From: Pristiophorus japonicus | Taxonomy: Eukaryota | NCBI RefSeq assembly: GCF_044704955.1 | Contig: NC_091994.1 | Coordinates: 89,156,001-89,220,000, forward strand | Length of the DNA stretch: 64,000 nucleotides | Reading direction: 5' to 3' | Shown: one piece after another, positions 1 through 64,000 of the stretch | Position numbering within the stretch: position 1 is the stretch's first letter | How the letters are laid out: the number at the start of each line of letters is the position of its first letter | Made by a program: the position numbers and the translations under genes | The notes under the pieces: model-generated | What the model saw: only the letters and a program-made list of their open reading frames with translations | What the model was told of the DNA's origin: nothing | The model's database searches: none

Positions 1-1224
1 AATGCTACCTTTCGTCTTCCAAATGTTTAACTGGGGAAATTTCAGCTCACCCAAGATTGGATATTGGACAAGCAGCCTGACAAAACAGAGGGGTCGAGAC
101 ATATAATGGAGAACTGGAGCTGAATGTCATCAGCGTACATGTGGAAGGTGACTCCATGTCTGCGGATAATGTCACCAAGGGACAGATGAAGAACAGGAGG
201 GCTCTATGGACAGGTCTTTGGGGGATTCCAGAGGTAGCAGTGTGGGGAAGTGCTGGCATCAGAAAAAAAATGACCATTAAAGCTAACAGACTGTCATAAA
301 ACACAGCTTAATGTCCTTCAGGGAATGGAACCTGTCACATCTACCTAGTGTGGCCTACATGTGACTCCAGTCCCACACTAGGTGATTGATTTTTAATGCC
401 CACGCAAGAAGTCGGCCCACCACGCTATTCTCAGGCAACCAGGGACAAGTAATAAATGCAGTCTTGTCAGTGTCATCCACATCCGGAGAACAAAAAGTCT
501 GTGAAACTGGTGTTTTTCGATTGGTTCCTGGTAAAGTTTAATAAATAGATCTGTTTATATGGACAATTGTTGTTTTCAAGTTCCTAGTATTAAATACAAT
601 TTAGAACACATTAAAAAAAAGTATTCCATTGTTTGTCAGACATATAAAATGCTGCAAACAATTACTGAATTCAACAACGTGCATGGGATTTTCAAGTAAG
701 CGACTCCAGAAAATGTTGCAGTTTATGCTTCACCTGAGGAAATTAAATGAGTGGAGGAACAGTAAATAAATTCACGGCTGCTTTAATAAACAAGCAACCC
801 TTTGTATATAGCTATTTAAATAATTAATCTCAGGAAGAAGTCCAAACGTAAGTGGCTTCTGTTGTTTTCAGATCGTTATACAAAAAATGCAGTTCCCTGA
901 CAGGTTTCTAGGCTTTTCTACTGAACTAAGAGGGGGCTGGGTCCAAATAGCAAGTAGTTGCTTGCAGGCTGTGTGAATGTTAATGAGACTTATAAAGGAA
1001 GGATGCCTACATGCTTTTTTGGCAACAAAATGAAGAATCTCGCTGTGGTCGATATGACAGTACTCAAATCAGGAAGGACTGAGACATTTACATGATTCAG
1101 TTGCCAGCTTCTGTGCTGTGACTGACAGATGCTTATTGACTTTGGTGAATACAAGTAACATCGAGATGTACAGGAATAGGCAACGAGTGGTTAGGATCTG
1201 GAATGCACTGCCTGATTCTCCTCT

Positions 1225-1466
1225 TAGGCGTTCCCTCGTATCGAGGATGACTTGCTTCCACACCAAAAAGGGATGAGTTGGTAAGTGTTTCAATGAAGGA
1301 CCTGATAGTCCAGGTCCCGAACTACATGTTGAAGATGCCTGTGCGTGGATTTTTTAACGTGGGGTGGACACTGCACACCAGCCACCACACGGGCTTGACA
1401 GAGCTAGGTCTTGGTCCAGTGGCAAGGATTAACCACGACGACTGGAGACCAGCTCTGCTGCACTGA
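1225..1466 (-). mobile_element. RTE-derived non-autonomous element (5'-truncated), inserted in a CR1 3' fragment (~1170-1672)
   Basis: Reverse complement matches 2610-2850 and 17145-17398. Confidence 0.8.
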
Positions 1467-1699
1467 TCGAGTGTATTACCTGATAGGGTGGTGGAAACAG
1501 ATTCAATAGTAGCTTTCAAAAGGGAATTGGCTAAATACTTGGAAGAGAAAAAATTGCAGGAATATGGGGAAAGAACGCGGGGATTGGGACTAACTGGATT
1601 GCTCTTCGAAAGACCCGCGCAGACTCGATGGGCCACATGGCCTCCTTCTGTGCTGTACTATTCTATGATTTTATGAAATCAGCAAAGCCCAACCCAGTA

Positions 1700-3270
1700 A
1701 GAGCAGAAATTTTCTCCAATTAAATATTGGGAAGACCGAAGCCACTGTCTTTGGTCCCCATCACAAACTGCGTTCCCTAGCCACTGACTCCATCCCTCTC
1801 CCTCGCATTTATCTGAGGCTAAACCAGACTGTTCGCAATCTAGGCGTCATATTTGAGAAATGAGCTTCCAGCCACCAATTCCCATCTCCGTAACATTGTC
1901 AACCTCCGCCACTGCCCCAGCTCTTCTGCTGCTGAAACCCTCATCCATGCCTTTGTTACCTCTAGACTTGACTACTCCAACACACTCCTGGCTGGCCTCC
2001 CACATTCTACATTATGTAAACTTGATGTTATTCAAAACTTGGCAGCCCGTGTCTTCACTGAACAGCCTCCATTGCAAGTATATCCTGTTCTGTGTGTATA
2101 TCCTCCCTTAGTCCATCGTGGGCCACCCCGACCTGCGAGAGAACACCACCACAGGTCGGGATACAAAGAGCTGGATCATGCCACTGCAGCTTCCAGTGCG
2201 AGCTGATACAAGTGTGCGATGGCTTCGAGGTGTGCAACTGGGTGACATCACCAGGATCCAGGTTGCCGTTTGGAGCGTGGGCAGGAGCATCGGTGGGGCC
2301 GTGGTAAAGCAGAGGAGCGGAAGGTCGTGGCGGACTTGCGACGAGCGATCGGGGTGGAGGAGTGATGAGGGATCGTGGCTAAGATTTGGTGGGTGATCAT
2401 GATGGAGGTTCGGCGAATGTTGATCATGGCAGAGGTGCAGCGAATGTTTTTGTGGTGGAGGGACGGTGGGGTATCGTGGCAGAGGTGTGGCGAGTGTTTG
2501 TGGCGGAGGAGCGGCGAGAGATCGTGGCGGAGATGTGGCAAATGAGGGTGTGGGGCCCAAAAGAGCCGAGGGCCCAGGGGCAGCAGTGTGCGCACTAGGT
2601 TCGTGCAGCAGCGCAGGTCTCCAGTCATCCTGGTTAACCCTTGCCACTGGATAAAGGCCTAGCTCTGTCAAGCCCGTGTGGTGGCTGATGTGCAACGGTC
2701 ACCACACGTTAAAAAAATCCACGCACAGGCATCTTCCACCCCTTCAATTGGAGTTCAAGACTGGAACATCGGGTCCTTCATTGAAACATCTGTGAACTCA
2801 TGTGGAAGCAAGTCATCCTCGTTCGAGGGGCCGCCTATGATGATGATAATGATGAACTTGCACCAGTCCCAATCACCCATCACCCCTGTGCTCGCTGACC
2901 TCCGGTTAAGCAACGCCTCGATTTCAAAATTCTTATCTTTGTTTACAAATCCCTCCATGACCTCGCCCTCCCTATCTCTGTAATCTCTTTCAGCTTCACA
3001 ACCCCACGAGATGTCTGCACTCCTCAAATTCTGTCCTCTTGAACATCCCTGATTATAACTGCTTGTACCCTAAGCTCTGGAACTCCCTCCTCTCTTTCCT
3101 CCTTTAACACGCTCCTTAAAACCTACCTCTTTGACCAAGCTTTTGGTCATCTGCTGTAATTCCTTCTTATGTGGCTCGATGTCAAATTTATCTGTTTTGT
3201 CTTATAACACTGCCGTGGGACATTTTACTATGTTAAAGGTGCTATATAAATAAAAGTTGTTGTAGTTGTC
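1700..3270 (+). mobile_element. L2-type LINE 3' fragment, split by an insertion at ~2056-2853
   Basis: AETLIHAFVTSRLDYSNTLLAGLP peptide; tail GCTATATAAA..GTTGTTGT; similar to 5500-6070. Confidence 0.8.
2056..2853 (+). mobile_element. RTE-derived non-autonomous element, longest copy in the window, with a degenerate G-rich tandem middle and (GAT)n tail
   Basis: Shares the RTE 5'UTR block and the RTE 3' tail GGAAGCAAGTC...GCCTATGATGAT. Confidence 0.8.
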
Positions 3271-4356
3271 TAACCAAGCACTCCACAAATTGAGCTTCTG
3301 GCTCACAACACAGGAGTAGGCCTTTCCAAGATGATGTTTTCCAAAGATTTATAGCACTGGACAGGCAACTCAATAAGACAGGTTTGTGTTGCTTTTAACT
3401 GTGAACTCTCAGCTGGGGGAATCAAACCAACTTCATAACACTTTTGGAGTATTTTGATTGGTTCAGCTTCTCTCTTTTTAGTAGTAGCTGTTTCAAGGAA
3501 AGTGGGTATGTATTGAAAGAAATATATAAAAAGATACAAGGGCATGGAAATGGAGTTAAGAGTACATAAATAGTACCAGTGTGATACTGCCCATTTTTGA
3601 TCTGTAGTTTTTTTGAAATACCGATTGATAATTTTCATTCTTGCTTGGTAGTTGGTATGGGGCCTACATGTCCAGTTGTTACTCATTGCTGATTTCTGAA
3701 TTTGACATGTCACCTAATGATGTGCAAATCGCTAGAATATATTAAAAGTCTTGCATATATCAACACTCTCCTATGTCGACCTAGTTCCTGTCACACTTCG
3801 TTGATTTCACAAGCAAGATTTCAATTATTCAGTCACCATATTTTAGTGATCCTAAAAATGCACTATACATTAAATGACGTAATATCTATCATTATAAAGT
3901 GTATTCCCCAACTCAAAGTGAGTGACACCACAAGAGATCTCCTAATATATATTTATTTATTAGCAGATATTCATTAAATTGCTCATGGCGGGCTGGACAA
4001 TGCATTATTTTATACGGGAAGGAGTGTTATAATATGCAATGCACAATGGTATTCTGATGATACAGTGGAGCAGTGTCCCTTTAAGGTCATAAAGTCTCAT
4101 CTTTAAGTCGACAATGTCGCAGGTCATTGCCTTTAATTGTTTGATCAAATAACTTTGCAAATTGGAATGTGGTGAGTTTCAGGCTCCATCTGAGGACAGT
4201 TGTTACAATTGTTTTGAAGCATTAAAAAAGTGTAACGTGTGTGTGTTGATTTCCTATTTTTACTATATTACTGGATTTCCTATAGTTCACAGTAAGTCGG
4301 AGGTTGATCTGCTTTCTAAGGTTAGGAGTGTTGAACTGTGGAACACACGGTATATT

Positions 4357-5097
4357 CTCCAGTGCGCCAGTGCAGCCTTCGGCCGCCTGAGGAAAAGAGT
4401 GTTTGAAGACCAGGCCCTCAAAACTGTCACCAAGCTCATGGTCTATAGGGCTGTAGTAATACCTGCCCTCCTGTATGGCTCAGAAACATGGACCATGTAC
4501 AGTAGACACCTCAAGTCACTGGAGAAATACCACCAACGATGTCTCTGCATGATCCTACAAATCTCCTGGGAGGACAGACGCACCAATGTTAGCGTCCTCG
4601 TCCAGGCCAACATCCCCAGCATTGAAGCACTGACCACACTTGATCAGCTCCACTGGGCAGGCCACATAGTTCGATTGCCAGACACGAGACTCCCAAAGCA
4701 AGCGCTCTACTCTGAACTCCTTCACGGCAAACGAGCCAAAGGTGGGCAGCAGAAACGTTACAAGGTAACACCCTCAAAGCCTCCCTGATAAAGTGCAACA
4801 TCCCCACTGACACCTGGGAGTCCCTGGCCAAAGACCGCCCTAAGTGGAGAAAGTGCATCCGGGAGGGCGCTGAGCTCGAGTCTCGTCGCCGAGAGCATGA
4901 AAACCAAGCGCAGGCTGCAGAAAGAGCATGCAGCAAACCAGTCCCACCTACCCCCTTCTCTCAATGACTATCTGTCCCACCTGTGACAGGGACTGTGGTT
5001 CTCGTATTGGACTGTACAGCCACCTAAGAACTCATGTTAAGAGTGGAAGTAAGTCTTCCTCGAATCTGAGGGACTGCCTATGATGATGATGATGATA
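4357..5097 (+). mobile_element. RTE LINE 3' fragment
   Basis: ASAAFGRLRKRVF..LLYGSETW..; C-terminal Zn-finger-like region; (GAT)n tail; possible TSD ATATTCT. Confidence 0.9.
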
Positions 5098-5499
5098 TTC
5101 TTGCTAAAGTAGAAGTGTAGATTATTTTAAGGCTACAAAGTAATTGCTCAGCATTCTTGCAATCACATGCTGATTACTCAGCAAATCTTCAGGTCAATTA
5201 GGAGTCAGACTGGCTTTCTTTCATCATCTTTTTTAAAAATGTGACAGACACATGTGGATGTATATACAGACAGGTGCAGTTATATCTGAGGCTGTATATA
5301 GCTCATTACTTATATCTGGGTACAACATCCATGCATCGAAATATATACAGCCAAGTGCAGGGATAGCTGAGGATATCGCTGTATATAGTTAGTTGCAGCT
5401 GAATATTTCTGGGTTGAAGGGTATATATTCATGTGTGAATGTAAATGTGGGCAGGTGCACGTATGACTACATATAGTGTTCATAACCTGTGTTTATGTA

Positions 5500-6070
5500 C
5501 TCAACAACAATTTGTATTTATATAGCACCTTTAACGTAGTGTTACAAGTCAAAAATGTGACACCGAACCACACAAGAAATTTTGGCAGATGACCAAAAGC
5601 TTGGTTCAAAAAGGTAGGTTTTAAGGAGCATCTTAAAAGGAGGAAAGAGAGGTAGAGAGGTTTAGAGAGGGAGTTCCAGAGCTTAGGGCCTAGGTAGCTG
5701 AAGGCACGGCCACTGATGGCTGTTCGATTATAATCAGTGATGCTCAAGAGGGCAGAATTTGAGGAACGTAGATATCTCCAGGGGTTGTGAGGCTAAAGGA
5801 GATTACAGAGATAGGGAGGGGCAAGGCCATGGAGGGATTTGTAAACAAGGATGCTGGGAGCCAGCGTAGGTCAGCAAGCACAGGGGTGATGGGTGAATGG
5901 GACTTGGTGCAAGTTGGGATGTGGGCTGCCGAGTTTTGGATGACCTTAAATTTACGTAGGGTTAATGTGGGAAGCCAGCCAGGAGTGTGTTGGAGTAGTC
6001 AAGTCTAGAGGTAACAAAGGCATGGATGAGGGTTTCAGCAGTGGATAAGCTGAGGTAGGGGCGGAGATCA
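5500..6070 (-). mobile_element. L2-type LINE 3' fragment
   Basis: AETLIHAFVTSRLDYSN and GRAFSYLGPKLWNSL peptides. Confidence 0.8.
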
Positions 6071-6506
6071 GGGGGGAGGGGGGAGGGAAAGAGATACGAC
6101 CTCATGTTTATATACCTGTGTGGGTGTAGATATAGCCTGCTGATCTGCAGGAATATATATCCTGGTGTTTGTGTACCCAGAATCAGAGTGTATACTCTAG
6201 TGTACACCTCTAGGTGTGTAGCATGTACCTGTGTAGACGTATATTGAGTTGGGTCCAAGTGGGAACAGCCATATTGACAGATTCAGATGCGGGATTCATA
6301 TCACAGTATCTTTATTTGGTATATACCGGTGTGTGGGTGTGGCTGCATTTAGAGTTGGGTCTGTGTGGGTATAAACCCAGGTCGGGTGTGATCGTGTATA
6401 ATGCTAGGTTCTGGTGTGTGTTTTCTGGTGCGGTTACATGCCCGGGTGTGGCTGTCTTGAGGCGAGTCTGGCTGTTTAAGCCTGTACATGTCCCTCCGGC
6501 TCTCAC

Positions 6507-6644
6507 CTGGCTCTCGGCCGCGGGGACGCCGCTCTCCATTTCGCACAGCGCCCGGAAAGTCTCCAGCTCCAGGCCGCCGTCCACCTGCAGAGTGAAGGTG
6601 ATCTCACTCAAGTCGCGCCGCACGCAATAAACGGTGAGCAACAT
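6507..6644 (-). CDS. DDI2: DDI2 (DNA-damage inducible 1 homolog 2) coding exon 1, ubiquitin-like domain start; remainder of gene lies beyond the left edge
   Basis: [46 protein letters not shown] closely matches the vertebrate DDI2 N-terminus. It ends at CAG|GTGAGA (phase 0) within a CpG-rich region. Confidence 0.93.
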
Positions 6645-6949
6645 GGCGTCAACCGGCTGGCAGCACCAACACTCGGGGCCTTGAGCGACGTCCCGGACCG
6701 CGGCCCAGCACCGACTCCCGACCGGACCCAGCGCCGAAACCCGGACGCCGAGCGACTCCTGGACCGGGGCCCAGCAAGCAAACCCGGGCCGCGATCGCTG
6801 ACTACACCGAAACCGGTGATTTGAGCTGGCAGCCGGCGCGCACACACACAGACCAACAGCGCGCTTCACAACCCGCCCAGCCGCACCGCCGCAAACCGCC
6901 TTGGCCACTGTCGAAAAACAAGGCTGCAAATGCCGCACACCGCCGCAAA

Positions 6950-7012
6950 GCAGCGCCACGTGACATGTCGCCATAACACCGCCATCTTGGTGAGGTATAA
7001 TAGAACGGAAAT
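6950..7012 (-). promoter_or_regulatory. DDI2 promoter motifs: E-box (CACGTG 6957-6962), YY1-like CCGCCATCTT (6979-6988), ETS-like CGGAAAT
   Basis: Motif matches at the upstream edge of the CpG-rich region 6500-6990. Confidence 0.45.
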
Positions 7013-8210
7013 AAATTCAGTTCCACATTATATAATCACCTCCCCAACTCCTTACATGCTTCTGCTGTATTCAGTATTGTTAACGCCTAACAGTCGATGT
7101 TCAATGATGGTGACTTTATGAAAATGCATCCTCCCCAGTGCAGAAGTAAGTCTAAACAGAAAAAGACTTCCATTTGTATTGCGCCTTTCACGACCACCTG
7201 ACGTCTCAAAGTGCTTACAGCCAATGAAGTAGTTTTGGGAGTGTAGTCACTGTTGTAATGTGGGAAATCTACCAGTATCCTGAAAGTAAACCACTTGTTT
7301 CGTCTCAACTTGGTACTTACACATTAACTTTTTTTTAAATTCCCAAATGTTTGGTCAACTGCCCCTCATTTTGGGTAGACAGGATTCTCTCTCCCCCAGT
7401 TAATTAAATCCGTAATGAAATGCAGCCTCTTGGTACTCACTCAATTTAGGAATTACTCCCTTGTGTCTAATATTTATTTCAAGAAGCATTTTGACAACTT
7501 TTCCCTGAAGATCTGTGTCCAGAAATTGAATTACTTTTGAAACTGCAGCTAAAGACACCACAACCTAGAAAGCTAGGTTTGAATCACATATTATTTGCGA
7601 ATAATAAATCTTTTCAAGTGACAGCTATATCATCCTGCCTTAACAGCAGTTTGCTTGAGCAAATTACACTTTTCATGCATCTGTATGACATTTTGAAAGC
7701 TTTTGTCAACATGGAAATGTGAAAGAAAATATACATTTTTCTATTTTAACTTACTTTGGACCAGTGTACTGAGCCCTACATAGCAGACGAACGTTCCAGG
7801 GTCGATTCCTCACTAGTGTTCTCAGCCAAGATAGCAGTAAAGTATTTAAATTGGTCTCAGCACATCCAGGGCTAGGAAAGGAAAGAACAAAAACAGGCGG
7901 GGCTATGATGTTCTTCTCCCCATGGTCAAAAAGCCTGCTGACAACTGTCCAGCTGATATTTGACAAATGGTCACATGCGTGAAGTACGAGGCCTGCACTC
8001 CAGCAAAAGGGAGTGCAAAAATAAAAATAGTTACCATCATATTTATGCATCCAAACACCCCAGTAGCAACAACAGAAGGCAGGGTAATTTTGCTGGACAC
8101 CAAGATGCCACTTCATGAGTGGCAAGTGAGACAACATTTATACAAGTGGTGCTGACCATACAACATATTGAGAGTTAAAAGAAACGGAAACAATAAATGG
8201 AATGTTAAAC

Positions 8211-8216
8211 TTTATT
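8211..8216 (-). terminator. Candidate DDOST polyadenylation signal AATAAA
   Basis: AATAAA on the minus strand about 700 nt after the stop, followed by a U/GU-rich tract. Confidence 0.45.
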
Positions 8217-8909
8217 TCCGATGGTCTGGAAAATAAATTTCAAGCAGAAGTTACATCAATGTGGGTGCAGAGACCAGGGGGGAGAAATTATAAATTAAAA
8301 AAGTCATTAGATAAATCTGAAAAGAAATTTCTCTCAGCTCATTTTAATCTCTTGTTGGCCAAAGGGCAAGATCCCTCCGAAGAGAGACCGAGTGGTTAAA
8401 TTAATTCACAGACTCTTTTGATCTGAACTGGTGATAGGCGAATACAAAAACTTGCAGCTTTTCTTGTTCCTGTGTTTATGGAGCTCTCACTGCAATTGGT
8501 GAAGAACCATCAGAAGAGCTAATATTTTCCCATCATCTGACCCAGACATGGAAACAATCGACTTTATCCTCTGAACAGAAGATAAAAACCTGGTTCTCAG
8601 GCAATTTTTTAAGATTTTTTTTTACAAAGTATATATATCCTCCAGAGCAAAATAAAAATCAATACATTGATTAAACAATCAGCACCAGAAGGAGAATTCA
8701 TACACTCACTTTCAGTAACCTGCAGTACACGGCTAACCTCTGATCAACGGAGGGATCAACAGTTGCACCCGAGATGGTATGGGCACCAGGAAATTACCGT
8801 GGCCAGTACAAAAGGTTAGAATTTGCACCCATCTATCACCAATTTAAACCAACTTAAATTCTCAGCAATGGAAATGCCAAGAACACAGCACACACTGCGA
8901 TCCCCCAGC

Positions 8910-9059
8910 TCACTCCGCCTTCTCTTTTTCTTTCATGTGCAAGAAGACCACCGAGAACAAGAAGAGTCCGACCATCATGGAGAAGGTGCTGGCGTAGTAC
9001 GGGTAGGCAGAGGGGATAAAACGCTCATACTGAGTGTGCTGGAGGGGACGAACAGACAC
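8910..9059 (-). CDS. DDOST: DDOST exon 11 (TM helix, KxKxx ER-retrieval tail, stop)
   Basis: [49 protein letters not shown]; AG acceptor. Confidence 0.96.
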
Positions 9060-9654
9060 CTTGGAACAAAAAGAAACAGCTTTGGTTAGATTCACGGTAA
9101 GAATACAGTCATTTCTCTACTCGTTTCCAAACTGTCCGGTGAAAATAAAATCTGACAACTCAAAGATTTTACGTCGCACATACCACACAAGCTCCATATA
9201 GTCCATCCCTCCACTACAGATGACTGCTGGAGAGGCCGTGGCCAGAACGGCACCAGAATGGCTGACGGCAGAGGAGTAACAAAAAAAAATGGCGACATTG
9301 CCCCCGCTAGGAAATGCAGCCCTCCTTACAAGAAACATGTGGTTGAAACATGTGTGAAACAGACGATAATCAGAACAAATGATATTCCGCCTTTGCCTGG
9401 AAATGGAAAAATCTGTTCAGGGCCTTTTCTTGGTGGTTCACTCAGCACAACTCGCCCCCCCCCCCCCCCCCATTGAAAGCCACCAACTGGCATGACCACG
9501 AGTATGCAGACCTTCCCAAAACCAAGAACAAACAAGATGCTTCAATCCCTTGACTCACACTACTCCTAGCACATGCTAAGAAGCCTGGATTCATCAATGT
9601 ACTATTCCCACAAGCACCAGGCCATCAAAATGTACAATGATTTCATAAAGCCTA

Positions 9655-10010
9655 GGTAAATATGTCCTTCCTGAGGTGCGGTACCCAAAGCTCGACCCAG
9701 TACTCTAGATGGGGTGTGACCAAGGCTCCAATGCAACCGAAGCATAACTTCCTCCCCTTTGGTATTCCAGTCCCCTTGAGATAAAGGCCAACATTCCATT
9801 AGCCTTTCTGATTGCTTTTTGGACCCGTCGACTAGCTTTTAATGTGTTTACTTGCACTCTCAAATCTTTTTGCTCCTCTTTTCTCACCATTTAGAAAATA
9901 CTATGATTTATCTTTCTGGGGTCCAAAGTGGATGACCTCACACTTGTCCATATTGAAGTCCATTTGGCATGGTTTTTCCCACTCACTTAATCTGCCTATG
10001 TCCCTTTGTA
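9655..10010 (-). mobile_element. Degenerate CR1 fragment
   Basis: KANGMLAFISRGLEY peptide. Confidence 0.7.
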
Positions 10011-10395
10011 ACTTTCTGCACCGATCTGTCCCCCGAACTCAATGTCATTCTCATAACTTTGTGTTATTTCTCCCGCTGTAATTGCAAGCTGCCTCTCATA
10101 GGAATGATCAGCAGTTGCACAAGCAGCAGAGGAATAATTCACATCCTAGAGTCGGAATGATACCTAGGGAAATCTTTTCCAACTTAGATGGAATAGAGCA
10201 GTGAGAGGAAGATGATTTTGTTCAAGGAAGACCCTACAAGGTAAATAACTGATTTCCCCTGCAGCTTCCATATGTCACCAGGATTGATCAGATGAATATT
10301 TTCGATCCTTGCAAGCCATTTACTCAACTAATACACAATAAAGAAAGTTACATTTCAGGCAACATTGCTGGTCAAGTGCACAGCCTGATGCATAC

Positions 10396-10502
10396 CTGAG
10401 TGGAAGAGTAAAGATGGGTGTATCCAAGCCTGTTGTAATCTACTTTAAACTGGAACACGCCGTAAACATCAGGCAGTTTGAACTGCACGCTGTATTTACC
10501 AC
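10396..10502 (-). CDS. DDOST: DDOST exon 10
   Basis: [35 protein letters not shown]; 107 nt, AG/GT. Confidence 0.95.
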
Positions 10503-11413
10503 CTGGGAAAACAAGACATAGATTACAGAACACTTTCACTCTCGCTGAGTTGTATGGCAGGCTCTATATCTACTATGAATTTCATTCTCAAGCTGTAGAG
10601 GTAAGCGAGACAGAGATAAGGTAAACAAAAGTTGGCAGGAACCAAGGGATATGAGGATAGTTTGGGAAGGTAGGGTTGAGGTAGAAGATCCGCAATTATC
10701 TTATTGAATGGTGGAGCAGGCTCCAGGGGCCGAATGGCCAAATTTTTGCTGCCATGCCTTATGTTCTTAAATAAAAGTAGGAGAGAAACAAAGTACTTTA
10801 CATGGCAGGTGCTGACTCCCAGCGTGCATTTCCTGTCTTTGTCGTTGCATTACTCTATCTATTGTGGAATCAGGTCATTTATTCACTAGCCTTTCAACTA
10901 GTCTAGGCTGATGGGAAAAAAGTCTCCTGTCTGAAAGGGTCCTTTGTGAACTGAGCCTGGAGTTTGAATCCAGTCCCATGGAAGCATGCACCAAAAGTAT
11001 AAACCAGACCCTAATTCAAAACTAACTGGCAATCTCACTCATAGGCCACAGGGTGATTGGTGTGGAAAGTGGAAGAAATGTCACACTGATCCAGTAATAG
11101 GATGCCCTTTGAGGTTGTTGGACAGATAGTGAGTTTTTGCTCTGCATAGGGCTGTGCAATATCTGACTTGGGGATGCTTGATGCTGACATAGGTGCCTGA
11201 AATGGAAAGAGTTCCATTTCAACACCGACCCTTCCCCCCGACCTAGGAGGGAACACCGGAGGAGCAGCGGGGATAAAAGCACAGCGCCCAAGGGCACAGA
11301 ACGGCAGTCCCGACCTGACCTGGGTGGGAACAGAGGAGGAGCAGCAGCCACCGCAGGGAGCAGCGCGAGCAGGTAAAAGAGGGCGACAAAGGAGAACAGG
11401 GTGACTACAGGTA

Positions 11414-13626
11414 TGATTAAATATCTCCTTAAATGTCTGCCCCCGTCATCAACTGTCCCATACTTTAATCTATTTTCCCAGTCCACTTTCGCTAACTCTG
11501 CCTTCATGCCTTTGTAGTCATCTTTATTTAAGCTTAAGACACTGGTTTGAGAACTAACTTTCTCACCCTCCAACTGAATTTGAAATTCAACCATGCTATG
11601 GTCATTCATTCCCTGTAAGAAAAGGGATAACCATCCGTGGCTAACTAAGGAAATAAGGGATAGTATCAAATTGAAAATAAGGGCAATGTGGCCAAGACTA
11701 TTGGAGGCCAGAGGAATGGGAAACTTTTAGAAGCCAGCAAAGAATAACTAAAAAAAATGATAGAGAGGTAAGATAGATTATGAAAGTAAACTAGCTCGAA
11801 AGATAAAAACAGATAGTAAGAGTTTCTACAGGCACATAAAAAGGAAAAGAGTGGCTAAAGTAAATGTTGGTCCCCGAGAGAATGAGACTGGGGAATTAAT
11901 AATGGAGAACAGGGAAATGGCAGACGTTGAACAAATATTTTGTAACGGTTTTCGCGGTAGAAGACACTAAAAACATCCCAATAGTAGATAATATAGGGAG
12001 GGAGGAACTGAATACAATCACCATCACTAATGAAGTAGTACTCGGTAAAATAATGGGACTAAAGGCAGACAAGTTCTCTGCACCTGATAGCTTACATCCT
12101 AGGGTATTAAATGAAGTGGCTGTGGAGATAGTGGATGCATTGGTTATAATCTATCAAAATTCCCTGGATTCTGGGGAGGTCCCAGCAGATTGGAAAACCG
12201 CAAATGTAACGCCCCTATTTAAAAAAAGGAGGCAGACAAAAAGCAGGAAACTATAGACCAGTTAGCCTAACATCTGTCATTGGGAAAATGCTGGAGTCCA
12301 TTATTAAGGAAGCAGTAATGGGACATTTGGAAAATCATAATTCAATCAAGCAGAATGAGCATGATTTATGAAAGAGAAATCACGTTTGACAAATTTGCTG
12401 GAGTTCTTTGAGGATGTAACGAGCAGGGTGGATAAGAGGGAACCAGTGCATGTAGTGTATTTGGATTTCCAGAAGGCATTCGATAAGGTGCCACATAAAA
12501 GGTTACTGCATAAGATAAAAGCTCACGGGGTTGGGGGTAATATATTAGCATGGATAGAGGATTGGCTAACTAACAGAAATCAGAGTCGGGATAAATGGGT
12601 CATTTTCCGGTTGGCAAACAATGACTAGTGGGGGTGCCACAGGGACTGGTGCTGGGGCCTCAACTATTTACAATCTATATTAATGACCTGGATGAAGGGA
12701 CCGAGTGTAATGTAGCCAAGTTTGTTGATGATACAATGATGGGTGGGAAAGCAAATTGTGAGGAAATAAAAAATCTGCAAAGGGATATAGACAGGCTAAG
12801 TGAGTGGGCAAAAATTTGGCAGATGGAGTATAATGTTGGAAAGTGTGAGGTCATGCACTTTGGCAGAAATAATAGAAAAGCAAATTATAATTTAAATGGA
12901 GAAAAATTGCAAAGTGCTGTAGTAGAGAGAGACCTGGGGGTCCTTGTGCATGAAACACAAAGTTAGTATGCACGTAGAGCAAGTAATCGGGAAGGCAAAT
13001 GGAATGTTGGCCTTTATTGCAAGGGGGATATAGAGTATAAAAGCAGAGAAGTCCTGCTACAACTGAACAGGGTATTGGTGAGGCCATACATGGAGTACTG
13101 CGTATAGTTTTGGTCTCTGTATTTAAGGAAGGATATACTTGCATTGGAGGCTGTTCAGAGAAGGTTCACTAGGTTGATTCCAGAGATGAGGGGGTTGACT
13201 TATGAAGATAGGTTGAGTAGGTTGTGCCTATATTCATTGGAGTTCAGAAGAATGAGAAGTGATCTTAATGAAGGGGCTCGACAAGGTGGATGCAGAGAGG
13301 ATATTTCCACCCATAGGGGAAACTAAAACTAGGTGACAGTCTCAGAATAAGGGGCCACCCATTTAAAACTGAGATGAAGAGGAATTTCTTCTCTCAGAGG
13401 GTTGTAAATCTATGGAATTCTCTGCTACAGAGAGCTGTAGAGGCTGGGTCATTGAATATATTGAAGGCGGAGATAGACAGATTTTGAGCAGTAAGAGAAT
13501 AAAGGGTTATGGGGAGCGGGAAAGAAAGTGGAGCTGAGTCCATGATCAGATCAGCCATAATCTTACTAAATGGCGGAGCAGGCTCGAGGGGTCAAATGGC
13601 CTACTCCTGCTCCTATTTCTTGTGTT
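11414..13626 (+). mobile_element. CR1 LINE, decayed RT ORF, with inverted segment 11414-11611
   Basis: [34 protein letters not shown] motifs; CR1 3' tail. Confidence 0.92.
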
Positions 13627-13788
13627 CCCAGCACTAACATCGCTCACCTTGAGCACAAAATAAAATTAAAACTGTTCCTTCACTTTCAAATTTTTTTTCT
13701 CCATAGTTTGAAGAACTCCTCACTTATAATAATCCAGCTTTCAATCTCCTTCACTGCTTGTCCCCAGATTATGAGACTTTTAACTTTT

Positions 13789-14336
13789 CATAGAATCATA
13801 GAAATTTACTGCATGGAAGGAAGCCATTTCGGCCCATCACGTGTCTGCGCCGGGTGACAGAGCTTTCCAGCCTAATCCCACTTTTCAACTCTTGGTCCGT
13901 AGCCTTATTGGTTACGGCATTTCAAGTGCATATCCAAATACTTTTTAAATGTGGTGAGGGTTTCTACCTCTACCACCCTTTCAGGCAGTGAGTTCCAGAC
14001 CCCCACCATTCTCTGGGTGAAAAAAATTCCCCTCTAATCCCCTTGCCAATTACTTTAAATCTATGCCCCATTGGTTGTTGACCCCTCTGCTAAGTGAAAT
14101 AGGTCCGTCCTATCCATTCTATCTAGGTCCCTCATAATTTTATACACCTCAATAAAGTCTTCCCTCAGCCTCCTTTGTTCCAAAGAAAACAAACCCAGCC
14201 TATCTAATCTTTCCTCATAGCTAAAATTCTCCAGTCCTGGCAACATCCTCGTAAATCTCCTCTGTACCCTCTCTAGTGCAATCACATCTTTCCTGTAATG
14301 TGGTGACCAGAACTGCACGCAGTACTCTAGCCACGG
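13789..14336 (-). mobile_element. CR1 3' fragment
   Basis: LEYCVQFWSPHYRKDVIALERVQRRFTRM; CATAGAAT tail repeat. Confidence 0.88.
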
Positions 14337-14812
14337 CCTTTTGTCACCAGTATCTTCAAGGTAATTCATGACATCTCTTTTCCCACATCAGATCTATTTA
14401 ATCTAGTTCCAAAAGTGCCATAAACATGTTTAATCCGCAATGTGTCTGTGGGCATTTATTGGGGGGGGGGGGGGGGGGGAGCGGTGGAGAGGGGAGGACG
14501 GGTAGGAACCCAGTCTATTTCTATTTATGCCGTGGTCTAAGCAAAGCTCAATAAAGGTCTTACACTTCAGGATTTTCTGTTTTGAGGGAATGCAATCTAT
14601 ATAAGTGGAAACTCAGTCAGCACTTTACACTTACAGCTTAAATAACATATTCTCAACAGCCAGTGCTCTCCATCCCCACCAAATCCTCTGAACAGTCAGC
14701 TCGTCAAGAGAGCAGCACTAACAACAGAATGCTTTCAGAATTGGTGAAACACTAGATATTGAATACACGTCGCACAGTCAAACTTTGTGTTGCAGCCAAT
14801 AATATCCTATTA

Positions 14813-15695
14813 CAGACTGAACCTGCCTTATCCTGGTCCCTCTGAGCCTAGCCTGTGCCGGATAAGGGATTTTGCTGGATGAGGGGAGGTCACATGTTCT
14901 ACCGTCTTTTACAACTGCCAGCCCCCAGCCAGCCCGCCCCGATAGATACCCCCGATACAGATACCCCCGATACAGATACCCCCGACCCCACGATCCACTG
15001 CCGCCTCCCCCCACGATCTCCAAGACTCATTCAAGGTAATGAAGAGGTCTTTTCTTTGGCAGAGTGCCGACAGCAGCGGAAAGGGGAGGTGCGGCTAGCC
15101 CAGGTCGCAGCCCGCCGGCCCGACCCCAGAGGAAGCGTTGACGGCAGCGGGGAGGGAAGGAGCGGCCGGCCGGCCTCAGGTTGTGGCGCGCCGGCCCGAC
15201 CCCGGCACGGGAGCCAGGTCGATAGGACTCGGTGCAATCCGTGTGCTGAGCCGGGATCGCGTTAAGAGCAAGCCCGGCCAGTGTAAGCCTCTGTGGTTGC
15301 AGGAGTTCCCGGCATCAAGGAGAAAGATAGCGGCCAAGCTCGGCAAAGCGGAAAAACTAGCCGGGGTGGGGGGGTTTAAACACATATATACATTTTTTTT
15401 AATAACTTTTATCAAGCTTTTATTTATAATTTAATTGAAAATATAATTATTAGTAGTACAAGTTGAACCTCTTTCCCTCTCCCTCCCCCTCCCCCCCACC
15501 CACCCTCAAGGCCACTTAGGCAATCAGTATCTTCAGATCCGGACCAGAAGAAGGAGTCTCCCTCTTCAGGAGAGCAGATAATTTTGGGCAGTACGGAAAA
15601 AATTTATCTGGGCATACGCCATCCGGCGGCCGGGAATGGTGCCGGACGAGGGTGGTGTCGGATAACTGAGTCCCGGATAAGAGAGGTTCAACCTG
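14813..15695. mobile_element. Tc1/mariner (Tigger/pogo-like) non-autonomous element with an extra internal left end at ~15459
   Basis: TA|CAGACTGAACCTGCCTTATCC ... GGATAAGAGAGGTTCAACCTG|TA imperfect TIRs. Confidence 0.7.
14938..14986 (+). repeat. 15-bp tandem repeat (CCCGATACAGATACC), about 3 copies
   Basis: Directly visible. Confidence 0.85.
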
Positions 15696-15809
15696 TATAA
15701 TATAAAAACATGTTCTAGGAATACCCTATTATACTTCTGCTCTATAGATCAAATGCAGCTAAACGTCATAATGTTTCCCCATCACCAGGGCCGTACAGAT
15801 TCTACTCAC

Positions 15810-15930
15810 CATTTTTCTTCAGATAAGTTCTAACAAAGGGGTCGATGCGGACAAACTCCAGCTGAATGTCATCTCCATCAAATGGGACCCATTGCCCATT
15901 GGAGAGCTTCTCAATAACCACGCTGTACTC
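15810..15930 (-). CDS. DDOST: DDOST exon 9
   Basis: [40 protein letters not shown]; 121 nt, AG/GT. Confidence 0.95.
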
Positions 15931-16897
15931 CTGCACCAAGATACAACATTACAAACATCACAAATCAACCCTCCACCTCTCAACATTACACCTGGTTAGT
16001 ATTGAGAAATGTGTGACCAGACCTTAAAGAATCAGACTTGGATACTTTACATTTAAAGAATAAAGTACACAGACAGGAAGTCAATAAAAGGTTAGTATCA
16101 GAGTTTGAGAATGATTCCCCTTTACATTCCATCACTTAGTATTGCTTCATAGTGGAGTGCAAAGGGCCCATCTCTCACTCCACTCTGACCAGTAATTTAA
16201 ATCACTTTAGACCTGTTGAAAAATTTAAATGATCTACTTCATAGGGTCCAACTAGATACACAATTTGATTCTGAACCAATGGAGGCAGAGTTTACCCTTA
16301 GTGGCAATGATATCGCTCTGTAGCCACTACAGGTCACAGAGCAGTTTTATTGTCAAAGAGTATAAATAAGATGAGTCCATTAGTATGAAACTGACTCTCT
16401 TCAGTCTGTGAAGGGAGCAAGAAAATGAACAAAACAAGCAAGGCCACAATATCCTAAACCCCTCCACCTCGAGGACGTGCAACAGAAAAGGTCAAAAGTA
16501 CCAGTCACAGTTCATAGGTTAAAAGCTAAATTTGCAGTGAAATTAATCAGACCTAACACAACCTGGTCAACAAGTAACCAATAAACATCTTGCTGCAAAA
16601 ATGCTGCAGGAAGTTGGTAGGCTGCTAGCGTGTCACCTCATAAAGCAAACTACACCAACAGAACACACAATGCAAGAATAAAAGGAAATAGTGATGAAAG
16701 GTTTTTCTCAAACAGATTATAAAATACACAAAGCAACATTTTAAACGCCCCACCCACCCCACAAGTAAACACACAGGTAAAGGCACTAACTGTCCTCCCC
16801 CAACACACACACACCAGGGAAGCCACACCTTTTATGGTACTGAATAGTCAGTATTTGCATTCCCGGCCTGCAAGACCATCAGCAGGCCAGGGCCATT

Positions 16898-17398
16898 AGA
16901 GGGAGCAGCGTGCGGCGGCATACCACTTCAGGGAACAGCGCGTGCTGCTGCAGAGGGCGACGGCTGACTGCAGTGCGGGGCAGGTACAGCAGGAGCGGCG
17001 AGATCGGGGCGAAGGAGCGGCAAGAGTTCGTAGCGGGGATGTGATCGGGGCCCAGGAGAGGCCAGAGTTCGGGGCCCAGAAGAGGCGAGGGCCCAGGGGC
17101 AGCACGGACCAGCCCACACTGTGATATGTGTGCGCACTAGGTCCGTGCAGCAGAGCAGGTCTCCAATCGTCCTGGTTAACCCTTGCCACTGGACCAAGAC
17201 CTAGCTCTGTCAAGCCCGTGTGGTGGCTGGTGTGCAACGGCCACCACATGTTAAAAAATCCACGCACAGGCATCTTCCACCCTTCAAGATGTAGCACGGG
17301 ATCTGGAATATTAGGTTCTTCATTGAAACACCTGTGAACTCATCCCTTTTCTGTGTGGAAGCAAGTCATCCTCACTTCAAGGGACCGCCTATGATGAT
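16898..17398 (+). mobile_element. RTE-derived non-autonomous element
   Basis: Matches 2550-2850; ends GCCTATGATGA. Confidence 0.8.
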
Positions 17399-18235
17399 AA
17401 TTTGCAGTAGATATGATTACTGAGAGAGAGTAGACAGACTGGTTTAACTAACGTATATTCTGACTGCAACGGTTTATCATGAAAAATAGGTCAGGTAAAT
17501 AACTTGGGAAAAAAAAAAGGAATACTGGAAACGAAGCAAAAAAATAAAATGCTGGGATGAGTTGCGCCACTGGCTCAGTGAACTGCCCACACCAGGGCAA
17601 GGGGAAGGGAAGAGTCAACCATAGCCGATCATTATCTAATGACCCCGTAAAGTGACTTGAAGGGGGCTGGTAAACAGAGACACTGAACGAGTTATGCCCA
17701 GTTTTTAAACATCACTCCTCTTGCATATTGAATTTACAACAGCCCCGAATCCTCAAGTTTCCCTACAGCAAAAAGTCCATTTTCAGGTGAGCGACTTTAT
17801 GTCCACAATGAGAGAACTCGGTGCAGATCTACCACCCAGTCTACAAAATCACTTCATGCCTCACTCCACTCTCCCTCTGCACCTCCTTCAGCCAACATGC
17901 CGCCTCACCTCCTCTATTCATCCGAGTCTGCTGTACTGTGCAGCCTCCTTGTCATAGGTGGCAGGCCTTCAGACAGAATTCTCTTCCCAAACTCCTCTGC
18001 CTTGCGACGTCTCTCCCTACTTTTACAAGCCTTCCCCAAGCCTAATTCTTCAAACACACTTTCAGCAGTCACCTCTGCAAACTCTTTTCCCAATTCATGC
18101 TCGATAGCCAAATTCACACTCACTCCCCTTTTAAGCATCTTGGGGTGTTCAAAATCCCCACCACACATTCATAATATCTCCTAAAATAATTCTGTAACAA
18201 GTTTAACAATTAGTATCAGTTTCATTGGTACTTAC

Positions 18236-18383
18236 CACCAGATCAGTTATGGTGTAGGCATTTGGTGGCTTGGTTTCTCCAACAGGGTGGTGCGACACCT
18301 TTCCAACACGGAGAACTCCTTCCTCTTTGAATACCCAGCGGGTCAGTGCCACTGCCAGTTCATAGTTCCCAGTTTTTGAGAAT
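18236..18383 (-). CDS. DDOST: DDOST exon 8
   Basis: [49 protein letters not shown]; 148 nt, AG/GT. Confidence 0.95.
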
Positions 18384-18524
18384 CTAAATTCAAGAAAGGG
18401 TTGATAATATCACACCAAGTTCTTTGGCACAATTTTGTACCAGTGTCAAATTCACAAAAAGCACCTTGTAAAACAAAACATAGGAAAATATTTACATTTT
18501 GGCAGTAGATAAATAAATGAATTT

Positions 18525-19205
18525 GTAAATCTTTGGAATTCTCAACCCCAGAGGGCTGTGGATGCTCAGTTGTTGAGAATATTCAAGCCTGACATTGATA
18601 GATTTTTGGACTCAAAAGGAATCAAGAGATGTGGGGATAAGATCAAAGATCAGCCATGATCTTATTGAATAGCAGAGCAGGTTTGAGGGGCCGTATGGCC
18701 TACTCCTGCTCCTAATTCTTACGTTCTTATGGGAGTGCAGCAAAGGTTCACCAGACTGATTCCCGGGATGGCAGGATTGACATACGAGGAGAGACTGGAT
18801 CGACTGGGCCTGTATTCACTGGAGTTTAGAAGGATGAGGGGGGATCTCAGAGAAACATTTAAAATTCTGACAGGTTAGATGCAGGAAGAATGTTCCCGAT
18901 GTTGGGGAAGTCCAGAACCAGGGATCACAGTCTAAGGATAAGGGGTAAGCCATTTAGGACTGACTTCTTCACCCAGAGAGTTGTTAACCTGTGGAATTCT
19001 CTACCTCAGAGTTGTTGATGCCAGTTCATTGGATATATTCAAGAGGGAGTTAGATATGGCCCTTACAGCTAAAGCGATCAAGGGGTATGGAGAGAAAGCA
19101 GGAAAGGGGTACTGAGGCGAATGATCAGCCATGATCTTATTGAATGGTGGTGCAGGCTCGAAGGGCCGAATGGCCTACTCCTGCACCTTTTTTCTGTGTT
19201 TCTAT
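18525..19205 (+). mobile_element. Two tandem CR1 3' fragments
   Basis: Two CR1 tails (..GGCCTACTCCTGC..) ending ~18730 and ~19205. Confidence 0.8.
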
Positions 19206-19879
19206 CTATTATATATGTCACCGAGGGAGGAGGAATTCTAGAACGTTTATTGCAGTGACCCGCACTCCTTGGTCCAAATTCTACGTGCCATAATTGTGAG
19301 AGCTAGATCTAAAGAGGGCTAGTCAATGTTATAACCATCACATTTTACATTCCCAATTCTCAGTCTCAATGCCAGAACGTCAAGGACCATGGCTACTCCC
19401 AGGAGTGCTATTTATTGCTGTTGAATGACAGAATCCCATGAGACTGATCATACAGCGCACCAGATACACAACTGCTTCTGTTCGAATAAACCCTTGAGTT
19501 GAAAGATTTTACATTTTAAAAATTTCACATTCCCACCATCAGCCTTTAGCTGAATAAAGTGGTGATTGGATGTCTCTGGCTATGCACCACCCACCAAAGG
19601 GCAGATGTTCCATCACATAGCAGAATCAGCTGCAGTCTGAAAATGAGATTAGAAACCATCCTGATGCCAAAACATACTCACCAAGATTAAGATATCATCT
19701 GCATAATTTCCACAATCTCATATTTTAAAAATTCATTATCAATTATCACTGACCAAGTTGGAGGTAATAGTTTCCTATTGCAGATTAATTGCTAATTAAT
19801 TAGCTTGCCAAAACCACAATATATTGCTTTAAAAAACTCACAACTCCTCTAATAATTAAGCAGCACATGCCACCGAGAC

Positions 19880-20552
19880 TTGCCTGACAAGTGCCAGGTG
19901 ATGACCATTCAACAGAGGCCCAGCCACCTCCATGACCTTTAATGGCACCACCATCACCGAGACCCTTGCCATCAACATCCTGGGGTTTACCACGAACCAG
20001 AAGCTCAACTAGACCAGCCAGATCAACAACGTGGCTACAAGAGCAGGCTTGGTACTCTGCAGCAAGTGGCTCACAACTCCTGACCCCTCAAAGTCTCTTC
20101 ACCATCTCCAAGACTCAAGTCAGGAATGTGATGGAATATACAGCACTCGCCTGGTTGGGTGCAGCCACAGCAATACACAAGCTCAGCACCATCCAAGTCC
20201 CTGCCACCACACTCAATATTCACCCCCTCCACCACTAGTGCAATATATGTCTGCAGTAGGTACTATCGACAGGGTCCAGTGCAGTAACTAACCAAGCTTG
20301 CTTCAACTGCACCTCACTCCTCTGTGGCCTCTACCACCAAGAAAACAAGAGCAGCAATATTGTGGGAATGCCCCAGTGGACTTGGACATAAATCGCCATT
20401 CTTTCATCGTCAATGAGTCAGAATTCTGGTATTCCCTACCTAACACCATTGCAAGAGTACCATCATCATAAGGTTCAAGGGGAAGGGCCACCAGCACTGC
20501 CTTAGGGGTGGACAATAAATGGGGTCTTGCCGGTGTTGCCCACATCCCAAGA
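19880..20552 (+). mobile_element. Degenerate CR1/L2-group LINE 3' fragment
   Basis: KTQVRNVMEY..LAW RT C-terminal-like peptide; tail resembles 430-490. Confidence 0.6.
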
Positions 20553-20679
20553 AAATATATTTTAAATGACAAGTTTTCCTTTTGCAAAGAAGTGACAATG
20601 AGCAGGTTGGAGTGTGAGGTATTGATGAAAAATCTTATACTTGTCAAAGTAACTTTGTCTTTTTGACATCTGGTCTTAC

Positions 20680-20828
20680 CTCTCGGCTCCTGGAGCAACC
20701 TTTTGTACAGGAGAGTTAAAGAAGGCATCGCTGAAGAAATCAATGGAGCCGCTGAAGACTACACGAGCGTTGTTCCGGGCCTGGAGTCCAGCAATCAGCA
20801 AGGTGTTCTTCCCCACAGCATGAGGATA
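20680..20828 (-). CDS. DDOST: DDOST exon 7
   Basis: [49 protein letters not shown]; 149 nt, AG/GT. Confidence 0.95.
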
Positions 20829-21339
20829 CTAGTACCATGAGGAAAATCAAGATGTTTGTCACAACCAGGCTGTTGATTCCCTTTCTATTTTACACACACA
20901 TTTAGCTACCTGTTACTATGAGTGTGCTTTTGGCTGTCAATGCATTGTGTGCACTAACACTTGAGGCATGTTCAGCTCCAACACATTCTACAACTTCTTT
21001 GAATTGAAAAAGAACTCAAAAGGAAGAGCAACTGGGCTATGTACATGCATATGTAGAGCATCCAGTATATGCGCTGCAGAACACACAGTTTACATACAAG
21101 AGTGCCCAACGTATACAGCGAGTGTCCAGTATCGACAGCTAATGTGCATCCCATAAGTACCCAGTATCTACACGACAGAACATGTTGCACAAAGCATGCT
21201 CATCACTTTCACTCCTCGAGCTCAATGTCAAGTACGTAGCTGTGCAATTAACACAGTACACACAAATGCAGATACAAGTGCAGTATACAGTGGATTCAAC
21301 ACTGCAGAAATTACACAGGAAAATGAAACAGAACTGAAC

Positions 21340-21735
21340 TGCCTTCGGGCTCTCTCGATTGCTCAATTGGCAAAGACCAACATCGCACTAAGCCAGAAAG
21401 CCCAATTCGATCTGCAGTCTGTGCTGAATTAGCTAATCTCAGACAGGGCAGCAGTTGTGGCACCAGAATTCCCCTCGGTGCCCTAGAGCTGGGAAAGGGA
21501 TGAATATAACAACCTGCTCCCTACCTCTATCCACTGATCCCTTTTAGAATGTCCCAGAGTGTGTACACATCAGGTGATGCTAGGATTGAGCTAGGTTGTG
21601 GTCCCATGGTCAAATAACCTGCTGACATCCACTGTCAAGGCTCATGCATGAAAAATGGTCACTTGAATGTGGAGCCAGAGGGTGCCCGTGGAACTGTACC
21701 CCAGCACGAGTCAGGACCATCAGAAGAGGAGGATC
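21340..21735 (+). repeat. Old SINE-like interspersed repeat (related copies ~32860-33150, 40380-40530, 59640-59970, 58340-58720 minus)
   Basis: Shared 3' motif CCCGTGGAACTGTACCCCAGC...TCAGGAGAGG. Confidence 0.5.
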
Positions 21736-21769
21736 ATTCCATAACCTGGAGATTATACACGAGAGTTAC

Positions 21770-21863
21770 CTGTGTTACAGGCTTGTCTGGGAAGAAGGAA
21801 TAAGAGCTGGAGGATCCAGTCAGAATATCCAGGACAAGAGGGTTATCAGGATCTGCCACCATA
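21770..21863 (-). CDS. DDOST: DDOST exon 6
   Basis: [31 protein letters not shown]; 94 nt, AG/GT. Confidence 0.95.
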
Positions 21864-23327
21864 CTAGAAAGGAAAAAAAAAATCATCAAGGTCTTGAGCA
21901 ATGGACTCAAAGATAAATCAAATAAGTTGCTCCCATTGCAGTTTTTAAACCAACTAAGAGTTGGTCTGCCGAAACACATGATGCTCATGCACACACAAGT
22001 GTTAACCGCAGCATTCAAGCTTGTTTCTCGAACTGACCGCTGCACTTCTCCTTCCCTGGTGTTCTTGTTTGCTTACTTCCTCGGTTCCCGTACGATATTT
22101 CCTCCAGCTCCAACACCCTATAGGTACCCTCCACTCTCCCACCTCTGGTCCAACACAGTCCGCACCTCCCATTCTATCATCGCAGGCAGATTCTTCAGTC
22201 ATTTCTCCTCCACACTCTGGAACTCTCCCTAAATTCCCCATCCTGCATTGTTACATCTCCTCTCCCCACTTCAAAAGTTTCCTCAATACCCCTCTCTCCT
22301 CCATGCCTCGGGCACCTTCCCCAATGTCTTCACTGCTCCTGCCTGACCCTCAACTGTGAAGCACCTTGGAATCTTTGCTGTGTTAAAAGCTCTAAATGAA
22401 CAGTCTTTCCATAGTTGCTATCCAATATAAAGAAGTATCAAATGAAAAAAGTCCATTCTGTCAAACTAATTTCTTCCATAGGCCACATATAAAATATCCC
22501 ATTCTTGACTAATCGCCTTCATTGACATGGCTTCACTAATGAGCTATACAAGGGTACAGCAACATGTTTCAACTTATAGTTAAACCCCCTTCAGATGTGC
22601 CCTATTAACTGATCAACTTTGTAGATATGTTTCACATGACTAAATAGTGTGTGGCTGGTCAAATCACACCTAAATTGCTTTCTTTTCCACCGTGACTCAT
22701 GGACACTCCTGACTCTTACACTCCAAATTCCAACATGTCGAACCGTAAAATCATCTACACTAACACTTGGTCGAGTTCATCCAGTTAATTGGAATAAATC
22801 CATCTGAGTGCTGCTAATCCCCCCTTCTACTTGTCATTTGCAAATATGGTTGCTCTGATTTCAACCTCTTTCTCCATCACTACTTGTTCTTGTCTTCATC
22901 CTAAATGCCATCAAGACCTTATCACAAACCCTCAACAACTAACGTCTGCCACTGCAAAGCCATTGGTGCGCCTCACAAATTCAGCAGCGTCAAAATTTAA
23001 TGAAAAACAAAATTGAAAGTAAAGAACGCAAAAGCTTTAGGGAACAAAATGCAAATCTCAATACACCGCATGGTATCATCGGCATCGCATTGCTCGTGCC
23101 TGCGGTTATCAGGCAGTGAAACCACTTTGTTTCTCAGTCATTTTTACTTAAATTGCCAAATTTAGATTGACGTCATATGTACTCTAAAGCACTAGCATTG
23201 CAAGTCACAATTGGGCAGTGTTTGATGGCCAAGTTTGTGACCAATTATTGTAAAGGTGAATATTGTTCTGCTACAAGTTTGCTGTACAGAAAAGAGCAAG
23301 AAATCATTGGAATACTTTAACACTTAC

Positions 23328-23422
23328 CCAACTCCCTGAAATAAAAGGGGATTCTTTGGTTGTTTCCCCACAATAGTGGGAGCCTTTAACAGTTGTTCGT
23401 TGTCAGCGATGATCAGAGTGTG
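23328..23422 (-). CDS. DDOST: DDOST exon 5
   Basis: [32 protein letters not shown]; 95 nt, AG/GT. Confidence 0.95.
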
Positions 23423-23691
23423 CTTTGGAAACAAAGAGGCATTTATTTACAGTCAATTTTTCTTTCTCCTCATGAATCAACTAGAATGTTTAACAGTTCT
23501 TTATGAAGCCACTTTATGGCACCTTTCTTGGTTGCTTTACAAATATATTGTAATTTATTAGCATTTATTAAATATATACCCCATAACTGATCTAGGAGCT
23601 AGATGCTCACACAGATCCCAAAAGTGGAAATATATTCCATTCCTCATTTTAACTGAGATGAAATTCATCAAATGTAAACTAAAAATCTCTA

Positions 23692-23943
<252 letters not shown>

Positions 23944-24488
23944 TTAAACTCATCACGGATACTGGAAAATTCTAGCTGCATTAACCCTCCTCCCCTCACA
24001 TCACCTACCCAAGAGCCTGCAATAATTGTCCTCCCCCCCCACCCCTATCCTTCTGTAAACATCATCCTCCTCCTCCACTTGTCCCTCACTCCTGCTCCCG
24101 GCTCCTAATTGTGGAGCAAAGCGGCAGCATCCGTTAACTCCAGAGAGTGCTGTTGGTAGGTGGGGGTGAAAGAGGGGGATCCTTTATAATTTTGCCAGAT
24201 TAAGAATTCTTTAGGCCAAATGGTTTGAAGTCTAAAAAAAAATGAACCACCTTTTGAGTTTCTGAGGAGCACTAATTGGTTTTACAGTGGCAGACATACT
24301 GATTGCCAAGGGTTTGTGATACGGTTATGGTGGCATATGGAATGCAGACAAGCACCAATAGTGATGGGGAATAAAGTTGAAATCAGAGCAACTATATGGG
24401 AAAATGACAAGTACGAGGGCGATTGAATGCATTCAGACAGATATACACCAATTGAGTGGATAAACTAAAGCAGGTGGATTTCAATGTA

Positions 24489-24707
24489 CAGGCAACTCGC
24501 AATTATCCGCACACGGATCCAACAGGAAACCGCTGTAACGGTATTTAAAATTTCAGCCCGGAAAGGCATCGGGCCGCTGACGTCGGAGGCCTTTTGGCCC
24601 GGGAAGGCATCAGGTTTTAACTTTATAATGTTAATCGCTCTAACGGAGAAATCATTTACCCGGCATAGCCCAATCCCCGAAGGACCCGGATAATCAAGAG
24701 TTGCCTG
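24489..24707. mobile_element. Tc1/mariner-type MITE (219 bp)
   Basis: TA|CAGGCAACTCgcaATTATCCG ... CGGATAATcaaGAGTTGCCTG|TA. Confidence 0.85.
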
Positions 24708-25133
24708 TAGATAAATTCAAGTTTATTTTAAGCCCGAGGCCAACACAAGCAATGAAATGCCCAGTTCCTTATTGGTACCATGTACTTTCTGTCACAGGAA
24801 GGTGCACTTTAATAAAACACACATCTACGAATTACAGACCAGGTGAAAGACCAGCACAGATCGGCTACTCACAGGGCCAGATTTCCCATTACTGGTGGTG
24901 CAATAATAAATGCAGGATATGCCCTTCTCATTAAGGAAGCCTGGAAAGCTGGTAAATGCCAACATTGCTGTCCAAACAGCGGATTAGAGTTATCCCACAA
25001 AGATTTCTCCCTATTGAGTCCTGATTTCAATAGGCCAGTAAAGGCCACCAAAAGCAGGGGTGGCAAGGTATCTGCTCACATGAAGAGAAGGATTGCCTCG
25101 TATTGTTAATTGCTTCCCTTCGTATTTAGAGTA

Positions 25134-28100
25134 GAAGCATAGAAAATAGGTGCAGGAGTAGGCCATTCGGCCCTTCGAGCCTGCACCACCATTCAATATG
25201 ATCATGCAACCTCAGTACCCCATTCATGCTTTCTCTCCATACCCCTTGATCTCTTTAGTCGTAAGGGCCACACCTAACTCCCTTTTGAATATATCTAACG
25301 AACTGGCCTCAACAACTTTTTGTAGAGAATTCCACAGATTCACAATTCTCTGAGTGAAGAAGTTTCTCCTCATCTTGGTCCTAAATGGCTTACCCCTTAT
25401 CCTTAGACTGTGACCCCGGTTCTGGATTTCCCCAACATCGGGAACATTCTTCCTGCATCTAACCTGTCCAATCCCGTCAGAATTTTATATGTTTCCATGA
25501 GATCCCCTCTCATTCTTCTAAATTCCAGTGAATATCAGCCTAGTCGATTCATATGTCAGTCCTGCCATCCCGGGAATCAGATTGGTGAAACTTCGCTGCA
25601 CGCCCTCAATAGCAAGAATGTCCTGCCTCAGATTAGGAGACCAAAACTGTACACAATATTCAAGGTATGGCCTCACCAAGGCCCTGTAAAAACTGCAGTA
25701 AGACCTCCCTGCCCCTGAACTCAAATCTTCTCGCTATGAAGGCCAACATGTCATTTGCCTTCTTCACCGCCTGCTGTACCTGCATGCCAACTTTCAATGA
25801 CTGATGTACCATGACACCCAGGTCTCATTGCACCTCCCCTTTTCCTAAACTGTCACCATTCAGATAATATTCTGCCTTCCTGTTTTTGCCACCAAAGTGA
25901 ATAACCTCACATTTATCTACATTATATCTGCCATGCATTTGCCCACTCAGCTAACCTGTCCAAGTCACCCTGTACCCTCTTAGCATCCTCCTCACAGCTT
26001 GCACTGCCACCCAGCTTAGTGTCATCTGCAAACTTGGAGATATTACATTCAATTCCTTCGTCTAAATCATTAATGTATATTGTAAATAGCTGGGGTCCCA
26101 GCACTGAACCTTGCGGCACCCCACTAGTCACTGCCTGCCATTCTGAAAAGGACCTGTTTATCCCGACTCTCTGCTTCCTGTCTGCCAACCAGTTCTCTAT
26201 CCATGTCAATACATTACCCCTAATACGATATGCTTTAATTTTGCACACTAATCTCTTGTGTGGGACCTTGTTAAAAGCCTTTTGAAAGTCCAAATACACC
26301 ACATCCACTGGTTCTCCCTTGTCCATTCTACTAGTTACATCCTCAAAAAATCCTAGAAGATTTGTCAAGCATGATTTCCCTTTCATAAATCTATGGTGAC
26401 TTGGACCGATCCTATCACTGCTTTCCAAATGCGCTGCTATTACATCTTTAATAATTGATTCCAACATTTTCTCCACTACCGATGTCAGGTTAACCGGTCT
26501 ATAATTCACTGTTTTCTCTCTCCCTCCTTTTTTAATAAGTGGGGTTACATTTGCTACCCTCCAGTCCATAGGAACTGATCCAGAGTCTATAGAATGTTGG
26601 AAAATGACCGCCAATGCATCCACTATTTCTAGGGACACTTCCTTAAGTACTCTGGGATGCAGACTATCAGGCCCTGGGGATTTATCGGCTTCAATCCCAT
26701 CAATTTTCCTAACACAATTTCCTGACTAATAAGGATTTCCTTCAGTTCCTAATTCTCGCTAGACCCTCGGTCCTCTAGTATTTCCGGAATGTTATTTGTG
26801 TCTTCCTTAGTGAAGACAGAACCAAAGTATTTGTTCAATTGGTCTGCCATTTCTTTGTTCCCCATTATAAATTCACCTGATTCTGACTGCAAGGGACCTA
26901 CATTTGTCTTCATAGAAACATAGAAAATAGGTGCAGGAGTAGGCCATTCAGCCCTTCGAGCCTGCACCGCCATTTAATAAGATCATGGCTGATCATTCCC
27001 TCAGTACCCCTTTCCTGCTTTCTCTCCATACCCCTTGATACCCTTAGCCGTAAAGGCCATATCTAACTCCCTCTTGAATATATCCAATGAACTGGCATGA
27101 ACAACTCTCTGTGGCAGGGAATTCCATAGGTTAACAACTCTCTGAGTGAAGAAGTTTCTCCTCATCTCAGTCCTAAATAGCCTAGCCCTTATCCTAAGAC
27201 TATGTCCCCTGGTTCTGGACTTCCCCAATATCGGGAACATTCTTCCCGCATCTAATCTGTCCAGTCCTGTCAGAATCTTATACGTTTCTATGAGATCCCT
27301 CTCATCCTTCTAAACTCCAGTGAGTAAAGGCCCAGTTGTTCCAGTCTCTCCTCATATGACAGCCCAGCCAACCCTGGAATCAGTCTGGTGAACCTTCGCT
27401 GCACTCCCTCAATAGCAAGAACGTCCTTCCTCAGATTAGGAGACCAAAACTGAATACAATATTCCAGGTGAGGCCTCACTAAGGCCCTGTACAACTGCAG
27501 TAAGACCTCCCTGCTTTTATACTCAAATCCCCTAGCAATGAAAGCCAACATACCATTTGCCTTCTTCACCGCCTGCTGTACCTGCATGCCCACTTTCAGT
27601 GACTGATGTACCATGACACCCAGGTCTCGTTGCACCTCCCCTTTTCCTAATCTGCCGCCATCCAGATAATATTCTGCCCTTGTGTTTTTGCCCCCAAAAT
27701 GGATAACCGCACATTTATCCACATTATACTGCATCTGTCAGGCATTTGCCCACTCACCTAACCTGTCCAAGTCACCCTGCAGCCTCTTAGCATCCTCCTC
27801 ACAGCTCACACCGCCACCCAGTTTAGTGTCATCCGCAAACTTGGAGATATTACATTCAATTCCTTCATCTAAATCGTTAATGTATATTGTAAAGAGCTGA
27901 GGTCCCAGCACTGAGCCCTGCGGCACTCCACTTGTCATTGTCTGCCATTCTGAAAAGGACCAGTTTATCCCGACTCTCTGCTTCTTGTCTGCCAACCAGT
28001 TCTCTATCCACTTCAGTACATTACCCCAATACCATGCGCTTTGATTTTGCACACCAATCTCTTGTGCGGGACCTTGTCAAAAGCCTTTTGAAAGTCCAAA

Positions 28101-28548
28101 TACACCACCACCCACTGGTTCTCCCTTGTCCACTCTGCTAGTTACATCCTCAAAAAATTCCAGAAGGTTCGTCAAGCATGATTTCCCTTTCATAAATCCA
28201 TGCTGACTTGGTCCAATCCTGTCACTGCTGTCCAAATGCACTGCTATTTCATCCTTAATGGTTGACGCCAACATTTTCCCCACTACTAATCTTTTTCTCT
28301 TCACACATCTATAGAAGCTTTTGCAGTCAGTTTTTATGTTCCCTGCAAGCTTACTCTCATACTTTATTTTCCCCCTCCTAATTAAAGCCTTTGTCCTCCT
28401 CTGCTAAATTCTAAATTTCTCCCCAGTCCTCAGGTTTGCTGCTTTTTCTGGCCAATTTATATGCCTCTTCCTTGGATTTAACACTAACCCTAATTTCCCT
28501 TGTTAGCCACAGTTGAGCCACCTTCCCCGTTTTATTTTTATGCCAGAC
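25134..28548 (-). mobile_element. CR1 LINE (outer copy) containing a nested CR1
   Basis: RT ORF 25922-26638; sequence resumes at ~28285 after the inner copy. Confidence 0.9.
26911..28287 (-). mobile_element. CR1 LINE (inner nested copy, 5'-truncated)
   Basis: Own CATAGAAACATAGAAA tail and RT motifs. Confidence 0.88.
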
Positions 28549-29766
28549 GGGCAGTAGGTAGGCAAAGACCTGGCTCTAGATCAGCAGCCTACTCTCAGAT
28601 GCCAGTGAACCTAAAGAGGAAGGGAGTAACAGATCGAAGAATTATGTCGTAAGTATTTTCCTTCTTTACTGTGGCCATATAGCTGTGCTCTCTGGAAGAG
28701 GAAAAATATGCCCAGGAAGGACCCAGGAAATGGATATGGTTTGCAGCTGGTTTGGTAAGCTTGTTCCCCAGTTCAAGAGAACAAGTTTATAACACCAATT
28801 TATGGCATATTTATTCTGAGAAATCACAACTTATAAATTTGTAAAAGGAAGATTTTGATTGGGGGGCGGGGGGTGAAATGGAACTAAAAATGGATATACA
28901 GATATCCCCATGACTTCTGTACAATGTGTCAGTTTTGACGGAGTCAGAAGGTATTGGGTTCAAGCCCCACTACAGAGACTTGAGCACATAATCTAGGTTA
29001 ACATTTAAATACAGGTCTGAGAGTACTGCACTGTTGGCGATACTTTCTTTTGGATGTGACATAAGAATTAGAAACAGGAGTAGGCCATCTAGCCCCTCGA
29101 GCCTGCTCCGCCATTCAATAAGATCATGGCTGATCTGGCCGTGGACTCAGCTCCACTTACCCGCCCGCTCCCCATAACCCTTAATTCCCTTATTGGTTAA
29201 AAATGTATCTATCTGTGACTTGAATACATTCAATGAGCTAGCCTCAACTGCTTCCTTGGGCAGAGAATTCCACAGATTCACAACCCTCTGGGAGAAGAAA
29301 TTCCTCTCAACTCGGTTTTTTAAATTGGCTACCCCGTATTTTGAGGCTGTGCCCCCTAGTTCTAGTCTCCCCGACCAGTGGAAACAACCTCTCCGCCTCT
29401 ATCTTGTTGATCCCTTTCATATTTTTTTGAATGTTTCTATAAGATCATCCCTCATCCTTCTGAACTCCAACGAGTAAAGACCCAGTCTACTCAATCTATC
29501 ATCATAAGGTAACCCCCTCATCTCCGGAATCAGCCTAATGAATCGTCTCTGTACCCCTTCCAAAGCCGGTATATCCTTCCTTAAGTAAGGTGACCAAAAC
29601 TGCACGCAGTACTCCAGGTGCGGCCTTACCAACACTCTATACAGTTGCAGCAGGACCTCCCTGCTTTTGTACTCCATCCCTCTCGCAATGAAGGCCAACA
29701 TTCCATTCGACTTCCTGATTACCTGCTGCACCTGCAAACTAACTTTTTGGGATTCATGCACAAGGA

Positions 29767-29924
29767 TTGGAAAAAAGGAAAAATTTGATTTTAGTGCCCA
29801 AAAAAAAACCACAAAAAAACCCCCCAAAAAACAAAAAAGGGCCTTGTAAATGTCTTGTGTGTGTCATCCAGGTCGGGTGGCACGGATACATGTTTTATGT
29901 TTTCGCAGGTAAACTCAAAAGAGT
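29767..29924 (+). mobile_element. Tx1-like non-LTR retrotransposon, 3'UTR-only copy
   Basis: Similar to ~30175-30315; flanked by TTCATGCACAAGGA on both sides. Confidence 0.7.
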
Positions 29925-29939
29925 TTCATGCACAAGGAC

Positions 29940-30315
29940 AACCTGACTGCCTGCCTCTCTTCCGCTCTTACATCCGGTCCAGGGTGTCCTTGGAGATGGA
30001 GCACGCGGTGTCCACCGGTACGCTCGCGGCCTTCCGCGAGAGGTGGGCACCGGAGGGACTGGAGTGCATCATCACGCTCGCCAACCAAATTTTAATTTGA
30101 TTTTACGTTTTAAAGCTTAATTTGTTTTAATTGCCGGTGCTTTTAGTGTCCCCCTCCCCTTTTATAGGGGGCACTGGAGAAAAAATTTGATTTTAGTGCC
30201 CAAAAAAAAACAGAAAAAAGAAAAAAAAAGGGGCCTTGTAAATGTCTGGTGTGTCATCCAGGTCGGGTGGCACCGATTAATGTTTTATGTTTTCCAGATA
30301 AACTCCAAAAAGAGT
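29940..30315 (+). mobile_element. Tx1-like non-LTR retrotransposon 3' end (ORF2 C-terminus plus 3'UTR)
   Basis: DCLPLFRSYIRSRVSLEMEHAVSTGTLAAFRERWAPEGLECII resembles Tx1-clade ORF2 C-termini (recalled similarity); 14-15 bp flanking direct repeat. Confidence 0.7.
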
Positions 30316-31798
30316 TTCATGCACAAGGACCCCCAGGTTCCTCTGCACCTCAGCATGTTGTAATTTCTCCCCATTCAAATAATATTCCCTTTTATTGTTT
30401 CCCTTCCCCCCTCCCCCCCCAAGGTGGATGACCTCACACTTTCCGACATTGTATTCCATCTGCCAAACCTTAGCCCATTCGCTTAACCTTTCTAAATCTC
30501 TTTGCAGCCTCTCTGTGTCCTCCACACAACCCGCTTTCCCACTAATCTTTGTGTCATCTGCAAATTTTGTTACACTACACTCTGTCCCCTCTTCCAGGTC
30601 ATTTATGTATAAAGTAAACAGTTGTGGTCCCAGCACCGATCCCTGTGGCACACCACTAACCACCGATTTCCAACGCAAAAAGGACCCATTTATCCCGACT
30701 CTCTGCTTTCTGTTAGCCAGCTAATTCTCTATCTATGCTAATACATTTCCTCTGACTCCACGTACCTTTATCTTCTGCAGTAACCTTTTGTGTGGTACCT
30801 TATCGAATGCCTTTTGGAAATCTAAATACACCACATCCATCGGTATACCTCTATCCACCATGCTCGTTATATCCTCAAAGAATTCCAGTAAATTAGTTAA
30901 ACATGATTTCCCCTTCATGAATCCATGCTGCGTCTGCTTGATTGCACTATTCCTATCTAGATGTCCCGCTATTTCTTCCTTAATGATAGTTTCAAGCATT
31001 TTCCCCACTACAGATGTTAAACTAACCGGCCTATAGTTACCTGCCTTTTGTCTGCCCCCTTTTTTAAACAGAGGCGTTACATTAGCTGCTTTCCAATCCG
31101 CTGGTACCTCCCCAGAGTCCAGAGAATTTTGGTAGATTATAACCAATGCATCGGCTATAACTTCCGCCATCTCTTTTAATACCCTGGGATGCATTTCATC
31201 AGGACCAAGGGACTTGTCTACCTTGAGTCCCATTAGCCTGTCCAGCACTACCCCCCCTAGTGATAGTGATTGTCTCAAGGTCCTCCCTTCCCACATTCCT
31301 GTGACCAGCAATTTTTGGCATGGTTTTTGTGTCTTCCACTGTGAAGACCGAAGCAAAATAATTGTTTAAAGTCTCAGCCATTTCCACATTTCTCATTATT
31401 AATTATTAAACTGAAGCCCTGCCTGCCCCCTTAAGTGAATGTAAAAGATCTCATGGCACTATATGAAGAAGCGCAGCAGAGTTCGCTGGCATCAGGGCCA
31501 ACATTTATCCCTCAACCAACATGACTAAAATAGATTGTCTGGTCATTTATTTAATTACTGTTTGTGGGACCTTGCTGCCACATTAGCACAGTGAGTACAC
31601 TTCAAAAGTACTTCACTAGCCGTGAATCACTTTGAAGCATCCTGAGGTACTGATAGGCGCTATATAAATGCAAGCTTATTCTTTCTTTACTAATATTAAA
31701 ATGTGCACAAAATAATACTTTTTTTTAATTACTTAATATGTTGTTCACATTCCAAAGCCACTACCATTTCAGAAGTAATATTTATTCCTTATCTTTAC

Positions 31799-31885
31799 CA
31801 ATGTCTGAGCTTGCAGCAACCAATACGTTTCCACCTCCATCGATGAATGTCGCAATCGTGTCAACGTTGATGTTGCCTCCAAAAT
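31799..31885 (-). CDS. DDOST: DDOST exon 3
   Basis: [30 protein letters not shown]; 87 nt, AG/GT. Confidence 0.95.
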
Positions 31886-32037
31886 CTGAAACCCAAAGCA
31901 AGTTTTCATTAATCCCAGCTGTGTATCCTTTCTAGCTCCTCTATCCCCTCAGGCAGAGCAGCTGCTGGTTTGAGGGAGAGCACTACTCCAATCCCTATCA
32001 GCCCAAGTGAGTCAGGGTCTTAATTGCAGCGTGTGGT

Positions 32038-32401
32038 TTTGACAGGGTAGATGCAGAGAGGATGTTTCCTCTTGCTAGGGAGTCTAGAACCAAGACCAGA
32101 GTCTAGACTGTCTGTCTGAAAATAAGGGGTCGGCCATTTAGGACTGAGATGAGGAGAAACTTCTTCACCCAGGAGGTGGTGAAACTTTGGAATTCTCTAC
32201 CCTAGAGGGCTGTGGAGGCTCAGTCTTTGAGTATATTCAAGACAGAGATTGATAGATTTTTGGCTATTAAGGGAATCAAGGGATATGAGGATAGTGCAGG
32301 AAAGTGGAGTTGAGGTAGATCAGCCATGATCTTATTGAATGGCGGAGCAGGCTCGAGGGGCCGAATGGCCTACTCCTGCTCCTAATTCTTATATTCTTAT
32401 G
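32038..32401 (+). mobile_element. CR1 3' fragment
   Basis: CR1 tail ending TTCTTATATTCTTATG. Confidence 0.85.
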
Positions 32402-33403
32402 GAAGTTCTCACACATTGCCTGACGCAGCACTATATGCACTCGCGATAAGTGTCGTGTCCACTCCATAATCCTTCCTTATTAGCCAAACAGCATTACTGA
32501 TAGTGGGAAGCAATCTCTAACAAAAAAAATAATAAATTTGAGTGAACATACTGAACTAACTAAAGTAACTTCCATTTCTGTGACTTGGTTTTAATGGCTC
32601 CTGTCCTTTGCTATTCTCCCTTTATTCAAATTGCTTATCTCATTCACACACTATTTTATATAACCTCTGGCTTTTCAATTGGGAGAGGGGAAGGGGATGG
32701 GGATGGGGAAATGCTCGACCTGCTCTCAAGGCTAACAGGCAGCATGGACTGATATTTGTTATTTTTCCATTCTTCAACCTGGAAGGGGCTTATCCTCTGC
32801 TCGATGCCTCTCCAACTGTACAGTCAAAAATTAGACAAGAAATTCTAAGATATCAGAGCTCCTTCAATGCCAACTAAGCCAATACAAATAGAGATGGTTC
32901 TAGATCGAAGCCCCAGTCAATATTGAATTCGCTGATCTCAACTGGACCAGTATGGGATTTTTAACTGGTCTCAGTACCCCAACTTGTCATACAAGGATCA
33001 GATTGTTCTCGGTTGTGATGACACCATAAATAGCCTGCTGACAATCTGCCTAAGCTCATAAGTGAATAACAGCCACTTTGGCAAGGTATTGGAACGCAAC
33101 CAGTGCTTGTGGAACAAAAAAGCAGTTAATGTCTTTAAAAGAGGGGAGAAAATTGGTTAAGAAATAAGTATATTTCCTGACACTGAAGGATAGCCAACTA
33201 CCATGTTGACTTTAAAGTACATAAAAAGCCCTCCAAGCTCCTTTGCCGATACAGTGCACTACATTGACGGCTCCACTCCAAACAGGTCTCTGCAAACAAT
33301 CTACTAGTTAATCGTCTTTAATCAGGAAAGTTCAAGAAGCCTTTAAAAACAAATTGCAATTTCCAAGTGAAAAAACTATTACAGGAAAATCAGACACCTT
33401 TAC

Positions 33404-33514
33404 CTTCTACCGATGGAGAAAAAATGACGAGGTGATCATACAGAAATTCTCCATGTTTAATCAGAGACAAACCAGGATCATCCGAAATCTTGAATGTCAA
33501 GTTAAATCCAAGAT
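33404..33514 (-). CDS. DDOST: DDOST exon 2
   Basis: [36 protein letters not shown]; 111 nt, AG/GT. Confidence 0.95.
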
Positions 33515-34123
33515 CTATTTGGAGATTTCAAACAAAGGCATCAGATTAGTAAATTTTAATAACTTGAGAATATTCAGAAATACACAAGTACAGTGATATT
33601 TATAGCAAGACTTAGCACAAGCTGGTATGAATCATCCCCACCTTGAAGGTACGGTAACCAACAGATGACTGTTTCTTTTAGGTCACTTGTTGCCTTAATT
33701 CTCACCATTACAACCTCCCTCCATTCCGTTTAACATTTGCTACTGACATTGGGCTGTATCCCCACCAGATCTGTCCAAACTACGCTCTCTGGACTCAAGA
33801 CCTCAGGTGCTGATGGTAACCAACCATCATCCACATTGCCGGCTGATGGGGTGAGTGCTGACTTTCTGCATGCCTTCAAGAGGGAGCTGGACCAGTTCCT
33901 GAGTGGGGCAGTGGTCATATCAGATAGAGGGCAAGTGTCTTTAATGGTAATAATTGGTCCGTGTGATCTCCTGAGCTGGTTTCCATCGCCTGAGGGGGTC
34001 ACGGAGTAATTATGTAGAGTGTTTTCCTCCCCTTATTGGCACTGGGATTTTTCTCTTGGTTTTTTTGGCCTCTCCCAAGAGATTACATGGCTGCGGGGAC
34101 TCGAAAGGGAAGTGTTTAGCCAT

Positions 34124-34208
34124 AAATAAAAACATGAAATACTCAGATCAGGCAGCATTGTGTAGATAAAATCAGAGTTAATGTTTCAGGTCGATGACCC
34201 TTCCTCAG
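34124..34208 (-). mobile_element. Short Penelope-like fragment with a degenerate hammerhead ribozyme core, 13-bp TSD
   Basis: Minus strand CTGAGGA-agggtcatcgacct-GAAAC; AGTGTTTAGCCAT at 34111-34123 and 34207-34219. Confidence 0.6.
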
Positions 34209-34401
34209 TGTTTAGCCATGATGATCCGGCCATCATGGTGTGGGGCAGGCTTGATGGACCAGAAGGTCTTTACCTGACCATTAATTTCGTGTGTTCCTAC
34301 GTGTCTCCCCCGCCCCCGGACATCCTCATCTCCTTTTCCATCTCTTGCACTCCACCCCCCACTTGGCACCTGGAAAAGTTGCCCTCTCCCCCGGCTCCCA
34401 C

Positions 34402-34573
34402 CTGTCAGGCTGCTGAAGAACATGGAGTGCGTCTCCTTCATGTTGATGTTCTCCAGGAGCACCAGCGTGCGCCCGGTCGCCTCCCCCACAGAGAGGAGAG
34501 CGAGGAGCAGGAGAGCCACGGCCGCCGAGGCCCGGTGCACAGCCATTCGCCTCTCTCTCCGTCCCACCGCCAT
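34402..34573 (-). CDS. DDOST: DDOST exon 1 (signal peptide); start is ATG 34573 or 34546
   Basis: MAVGRRERRMAVHRASAAVALLLLALLSVGEATGRTLVLLENINMKETHSMFFSSLT; donor G|GTGGGA. Confidence 0.92.
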
Positions 34574-34589
34574 CTCCCGCACAGACCCA

Positions 34590-34790
34590 GGCCGGAACCG
34601 GAAGCGGTTCCCCGAGCAACCGCGGGCCCGTCGCTCCGCTCGCCCTCGCCCTCCCCGTTGTTATTGCGATTGAATTTAGGATGTGTTTTTAGTTTTCGGG
34701 CCCCACTATTTTTACTTGTGAATTTCCATTCAGTTTATAAAGAAACCGCCGCCACTTCTCAAAGCCAACCAATCAGCAGCAGCCAACTTG
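34590..34790 (-). promoter_or_regulatory. DDOST promoter: tandem ETS-like CCGGAA motifs (~34592-34604) and CCAAT box (34769-34773)
   Basis: Motif matches in CpG-rich sequence upstream of exon 1. Confidence 0.45.
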
Positions 34791-35030
34791 TCACTACGGC
34801 CTGCTGCATCAGTGAAAAGGTTCCCCGGAGACCGTGAGCATGGTCTAGAGTTCCCAGTCCTTCCTGCCAATACCAAACACAAAGCAGAATAGAGGCTGGG
34901 TCGTGGCTTAATTTGTGATATTTTCCAGACTGATGTGAAACTATAATAATCCTGATAACTAAAGTTTCCATATCAAAAGAAAATATCCAAATATAATTTT
35001 ATAAAAATATTTTATAACATCCCATCCAAA

Positions 35031-35161
35031 AGACAGCACCTCTGACATGCATTGCACTGGAGTGTTAGCCTCGATATTTTTGTGTTTAAGTCCCTAGAAT
35101 GGGACTTGCACCCACAACCTTCTGACTCAGAGGCGACAGTGCCACCCACTGAGTCACGGCT
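35031..35161 (-). mobile_element. tRNA-derived SINE head
   Basis: A-box-like GTGACTCAGTGG and B-box-like GGTGCAAGTCC on the minus strand. Confidence 0.7.
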
Positions 35162-35252
35162 GACATTTCATTTTAAAAGACTTCATTCCAAGAGATGGGA
35201 GAAGAATTAAAATAAGTGGATTGGAGGATGATGTTTGTCAACATTTCAATAA

Positions 35253-36615
35253 AAGAAAGAAAGACTTGGATTTATATAGAGCCTTTCACAACCACTGAAC
35301 GTCTCAAAGTGCTTTACAGCCAATTAAGTACTTTTGGAGTGTCATCATCATAGACAGTCCCTCGAAATCGAGGAAGACTTGCTTCCACTCTAAAAGTGAG
35401 TTCTCAGGTGACTGTACAGTCCAATACGGGAATTACAGTCTCTGTCACAGGTGGGACAGACAATGGTTGAAGGAAAGGGTGGGTGGGACTGGTTTGCCGC
35501 ACGCTCCTTCCACTGTCTGTGCTTGATTTCTGCATGCTCTCGGCGACGAGACTCGAGGTGCTCAGCGCCCTCCCGGATGCTCTTTCTCCACAGGGTGGTC
35601 TTGGGCCAGGGATTTCCAGGTGCCAGTGGGGATGTGAGGGTGTCCTTGAAATGTTTCCTCTGCCCACCTGGGGCTCGCTTGCCGTGTAGGAGTTCCGAGT
35701 AGAGCGCTTGCTCTGGGAGTCTCGTGTCGGGCATGTGAACAATGTGGCCCGCCCAACGGAGCTGGTCGAGTGTGGTTAGTGCTTCGATGCTGGGGATGTT
35801 GGCCTGAGCGGGAACACTGACATTGGTGCGTCTATCCTCCCAGTGGATTTGCAGGACCTTATGGAGGCAGCGCTGGTGGTACTTCTCCAGCACTTTGAGG
35901 TGTCTACTGTATATAGTCCATGTCTCTGAGCCATATCGGAGGGCGGGTATCACTACTGCCCTGTAGATCATAAGCTTGGTGCCAGATTTGAGGTCCTGGT
36001 CTTCAAACACTCCCTTCCTTAGATGACCGAAGGCTGCGCTGGCGCACCGGAGGCGGTGTTGGAGCTCGGCGTCGATGTCTGCCCTTGCTGATAGTAGGCT
36101 CGTGAGGTATGGAAAATGGTCCACGTTGTCCAAGGCCGCACCGTGGATTTTGTGGGGATCAGGTGAAGCAGCTGCCCTTGCAGCATGGGTTTTAGGGGTA
36201 AGGGATATACTTTCGGGATAGGAAATGCACAAATTATTAGGGCCTGGGGGAGGGGGGTGGGGAAGATTGGGGGAGAGAAGAGCGTTTTGGGGTGTAGTCA
36301 CTGTTGTAGTCACTGTTGTAATGTAGGAAACGTGGCAGCCAATTTGCGCACTAGCAAGCTTCCACAAACAGCAATCTGATAATGACCAGATATTCTGTTT
36401 TTTTGTTAAGTTGAATGAGGGATAAATATTGGCCAGGACACCGGGGATAACTCCCCTACTCTTCTTCGAAATATTGCCATGGGATCTTTTACGTCCATTT
36501 GAGAGAGCAGACGGGGCCTCGGTTTAACGTCTCATCCGAAAGACGGCACCTCCGACAGTGCGGCACTCCCTCAGCACTGCACTGAAGTGTCTGCCTAGAT
36601 TTTTTTTGTGCTCAG
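35253..36615 (-). mobile_element. SINE (same family) split by an RTE insertion at 35343-36284
   Basis: Tail AAAGAAAGACTTG.ATTTATATAG; body resumes at 36285. Confidence 0.7.
35343..36153 (-). mobile_element. RTE LINE 3' fragment
   Basis: ORF 35390-36367: DHFPYL..ASAAFGHLRK..CPTCDRDCNSRIGLYSHLRTH. Confidence 0.9.
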
Positions 36616-37010
36616 AAGACAATTGAAAGAAAGAAAGAAAATGGAACACTTTTAAAAGAATGATGCGAGACATGCAGGACAAGTAGGATTAGCTAGCTCA
36701 AACTAAACAAGTGTGACCCTAAATAGATTAATAAACAGATTGAAAATTAAATAAAGAGAGCAAATGGCCTCGACAAATCTTGTAGCGAGAAAGAAGATTG
36801 GACTTGCGACGGTAAATATAAGGTCACACAAAAATAAGTTAAAAGGATTATCAGAGGGTCTAAAAGGGACCAAAAAAAAACATAACTAGAGAGCCAAAAT
36901 ATAACTATAAAAATATTCTTCCCTTACTGCAATAGCAAGACTGTTAGAGGAGAGGTGAGAACACTAAAATATGCAAATTGGCTTGAAATTGAGGATAAGC
37001 ACAAGATATT

Positions 37011-37763
37011 GGCCCGGATCATGTGGTGGTAATGATGGCGAATTGTCAGCATTCACCATCATTACCCCTCTTAAACTGACCGTAACTTCAGGTTTAGCAC
37101 GTACAAAGATAAACGTGTTAATCCTAAAGTTGCGGTCAGTCACTCCCTGCTCCGCCACAGGCTGCGTTGTGGAACTCCCCATAGCCAGCAATCCGTGAAA
37201 TCAGTTGAACTGACTAAATTTTAAGCTTTTTCCATCTAATTACGCTGTTAAACACCCCATTAAAAGTGAAGTTTTGTTGGAAGAGGTGTAACTGGTGTTT
37301 TAACGGCATATTGACTGCTGAACAACTGTGCTGGCCCTGAAAACTGAATTTTATATTTATGGAATGTCAAATTTCTCTATTATGATAGAAAATTACTCTT
37401 TATTAAAAATAATATATATTTTTAAAGTTTGTTTATGATATTTCAGCTTCTACCTTAACCCCATGTGTATGTCCCAATCTTTATTTTGCTTTCTGTAAAA
37501 TGTTTAAAAAGTGAATTGAATCAGTGCTTTTTATTTCCTGGTTTGCTGTCTGTGAGAATTCTTCATTGTGATTGGTTACTTAAACAGCTTGATGATGTTA
37601 CTGATGCATCGTGCTGGGGATACCCTTTTGACAGTGCTATAATTCATTTAGCGTAGGAAAACCTAAAGTTTTCGCCACAGAGATTGCAAGAGCTTTGTGG
37701 CCAGCTATCTTCATGGTCAGCAGCGATCATTGCTTCTTTGCCGCTGACCGCAAATTTCAGACC
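37011..37763. repeat. Putative non-autonomous DNA element with degenerate terminal inverted repeats
   Basis: Ends GGCCCGGATCATGTGGT / (rc) GGTCTGAAATTTGCGGT. Confidence 0.35.
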
Positions 37764-37779
37764 ATTAAATATTCTAAGT

Positions 37780-39480
37780 GATTACTTCCTCAAAACATTT
37801 ACAAGGGAAGACATGAACAACATGCCCTCCCAAAAAGAGAGTACAAAGGCCTAATTCGAGTGCTTCAATATAAATGAGAAGGAGATCCTAAAGAAGCCCT
37901 AAAACAAATAAACTCTCAGATCTAGATGTTATTTAGTGTTGAGAGAGACAAATGAAGAGATTCTCAAGACACCAACAATCATTATGAGGAAGTCAATGCA
38001 CGATGGAGAGGTACCAGTAGATTTTAAACAAGCTAATGTGGTGCCCATGTTCAAAAAAGGTGACAGAAGTAACGACAGACTTATTAGTCTACAATTACAT
38101 AATTGATTATTAAGAGTAAACGTGAGGATTATTTGTTAACAACCTAGTTATCAGCAGTTGCCGTGGCTTTAGATGGGGAAGATCCTGAATGACCAATTTC
38201 CTTGATTTCTTTGAGAAAGTGACAATTCTATTCGATTGTGGCAAACACTACAACTTTGTGTACTTCCAACTTCCAAAAGGTATTTGATAAAGTTCCACAC
38301 AAAAGATTACTAATCCCCAAAGTTCTGGGGATTCAGGACAAAACTTGGCTAAGAATAAGAAATTGGTTGAGGGTGGTAATGTCTGGGGGAGGGAGTGTCA
38401 GAGTGAGGTGCGCGGGTAAGTACTGACGAGGTGCCCTCGAGCTCCAAGCTTGCTCCACTGGTGTTTCTAAGCTACATCAATGACTTGGATTCAGAACTTC
38501 AACGTAAATTGTTTAAAAGGAACAGTGTATTCACATCAGGCAGCTCAGAAACTAGGGAATGAGCTAAACAAAATGTGTGAGTTGGCCAACAAAAGGTAGA
38601 TACAATTAAGCAGGCAAGAGTAAAGTACTGCAAAGAGAAGGGAAAAATGGGCAACATGCAGCTTTAGTAAACAAAGTGATTATCTGCACAGGCATTTTTG
38701 TGTCCTTCTGCACATGCGCACAGTCGGCCCCGCCCCATTTTGTGCATCTAATTACACATTCTCGAGAAACTGCTGGGTGTGAATTATCCTCTAAAGGGGA
38801 CCAGTGAGCAGCCAGGACTTGTCATTAAGGGGGCCCAATCAGAGCTTTTAGGTGTTGCAAATTGACACATCCTTCAGTAAACTCAACATGTCCAGCCAGT
38901 GCAGAGTTACAATCAATAAAGCCAATAGAATTTTGAAACACATAAATAACCAAAACAATAGAATACAAGTCAGAGGAAGTCATGATTAAACTGTAAAGTG
39001 CTCTGGTCAGACTATACCTTGAGTAGTGTTCAGTTCTGGTCACTGAGTGCTGGAGGCAGTGCAGAGAAGCGCCAGGAGGCTGATCTCTAGTTTCAGGGGT
39101 CTGAGTTATGAAGAAGGACTGGAGAGACTTGGGCTTTCAGCTTGTAAAAGAGACATCTGAGACGTAACCTTTTAGAGGTATACAAGAACATAAGAAATAG
39201 GAGCAGGAATAGGCCATTTGGTCCTTTGAGTCATTCAATAAAATGTGGCTGATCTACCTCAACTCCACTTTCCTGCCCTATCCCCATTAGATAGTAAATG
39301 ATATGAAAAAGGTTAATGCAGAATATTATTTTAAACTATAGGAAGAGGGCAAGGTGACAGACACAGGTTGAAATGAGAAAAAAGTAACGTTAGGACTGAT
39401 ATCAGAAAGTAGTTCTTCATGCATCGTGCGATCAACACTCGGAAAAGACCAGAAACTCTGGAATAATTTTTTTTTTTAAA
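37780..39480 (+). mobile_element. Highly decayed CR1 LINE
   Basis: [13 protein letters not shown] peptide; ANVVPMFKKG-like and LVRL.LE.CVQFW-like remnants. Confidence 0.7.
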
Positions 39481-39490
39481 CTAGACGCAG

Positions 39491-39745
39491 CATCATCATC
39501 ATCATCATCATTATCGGCAGTCCCTTGAAATCGAGGAAGACTTGCTTCTACTCTAAAAGTGAGTTCTCAGATGGCTGTACAGTCCAATGCGGGAATTACA
39601 ATCTCTGTCACGGATGGGGCAGACAGGGATTGAAGGAAAGGGCGGGTGGGGAGCCTGGTTTGCCGCTTGTTTTCTGCATGCTCTCGGCGACGAGACTCGA
39701 GGTGCTCAGCGCCCTCCTGGATGCTCTTCCTCCACTTTGGGCCAG
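39491..39745 (-). mobile_element. RTE 3' fragment with (CAT)n tail
   Basis: Matches 35343-35580. Confidence 0.85.
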
Positions 39746-39982
39746 CAATGGGAAGAATGCAGGGTTGTTCTGGATAGATGAATTCACATGAGTGGAATGG
39801 TCTTCCTCTTATAAGGCAATGGCCTTGGTCCTAAGCTTATAATTTGGAGTTGTTTTTGAGTTGCCAGCTGTTTGCAAGTTTTTTTTTTAAATGTTGGGTT
39901 GTATGCCAGTATTATTTCCCTCTCATCCCCCTCCCCCCACCTGCAGGCCTATTCTGGGAGACTGACTCCACAGAGGAGGGGG

Positions 39983-40007
39983 CCGGAAGTGCTCCGGCCG
40001 CCATTTT
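39983..40007 (+). promoter_or_regulatory. CASP9 promoter: ETS/GABPA motif CCGGAAGTG and YY1 motif CCGCCATTTT
   Basis: Consensus matches 70-95 nt upstream of the ATG, in a CpG island. Confidence 0.55.
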
Positions 40008-40075
40008 ACGTGTGGGAGGCCGGGCCGGGCCGGGCCGCCGGTCGGGTTCCCTCGCTCCCAGCGAGCCGGGTCAAG

Positions 40076-40207
40076 ATGGACGAGAGTCAGAGAAAACTTC
40101 TGCAGAAACATCGCGTGCAGCTGGTGACAACGCTGCGACCCGAACTTCTTTATGACTTTCTGGTGGCGAAAGAAATTTTTACTGCGGACATGATAGAGGA
40201 AGTGGAG
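40076..40207 (+). CDS. CASP9: Caspase-9 exon 1 (CARD)
   Basis: MDESQRKLLQKHRVQLVTTLRPELLYDFLVAKEIFTADMIEEVE; 132 nt; Kozak AAGATGG. Confidence 0.93.
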
Positions 40208-40213
40208 GTGTGA

Positions 40214-40331
40214 AAGGAAGGGTCCGGGGGAAGGGGGGAGGGTCCGGGGGAAAGGGGGGAGGGGGGAAGGGTCCGGGGAAGGGTCCGGGGGAAGGGGGGA
40301 AGGGGGGAGGGTCCGGGGGAGGGGGGAAGGG
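40214..40331 (+). repeat. G-rich tandem repeat (GGGTCCGGGGGAAGGGGG)n in CASP9 intron 1
   Basis: Five GGGTCCGGGG units with G4-G6 runs. Confidence 0.85.
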
Positions 40332-41963
40332 CAAATGCTCCAACTCTCGCTGGGGTTCAAAGTGTTACAAGCAGTAACTGGCTGAGGGCAAAATTGGGCT
40401 CGACTGTGTTGCTGCTCACAGTTGAATATCCCAGTCTGTGTCTAGGCTCCTACATGGAGAATGGGCTCTTGGGCAGGTGGGGTACTGCAGTCAGCTGGCA
40501 CCCGTGGAAACCCAGCAGGTCATCAAGGCATTCCAAAAGAAAGATAAATGTGTGTGCATATAATGGCAATTAATATAAAAACTGCAACAAATGCTGGTCA
40601 AATGTGTAAACTTGCATAAAAATATAATATTTTTGCTTTCATCTGTTTGCCTGTTTTGATATACAGTTGCACTCTTAAAATAGTTTTACAAAACATTCCT
40701 ATTTGGATCTTGCAATAATTACTTGTGTTAACTGGTCATGTTAATTGCTTCTGTGCTGTACCAAATGGTACTCTACAACAGAACTTACATACAGGAAATA
40801 CATTTGCTTCAAGAAAATCAAACCAGTTTGAATAAAATGGTTTCAATAACTTCTGTCTGCTTGCCTTGTTTTTTTCCCTGATCTTTCACACATAAAATAG
40901 TAATTATAGAAACATCTAAACATGTAACATCTGTTTCCTTGTGCCCTCCATTCTCAAGCTACTTTCCACATCTCTTAAAATTGAATCCCTAATTGGCTGA
41001 AAACCAACAAGGATACAGAATATTGCTGACGCGATTGTATAACCTTAATGTTTTTTGTGCCATCTTTGATAATGCAAAAGACCAAGGTTGAATATAAAAC
41101 CTAGCTCTACACATTTAAATAGGTTTTAAATCTTATTTATACTCTTGCAGAACTTAAGTGCTCACGTGATTTAGTGGGGAAATGCACTGCATGGTGTGGG
41201 ACCGAGCCAAAAAACTCCAAAGGTCCTGTTTTTAAACCCCTGTTCTGTGATATGTTAATCTCAACTGGGGCAATAATGAGGTATCTCAACTGTCCTTGCG
41301 GGAAGAGCAAATCAGCTTTCCATGGTCAAAAGTAAATGTTTGTGGGTGGGGATAATATTGAGACAGGAAATGTCCAAGAATCATAGAATGGTTACAGCAC
41401 GAAAGAAGGCCATTCCTGCCATTGAACCCGGCTCTCTGCAGGAGCACCTCAGCGAGTCCCTTTCCTCGTAGCCCTGCAAATGTTTTTCTTTCAGATACTT
41501 ATTCAACTCTGTTTTGAAAGCCGTGATTTAGTCTGCCTCCACCACCCTTTCAGATCCTAACCACTCGCTGTGTAAAATTTTTCTTATGTCGCTTTTGGTT
41601 CGTTTGCCAATCACCTTAAATCTGAGACAGGAGAGTGAGGGAGTGTAAAAGCATCATGCGTGAGACCTAGCCAGCCACAGTTTAGGATAAGAACTGCAGA
41701 ATATCAATGCTTATATAGGTTGTAGTAAGATCGACTCTTATGTTCTGAAGATTTGCAAGAGATTTAACTGCTGTTTCCTTTTTCTATCTGAAATCTGTCT
41801 TTGATTTCTGTTTGTCATTATGGAACTCTGGAAGATGAGACATTTCAGTAAACCAAATACCAGCTAGCATTTGTGACTATGTACAACTATTGCTTAGTTT
41901 GAAATTACAATGCTTAAATGATCATAGTCAAAATGTAGCTCACAGAATTTTCTTTGAATGTAG

Positions 41964-42186
41964 AAATCGGGCACACGCAGGGACCAAGCCCGTCAGTTGG
42001 TAACCGATCTGCAGACTCGCGGGACAAGAGCATTTCCTGCTTTTTTGGAAAGTCTGGAGGAAACTGGACAACACGAGCTTGTTGCTTTACTGCGAGACGG
42101 GCTCTCCATCTCTGTTAAACCAGTCCAGCCCCGGAAAGGATGCAAACCTGTACAGCATGAGACCCGGGCTTCTCACCCAGTCCAAT
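41964..42186 (+). CDS. CASP9: Caspase-9 exon 2 (CARD C-terminal half and linker)
   Basis: KSGTRRDQARQLVTDLQTRGTRAFPAFLESLEETGQHELVALL...; phase-1 donor T|GTATGT. Confidence 0.9.
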
Positions 42187-42765
42187 GTATGTAAGGAATT
42201 TACAGGAATCTGGTTGTGTTTCGGTTAAGAAACTGATTGCTCGGTGGTAATAGGTTTACTTTAACCCTGTTCTGGGTGTGTGGCTAATTCAGAACCAGCT
42301 TGTAGCTTTTGACCAATAGTCCCAGCTATTGTGTTTAGGCAGGTGTCGAACAATTGACCCTCCCTCTCTTTCCTCCCATTGGGAAGCACATAGAATTAAA
42401 AAGGTGACTCATGGGTAAGATGCTTGAATGGTTCGCGAAATAGTGCAGAAAACCTGAGGGAAGTTAGCAAATATTTCAGACATTTAGGAAGACAGGCAAG
42501 GGCAGTGAAACTGGGATATATCAAAAAAACATTGGGAATGAAAGGTGCAGAAGTCTGGGACTACACTGTTTGTTCCCAAATCCTTGTAATGGGATGTCGA
42601 TCAAACGTGAGCACTTTTTTTTACTGTAAAATAAATAAATTCCTTGGGGCTATAAATGCATACTTTCAAACTGGTTTGTTTTTCAATAAATAGCATTGTT
42701 AGGTCTGCCATAAAGAAAGACTTGCATTTATGTTGTGCCTTTCACAACCTTAGGAGGTCCCAAAG

Positions 42766-43041
42766 GTAATATTTTGTTGTAAACATTAATCAAGTGCCCC
42801 CCGATTAAAGAGGGGTCACACTCCAAAAACTTTCCAAGTGCCCCCTTGTTTTTTTTTTGAGGGCACCAAAACACAAATTATACAAGTGTCCCCTGGCTAA
42901 AAGGGTGGGGCGGGGAACTAAAACCGACAAACTTAAACAAATTAAACTTTAGACATGGTTCAAATAAAAATTTGGTTGCCGGGAGTGATAATGCACTCCA
43001 GTCCCTCCGGCGCCCACCTCTCATGGAAGGCCGCGAGCGTA
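42766..43041 (-). mobile_element. Tx1-like 3' fragment inserted in a SINE tail, TSD CCCAAAG
   Basis: Reverse complement of 42960-43043 matches 30018-30100; different 3'UTR. Confidence 0.7.
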
Positions 43042-43199
43042 CCCAAAGAGCTTTACAGCCTGGATACTTGTGTTACATATTTCTGACCTTTGAAAGTACT
43101 TTAAGCTTATGCTTTATAGAAAGTGGCCATTGGAGTAAAATGTAAATCAGCTTCAGTTATAGAAATCTAGCACCCGATGAAAGATTTGTGTCTAGTGAC

Positions 43200-45290
43200 T
43201 GCAACAACAACTTGCATTTATATAGCATCTTTAACATCGAAAAATATCCCGCCGTTTCACAGAGGTGTAATTCGGCAAAAATGGACGTTGAGCCAGAGAG
43301 GGAGATATTGGGAGGAATGAGCAAAAGTTTGGTTAAAGAGGTGAGTTTTAAGGAAAGCCTTGGGGGAGATGGAGAGGCAGAGGGATTTAGTGGGGTTTTG
43401 GGGAGGGAATTCCAGGGTGAAGGGCCTACAGGTTTGAAGGCACAGCCGTTGGAGGAACAGAGGGTTCTGGTGGTGGGGCTTATTGGGCTGGAGGAGGTCA
43501 CAGAAGTAGGGAGGGGCAAGACCATGAAAAGATTTAAACATGAGGATCTTTAAATTTTAGGATTTGAAGGACTGGGAGCCAAAGCCGGGTAACATGAACA
43601 ATGGTGATAAGTGAGCAGGACGTGGTGTGGGATAGAATAAGATACGCAGACATTTGGATGAGCTGAAGTTTAGAGTGTGAAAGACGGAAGGCTGGTCAGG
43701 AGAGCATTGGAATAATCAAGTTGAGACAAAGGCATGGATGTAAGTTTCTGCAGCAGGTAGGCTGAGCAGGGCAATATTAGGTGGAAGTAGGCAGTCTTTA
43801 TGATGGAGGGGATATAGGATCGTAAGCTCAATTCGGGGTCAAATAGGACACCGAGGTTGTAAACAGTATTGTTCAGCCTGAGACACTGGCCAGAAAAGGG
43901 ACTGGAATCATTGGCAAGCAAAGGGAGTTTGTGGCAGTGATTGAAAACAATGGCTGTGTTTTTCCCCAATGTTTAACAAGAGGAAAATGCAACTCATCTA
44001 AGACTGGATGTTGGTAAAGCACACAGGCAGTGGAAGGGTCGAGAGAGGTGATGAAGTGGTAGAACTGGGTGTCATTAGAGTAAAGGTGGGAACTGACCCC
44101 ATTCCTGGCTCATGTCAATAAAGACCAACATGTAGATATAGAAGAGGACGGGCTCCAGGATAGATCCTTGCGGGACTCCAGAGGTCATGGTGGTGGGGGT
44201 GAGAAGAAAAACCATTGCTGGAGATCCCCTGGTTACCATTGGATAAGTAAGAGAGGGCTGCACAACAGAGGAGAGGTGTTGGAGGAGGATAGTGTGAGGG
44301 CTGCAGAGGTTGAGAAGGAAAATGCACCATGGTCACAGTCATAGAGGATGTCTTTTGTGACACTGATTTGGGCTGTTTCAGGGTGGAACCTGATTGGAGA
44401 GATTCAAACTTGCAAGAAAAATGGGCACAGATTTCAGAGGCAACAAATTCAAGGACTTTGGAGAGGAAATGGAATTTGGAGCCGGGATGATAGTTTGTGA
44501 GGACCGAAGGATTGAGTTTTTTTTAGCCAGTTTTGAATGGGAGGGGAATGGTACCTGTGGAGAGGGAACCACTTACAATATCAGCTAGCTTTGGGGCCAG
44601 GAAGAGAAGTTGAATGGTCAGCTATTTAATGGGAATGTGGTCAAGAGAACAGGAAGTGGGTCTCATGGACAAGATGAGCTTGGATTGGGCATGAGGGGAA
44701 ATAGGAGACAGACCGGAGAATAAAGTGGGGTCAGGGCAGGAGAAGAAGCCTAGTGGGGGAGGTTTGGCTTGGTGGTTGAAGGTAAGGGAGTTAGCTGAAC
44801 AGATGGTCCATCTTAGTGACAAAGTCCATGGGCTCCTCGAACTTGTAGGAGGTGAGGCTGGAGAGGACAGGGGAAAGAGGTTTAAGAACACGGTTGTTAG
44901 TTGAGAAAAGAAGCCGGAGGTTATCTTTGCCCTCCTAGGTGATCGTGGAGTAGTGGGCGGTTTTGGCAGAGGAGAATGAAGCCTGATTTCATGTGCTGTG
45001 GTCCAGCCAGATCTGGTGCTGGATGCCGAAACCAGTTGCATCAGACTTGCCCAAGTTTGCATCCCTTGGAATTGAGGGAGCAAAGACGGCGGCTGAACCA
45101 GAGGGAGCGATCAGGATGGGAGAGAGTAAAGGTTTTACTGGGGATAAGGACATCAAAATGGAGGTGAGGGAGTGTCGAGCCGGTCGACAGCAGCAGAAGT
45201 ATTGTGGCGAAAGAAAGGCCAAAGGCTAGGCAGTGGGGAGTTTGAAAGTGCAGATTTAAGTGATTTAGAGGAGAATTTTTATATGGAGGG
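43200..45290 (-). mobile_element. Decayed L2 LINE
   Basis: SGVPQGSILEPVLFYIYM, NLGVLFDPELS, LDYSNALL peptides; CAACAACAACTTGCATTTATATAGC tail. Confidence 0.8.
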
Positions 45291-45320
45291 AGATGTATCA
45301 CTATGTTCTGTCCCTCATAG

Positions 45321-45382
45321 GTTCAGATACTGATCTCTTAGTTCCAAGGAAAACAACGACCAAAATACAACAGGGTGACATG
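45321..45382 (+). CDS. CASP9: Caspase-9 exon 3 (linker)
   Basis: Pyrimidine tract plus TAG acceptor, ATG|GTGAGT donor; 62 nt bridges phase 1 to phase 0; SDTDLLVPRKTTTKIQQGDM. Confidence 0.8.
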
Positions 45383-45726
45383 GTGAGTGTTTATAATCAC
45401 TGTGTCTGTACAAACTGTTTACTCCTTGAGTTTTGTATAAGGTATTGGCTGGTGTGGGGGATAATTCAGTCCCAATTTGGATTTGTGCCAGTGCAGTTTA
45501 TGCAGAAGTCCTGTATGTACAAACCAAAACCAACATAATACCCACACATGGATGGAAGTTAAACTTTATTAAGATTTACAATGAAGACTGGTTGATAACA
45601 GCATTGTTCTTTTACCCTGGAATATAAGAGTCTGTTGATTTTAAAATGATGGAACCACTCTGTCTGCTGACTGTAAAGAGCTTGTATGAAAGAAATTGGT
45701 TAGTCTCAGTCAAGCTCTTAGTGTAC

Positions 45727-46911
45727 ATCATAGAATCATAGAAAATTACGACACAGAAGGAGGCCATTTGGCCCATTGAGTCCGTGTCGGTCAAAACACA
45801 GCTACCCAGCCTAATCCCACCTTCCAGCACTAGGTCCGTATCTCTGTAGGTCACGGCTCTTTAAGTGCACATCCAAGTATTTTTTTAAATGTGGTAAGGG
45901 TTTGTGCCTCTATCACCCTTTCAGCCAGTGGGTTCCAGACCCCCACCACCTTCTGGGTGAATTTATTTCTTCATAATCTTCCCTCTAATACTTATACCAT
46001 CTACTTTAAATCTATGCCCACTGGTTGTTGACCCCTCTGCTAAGGGAAACAGGTCCTTCCTATCCACTCGATAAGAGGCCCCTCATAATTTTACACACCT
46101 CAATTAAATCTCCCCTCAGCCTCCTCTGTTCCAAAGAAAGCAACCCCAGCCTATCCAATCTTTCCTCGTAGCTAAAATTTTCCAGTCCTGGCAACATCCT
46201 CGTAAATCTCCTCTGGACACCCTCCAGTGCAATCACGTCTTTCCTGTAATGTGACCAGAACTGCATGCAGTACTCAAGATGTGGGCTTAACTAGTGTTGT
46301 TTACAGTTCTAGCATAACTTCCCTGCTTTTATATTCTATGCATTGGCTAATAACGGAAAGCATTCCGTATGCCTTTTTAACTACCTTATCGACCTGTCCT
46401 ACCTTTAAGGATCTGTGGACATATATTCCAAGGTTCCTCTGTTCCTCCACACCCCCGGTATCCTCCCATTTATTCTGTAACCCTTTCCTTGTTGCCCCTC
46501 CCCAAATGCATTACCTCATACTTTTACGGATTGAATTCCCTTTTCCACTTTTCTGCCCAACTGGCCAGTTCATCGATATCTTCCTGCAGCCTGGAACTTT
46601 ACTCTCACTGTCAACCACACGGCCAATTTTTGTATCATTGGCAAATTTCTTTATCACGCCTCCTACATTTAAGTCTAAATCATTAATATATACAGGTAGC
46701 TGTACTACAAGAAGCAAGGGACCAAGAGTGAGCCCTGTGGAACCCCACTGGAAACAGCCATCCAGTTGCCAAAAACACCCGTCAACCATTACCCTTTGCT
46801 TCCCAGCACTGAGCCAATTTTGGATCCTATTTGCCACTCTCCCTTGGACTTTTACTTTTTTGATCAGCCAGTCATGTGGGATCTTGTCAAAAGCCTTGCT
46901 AAAATCCATCA
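45727..46911 (-). mobile_element. CR1 LINE fragment
   Basis: MDFSKAFDKIPH, KFANDTKIG, VQRRFTRMLPGL. Confidence 0.88.
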
Positions 46912-47294
46912 AACGCACTGTCCCCGTCACAGGTTTACAGTACAAGTCCCTGCAATTTGGTTTTGAATTGGTATTTTTCCTTAGAGAGATCAAATGGAAG
47001 TTGGAAAATTCCCATTGATACAGCAAGTGCTGATTGATGCTACAGTTAAAGTACATTGTTTCCCTGCATCTGCTGTACCTGACAGAGATCTTGATGGTAA
47101 CAGAATGTTCCATTCCCCATCACTGGCATCCATCACTTTGATTTCCCACTCCCAAAAACGACATTTAAAACAAACACTAAAATGGGACTTTTATTTGCGT
47201 GCTCACACAGTCTACTACTCTCAATTCATAAGTGCATAATTCAATTTATCTGTTGATTCTGTTTTTTAAATCACCAAATTTCTCTCTGTGTTAT

Positions 47295-47670
47295 TTACAT
47301 AGAATTAAATAGATTTTATATCTCAGAATCAGCCTTCCACACACTCTATTTACTTCATCTCCCCCTATCAACATATCCTTCTATTCCTTTCTCCCTCGTA
47401 CTTATCGAATTTCCCCTTAAATGCATCTATGCTATTTGCCTCAACCACTCCTATGTTCTACATTCTCTCAATTGTCTGAGTAAAGAAGTTTCTCCTGAAT
47501 TCCTTGTTGGATTTATTAGTGACTATCTTCCATTCATGGCCTGTAGTTTTGGACTCCGCAAATGTTCACCAGAAGTCATTTAGCATGCGTTTCTACGTCT
47601 ATCCTACCGAACCCCTTCATGATTTTAAAAACGTCTATCAGGTCACCTCTCAGTGTTCGTTTTTCTAGAT
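47295..47670 (-). mobile_element. CR1 3' fragment
   Basis: Similar to 53790-54060. Confidence 0.7.
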
Positions 47671-47818
47671 TTATGGTGCCTCATCCAAAGTATTGGATTA
47701 TTAGAATTTTTAATGCAAAAAAAAGTACATTGAATTTTCAACAAGAGACTGTATTGGGTAAAAATTGCTTTTCCATTTTCAGACTGTGGATTTCACCTTT
47801 CCCTTTGCGTACCTTTAG

Positions 47819-47995
47819 ATTTATAAAATGGACGCTAATCCTTGTGGCTGTTGTTTGATCATCAACAACGTAGACTTCTTTCCAAGCAGTGATTTGACAA
47901 GTCGCTTAGGCTCTGATATCGATTGTGAAAATGTGCAAACACTCTTCCAGAAATTGCACTTTGAGATTATTGTTAAAAGAAATCTGATCAAACAA
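47819..47995 (+). CDS. CASP9: Caspase-9 exon 4
   Basis: IYKMDANPCGCCLIINNVDF...RLGSDIDC...; 177 nt. Confidence 0.94.
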
Positions 47996-48584
47996 GTGAG
48001 TATCTCCACACACACCTATTAACCTTTGATTAGTCATTGTGCACTCTATGGCCTATAATGTGCCGATAGAGTGCAGCACAGCCCTGCATAACCCACAGTG
48101 CAAGGATCACTTGACCTATTATAAGAAACCTGTAGCTTCAGAACTAACCAAATGTGTTCCAAAGGCAGGGAAAGGTACTATTGAGAGTGCTCAAAGCATG
48201 GCCGCCATTGTATGCATAGCACACAGTGTTACAGATTTACGAGGAGCCTTGTACAATCTCATTTTCATCAGAGTTAACTTCAGCCCAGAAAGCTGATATG
48301 GTAGCTCTACCAAATGATGCAAAATCTCTATTCCTAGAACTTGGTTGTTAACTTCCAGAATTTATCCAGGCTTTTGTGAAAAGCAGAAAGTGACCATTTG
48401 GCAGAGCCATCTGCATAATAGATTGGAGTTGGACATAGCAGCAGGTTTAATCTTTACGTAATGACTTTATCTATACCAGAAACTGCATGTGCTACAAGTC
48501 CTTAGCGAGACCTGCTGCCTTATGGGTTTCTTTGACTCCCGACCACTTTTCACTTGCTGTGGCGAAACTGAACGACAACACAGT

Positions 48585-49107
48585 GGGCTGGACTTTCGGG
48601 TTTTGGGGCGAAAATGGTAGCGGTACATGAAAATTACCGTTTTCGCTGCGTTACCGATTTTAGGCCGAACTTTCAGCCTTTGGGGCATTGCAAAGGGAGG
48701 CATTGCACAATTATTTGCGGCGCAAAACGCGAGTTTCGCCAACTTTAGTGCGAGATCGTTTGCGCTGCGAGAGAGGCCTGGGCGGGGGTGGGGATTCCAA
48801 AAATATTACCAAGACCCTTAACTAACTAATCGCTGCAAAAAAAATAAAATCTTTAACTTACCGCTGCTGGCAGGGCTGTACCGACAGGTTTTACCTGTCC
48901 CTGTTCTGGGCGCGGCGTACGGGTCGGGAGAGTGCCGAAACTTCGACAGTAACACAATCTGCGTCGTTATACGTCCGGCACAGCTCTCCCTGGCGGTACT
49001 TCCTATCGCCGCTGCAAACCGGTAACCAAGGATCCCGCCTGGGCCTTGCGACCGGGTTTTGCCACTGAGGGTCAAATCCTGTCGCAAACCTCTCTCAAAT
49101 CCAGCCC
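48585..49107. mobile_element. CpG-rich putative non-autonomous DNA element with short TIRs
   Basis: GGGCTGGACTT ... AAATCCAGCCC. Confidence 0.55.
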
Positions 49108-49226
49108 TATGACTGATTCCATGTTCCCCTTGGTGACTTGATTTGTGAAAGTCTTAGTTTTAACAAATATGTTGCATCACAGATTGATGGTGCTTCCTCA
49201 TTCTGTTCTGCGTTTCTCTCTGACAG

Positions 49227-49316
49227 AAGATGGTGGAGGAGCTGAGGAGCCTAGCTCGCAGGGACCATACGAATTTCGACTGTTGTGTTGTAGTTATTCT
49301 TTCGCATGGCAGTCAG
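49227..49316 (+). CDS. CASP9: Caspase-9 exon 5 (catalytic His, LSHG)
   Basis: [30 protein letters not shown]; 90 nt. Confidence 0.95.
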
Positions 49317-51235
49317 GTGAGTCACAGCGCTGACTTCAGCAATAGATGCAGTAGCTGCATGGCGTCATTTAGTCCTGTGAGTCAGTAATATTTAAACAAT
49401 AGTGTTACAATTTTCCTGTTTTACTTCTGTTTGTGTGTTTTTCTCTTCGGTTTTAACTTTTACTGTCACCTAGCAACCATTTGCTTTCTACTTTTTCTAT
49501 CCTAGTTTTCCCGTTCTGTTCCTGCTGAACCTAACTCGGAAACCTTTGCTTTGCGTGGTGACAGTGACTGTGCTAAATGTACAATTGTCACCACTGCCTA
49601 CGATGTGCTACCCTCGGGTAGATTTCACAATCAAGCTTGTGCCCATTCTTTGAGCCGCTACACTGGTGAGAAAGTGTTGTGTTTCCCAAAGACCTGCAGG
49701 TCACAGTTCCTTTAGAGTTGCTGCAAAGGACAGAGTCATCAGCAAGATCCAGTAGAGCGAACCCCAACACAAGCTATTTGGGAGAACTGAAGCAAAAACA
49801 GAGAATGCTGGAAATACACGGCCGGTTTGTCAGTATCCATCAAAGAGAAAGGACAAGTTAACATTTGGGGGAAATTGTTCTTTTTTCTTTTCGGATGCTG
49901 ATTAGATTTGTATTTCCAACATGATTATATTCCAGATTTCCATTATTTGCAGTTTTTTTGCTTATTTTTTTTCATTGATGACACATGCTTGGAAGATGAC
50001 ATTTGTTAGACTTTCTGGAATAACTGAAAGGAGATTTAAGGACAGTTTGATTTTTAATTCAAACTTTAATAACAATGTTATAAAAGGCTATAGAATGAAA
50101 GCACCTTAAAATCTTGACATTTATTAGGGAAATTTTACATTTTTGTTGATTAACTGGAATGCGAAAATTGCAAAATGTTTTTGACAAATGTAAGTTGTTA
50201 AATGACAACTGATGAACTTCCATGAAAATATTGCCCATTTTTCTTCATTCCATGGTGTGGTAAGTAACAAAACTGGCAAAATCCAAATGACCACTGTAGT
50301 CTTTTCCAAAGCCATGGACTAAAACCTGTACTGTACAAACTCTTCCACTGTGAACTTTCAGCTGCTATAGATCGGAAGTAACTGTTTTGGAAGACCATGG
50401 TGCTTTTTGCCTAGTTGTTCGTGAATTTCTGCTTGTGTTAATGAGAGAATGGAAGGGAGTTTTGTCCATGTCAGAAAGTCCAACCCAAGATCAAGAGGTC
50501 AGTTCACCATGGTATTTCCCTATGTACATTTGTCAAGGGCTGGCTTCTGCTGCATTGTTTCCTCAGCTGGTAAATGGTACATGGTGTGAGCATGGTTACA
50601 AATAGAGAAATCAAATGCACTAACTGAGAAGTAGGCAGGAGAAATAAGGTACCTGCAGTATGTGGTCTATCCATTTATTTGATGGGTAAGAGCGATTACT
50701 CCTTCTGAATACAGAACCTTTTTTTCCCCCTTCATGTTCGTGTGAAATGTTGTGCTCATTGAACTGAAGAATATTTGTACCGGGAAATGGAATATTTTCC
50801 GATTTCAGGACTTATTGGAAGCATCAAAGCACTGCCAGCTCAGCTACAGCATGGGTTAGATACAGAGTAAAGCTATTTTTTTTTTAACCTCACTCCAATA
50901 ATACACCTCAGTCCCACCCTCAGACGGCATCCCCTACTGCAACACTGTGGTATGCTACATTTCTCATATCAGCCATCCTTGTCTGTTCTTTGAGTAAGAT
51001 TGACAATTTACAGTACAGCCATCAGACAGAAGATTTTCATCCCATCAGTTATGTGTACTAAACACAAGTCAGTATAGAACAAATATTTGTATATAAATGA
51101 TCTATTTTACAGTAACTAACATTAGCTGAGAATGGCTGCACATTGCAGTATAAATATATTAGCCGCATTTCTTGAGTATAGCTGCATACTGTGCTGTTAT
51201 AAGGTTGACAGTGATGCATGTGTTTCTCTATTCAG

Positions 51236-51386
51236 GCACAACATAGACAATTTCCTGGTGCAGTTTACGGAGTGGATGGGGGTCTCCCTGTGCCAGTTCA
51301 GCATATTGTCAGCTACTTTGATGGTTCACACTGCCCAACACTGCGTGAAAAGCCCAAATTATTTTTCATTCAGGCTTGTGGCGGAG
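51236..51386 (+). CDS. CASP9: Caspase-9 exon 6 (catalytic Cys, QACGG)
   Basis: [15 protein letters not shown]...[18 protein letters not shown]; 151 nt. Confidence 0.96.
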
Positions 51387-51654
51387 GTAGGTACCATGAT
51401 TGCTGCTGAGTTATATAAATAGATTACCTATTGGGGACATTAAAAAGAATCATTATAGTTATGGTATAAGCGGCCAATGACCATATTCGAGATTTAGTCC
51501 AAATAGTCAGCTATACAACTGTAACCGGAGTTCTTCCCGTCTCTTGCCTGAATCTCTAGAGTGCATTATTATTTTATTGCCAAGCTTGGATGGATTAGTA
51601 TTTTAACTCAGCCTTAGAAGCAGTGTTCAAATCAGCACTAAAATATTTGCCATC

Positions 51655-52720
51655 AAGGTACGGTAGTGTAGAGGTTATGATGCTGGACTAGTAATCTAAT
51701 GAATAATCAAGAGATTCTGAGTTCAAATTTGAGAATTTGAATTCCATTTTAAAATAAAATCTGGGGATAAAAGGCCAGTATCAGTAAAAGTGACAATGAA
51801 ACTTCCGATTGTTGTAAAAACCGAACTGTTCACAAATGTCCTTTAGGGAAAGCAAACCCGTCACCTTTACCCGGTCTGGCCTATATGTGACTCCAGACCC
51901 ACACCAATGTGGTTGATTCTAACTGCCCTCTGAAGTGGCCATTCTGTTATAGCAAACCGCTATAAAGAGTAACAAAAATACAATTAGAGGGACCACTCAG
52001 CTACAACCTAGGCAATAAATCAACACAATAAAGGCACACTCAGCCCAGTTGACCCTGCAAAGTCCTCCTCACTCACATCTGGGGACTAGTGCCAAGGTTG
52101 GGAGCGCTGTCCCACAGACTAGTCAACCTGACATAGTCATTATCAGCCAACAGCTCAGATTCTTCCATCACCAGCCCACTGGCAGGACAACCCACCAGAG
52201 GTGGGGGGGGGGACCCGTGGTGTACAGTCAGGGGTGGCCCTGGAATTCTCAACAATGACTCTGGACCCTATGCAGACTCACGGCTTCAGGTCAAGCATGC
52301 GCACGGAAGCCTCCTGCTGATTACCACCTACCAGCCGCCCTCAACTGATGAATCAGTCCTCCCTCCAGGTTGAGCATCGTGGATTGTACTCTGCGTGGGG
52401 GACTTCAGTCACCAATAGTGGCTTGGTAGCACCACCACTGACCGAGCTGACCAAGTCCTGAAAGATGTAGCTGCCAGACTGGGTTTGCGACGGGTGCGGA
52501 GAGAACCATCACGAGGGAATAACCTACACGACCACGTCCTCACCAGTCTAATTGTTGCAGATGTATCTGTCCACAGTAGCATTGATGGAAGTTACCACCC
52601 ACAGTCCTTGTGCAGACCATGTCCCGACTTCACACTGAGGGCACCCTTCATCATGTCATGTGGCACTACCACCATTCTATGTGGGATAAATCTGATCCAG
52701 AACAGGTCCAGTAGCTCCAA
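51655..52720 (+). mobile_element. Decayed LINE 5' region: tRNA-like head followed by endonuclease remnants
   Basis: Head GGTAGTGTAGAGGTTA...GAGTTCAAAT; QPDIVI, GDF and LHDHVLT-like APE remnants; 51835-51930 matches 310-400. Confidence 0.5.
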
Positions 52721-53099
52721 TTCCCTTTGAAATTCTTTGCTGCGTTTCACTACTCTCAGCCTCTTTGGTCATTGACTGTCTCATTGTTTCCTTTTTCCTT
52801 ATGTGCTTTCCTCTATATGCTTTTTAAGAGTTTCACTTGTCACTGTCCATAAGATTATGTTTTTCTCATTGCTTGGAAAGGTGTCAGTGCAGTACTGAAA
52901 GAGAGACCAGAGCTAGAGAGATAGGGTAAAGGAGAGCAGGATTGAGAAAGCTAGCACTGCAGAGAGAAAGGGAGAGCAGAGCGGTGGTGTAATGAGAGGA
53001 TCACTTTTGCACACTCTCTCAGGGCATCCGAGTTAGCTTAAGGGCACAAAAGGGTTTGTACTTTCACAGCATTACAGTGAAACTTTTTAATTCTTACAG

Positions 53100-53276
53100 A
53101 CCAGAAGGATGCAGGATTCAAGACTGCTGAGGAGGTGGACAGTGCTCCTGGTGCACCGTATGATACCGCTAGTTTGCAGACTGACGCGACTCCATGTCGA
53201 GCAGAAGATGAGCCAGATGCAGTATCGAGCTTACCAACCCCCAGTGACATCTTGGTTTCATACTCTACATTCCCAG
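53100..53276 (+). CDS. CASP9: Caspase-9 exon 7 (intersubunit linker)
   Basis: QKDAGF...LQTDATPC...[24 protein letters not shown]; 177 nt. Confidence 0.95.
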
Positions 53277-53789
53277 GTACCTTGACTTGCCCAGTTAGTG
53301 TCTCTGGAGTGATGTGATCCATGTAGGTATAGATCCAATTGAATGTCAATACTGCTGAGTTTTTTCAGGGCTCAAGCAGCTAGCTAGAGTATGCATCGGT
53401 CATTTTATAACATTTTTGCTAACCTATTTCAGTCCTTTTTTGTGATTTTCGTGCTTATCAAAATGATGAATATTAATCCTGGAAAATGGAACACTTTCCA
53501 TTTCAGGCACCTCACCTACAGCAGTGACATTTTCCATTCCCCACATCAGTCAACTTTGTGGCTTCATTGAGTGAGATCGCTAGCTCTTGCCAATTAGCAG
53601 CAGAAGTCTGTACTGTACACCCACCTTGTTGGGGGAAAAAAACCTAAGTTTTCAAAAATAATGTTTTAACTAAATTATGGTTTCAAAAGGAAGTTAGGGA
53701 CATTGAAGAGAACAAAATATTGCTCAGAAAGGTGTCCCTTATGATGCAGAGCCTAAATATTCAGCACCTGTTTAAGTTTTTTTTATATT

Positions 53790-55700
53790 GAATGTACAGC
53801 ACAGAAATAGGCCATTCACTCATATGTTTATTTAGCTTCCCCTTAAATACATCTATGCTATTCGCCTCAACTACTCCTTGTGGTAGCGAGTTCCGCATTC
53901 TCACCACTCTCTGGGTAAAAAGGTTTCTCCCGAATTCCCTATTGGATTTATTCGTGACTATCTCATATTTATGGCCCCGAGTTTTGGTCTCCCTCACAGG
54001 TGGAAATATTTTGCCTACCCTATCAAACCCTTTCATAATCTTAAAGACCTCTATCAGGTGAGCCCCAGCTTGATCAATCTTTCCTGATAGATATAATCTA
54101 TCATCATCATCATCATCATCATAGACAGTCCCTTGGAATCGAGGAAGACTTGCTTCCATTCTTAAAATGAGTCCATAGGTGGCTGAACAGTCCAATACGA
54201 GAACCACAGTCCCTGTCACAGGTGGGACAGATAGTCGTTGAGGGAAAGGGTGGGTGGGACAGGTTTGCCGCACGCTCTTTCCGCTGCCTGCGCTTGGTTT
54301 CTGCATGCTCTCGGCGATGAGACTCGAAGTACTCAGCGCCCTCCTGGATGCACTTCCTCCACTTAGGGCGATCTTTGGCCAGGGACTCCCAGGTGTCAGT
54401 GGGGATGTTGCACTTTTTTAGGGAGGCTTTGAGGGTGTCCCTGTAATGTTTCCTCTGCCCACCTTTGGCTCTTTTGCCTTGAAGGAGTTCTGAGTAGAGC
54501 GCTTGCTTTGGGAGTCTTGTGTCTGGCATGCGAACGATGTGGCTTGCCCAGCGGAGCTGATCAAGTGTGGTCAGTGCTTCAATGCTGGGATGTTGGCCTG
54601 GTCGTCTGTCCTCCCAGGGGATTTGTAGGATCTTGCGAAGGCATCGTTGGTGGTATTTCTCCAGCAACTTGAGGTGTCTACTGTACATGGTCCATGTCTC
54701 TGAGCCATACAGGAGGGCGGGTATTACTACAGCCCTGTAGACCATGAGCTTGGTGGCAGTTTTGAGGGCCAGGTCTTCGAACACTCTTTTCCTCAGGCGG
54801 CCGAAGGCTGCACTGGAGGCGGTGTTGAATCTCGTCGTCAATGTCTGCTCTTGTTGATAAGAAGCTCCCGAGGTATTGGAAATGGTTCACGTTGTCCAGG
54901 GCCGCTCCGTGGATCTTGATGACTGGGGCAGTGCTGTGCGGCGAGGACAGGCTGGTGGAGGACCTTTGCCTTACAGATGTTTAGCGTAAGGCCCATGCTT
55001 TCGTACACCTTAGTAAATACGTCAAGTATGTCCTGGAGTTCAGACTCTGTATGTGCACAGACGCAGGCGTCGTCCGCATACTGTAGCGCGACGACAGAGG
55101 TTGGGGTGGTCTTGGACCTGGCCTGGAGACGGCGAAGGTTGAACAGGTTCCCACTGGTTCCGTAGTTTCTATATCCGTTTTATAATATGGAGACTAGAAC
55201 TGTGCACAATAATCTCAGTGTGGTCTAACCAAGATTCCATATAAGTTTAACCTAACTTCTCTGCTTCTCAATTCTATCCCTCTAGAAATGAACCCCAGTG
55301 CTATGTTTGCATTTTGAATTAACCTGCAAACCTACTTTTAGTGATTTGTATACCTGTACCCCTAGATCATTTTGCTCCTCTACCCCATTTAAACTCTTAT
55401 TTCCAAGGACTATGTGACATCCTTTACTTCCTACTAAAATGCACCACCTTATACGTATCTATATCGAAATTCATTTGCGAATTACACGGCCCTTTTGCAA
55501 GTTTATTAACTTCTTCTTGTATTTTGTCGCAGTCCTGCTAAGTGTTACATATATCCCCAATTTGGTGTCATCCACAAATTTTGAAATTTTACTTCCGATT
55601 CCAGAGTCTAATTTGTTTATGTAACTGGTGAACAACAGTGGTCCCAGCACTGATCCCTGTGGAACACCACTTCCTGCCTTTTGCCAGTCTGGGTAACTTG
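53790..55700 (-). mobile_element. CR1 fragment split by an RTE (53790-54090 and 55169-55700)
   Basis: LIEVFKIMKGFDRV..; [14 protein letters not shown]-encoding sequence at ~55630-55670. Confidence 0.75.
54100..55168 (-). mobile_element. RTE LINE 3' portion
   Basis: LQYADDA RT motif (~55070-55087), ORF 54119-54841, (CAT)n tail. Confidence 0.9.
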
Positions 55701-55879
55701 CATTCCCAGTGATGATCCTTAAAGTACCAAGTCCTTTCCTGATTTGTACCAGGTAATTTAATTAAAGGGTTGTAAATACATTTAAATCTATTCTTTTTGC
55801 AGTTGTTCTTAATACGTGATACTCTTCTAATGCACTACCTCATTCCCTCAAAATGCTCCTATCGCTACCACCACATATG

Positions 55880-57226
55880 ATAAGAACATAAAAAATAGGA
55901 GCAGGAGTAGGCCATATGGCCCCTCGAGCCTGCACCACCATTCAATAAGATCATGGCTGATCTGATCATGGACTCAGCTTCACTTCCTCGCCCGCTCCCC
56001 ATAACCCCTTATCCCCATATCGTTTAAAAAACTGTCTATTTCTGTCTTAAATTTATTCAATGTCCCAGCTGCTACAGTTCTCTGAGGCAGCGAATTCCAC
56101 AGATTTATAACCCTCAGAGAAGAAATTCCTCCTCATCTCAGTTTTAAATGGGCGGCCCCTTATTCTAAGATTATGCCCTCTAGTTCTATCTCCCCCATCA
56201 GTGGAAACATCCTCTCTGCATTCACCTTGTCAAGACCCCTCATAATCTTATACGTTTCGATAAGATCACCTCTCATTCTTCTGAATTCCAATGAGTAAAG
56301 GCCTAACCTACTCAACCTTCCCTCATAAGTCAACCTTCTCATCCCCGAAATCAACCTAGTGAACCTTCTCTGAACTGTCTTCAAAGCAAGTATATCCTTT
56401 CGTAAATATGGAAACCAAAACTGCACGCAGTATTCCAGGTGTGGTCTCACCAATACCTTGTATAGCTGTAGCAAGACTTCCCTGCTTTTATACTCCATCC
56501 CCTTCGCAATAATTGGCCTTCTTGATCACTTGCTGCACCTGCATACTATCCTTTTGTGTTTCATGCACAAGTTCCCCCCAGGTCCCACTGTACTGCAGCA
56601 CTTTGCAATCTTTCTCCATTTAAATAATAACTTGCTCTTTGATTTTTTTTCTGCCAAAAGTGCATCTGCCAAATTTTTGCCCACTCACTTAGCCTGTCTA
56701 TATCTTTTTGCAGATTTTTTGTGTCCTCCTCACACATTGCTTTTCCTCCCATCTTTGTATCGTCAGCAAACTTGGCTACGTTACATTCAGTCCCTTCTTC
56801 CAAGTAGTTAATATAGATTGTAAATAGTTGGGGTCCCAGCACTGATCCCTGCGGCACCCCACTAGTTACTGGTTGCCAACCAGAGAATGAACCATTTATC
56901 CCGACTCTCTGTTCTCTGTTAGTTAGCCAATCCTCTATCCATGCCAATATATTACCCCCAACCCCGTGAACTTTTATCTGGTGCAGTAACCTTTTATGTG
57001 GCACCTCGTCATATGCCTTCTGGAAGTCCAAATACACCACATCCACTGGTTCCCCTTTATCCACCCTGTTCGTTACATCCTTAAGAACTCCATCAAATTT
57101 GTCAAACATGACTTCCCCTTCATAAATCCATGCTGACTCTGCCTGACCGAATTTTGCTTTTCCTAATGTCCTGCTACTGCTTCTTTAATAATGGACTCCA
57201 ACATTTTCCCAACCACAGATGTTAGG
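55880..57226 (-). mobile_element. CR1 LINE 3' portion
   Basis: ORFs 56561-57109 and 56160-56498. Confidence 0.92.
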
Positions 57227-57598
57227 CCTATACCCACCAGCAGTTCAGTGTTACCTTACTGCAGCTGTTCTTTGGTTGCAAAATATTGTTATTATAGTCA
57301 TAATATACAGTATGTGTATCAGTTAGTGAATCTCAGTGAGTGGCTTGCAAATGCTGAGACTCTGGTGATCAGCAGTGATGCTAGGTTGTCTTGCTGCACT
57401 CAGTTATTGAGCCAATGCCTAATGGGTTTTTGATGTGCAGTGACAGCTTCAAGAATTACATAGTGACTATTGTGGGCTGTGATTGTGCGTGCAGCTTGAC
57501 TGAATGCTGGGGCTGCACAAACAGATAAGTAAGATTATTTTCGTCTTATTCTGACAAGGACTTTGAGTTATTCAGATATATTCGAACCCTTTCTTTAG

Positions 57599-57708
57599 GC
57601 TATGTGTCCTGGCGAGATAAAAAGCAGGGATCTTGGTACATGAAAGCTCTCGTGCATGTTTTCAGTAACTATGCTCATTCGGATGATCTACAAACACTCC
57701 TAACAAGG
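57599..57708 (+). CDS. CASP9: Caspase-9 exon 8
   Basis: YVSWRDKKQGSWYMKALVHVFSNYAHSDDLQTLLTR; 110 nt. Confidence 0.95.
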
Positions 57709-58864
57709 GTGAGTTGTTTTGTTTTACTCCCTGGTTGAGATTTAACATTTGGGGTCAACACTCTAAAACAGCTTTATAGTTGGCACAGATTCTTGCTTAA
57801 AAACTCACATGTATCTGCCACAAGTGACAATACCTTAGTTTTCTGTCAGATCTTGGTTTAATTGGAATTAGCTTTATCAACTAGGTTTTCTTCTGAAACA
57901 AAACAACAATTTGGAAAAGGGGGGACATCTCTGGTGGCACTAGTAGTGCTGGAAGTTTGTAGATAATGCACATCTGGACAGCTGTTTCTGAATTGATCAA
58001 TGTGCATTGTTCTCACCAGCCCTACTTGGTATATTGGCATCATTATGATATAGGCAGCAGTTGTTCTTAATACATGATACTCTTCTAATGCACAACTTCA
58101 TTTTCTCAAAATGCTCCTATCGCTTCCACCACATATGATAAACCTATACCCACCAGTAGTTCAATGTTATTCAGCTCAAATTGCCTTCTCCAGAAAAAGC
58201 CCAAGTTTAGAAGGACAAATCTATAATTGTTATGCTGCATGTTTTCAGTGGAAATTTGATACACCGACCGTTAAGTTTTATTGAAATTCTATTGACAACA
58301 CCAATTAATTGAAACGCAGATTGTACCTGGAACATCGACAGGAACAGATCCAGTAAGCTGATGGTTTTTCTTCTTGTCTCGCTGGTTCTTTTTCTGAAGG
58401 TACTAATCTTGCTGGAATACAGTTTAGAGGTGCTGGGCACCCTGCCTGAGTGGCCATTCTTCAGGTATGGCACTGTGCTGGTGAATGTTGACAGGCTTTT
58501 TGATGCTTGATCCTATACTCATCCAACAGCCACATACATGCAGTTCAGGCACAGATCACTAAAAGCGATCAGGAGTGAGACCCTTGACCAGTTGACCCTA
58601 TGTTAATCCAGCAGCACTGAGCTGAATTGCAGTACCCTAGCTGCCACCAGATTTGCAATCGGGGAACTCAGCACAACCCAGGGATCAAATCTCAGACTGT
58701 CCTATGGCTCAGTGTTCGGACTGCCGTTTTGGCTTTTTAAAAGTTTGTTTTACAGTTTTTTAAAATATGGAGCAGTATAAGCAATGGCGCCTGTGCATCA
58801 TCTTGTAGTTTGCTGCTGTGAAGTGTTGTTAGAGCAAGTGGTTCAGAATATGTCTATTTTTCAG

Positions 58865-58978
58865 GTGACGAGAAACATTTCAGACAATGAGGAAGCTAAA
58901 GGAGTGTACAAGCAGATCCCTGGTTCATTCAACTTCCTTCGCAAACATCTTTACTTTTTAACCAAGGAGAAGAAGTGA
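58865..58978 (+). CDS. CASP9: Caspase-9 exon 9 (to stop)
   Basis: VTRNISDNEEAKGVYKQIPGSFNFLRKHLYFLTKEKK*. Confidence 0.94.
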   Translation: MTRNISDNEEAKGVYKQIPGSFNFLRKHLYFLTKEKK

Positions 58979-60189
58979 CCTTTTCAGATTATGGACTGAC
59001 GAGTATGCGCTGTCACCTTGGTGTAATTCACTTTGTAAAATCTCAAACATCTCAGTGCACTGGTTTTAAAAGAAACGAATTATCTGAGTACTGATCGTCT
59101 GCTGTCGTCCTAGTTGTATATTTCTATCGCAGCTCATAGAAATTTGTATCAGATTTGTGTAGTACAATGGAGACTGTTAGATGAAAATGAATTATTGAAT
59201 GTATTTCAATGTGCAGGTGACAATTTATTTCATAATTAGTGTACTAATCAGCATTGACATAATTCTGGTATTTGTGCTAATATACAAGCTAAATAAAACT
59301 CATCTTTTTGGGGAGGAAGAATATTTAAATTGTCCTTCAGGACACTTTAATTGTCCAGTGGTGGGGGTTGGTCACAAAAAGCAGGGCTTAGTTTCAGCAC
59401 CTGAAATTTAGCTGTCTGTATTGGACACTTGTATTGATGAAAAGAACAGTCATGTTCAGCGTATAACATAAATAAATAGTTCTGCTTCCATCGCACGGAG
59501 ACCACTGAAAGTCAGCGGACGTTGATATGAGGCAATTATGGTCGATTAATTTTGCCCGACCCGACCCCTGAAATGGATTGTGAAATAGGAGAGTTATATT
59601 TAATTAACGCCGTGCTCTTCTGTGTCTCAATCAAGATATGAGAACGGTAATGCAACAACTTAGACCTTGGCATCCGAGTTAGCTGATCTTAGCTGGGGTG
59701 GCAGGATGGGCACTACAGTTGGTCTCAGCCTGCTGGGAGAGGGAGATAAAAGCTGCCCAGTGTTCGTATTCCTGATCCCTGTCCACCACCCCTGCTGGAA
59801 AGTGAATGAAGACATGATTGAGCTCAGTTCTGATGCCCTCCATGTTTGAATAGTTGTCAATACTCACTGTCTACACTTAGGCTGAAATAGGTCAGCTAGA
59901 CAAGTTACCAGAGCGCGATCGGTACCTATGGAACTGCACTCTAACACAGAGTTAGCGCCTTCAGGAGGGGGACCACTAAGGGCAAGATAACAAAGTAAAT
60001 CAGTGTTTGCAACAGCTGCCTGATATTTTAGTTATACCCTGTACTGTGAAATGAATAAATTGTGAAAACTTGTAAAATATTTAATATTCCGCTGACTTGT
60101 AACAGGCACAAAAGAAGGCATGAATGGTGTATTTTTTATTTTAAAGAAAAATCCTTAAAGATTTATATGAGGAGATGCTGCATTGTAAT

Positions 60190-60396
60190 TGTTATGTTCA
60201 GAATAACTCCACAAGACTGCTCAAACTGATGTGACTGACCTTAGTCTCTTTAATCAAACTCCAGAGTGAAGAATCAGCGTGGCAGACAACCTTTTATACT
60301 TGCTTGCACGAGGTGTGCAGGTGACCCTTGGGTCTCCAAAGGATGCACCCCCTGGTGGCAAGTCTTAACACTATTATAAAGTTTACATATATAACA
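60190..60396 (-). mobile_element. 3' LTR of a Gypsy element (207 bp)
   Basis: TGTTAT...ATAACA termini; adjacent polypurine tract ~60400-60436 on the minus strand; TATAAAA and ATTAAA inside. Confidence 0.8.
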
Positions 60397-61977
60397 GCAC
60401 TCTTCCCATGCCCCCTCCCCCCCTCCCCCCCCCCCTCAAGTCTTAGATACAAGTTATTTACAAGTTGAAGCGATCCAGGGCTCTTCGTTCCCGGGTTGAT
60501 TGCCTGAGTTGAAGTCCTGGCCTGGGTGAGTTGGTCGGATCATTGCTGCACTGCAGCGTGGCTGGTCTGATCGGACTGTCGGGCATGGTGGGTTCATCCT
60601 CATGATTGACAGTGAGGTCGATTGCTGGTTGGGTGTGTGTGGGTGGATCAATGATGGTAATGTCCTCTTCAAACGGTTCTTGGTTGTCAGTGAATCGCAG
60701 TTTGGTCTGATCCAAATGCTTTCTGCACGTTTGTCCATTCAGAAGTTTGACAACAAACACTCTATCCCCCTCCTTGGCTAACACAGTGCCAGCAACCCAT
60801 TTGGGACCATGACCGTAGTTAAGAACAAATACAGGGTCATTAACCTCAATGTCACGTGATACAACCGCGCGATCGTGGTACATGTTATGCCGGTGACGCC
60901 GAGTTTCTACATGATCATTGAGATCCGGGTGGACTAAGGAGAGCCTGGTTTTGAGTGCTCTCTTCGTTAACAATTCTGCAGGGGGAACACCAGTAAGCGA
61001 GTGGGGTCGCATCCGGTAGCTGAGCAGAACCCGAGATAACCGGGTCTGCAGGGAACCGTCCGTCACGCGTTTCAAGCTCTGCTTGGTAGTTTGGACTGCC
61101 TGTTCCGCTTGACCATTGGATGCGGGCTTAAAACGGGGCAGACCTGACCTGTTTGATGCCATTGCGGGTTATGAACTCGTTCAATTCCGAGCTGGTGAAA
61201 CATGGTCCATTGTCACTAACAAGAACGTCGGGCAAACCATGGATGGCGAACATGGCCCGGAGGCTTTCAATGGTGGCAGTGGACGTACATGACATTACAC
61301 ATTCAATCCACTGCTACTAGGAACATCTTTCCTAGAAAGGGGCCAGCAAAATCTACATAGACCCTGGACCACGGTTTGGAGGGCCATGACCACAGACTCA
61401 GTGGGGCCTCCCTTGGTGCATTGCTCAATTGTGAGCAAGTGTTACATTGGTATACGCATGACTCCAATTCCGAGTCAATGCCGGGCCACCAAACGTGCGA
61501 CCTGGCTATGCCTTGGTGGGTACTGTGCAGGTCGCGTATAAACGTTTCCCTACCTTTTTTTGGCAAAACCACGCAATTCCCCCATAGGAGACAATCCGAT
61601 TGGATGGACATTTCATCCTTGCGTTGGTAAAATGGCTTAATTTCATCTTGAATTTCCCCGGGAACAGCTGACCAGCTCCCATTAAGAATGCAGTTTTTTT
61701 TTACTAGTGATAGCACAGTGCCCTGGCTAGTCCAGGTCCTGATCTGGCGAGCTGTGACGGGTGACCCCTGGCTCTCAAAAACATCCATTACAAGAAGCAA
61801 GTCTGCAGGTTGCGCCATTTCCACCCCGGTGGTGGGAAATGGTAGCCGACTGAGGGCATCAGCACAGTTCTCAGTGCCTGGTCTGTGGTGGATTACATAG
61901 TCATACGCAGATAATGTTAGTGCCCATCTTTGGATGCAGGACGAAGCATTGGTGTTAATGCCTTTGCTTTTTGACAA
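60397..61977 (-). mobile_element. Ty3/Gypsy pol remnant (RNase H end, integrase), frameshifted
   Basis: IQRWALTLSAYDY, H..H..C..C zinc finger, VDFAGPFLG, PASNGQAE motifs. Confidence 0.92.
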
Positions 61978-64000
61978 CTCCTTTTTAACAACTCTTAGAA
62001 ACTTTTTAAACAAATTGGGAACCTTTTATCGACTTTTAACTTTTAAAATAACTTTGGAAGTCACCTTCCTAATGCCTGCCCCCCAACCAAGCCTTGAGCC
62101 ATCCACCATCAATGGCGCTACTTGGCCCCGAGCTTGCGGCCAACATTTCGTCGTAGGCAATTAAGCTTATAGAGCTGTGCCTGGTCTCCAGTTGTCTTGG
62201 ACCCACTTGCCACTGGACCAAGACCTTGTTCAGCTAAGCCCGTGTGGTTGCCGGTGTGCAGCGGCCACCCCACGTTAAAAGAACTCACGCACAGGCATCT
62301 TTCACTTCGCTAATATGAAGTTCTGGACCTGGAACGTCAGGAACCTCATGGACAATCCCAACAGCAACAGGCCGGAACGCTGCACTGCGATAGTTGCCCG
62401 GGAACTCAGACGTTTTGATATTGACATCGCCGCCCTAAGCGAGACCCGGCGGGCAGGGGAAGGCCAGTTGAAGGAACATGGTGGAGGTTATACCTTCTTC
62501 TGCAAAGGGAAACCAGAGGCAGAATGCTGCCTTCATGGAGTCGGCTTTGCCATCAAGAATGAGCTGGTCAACCGCCTCAAAGACTCCCCCTGTGGGGTTA
62601 ACAAATGCCTCATGACCCTTCGCCTTACTCTATCCCGGAACCAATGAGCCACAGTCATCAGTGCATATGCCCCTACACTCGATGTAATGGACGAAGCTAA
62701 AGAGGGTTTTTATTCCAACCTCGAGACATCCTTGTCCCGCGTCCCCACAAATGACAAATTGATCCTCCTGGGTGATTTTAATGCCAGGGTCGGCAAAAAC
62801 ACAGCCCTCTGGGGAGGCGTGACTGGCAGAGAGGGGGTAAGGAAAGCCAACTCCAGCGGTACCCTACTCCTGACAAAATGCCTAGAACATGAACTCATCA
62901 CCAACACCCTGTTCCGCCAGAGGGACAAATACAAGGCATCATGGCAACACCCTCGCTCCAAACACTGGCACCTGCTGAACTATGTCATCGTCCGAGCCAG
63001 GGATCGCAAGGACGTGCGCATCACCCGCGCCAAGATAGGAGCTGACGACTGCTGGACGGACCACCGTCTAATCCGATCCATCATCAACATTAACATTGCG
63101 TCAAAGCAGAGGGGACAGCAGAAGCAGTTCCGCAAAAAGGTTAATGCCGGGGCACTTAGAGACCCAGCTAAGAGAGTCCTATACAGCCAGCGTCCCACAG
63201 CCAATCTGGCGTGCCTTAATGACGCTGAGATGCTGAATGCCCACAGCGCTTGGTCTGCCCTCCAGGCCTCTATAACCAGTGCCTGTGAAGAAACACTTAG
63301 TCACTGAACCAGAAAACATCAGGACTGGTTTGATGAAAATGATCAGGAGATCGAAGAACTAATAGATCGCAAGCGCAAAGCATTTCTGAACCTCAAGCTT
63401 GTTACCAATTCGGGAGCAGCAAAACAACATTACAGACGGCTCAAGGCTCAGGTCCAACAAAAAACCCGGGACCTAAAGAACAGGTGGTGGATGAAGAAAG
63501 CACAGGAGATACAACAACTGGCAGACAGCCACGATATGCGAGCATTCTTCACTACAGTCAAGGTCACCTACGGTCCAAACTCCCAAGGCCCCACCCCACT
63601 CCTGGCCAAGAATGGGGAAACACTCATCAAGGACACCGAGACTGTCAGGACCCAATGGAAGGAGCACTTCCAAGATCTCCTCAATCGAGACTCTGCCTTT
63701 GACTCGAGTGTTCTCGACTCTATCCCGCAGCATGCGACCCTCCACCAACTCAGTGAAACTCCATGTTGCACGAGGTCGGCAAAGCCATAAAACAGCTCAA
63801 GAATAACAAGGCTACGGGTGCAGATGGAATCCCTGCTGAGGCACTAAAGTATGGCGGAGAGGCGCTGTTGGCGTGGATACATGACCTCATCTCTCTCATC
63901 TGGAGGGAGGAGAGCATGCCGGGAGATCTCAGAGACGCAGTGATTGTGACCATTTTTTAAAAAGGGGGACAAGTCCGCCTGCGGCAACTACATGGAAATC
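61978..64000 (+). mobile_element. RTE LINE 5' portion (5'UTR, AP endonuclease, start of RT) inserted into Gypsy pol; carries stops and frameshifts
   Basis: MKFWTWNVR, LSETR, LGDFNARVG, WTDHRL, KATGADGIPAE. Confidence 0.92.

What the first reader, a model, noticed from the sequence alone, without database searches (positions are those of the whole stretch)
29753..30330. Tx1-like retrotransposon inserted twice at one 14-bp site inside a CR1 LINE: candidate CR1-targeting site-specific element
Seen: TTCATGCACAAGGA occurs three times (29753-29766, 29925-29938, 30316-30329) and brackets two plus-strand inserts. The inserts share the same 3' end (..AAAAGAGT) but have different 5' truncation points (158 and 376 bp) and several internal differences. 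Removing them restores the CR1 frame (..LGVLVHE|SQKV..). The unoccupied site is present in other CR1 copies (exact reverse complement at 12941-12954; 12 bp at 56560-56571). Established: Tx1-clade elements are often sequence-specific for multicopy targets (other transposons, snRNA/tRNA/5S arrays, microsatellites), and the TSD regenerates the target, allowing tandem arrays. Inference: this family uses a conserved CR1 RT-coding motif as its target, making it a LINE parasitising another LINE. I do not know of this target being described, but could not search.
Basis: partly seen in the sequence, partly recalled or inferred. Interest (0 to 1): 0.8.

Follow-up and report, generated by a model that had tools for sequence, protein, structure and literature searches.

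The report
LINE that targets another LINE
A jumping gene in this large animal genome, probably a shark or ray, has inserted itself thousands of times, backwards, at one exact spot inside a different and unrelated jumping gene, a choice of landing site that I could not find described.

Summary
Confirmed and extended. The two inserts are 5'-truncated copies of a ~7.2-kb Tx1-clade retrotransposon (ORF1 698 aa; ORF2 1,299 aa, APE-RT-zinc finger, 49% identical to Xenopus Tx1L). Genome-wide, 14,553 element 3' ends are followed by the exact 14-mer. For one 3'-end variant counted without regard to flank, 1,331 of 1,761 (76%) carry the target start. Insertion is antisense in ORF2 of a young CR1 subfamily: 4,530 occupied against 17,848 empty sites (20%). 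All three refutations failed: flanks are not random; off-target copies carry their own ~14-bp duplications; each window insert is closer to copies elsewhere than to its neighbour. Correction: the 14-mer is not sufficient, because an older CR1 subfamily with the same 14-mer is about 50-fold less occupied (14 against 3,300). A minor second target has 62 junctions. Arrays reach nine units (60 kb) in one CR1; neighbours share 5' parts but differ in 3' parts, which suggests new cDNA switching template onto a resident copy. Tx1 families targeting DNA transposons and LTR elements are published. Ten searches found no LINE target, but Repbase and Dfam could not be checked. The scan earlier noted a self-nesting Tx1 in another genome (unchecked).

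The parts
29059..29752 (-). Host CR1 LINE (young subfamily), 3' part: end of ORF2 and 3' UTR
   Evidence: 93-96% to other host copies; 66% aa to CR1-like ORF2 P0136 residues 754-958
29753..29766 (+). Target-site duplication copy 1 (host codons V-L-V-H-E on the minus strand), preceded by TTTTTGGGA
29767..29924 (+). Insert 1: Tx1 3' UTR fragment, 158 bp, a different 3'-UTR variant from insert 2
   Evidence: maps to 7033-7184 of an intact 7,184-bp unit
29925..29938 (+). Target-site duplication copy 2
29939..30100 (+). Insert 2, coding part: last 53 codons and stop of Tx1 ORF2
   Evidence: tblastn to P0001 residues 1235-1299
30101..30315 (+). Insert 2, 3' UTR ending in CTCCAAAAAGAGT, no poly(A) tail
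30316..30329 (+). Target-site duplication copy 3, followed by host CCCCCAGG
30330..31404 (-). Host CR1 LINE, RT-coding part; homology to other host copies ends near 31404 (5' truncation)
12941..12954 (-). Empty 14-mer in a copy of the older CR1 lineage (preceded by TTTGTGT), a rarely used site
56560..56571 (+). 12 of 14 bp of the site in another older-lineage CR1 copy, empty

Best explanation
A young Tx1-clade non-LTR retrotransposon uses a site in ORF2 of one abundant CR1 subfamily as its main genomic target. SHOWN: the element's structure; antisense insertion at one nucleotide position; a 12-16-bp duplication of host sequence; independent 5' truncation; strong preference for the young CR1 lineage; tandem build-up. 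INFERRED from Tx1L and TPRT knowledge: the APE endonuclease nicks the bottom strand at 5'-CATGAA^TCCC-3', RT primes on the element's 3' end, and the second nick about 14 bp downstream makes the duplication. Recognition extends beyond the 14-mer, probably upstream (A|TTCA, GGGA against GTGT). The site lies 0.7 kb from the CR1 3' end, so even truncated CR1 copies offer it, giving tens of thousands of dispensable targets. The junction regenerates a usable site, so arrays grow. INFERRED, about 0.65: some new insertions finish by switching template onto the adjacent resident copy, giving a unit with the neighbour's 5' part and a new 3' part.
For: Counts: 14,553 exact 3' junctions, control 0; 1,331 of 1,761 copies of one 3'-end variant followed by TTTCATGCAC; 32 of 39 loci found with a flank-free query within 2 mismatches of the 14-mer and 38 of 39 starting TTCA. 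Independence: 31 distinct 5' breakpoints among 35 mapped junctions, 39 found; host flanks are equally diverged among occupied and empty copies, median 5.0%. Host-derived duplication: locus-specific variants sit on both sides (L007, L014, L023, L039), and off-target copies have their own duplications (L018, L036, L045-L048). Identity: RT and endonuclease domains; 638 of 1,297 identities with Tx1L ORF2; clade with Tx1L at 100/99. Lineage preference: 4,530 against 17,848, and 14 against 3,300. Template switch: neighbours differ at 1/3,700, 2/5,350 and 2/2,249 bases in the 5' part but 15/934, 34/1,825 and 52/4,927 in the 3' part; controls from other loci differ at 36-47, 94-184 and 71-117 bases over the same 5' parts. 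Tx1L endonuclease nicks its own target almost exclusively in vitro (PMC1950540, passages).
Against: Specificity is incomplete: 430 of 1,761 ends lack the exact first target bases. Among 12 such ends on C1, 2 were mutated on-target sites, 3 lay in arrays at or beside an on-target site, 3 were at a second repeat and 4 were elsewhere. The older lineage is sometimes hit (5 of 8 fetched junctions were clearly in it). Its low occupancy could reflect chromatin, position or downstream bases rather than the upstream bases. Counts include segmental duplicates (e.g. L081-L083, L085, L088 identical) and tandem units. The 5'/3' breakpoints were chosen after seeing the data, and 3' variants recur within the 9-unit array, so recombination inside that array is not excluded. 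No biochemical test was run.
Confidence: 0.9

Rival explanations
1. Hitchhiking: a few CR1 master copies that already carried a Tx1 insert were amplified by CR1 machinery or by segmental duplication.
For: Nearly all occupied hosts belong to one CR1 subfamily. Some loci on the C1 tip are duplicates. A few 5' breakpoints recur on different contigs (L003/L009, L007/L032; L002/L011).
Against: 31 distinct breakpoints among 35 mapped junctions; occupied hosts are as diverged from each other as empty ones (5.0% each); inserts run from 12 bp to 60 kb; the same duplication pattern appears at non-CR1 sites.
Confidence: 0.03
2. Targeting is not (only) endonuclease sequence reading. Read-through RNA that ends in UUCAUGCAC pairs with the nicked strand, or the element is drawn to young CR1 loci by chromatin or by CR1 activity.
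For: Full-length copies sit in tandem directly before the 14-mer, so read-through is plausible. Off-target sites mostly share only TTCA. The preference is for the younger lineage.
Against: The older lineage offers the same 24 bases downstream of the nick in the matched patterns, yet is about 50-fold less used, so pairing alone cannot explain it. The base before the nick is A at the main site, at the second target and at two further off-target sites, L018 and L036; pairing to the primer strand cannot see that base.
Confidence: 0.2
3. For the tandem arrays only: units with a shared 5' end arise by unequal crossing-over, slippage or ectopic gene conversion, not by template switching during insertion.
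For: Units 6-8 of the 60-kb array are identical or differ at 3 bases, and L027 units 6 and 8 are identical. 3' variants recur within that array.
Against: In L020, L023, L118 and L119 all three units share one truncation point while each has a different 3' end, and for L020 and L023 these variants recur at other loci. Differences are polarised to the 3' side.
Confidence: 0.35
4. The 14-mer is part of the element's own 3' end, or the two window inserts are a local tandem duplication.
For: Most 3' ends are followed by the 14-mer.
Against: The 14-mer occurs in at least 20,084 empty host sites. Off-target copies lack it and duplicate their own site. 71 of 108 other 3' ends are closer to insert 2, and 10 of 108 closer to insert 1, than the two are to each other (that set is enriched for insert-2-like copies by the query).
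Confidence: 0.01

Closest known systems
Tx1L of Xenopus laevis (founder of the Tx1 clade)
   Same: ORF2 49% identical over 1,297 aa, same well-supported RT clade, APE endonuclease, sequence-specific insertion into another transposable element (PMC4494074, introduction).
   Different: Tx1L inserts into Tx1D, a non-autonomous piggyBac DNA transposon; this element inserts into the ORF2 of a CR1 LINE. The endonuclease hairpin region is 3 residues shorter (FTWVRPGVGWSRVD against FTYVRVRDGHVSQSRID), and the bases after the inferred nick are TCCC against AGTT for Tx1L (PMC1950540 passage).
Crocodilian Tx1-Mar, Tx1-8_Crp, Tx1-4_AMi and Tx1-9_AMi (Kojima 2015, PMC4494074)
   Same: Tx1 families that prefer other transposable elements, with tandem insertions around a duplication and small RNAs added at 5' ends (here tRNA-Asp and 5S rRNA).
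   Different: Their targets are Mariner, Harbinger and LTR elements; those families are old (85-87% to consensus). This one targets a LINE and has copies with both ORFs intact. Relationship not tested: no reference sequences were available.
Keno, Kibi, Koshi (Tx1 clade)
   Same: Target-specific Tx1-clade elements of vertebrates (PMC4494074).
   Different: Targets are U2 snRNA genes and (TC)n/(TTC)n microsatellites, not coding sequence of a retrotransposon.
Self-nesting LINEs (Zepp of Chlorella, recalled from memory; scan note e1-7512667, unchecked)
   Same: A LINE that inserts at a fixed site inside a LINE and builds nested or tandem arrays.
   Different: Those target their own family; here the target is an unrelated clade (about 24% RT identity).

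Membership tests
Tx1 clade non-LTR retrotransposon | ORF2 with N-terminal APE endonuclease, RT and C-terminal zinc-finger motif | tested here: met
   Exo_endo_phos 4.9e-10, RVT_1 3.9e-37; zf-RVT 4.4e-4, below its curated cut-off
Tx1 clade non-LTR retrotransposon | RT phylogeny groups with Tx1L | tested here: met
   7-row clade with Xenopus Tx1L at 100/99; 30 rows picked by me; no labelled Keno, Koshi, Dewa, Tx1-Mar or L1 rows
Tx1 clade non-LTR retrotransposon | ORF1 with CCHC zinc knuckle | tested here: inconclusive
   zf-CCHC E 0.0044, 17.5 bits, under the 20.8 cut-off; motif CHACREVGHVRKNC is visible
Tx1 clade non-LTR retrotransposon | 5' truncation and target-site duplication of TPRT | tested here: met
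Target-specific Tx1 element | Most copies sit at one position of one multicopy sequence, by independent events | tested here: met
Target-specific Tx1 element | Endonuclease nicks the target specifically in vitro | not testable with these tools
   needs a nicking assay
Named family (Tx1L, Tx1-Mar, Keno, Kibi, Koshi) | Uses that family's target (Tx1D, Mariner, U2, microsatellite) | tested here: not met
   the main target is a CR1 ORF2
CR1 clade (host element) | ORF2 RT closest to CR1 LINEs | tested here: inconclusive
   best hits are unnamed bird, turtle and ray RT proteins (about 50%, 50%, 61%) and unnamed contig proteins up to 72%; no hit is labelled CR1. That bird LINEs are almost all CR1 is recalled. 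Separate from the Tx1 clade at 100/100
Existing Repbase or Dfam entry | Sequence match to a deposited family with this target noted | not testable with these tools

The most novel reading that the evidence does not exclude
This is the first described LINE whose sequence-specific target is the reverse-transcriptase gene of an unrelated LINE clade. It has interrupted about a fifth of the site-bearing copies of a young CR1 subfamily, tells that subfamily from an older one that has the same 14-bp core, and builds arrays of up to 60 kb of intact elements by cDNA template switching onto resident copies. That would make it a transposon-on-transposon parasite able to shape CR1 dynamics, and a source of a new APE target specificity.
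Probability: 0.55. Interest if true: 0.72.

Novelty: new variant of a known kind. Interest (0 to 1): 0.63.

Why it matters
It adds a new target class, a heterologous LINE, to the list for site-specific retrotransposons. It also gives a very large natural dataset (over 14,000 junctions, two CR1 lineages that share the core site but differ about 50-fold in use, and a second minor target) for working out how an APE endonuclease reads DNA. Intact ORF1 and ORF2 copies make that directly testable. The arrays record how the poorly understood 5'-joining step of LINE insertion can use a neighbouring copy as template. If full-length active CR1 copies are hit as often as truncated ones, one LINE would be limiting another.

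Tried and rejected
Cross-species test of the junction. Runs labelled as other organisms hold near-identical element DNA (organism B 0.61-0.87 of words, C 0.41, D 0.33). Four runs were laid on a junction-bearing stretch: contigs covered CR1 and element separately, empty-site ends of both CR1 lineages appeared, and no listed contig bridged the junction, so this is inconclusive. No RNA holder was listed, which says nothing about expression. A broken ORF1 gave no Pfam hit. PDB search gave only human L1 and R2 proteins. Which junction of an occupied site is reused: L040 and L029 point to the upstream one (the new 14-bp duplication includes the first 7 bases of the resident unit), L090 to an internal one; too few cases to decide. 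Literature: ten searches found no report of a CR1- or LINE-targeting Tx1; two searches returned nothing and one search returned unrelated papers. Christensen 2000 (PMC85248) is not held. Kojima and Fujiwara 2004, Fujiwara's review and Repbase Reports were not seen. The target labels in Fig. 3 of PMC4494074 and its supplements could not be read and may bear on novelty.

Full report
Observation. It brackets inserts of 158 and 377 bp (376 with a 15-bp duplication), and removing them restores the host frame NLGVLVHE|SQKV on the minus strand. The window is G000:C18:89,156,001-89,220,000 of a 5.9-Gb genome. The nearest named relatives of the element and host proteins include ray and shark sequences (76% RT identity to a stingray protein; 61% to a Mobula protein), so a cartilaginous fish is inferred.

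The host. The interrupted LINE runs 31404 to 29059 on the minus strand. An intact copy of the region has an RT domain and matches bird, turtle and ray LINE proteins. The name CR1 rests on that and on recalled knowledge that bird LINEs are nearly all CR1; no hit carried the label. The duplicated bases encode V-L-V-H-E, just after the Pfam RT match and about 0.7 kb from the host's 3' end.

The element. A search with 30100-30315, which contains no target, gave 1,504 candidates of which 40 were scored; the 39 outside the window were fetched. One holds an intact 1,299-aa ORF2 with endonuclease and RT domains, 49% identical over its length to Xenopus Tx1L ORF2. An RT tree of 30 rows that I chose places it with a stingray sequence (99/99) in a clade with Tx1L, turtle and sturgeon proteins (100/99). 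Full-length units are about 7.2 kb, with a ~0.93-kb 5' UTR, a 698-aa ORF1 bearing a CCHC knuckle, ORF2, and a short 3' UTR ending AAAAGAGT without poly(A).

Targeting. Of the 39 loci, 20 are followed by the exact 14-mer, 32 by it within 2 mismatches, and 38 begin TTCA; 27 show the young host's right flank within 800 bp (for two loci I moved the end by one base). Exact genome counts are 14,553 3' junctions, 79,392 bare 14-mers against 5 for the reversed control and 20,084 empty 31-mers. For one 3'-end variant counted regardless of flank, 1,331 of 1,761 carry TTTCATGCAC next. Of the first 100 listed on C1, 88 do (compared by eye). The other 12 were 2 mutated on-target sites, 3 ends in arrays at or beside an on-target site, 3 at a second repeat and 4 elsewhere. 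Counts are exact-match lower bounds and include tandem units and segmental duplicates.

The three refutations. Flanks are not random (above). The 14-mer is host DNA: locus-specific variants appear on both sides of an insert, and off-target copies duplicate 12-16 bp of their own site (two, L015 and L043, showed no clear duplication). The window inserts are different 3'-UTR variants, 9 edits apart; insert 2 has identical ends on other contigs and insert 1 has ends 2 edits away elsewhere. Hitchhiking on CR1 is unlikely: 39 5' junctions were found, 35 mapped, at 31 distinct positions, and host flanks differ by a median 5.0% among 29 occupied and among 11 empty copies, after I left out 15 duplicated loci.

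Correction to the target. An older CR1 lineage, about 78% identical to the host, carries the same 14-mer after GTGT, not GGGA. With matched 40-base patterns the young lineage has 4,530 occupied and 17,848 empty sites (20.2%), the older 14 and 3,300 (0.4%; odds ratio 60). Of 8 of those 14 fetched, 5 were clearly in the older lineage, 2 in the young and 1 unclear. A second repeat is hit at GGGGCGCTA|TTCACAGCCA, 62 junctions. An A before TTCA is common to the main site, the second site and two further off-target sites, which points to recognition upstream of the duplication. Chromatin, age or downstream bases remain possible causes.

Arrays. One CR1 at C1:9.71-9.77 Mb holds nine units over 60 kb, six with both ORFs intact; two other loci hold two and at least three full-length units. 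Some arrays, like the window, have different truncation points. Many share one truncation point while each unit has a different 3' end (L001, L020, L023, L096, L118, L119). Three neighbour pairs in the large array are almost identical in the 5' part (1/3,700, 2/5,350, 2/2,249) and diverge in the 3' part (15/934, 34/1,825, 52/4,927), whereas units from other loci differ throughout (breakpoints chosen after inspection). The simplest reading is a new target-primed cDNA that pairs with the adjacent resident copy and copies its 5' part and duplication (about 0.65). Identical units also occur, so ordinary tandem duplication contributes.

Comparison with what is known. Kojima 2015 (PMC4494074; I read the introduction, parts 2-4 of 5 and search passages, not Fig. 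3 labels or supplements) lists Tx1 targets as a piggyBac element, Mariner, Harbinger, LTR elements, U2, U5, 5S, satellites and microsatellites. PMC4640811 and PMC8869645 (passages) list 'transposons' or 'other TEs' without naming a LINE. PMC1950540 (passages) shows Tx1L endonuclease nicking its own site almost exclusively. PMC3747384 (passages) added nothing on targets. Other papers were seen as search listings only. Ten searches found no LINE-targeting Tx1, but the library lacks most subscription papers, and Repbase and Dfam were not available. An unchecked scan note (e1-7512667) describes a Tx1-like family nesting in itself in another genome; look-ups by place and by sequence found nothing.

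Verdict. A real, large, recently active target-specific Tx1 family. Its way of working is of a known kind; its target, the ORF2 of an unrelated LINE, appears undescribed. New variant of a known kind, interest 0.63.

Noticed in passing
window 42846-43043 (minus strand): A 3' fragment of a related but different Tx1 family (78% DNA identity, different 3' UTR) that does not sit at the CR1 site.
   Followed up: partly
L040:1053-1124; L020:2473-2551, 4261-4340, 6036-6115; L024; L093: Small RNAs added at the 5' end of truncated copies: a whole tRNA-Asp with trailer, a 5S rRNA piece carried in three tandem units, and tRNA-like pieces in L024 and L093 that ARAGORN and Rfam did not call. These resemble the template jumps behind SINE birth.
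   Followed up: partly
L041, L047, L048, L123-L130: Second target: an unnamed repeat with a Myb/SANT-like frame downstream (my reading; no Pfam hit), hit at one position in 62 junctions.
   Followed up: partly
G000:C1:9,710,119-9,770,000 (L110-L117): A 60-kb array of nine Tx1 units in a single CR1 copy, six with intact ORF1 and ORF2, three nearly identical.
   Followed up: yes
L087, L094, L103, L107, L031, L034: Ultra-short inserts of 11-13 bp (the element's last bases) between two full target duplications.
   Followed up: no
L027:2860-7022 and L042: Minisatellite-like arrays of truncated units built at non-CR1 or altered junctions, with mixed 3'-UTR variants.
   Followed up: partly
G000:C1, first 3.3 Mb (L053, L080-L086, L088): Repeated identical CR1 and Tx1 loci point to segmental duplications near this contig end.
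   Followed up: no
window 9655-57231: At least a dozen further CR1-like fragments of different ages on both strands (tblastn); no host gene was sought.
   Followed up: no
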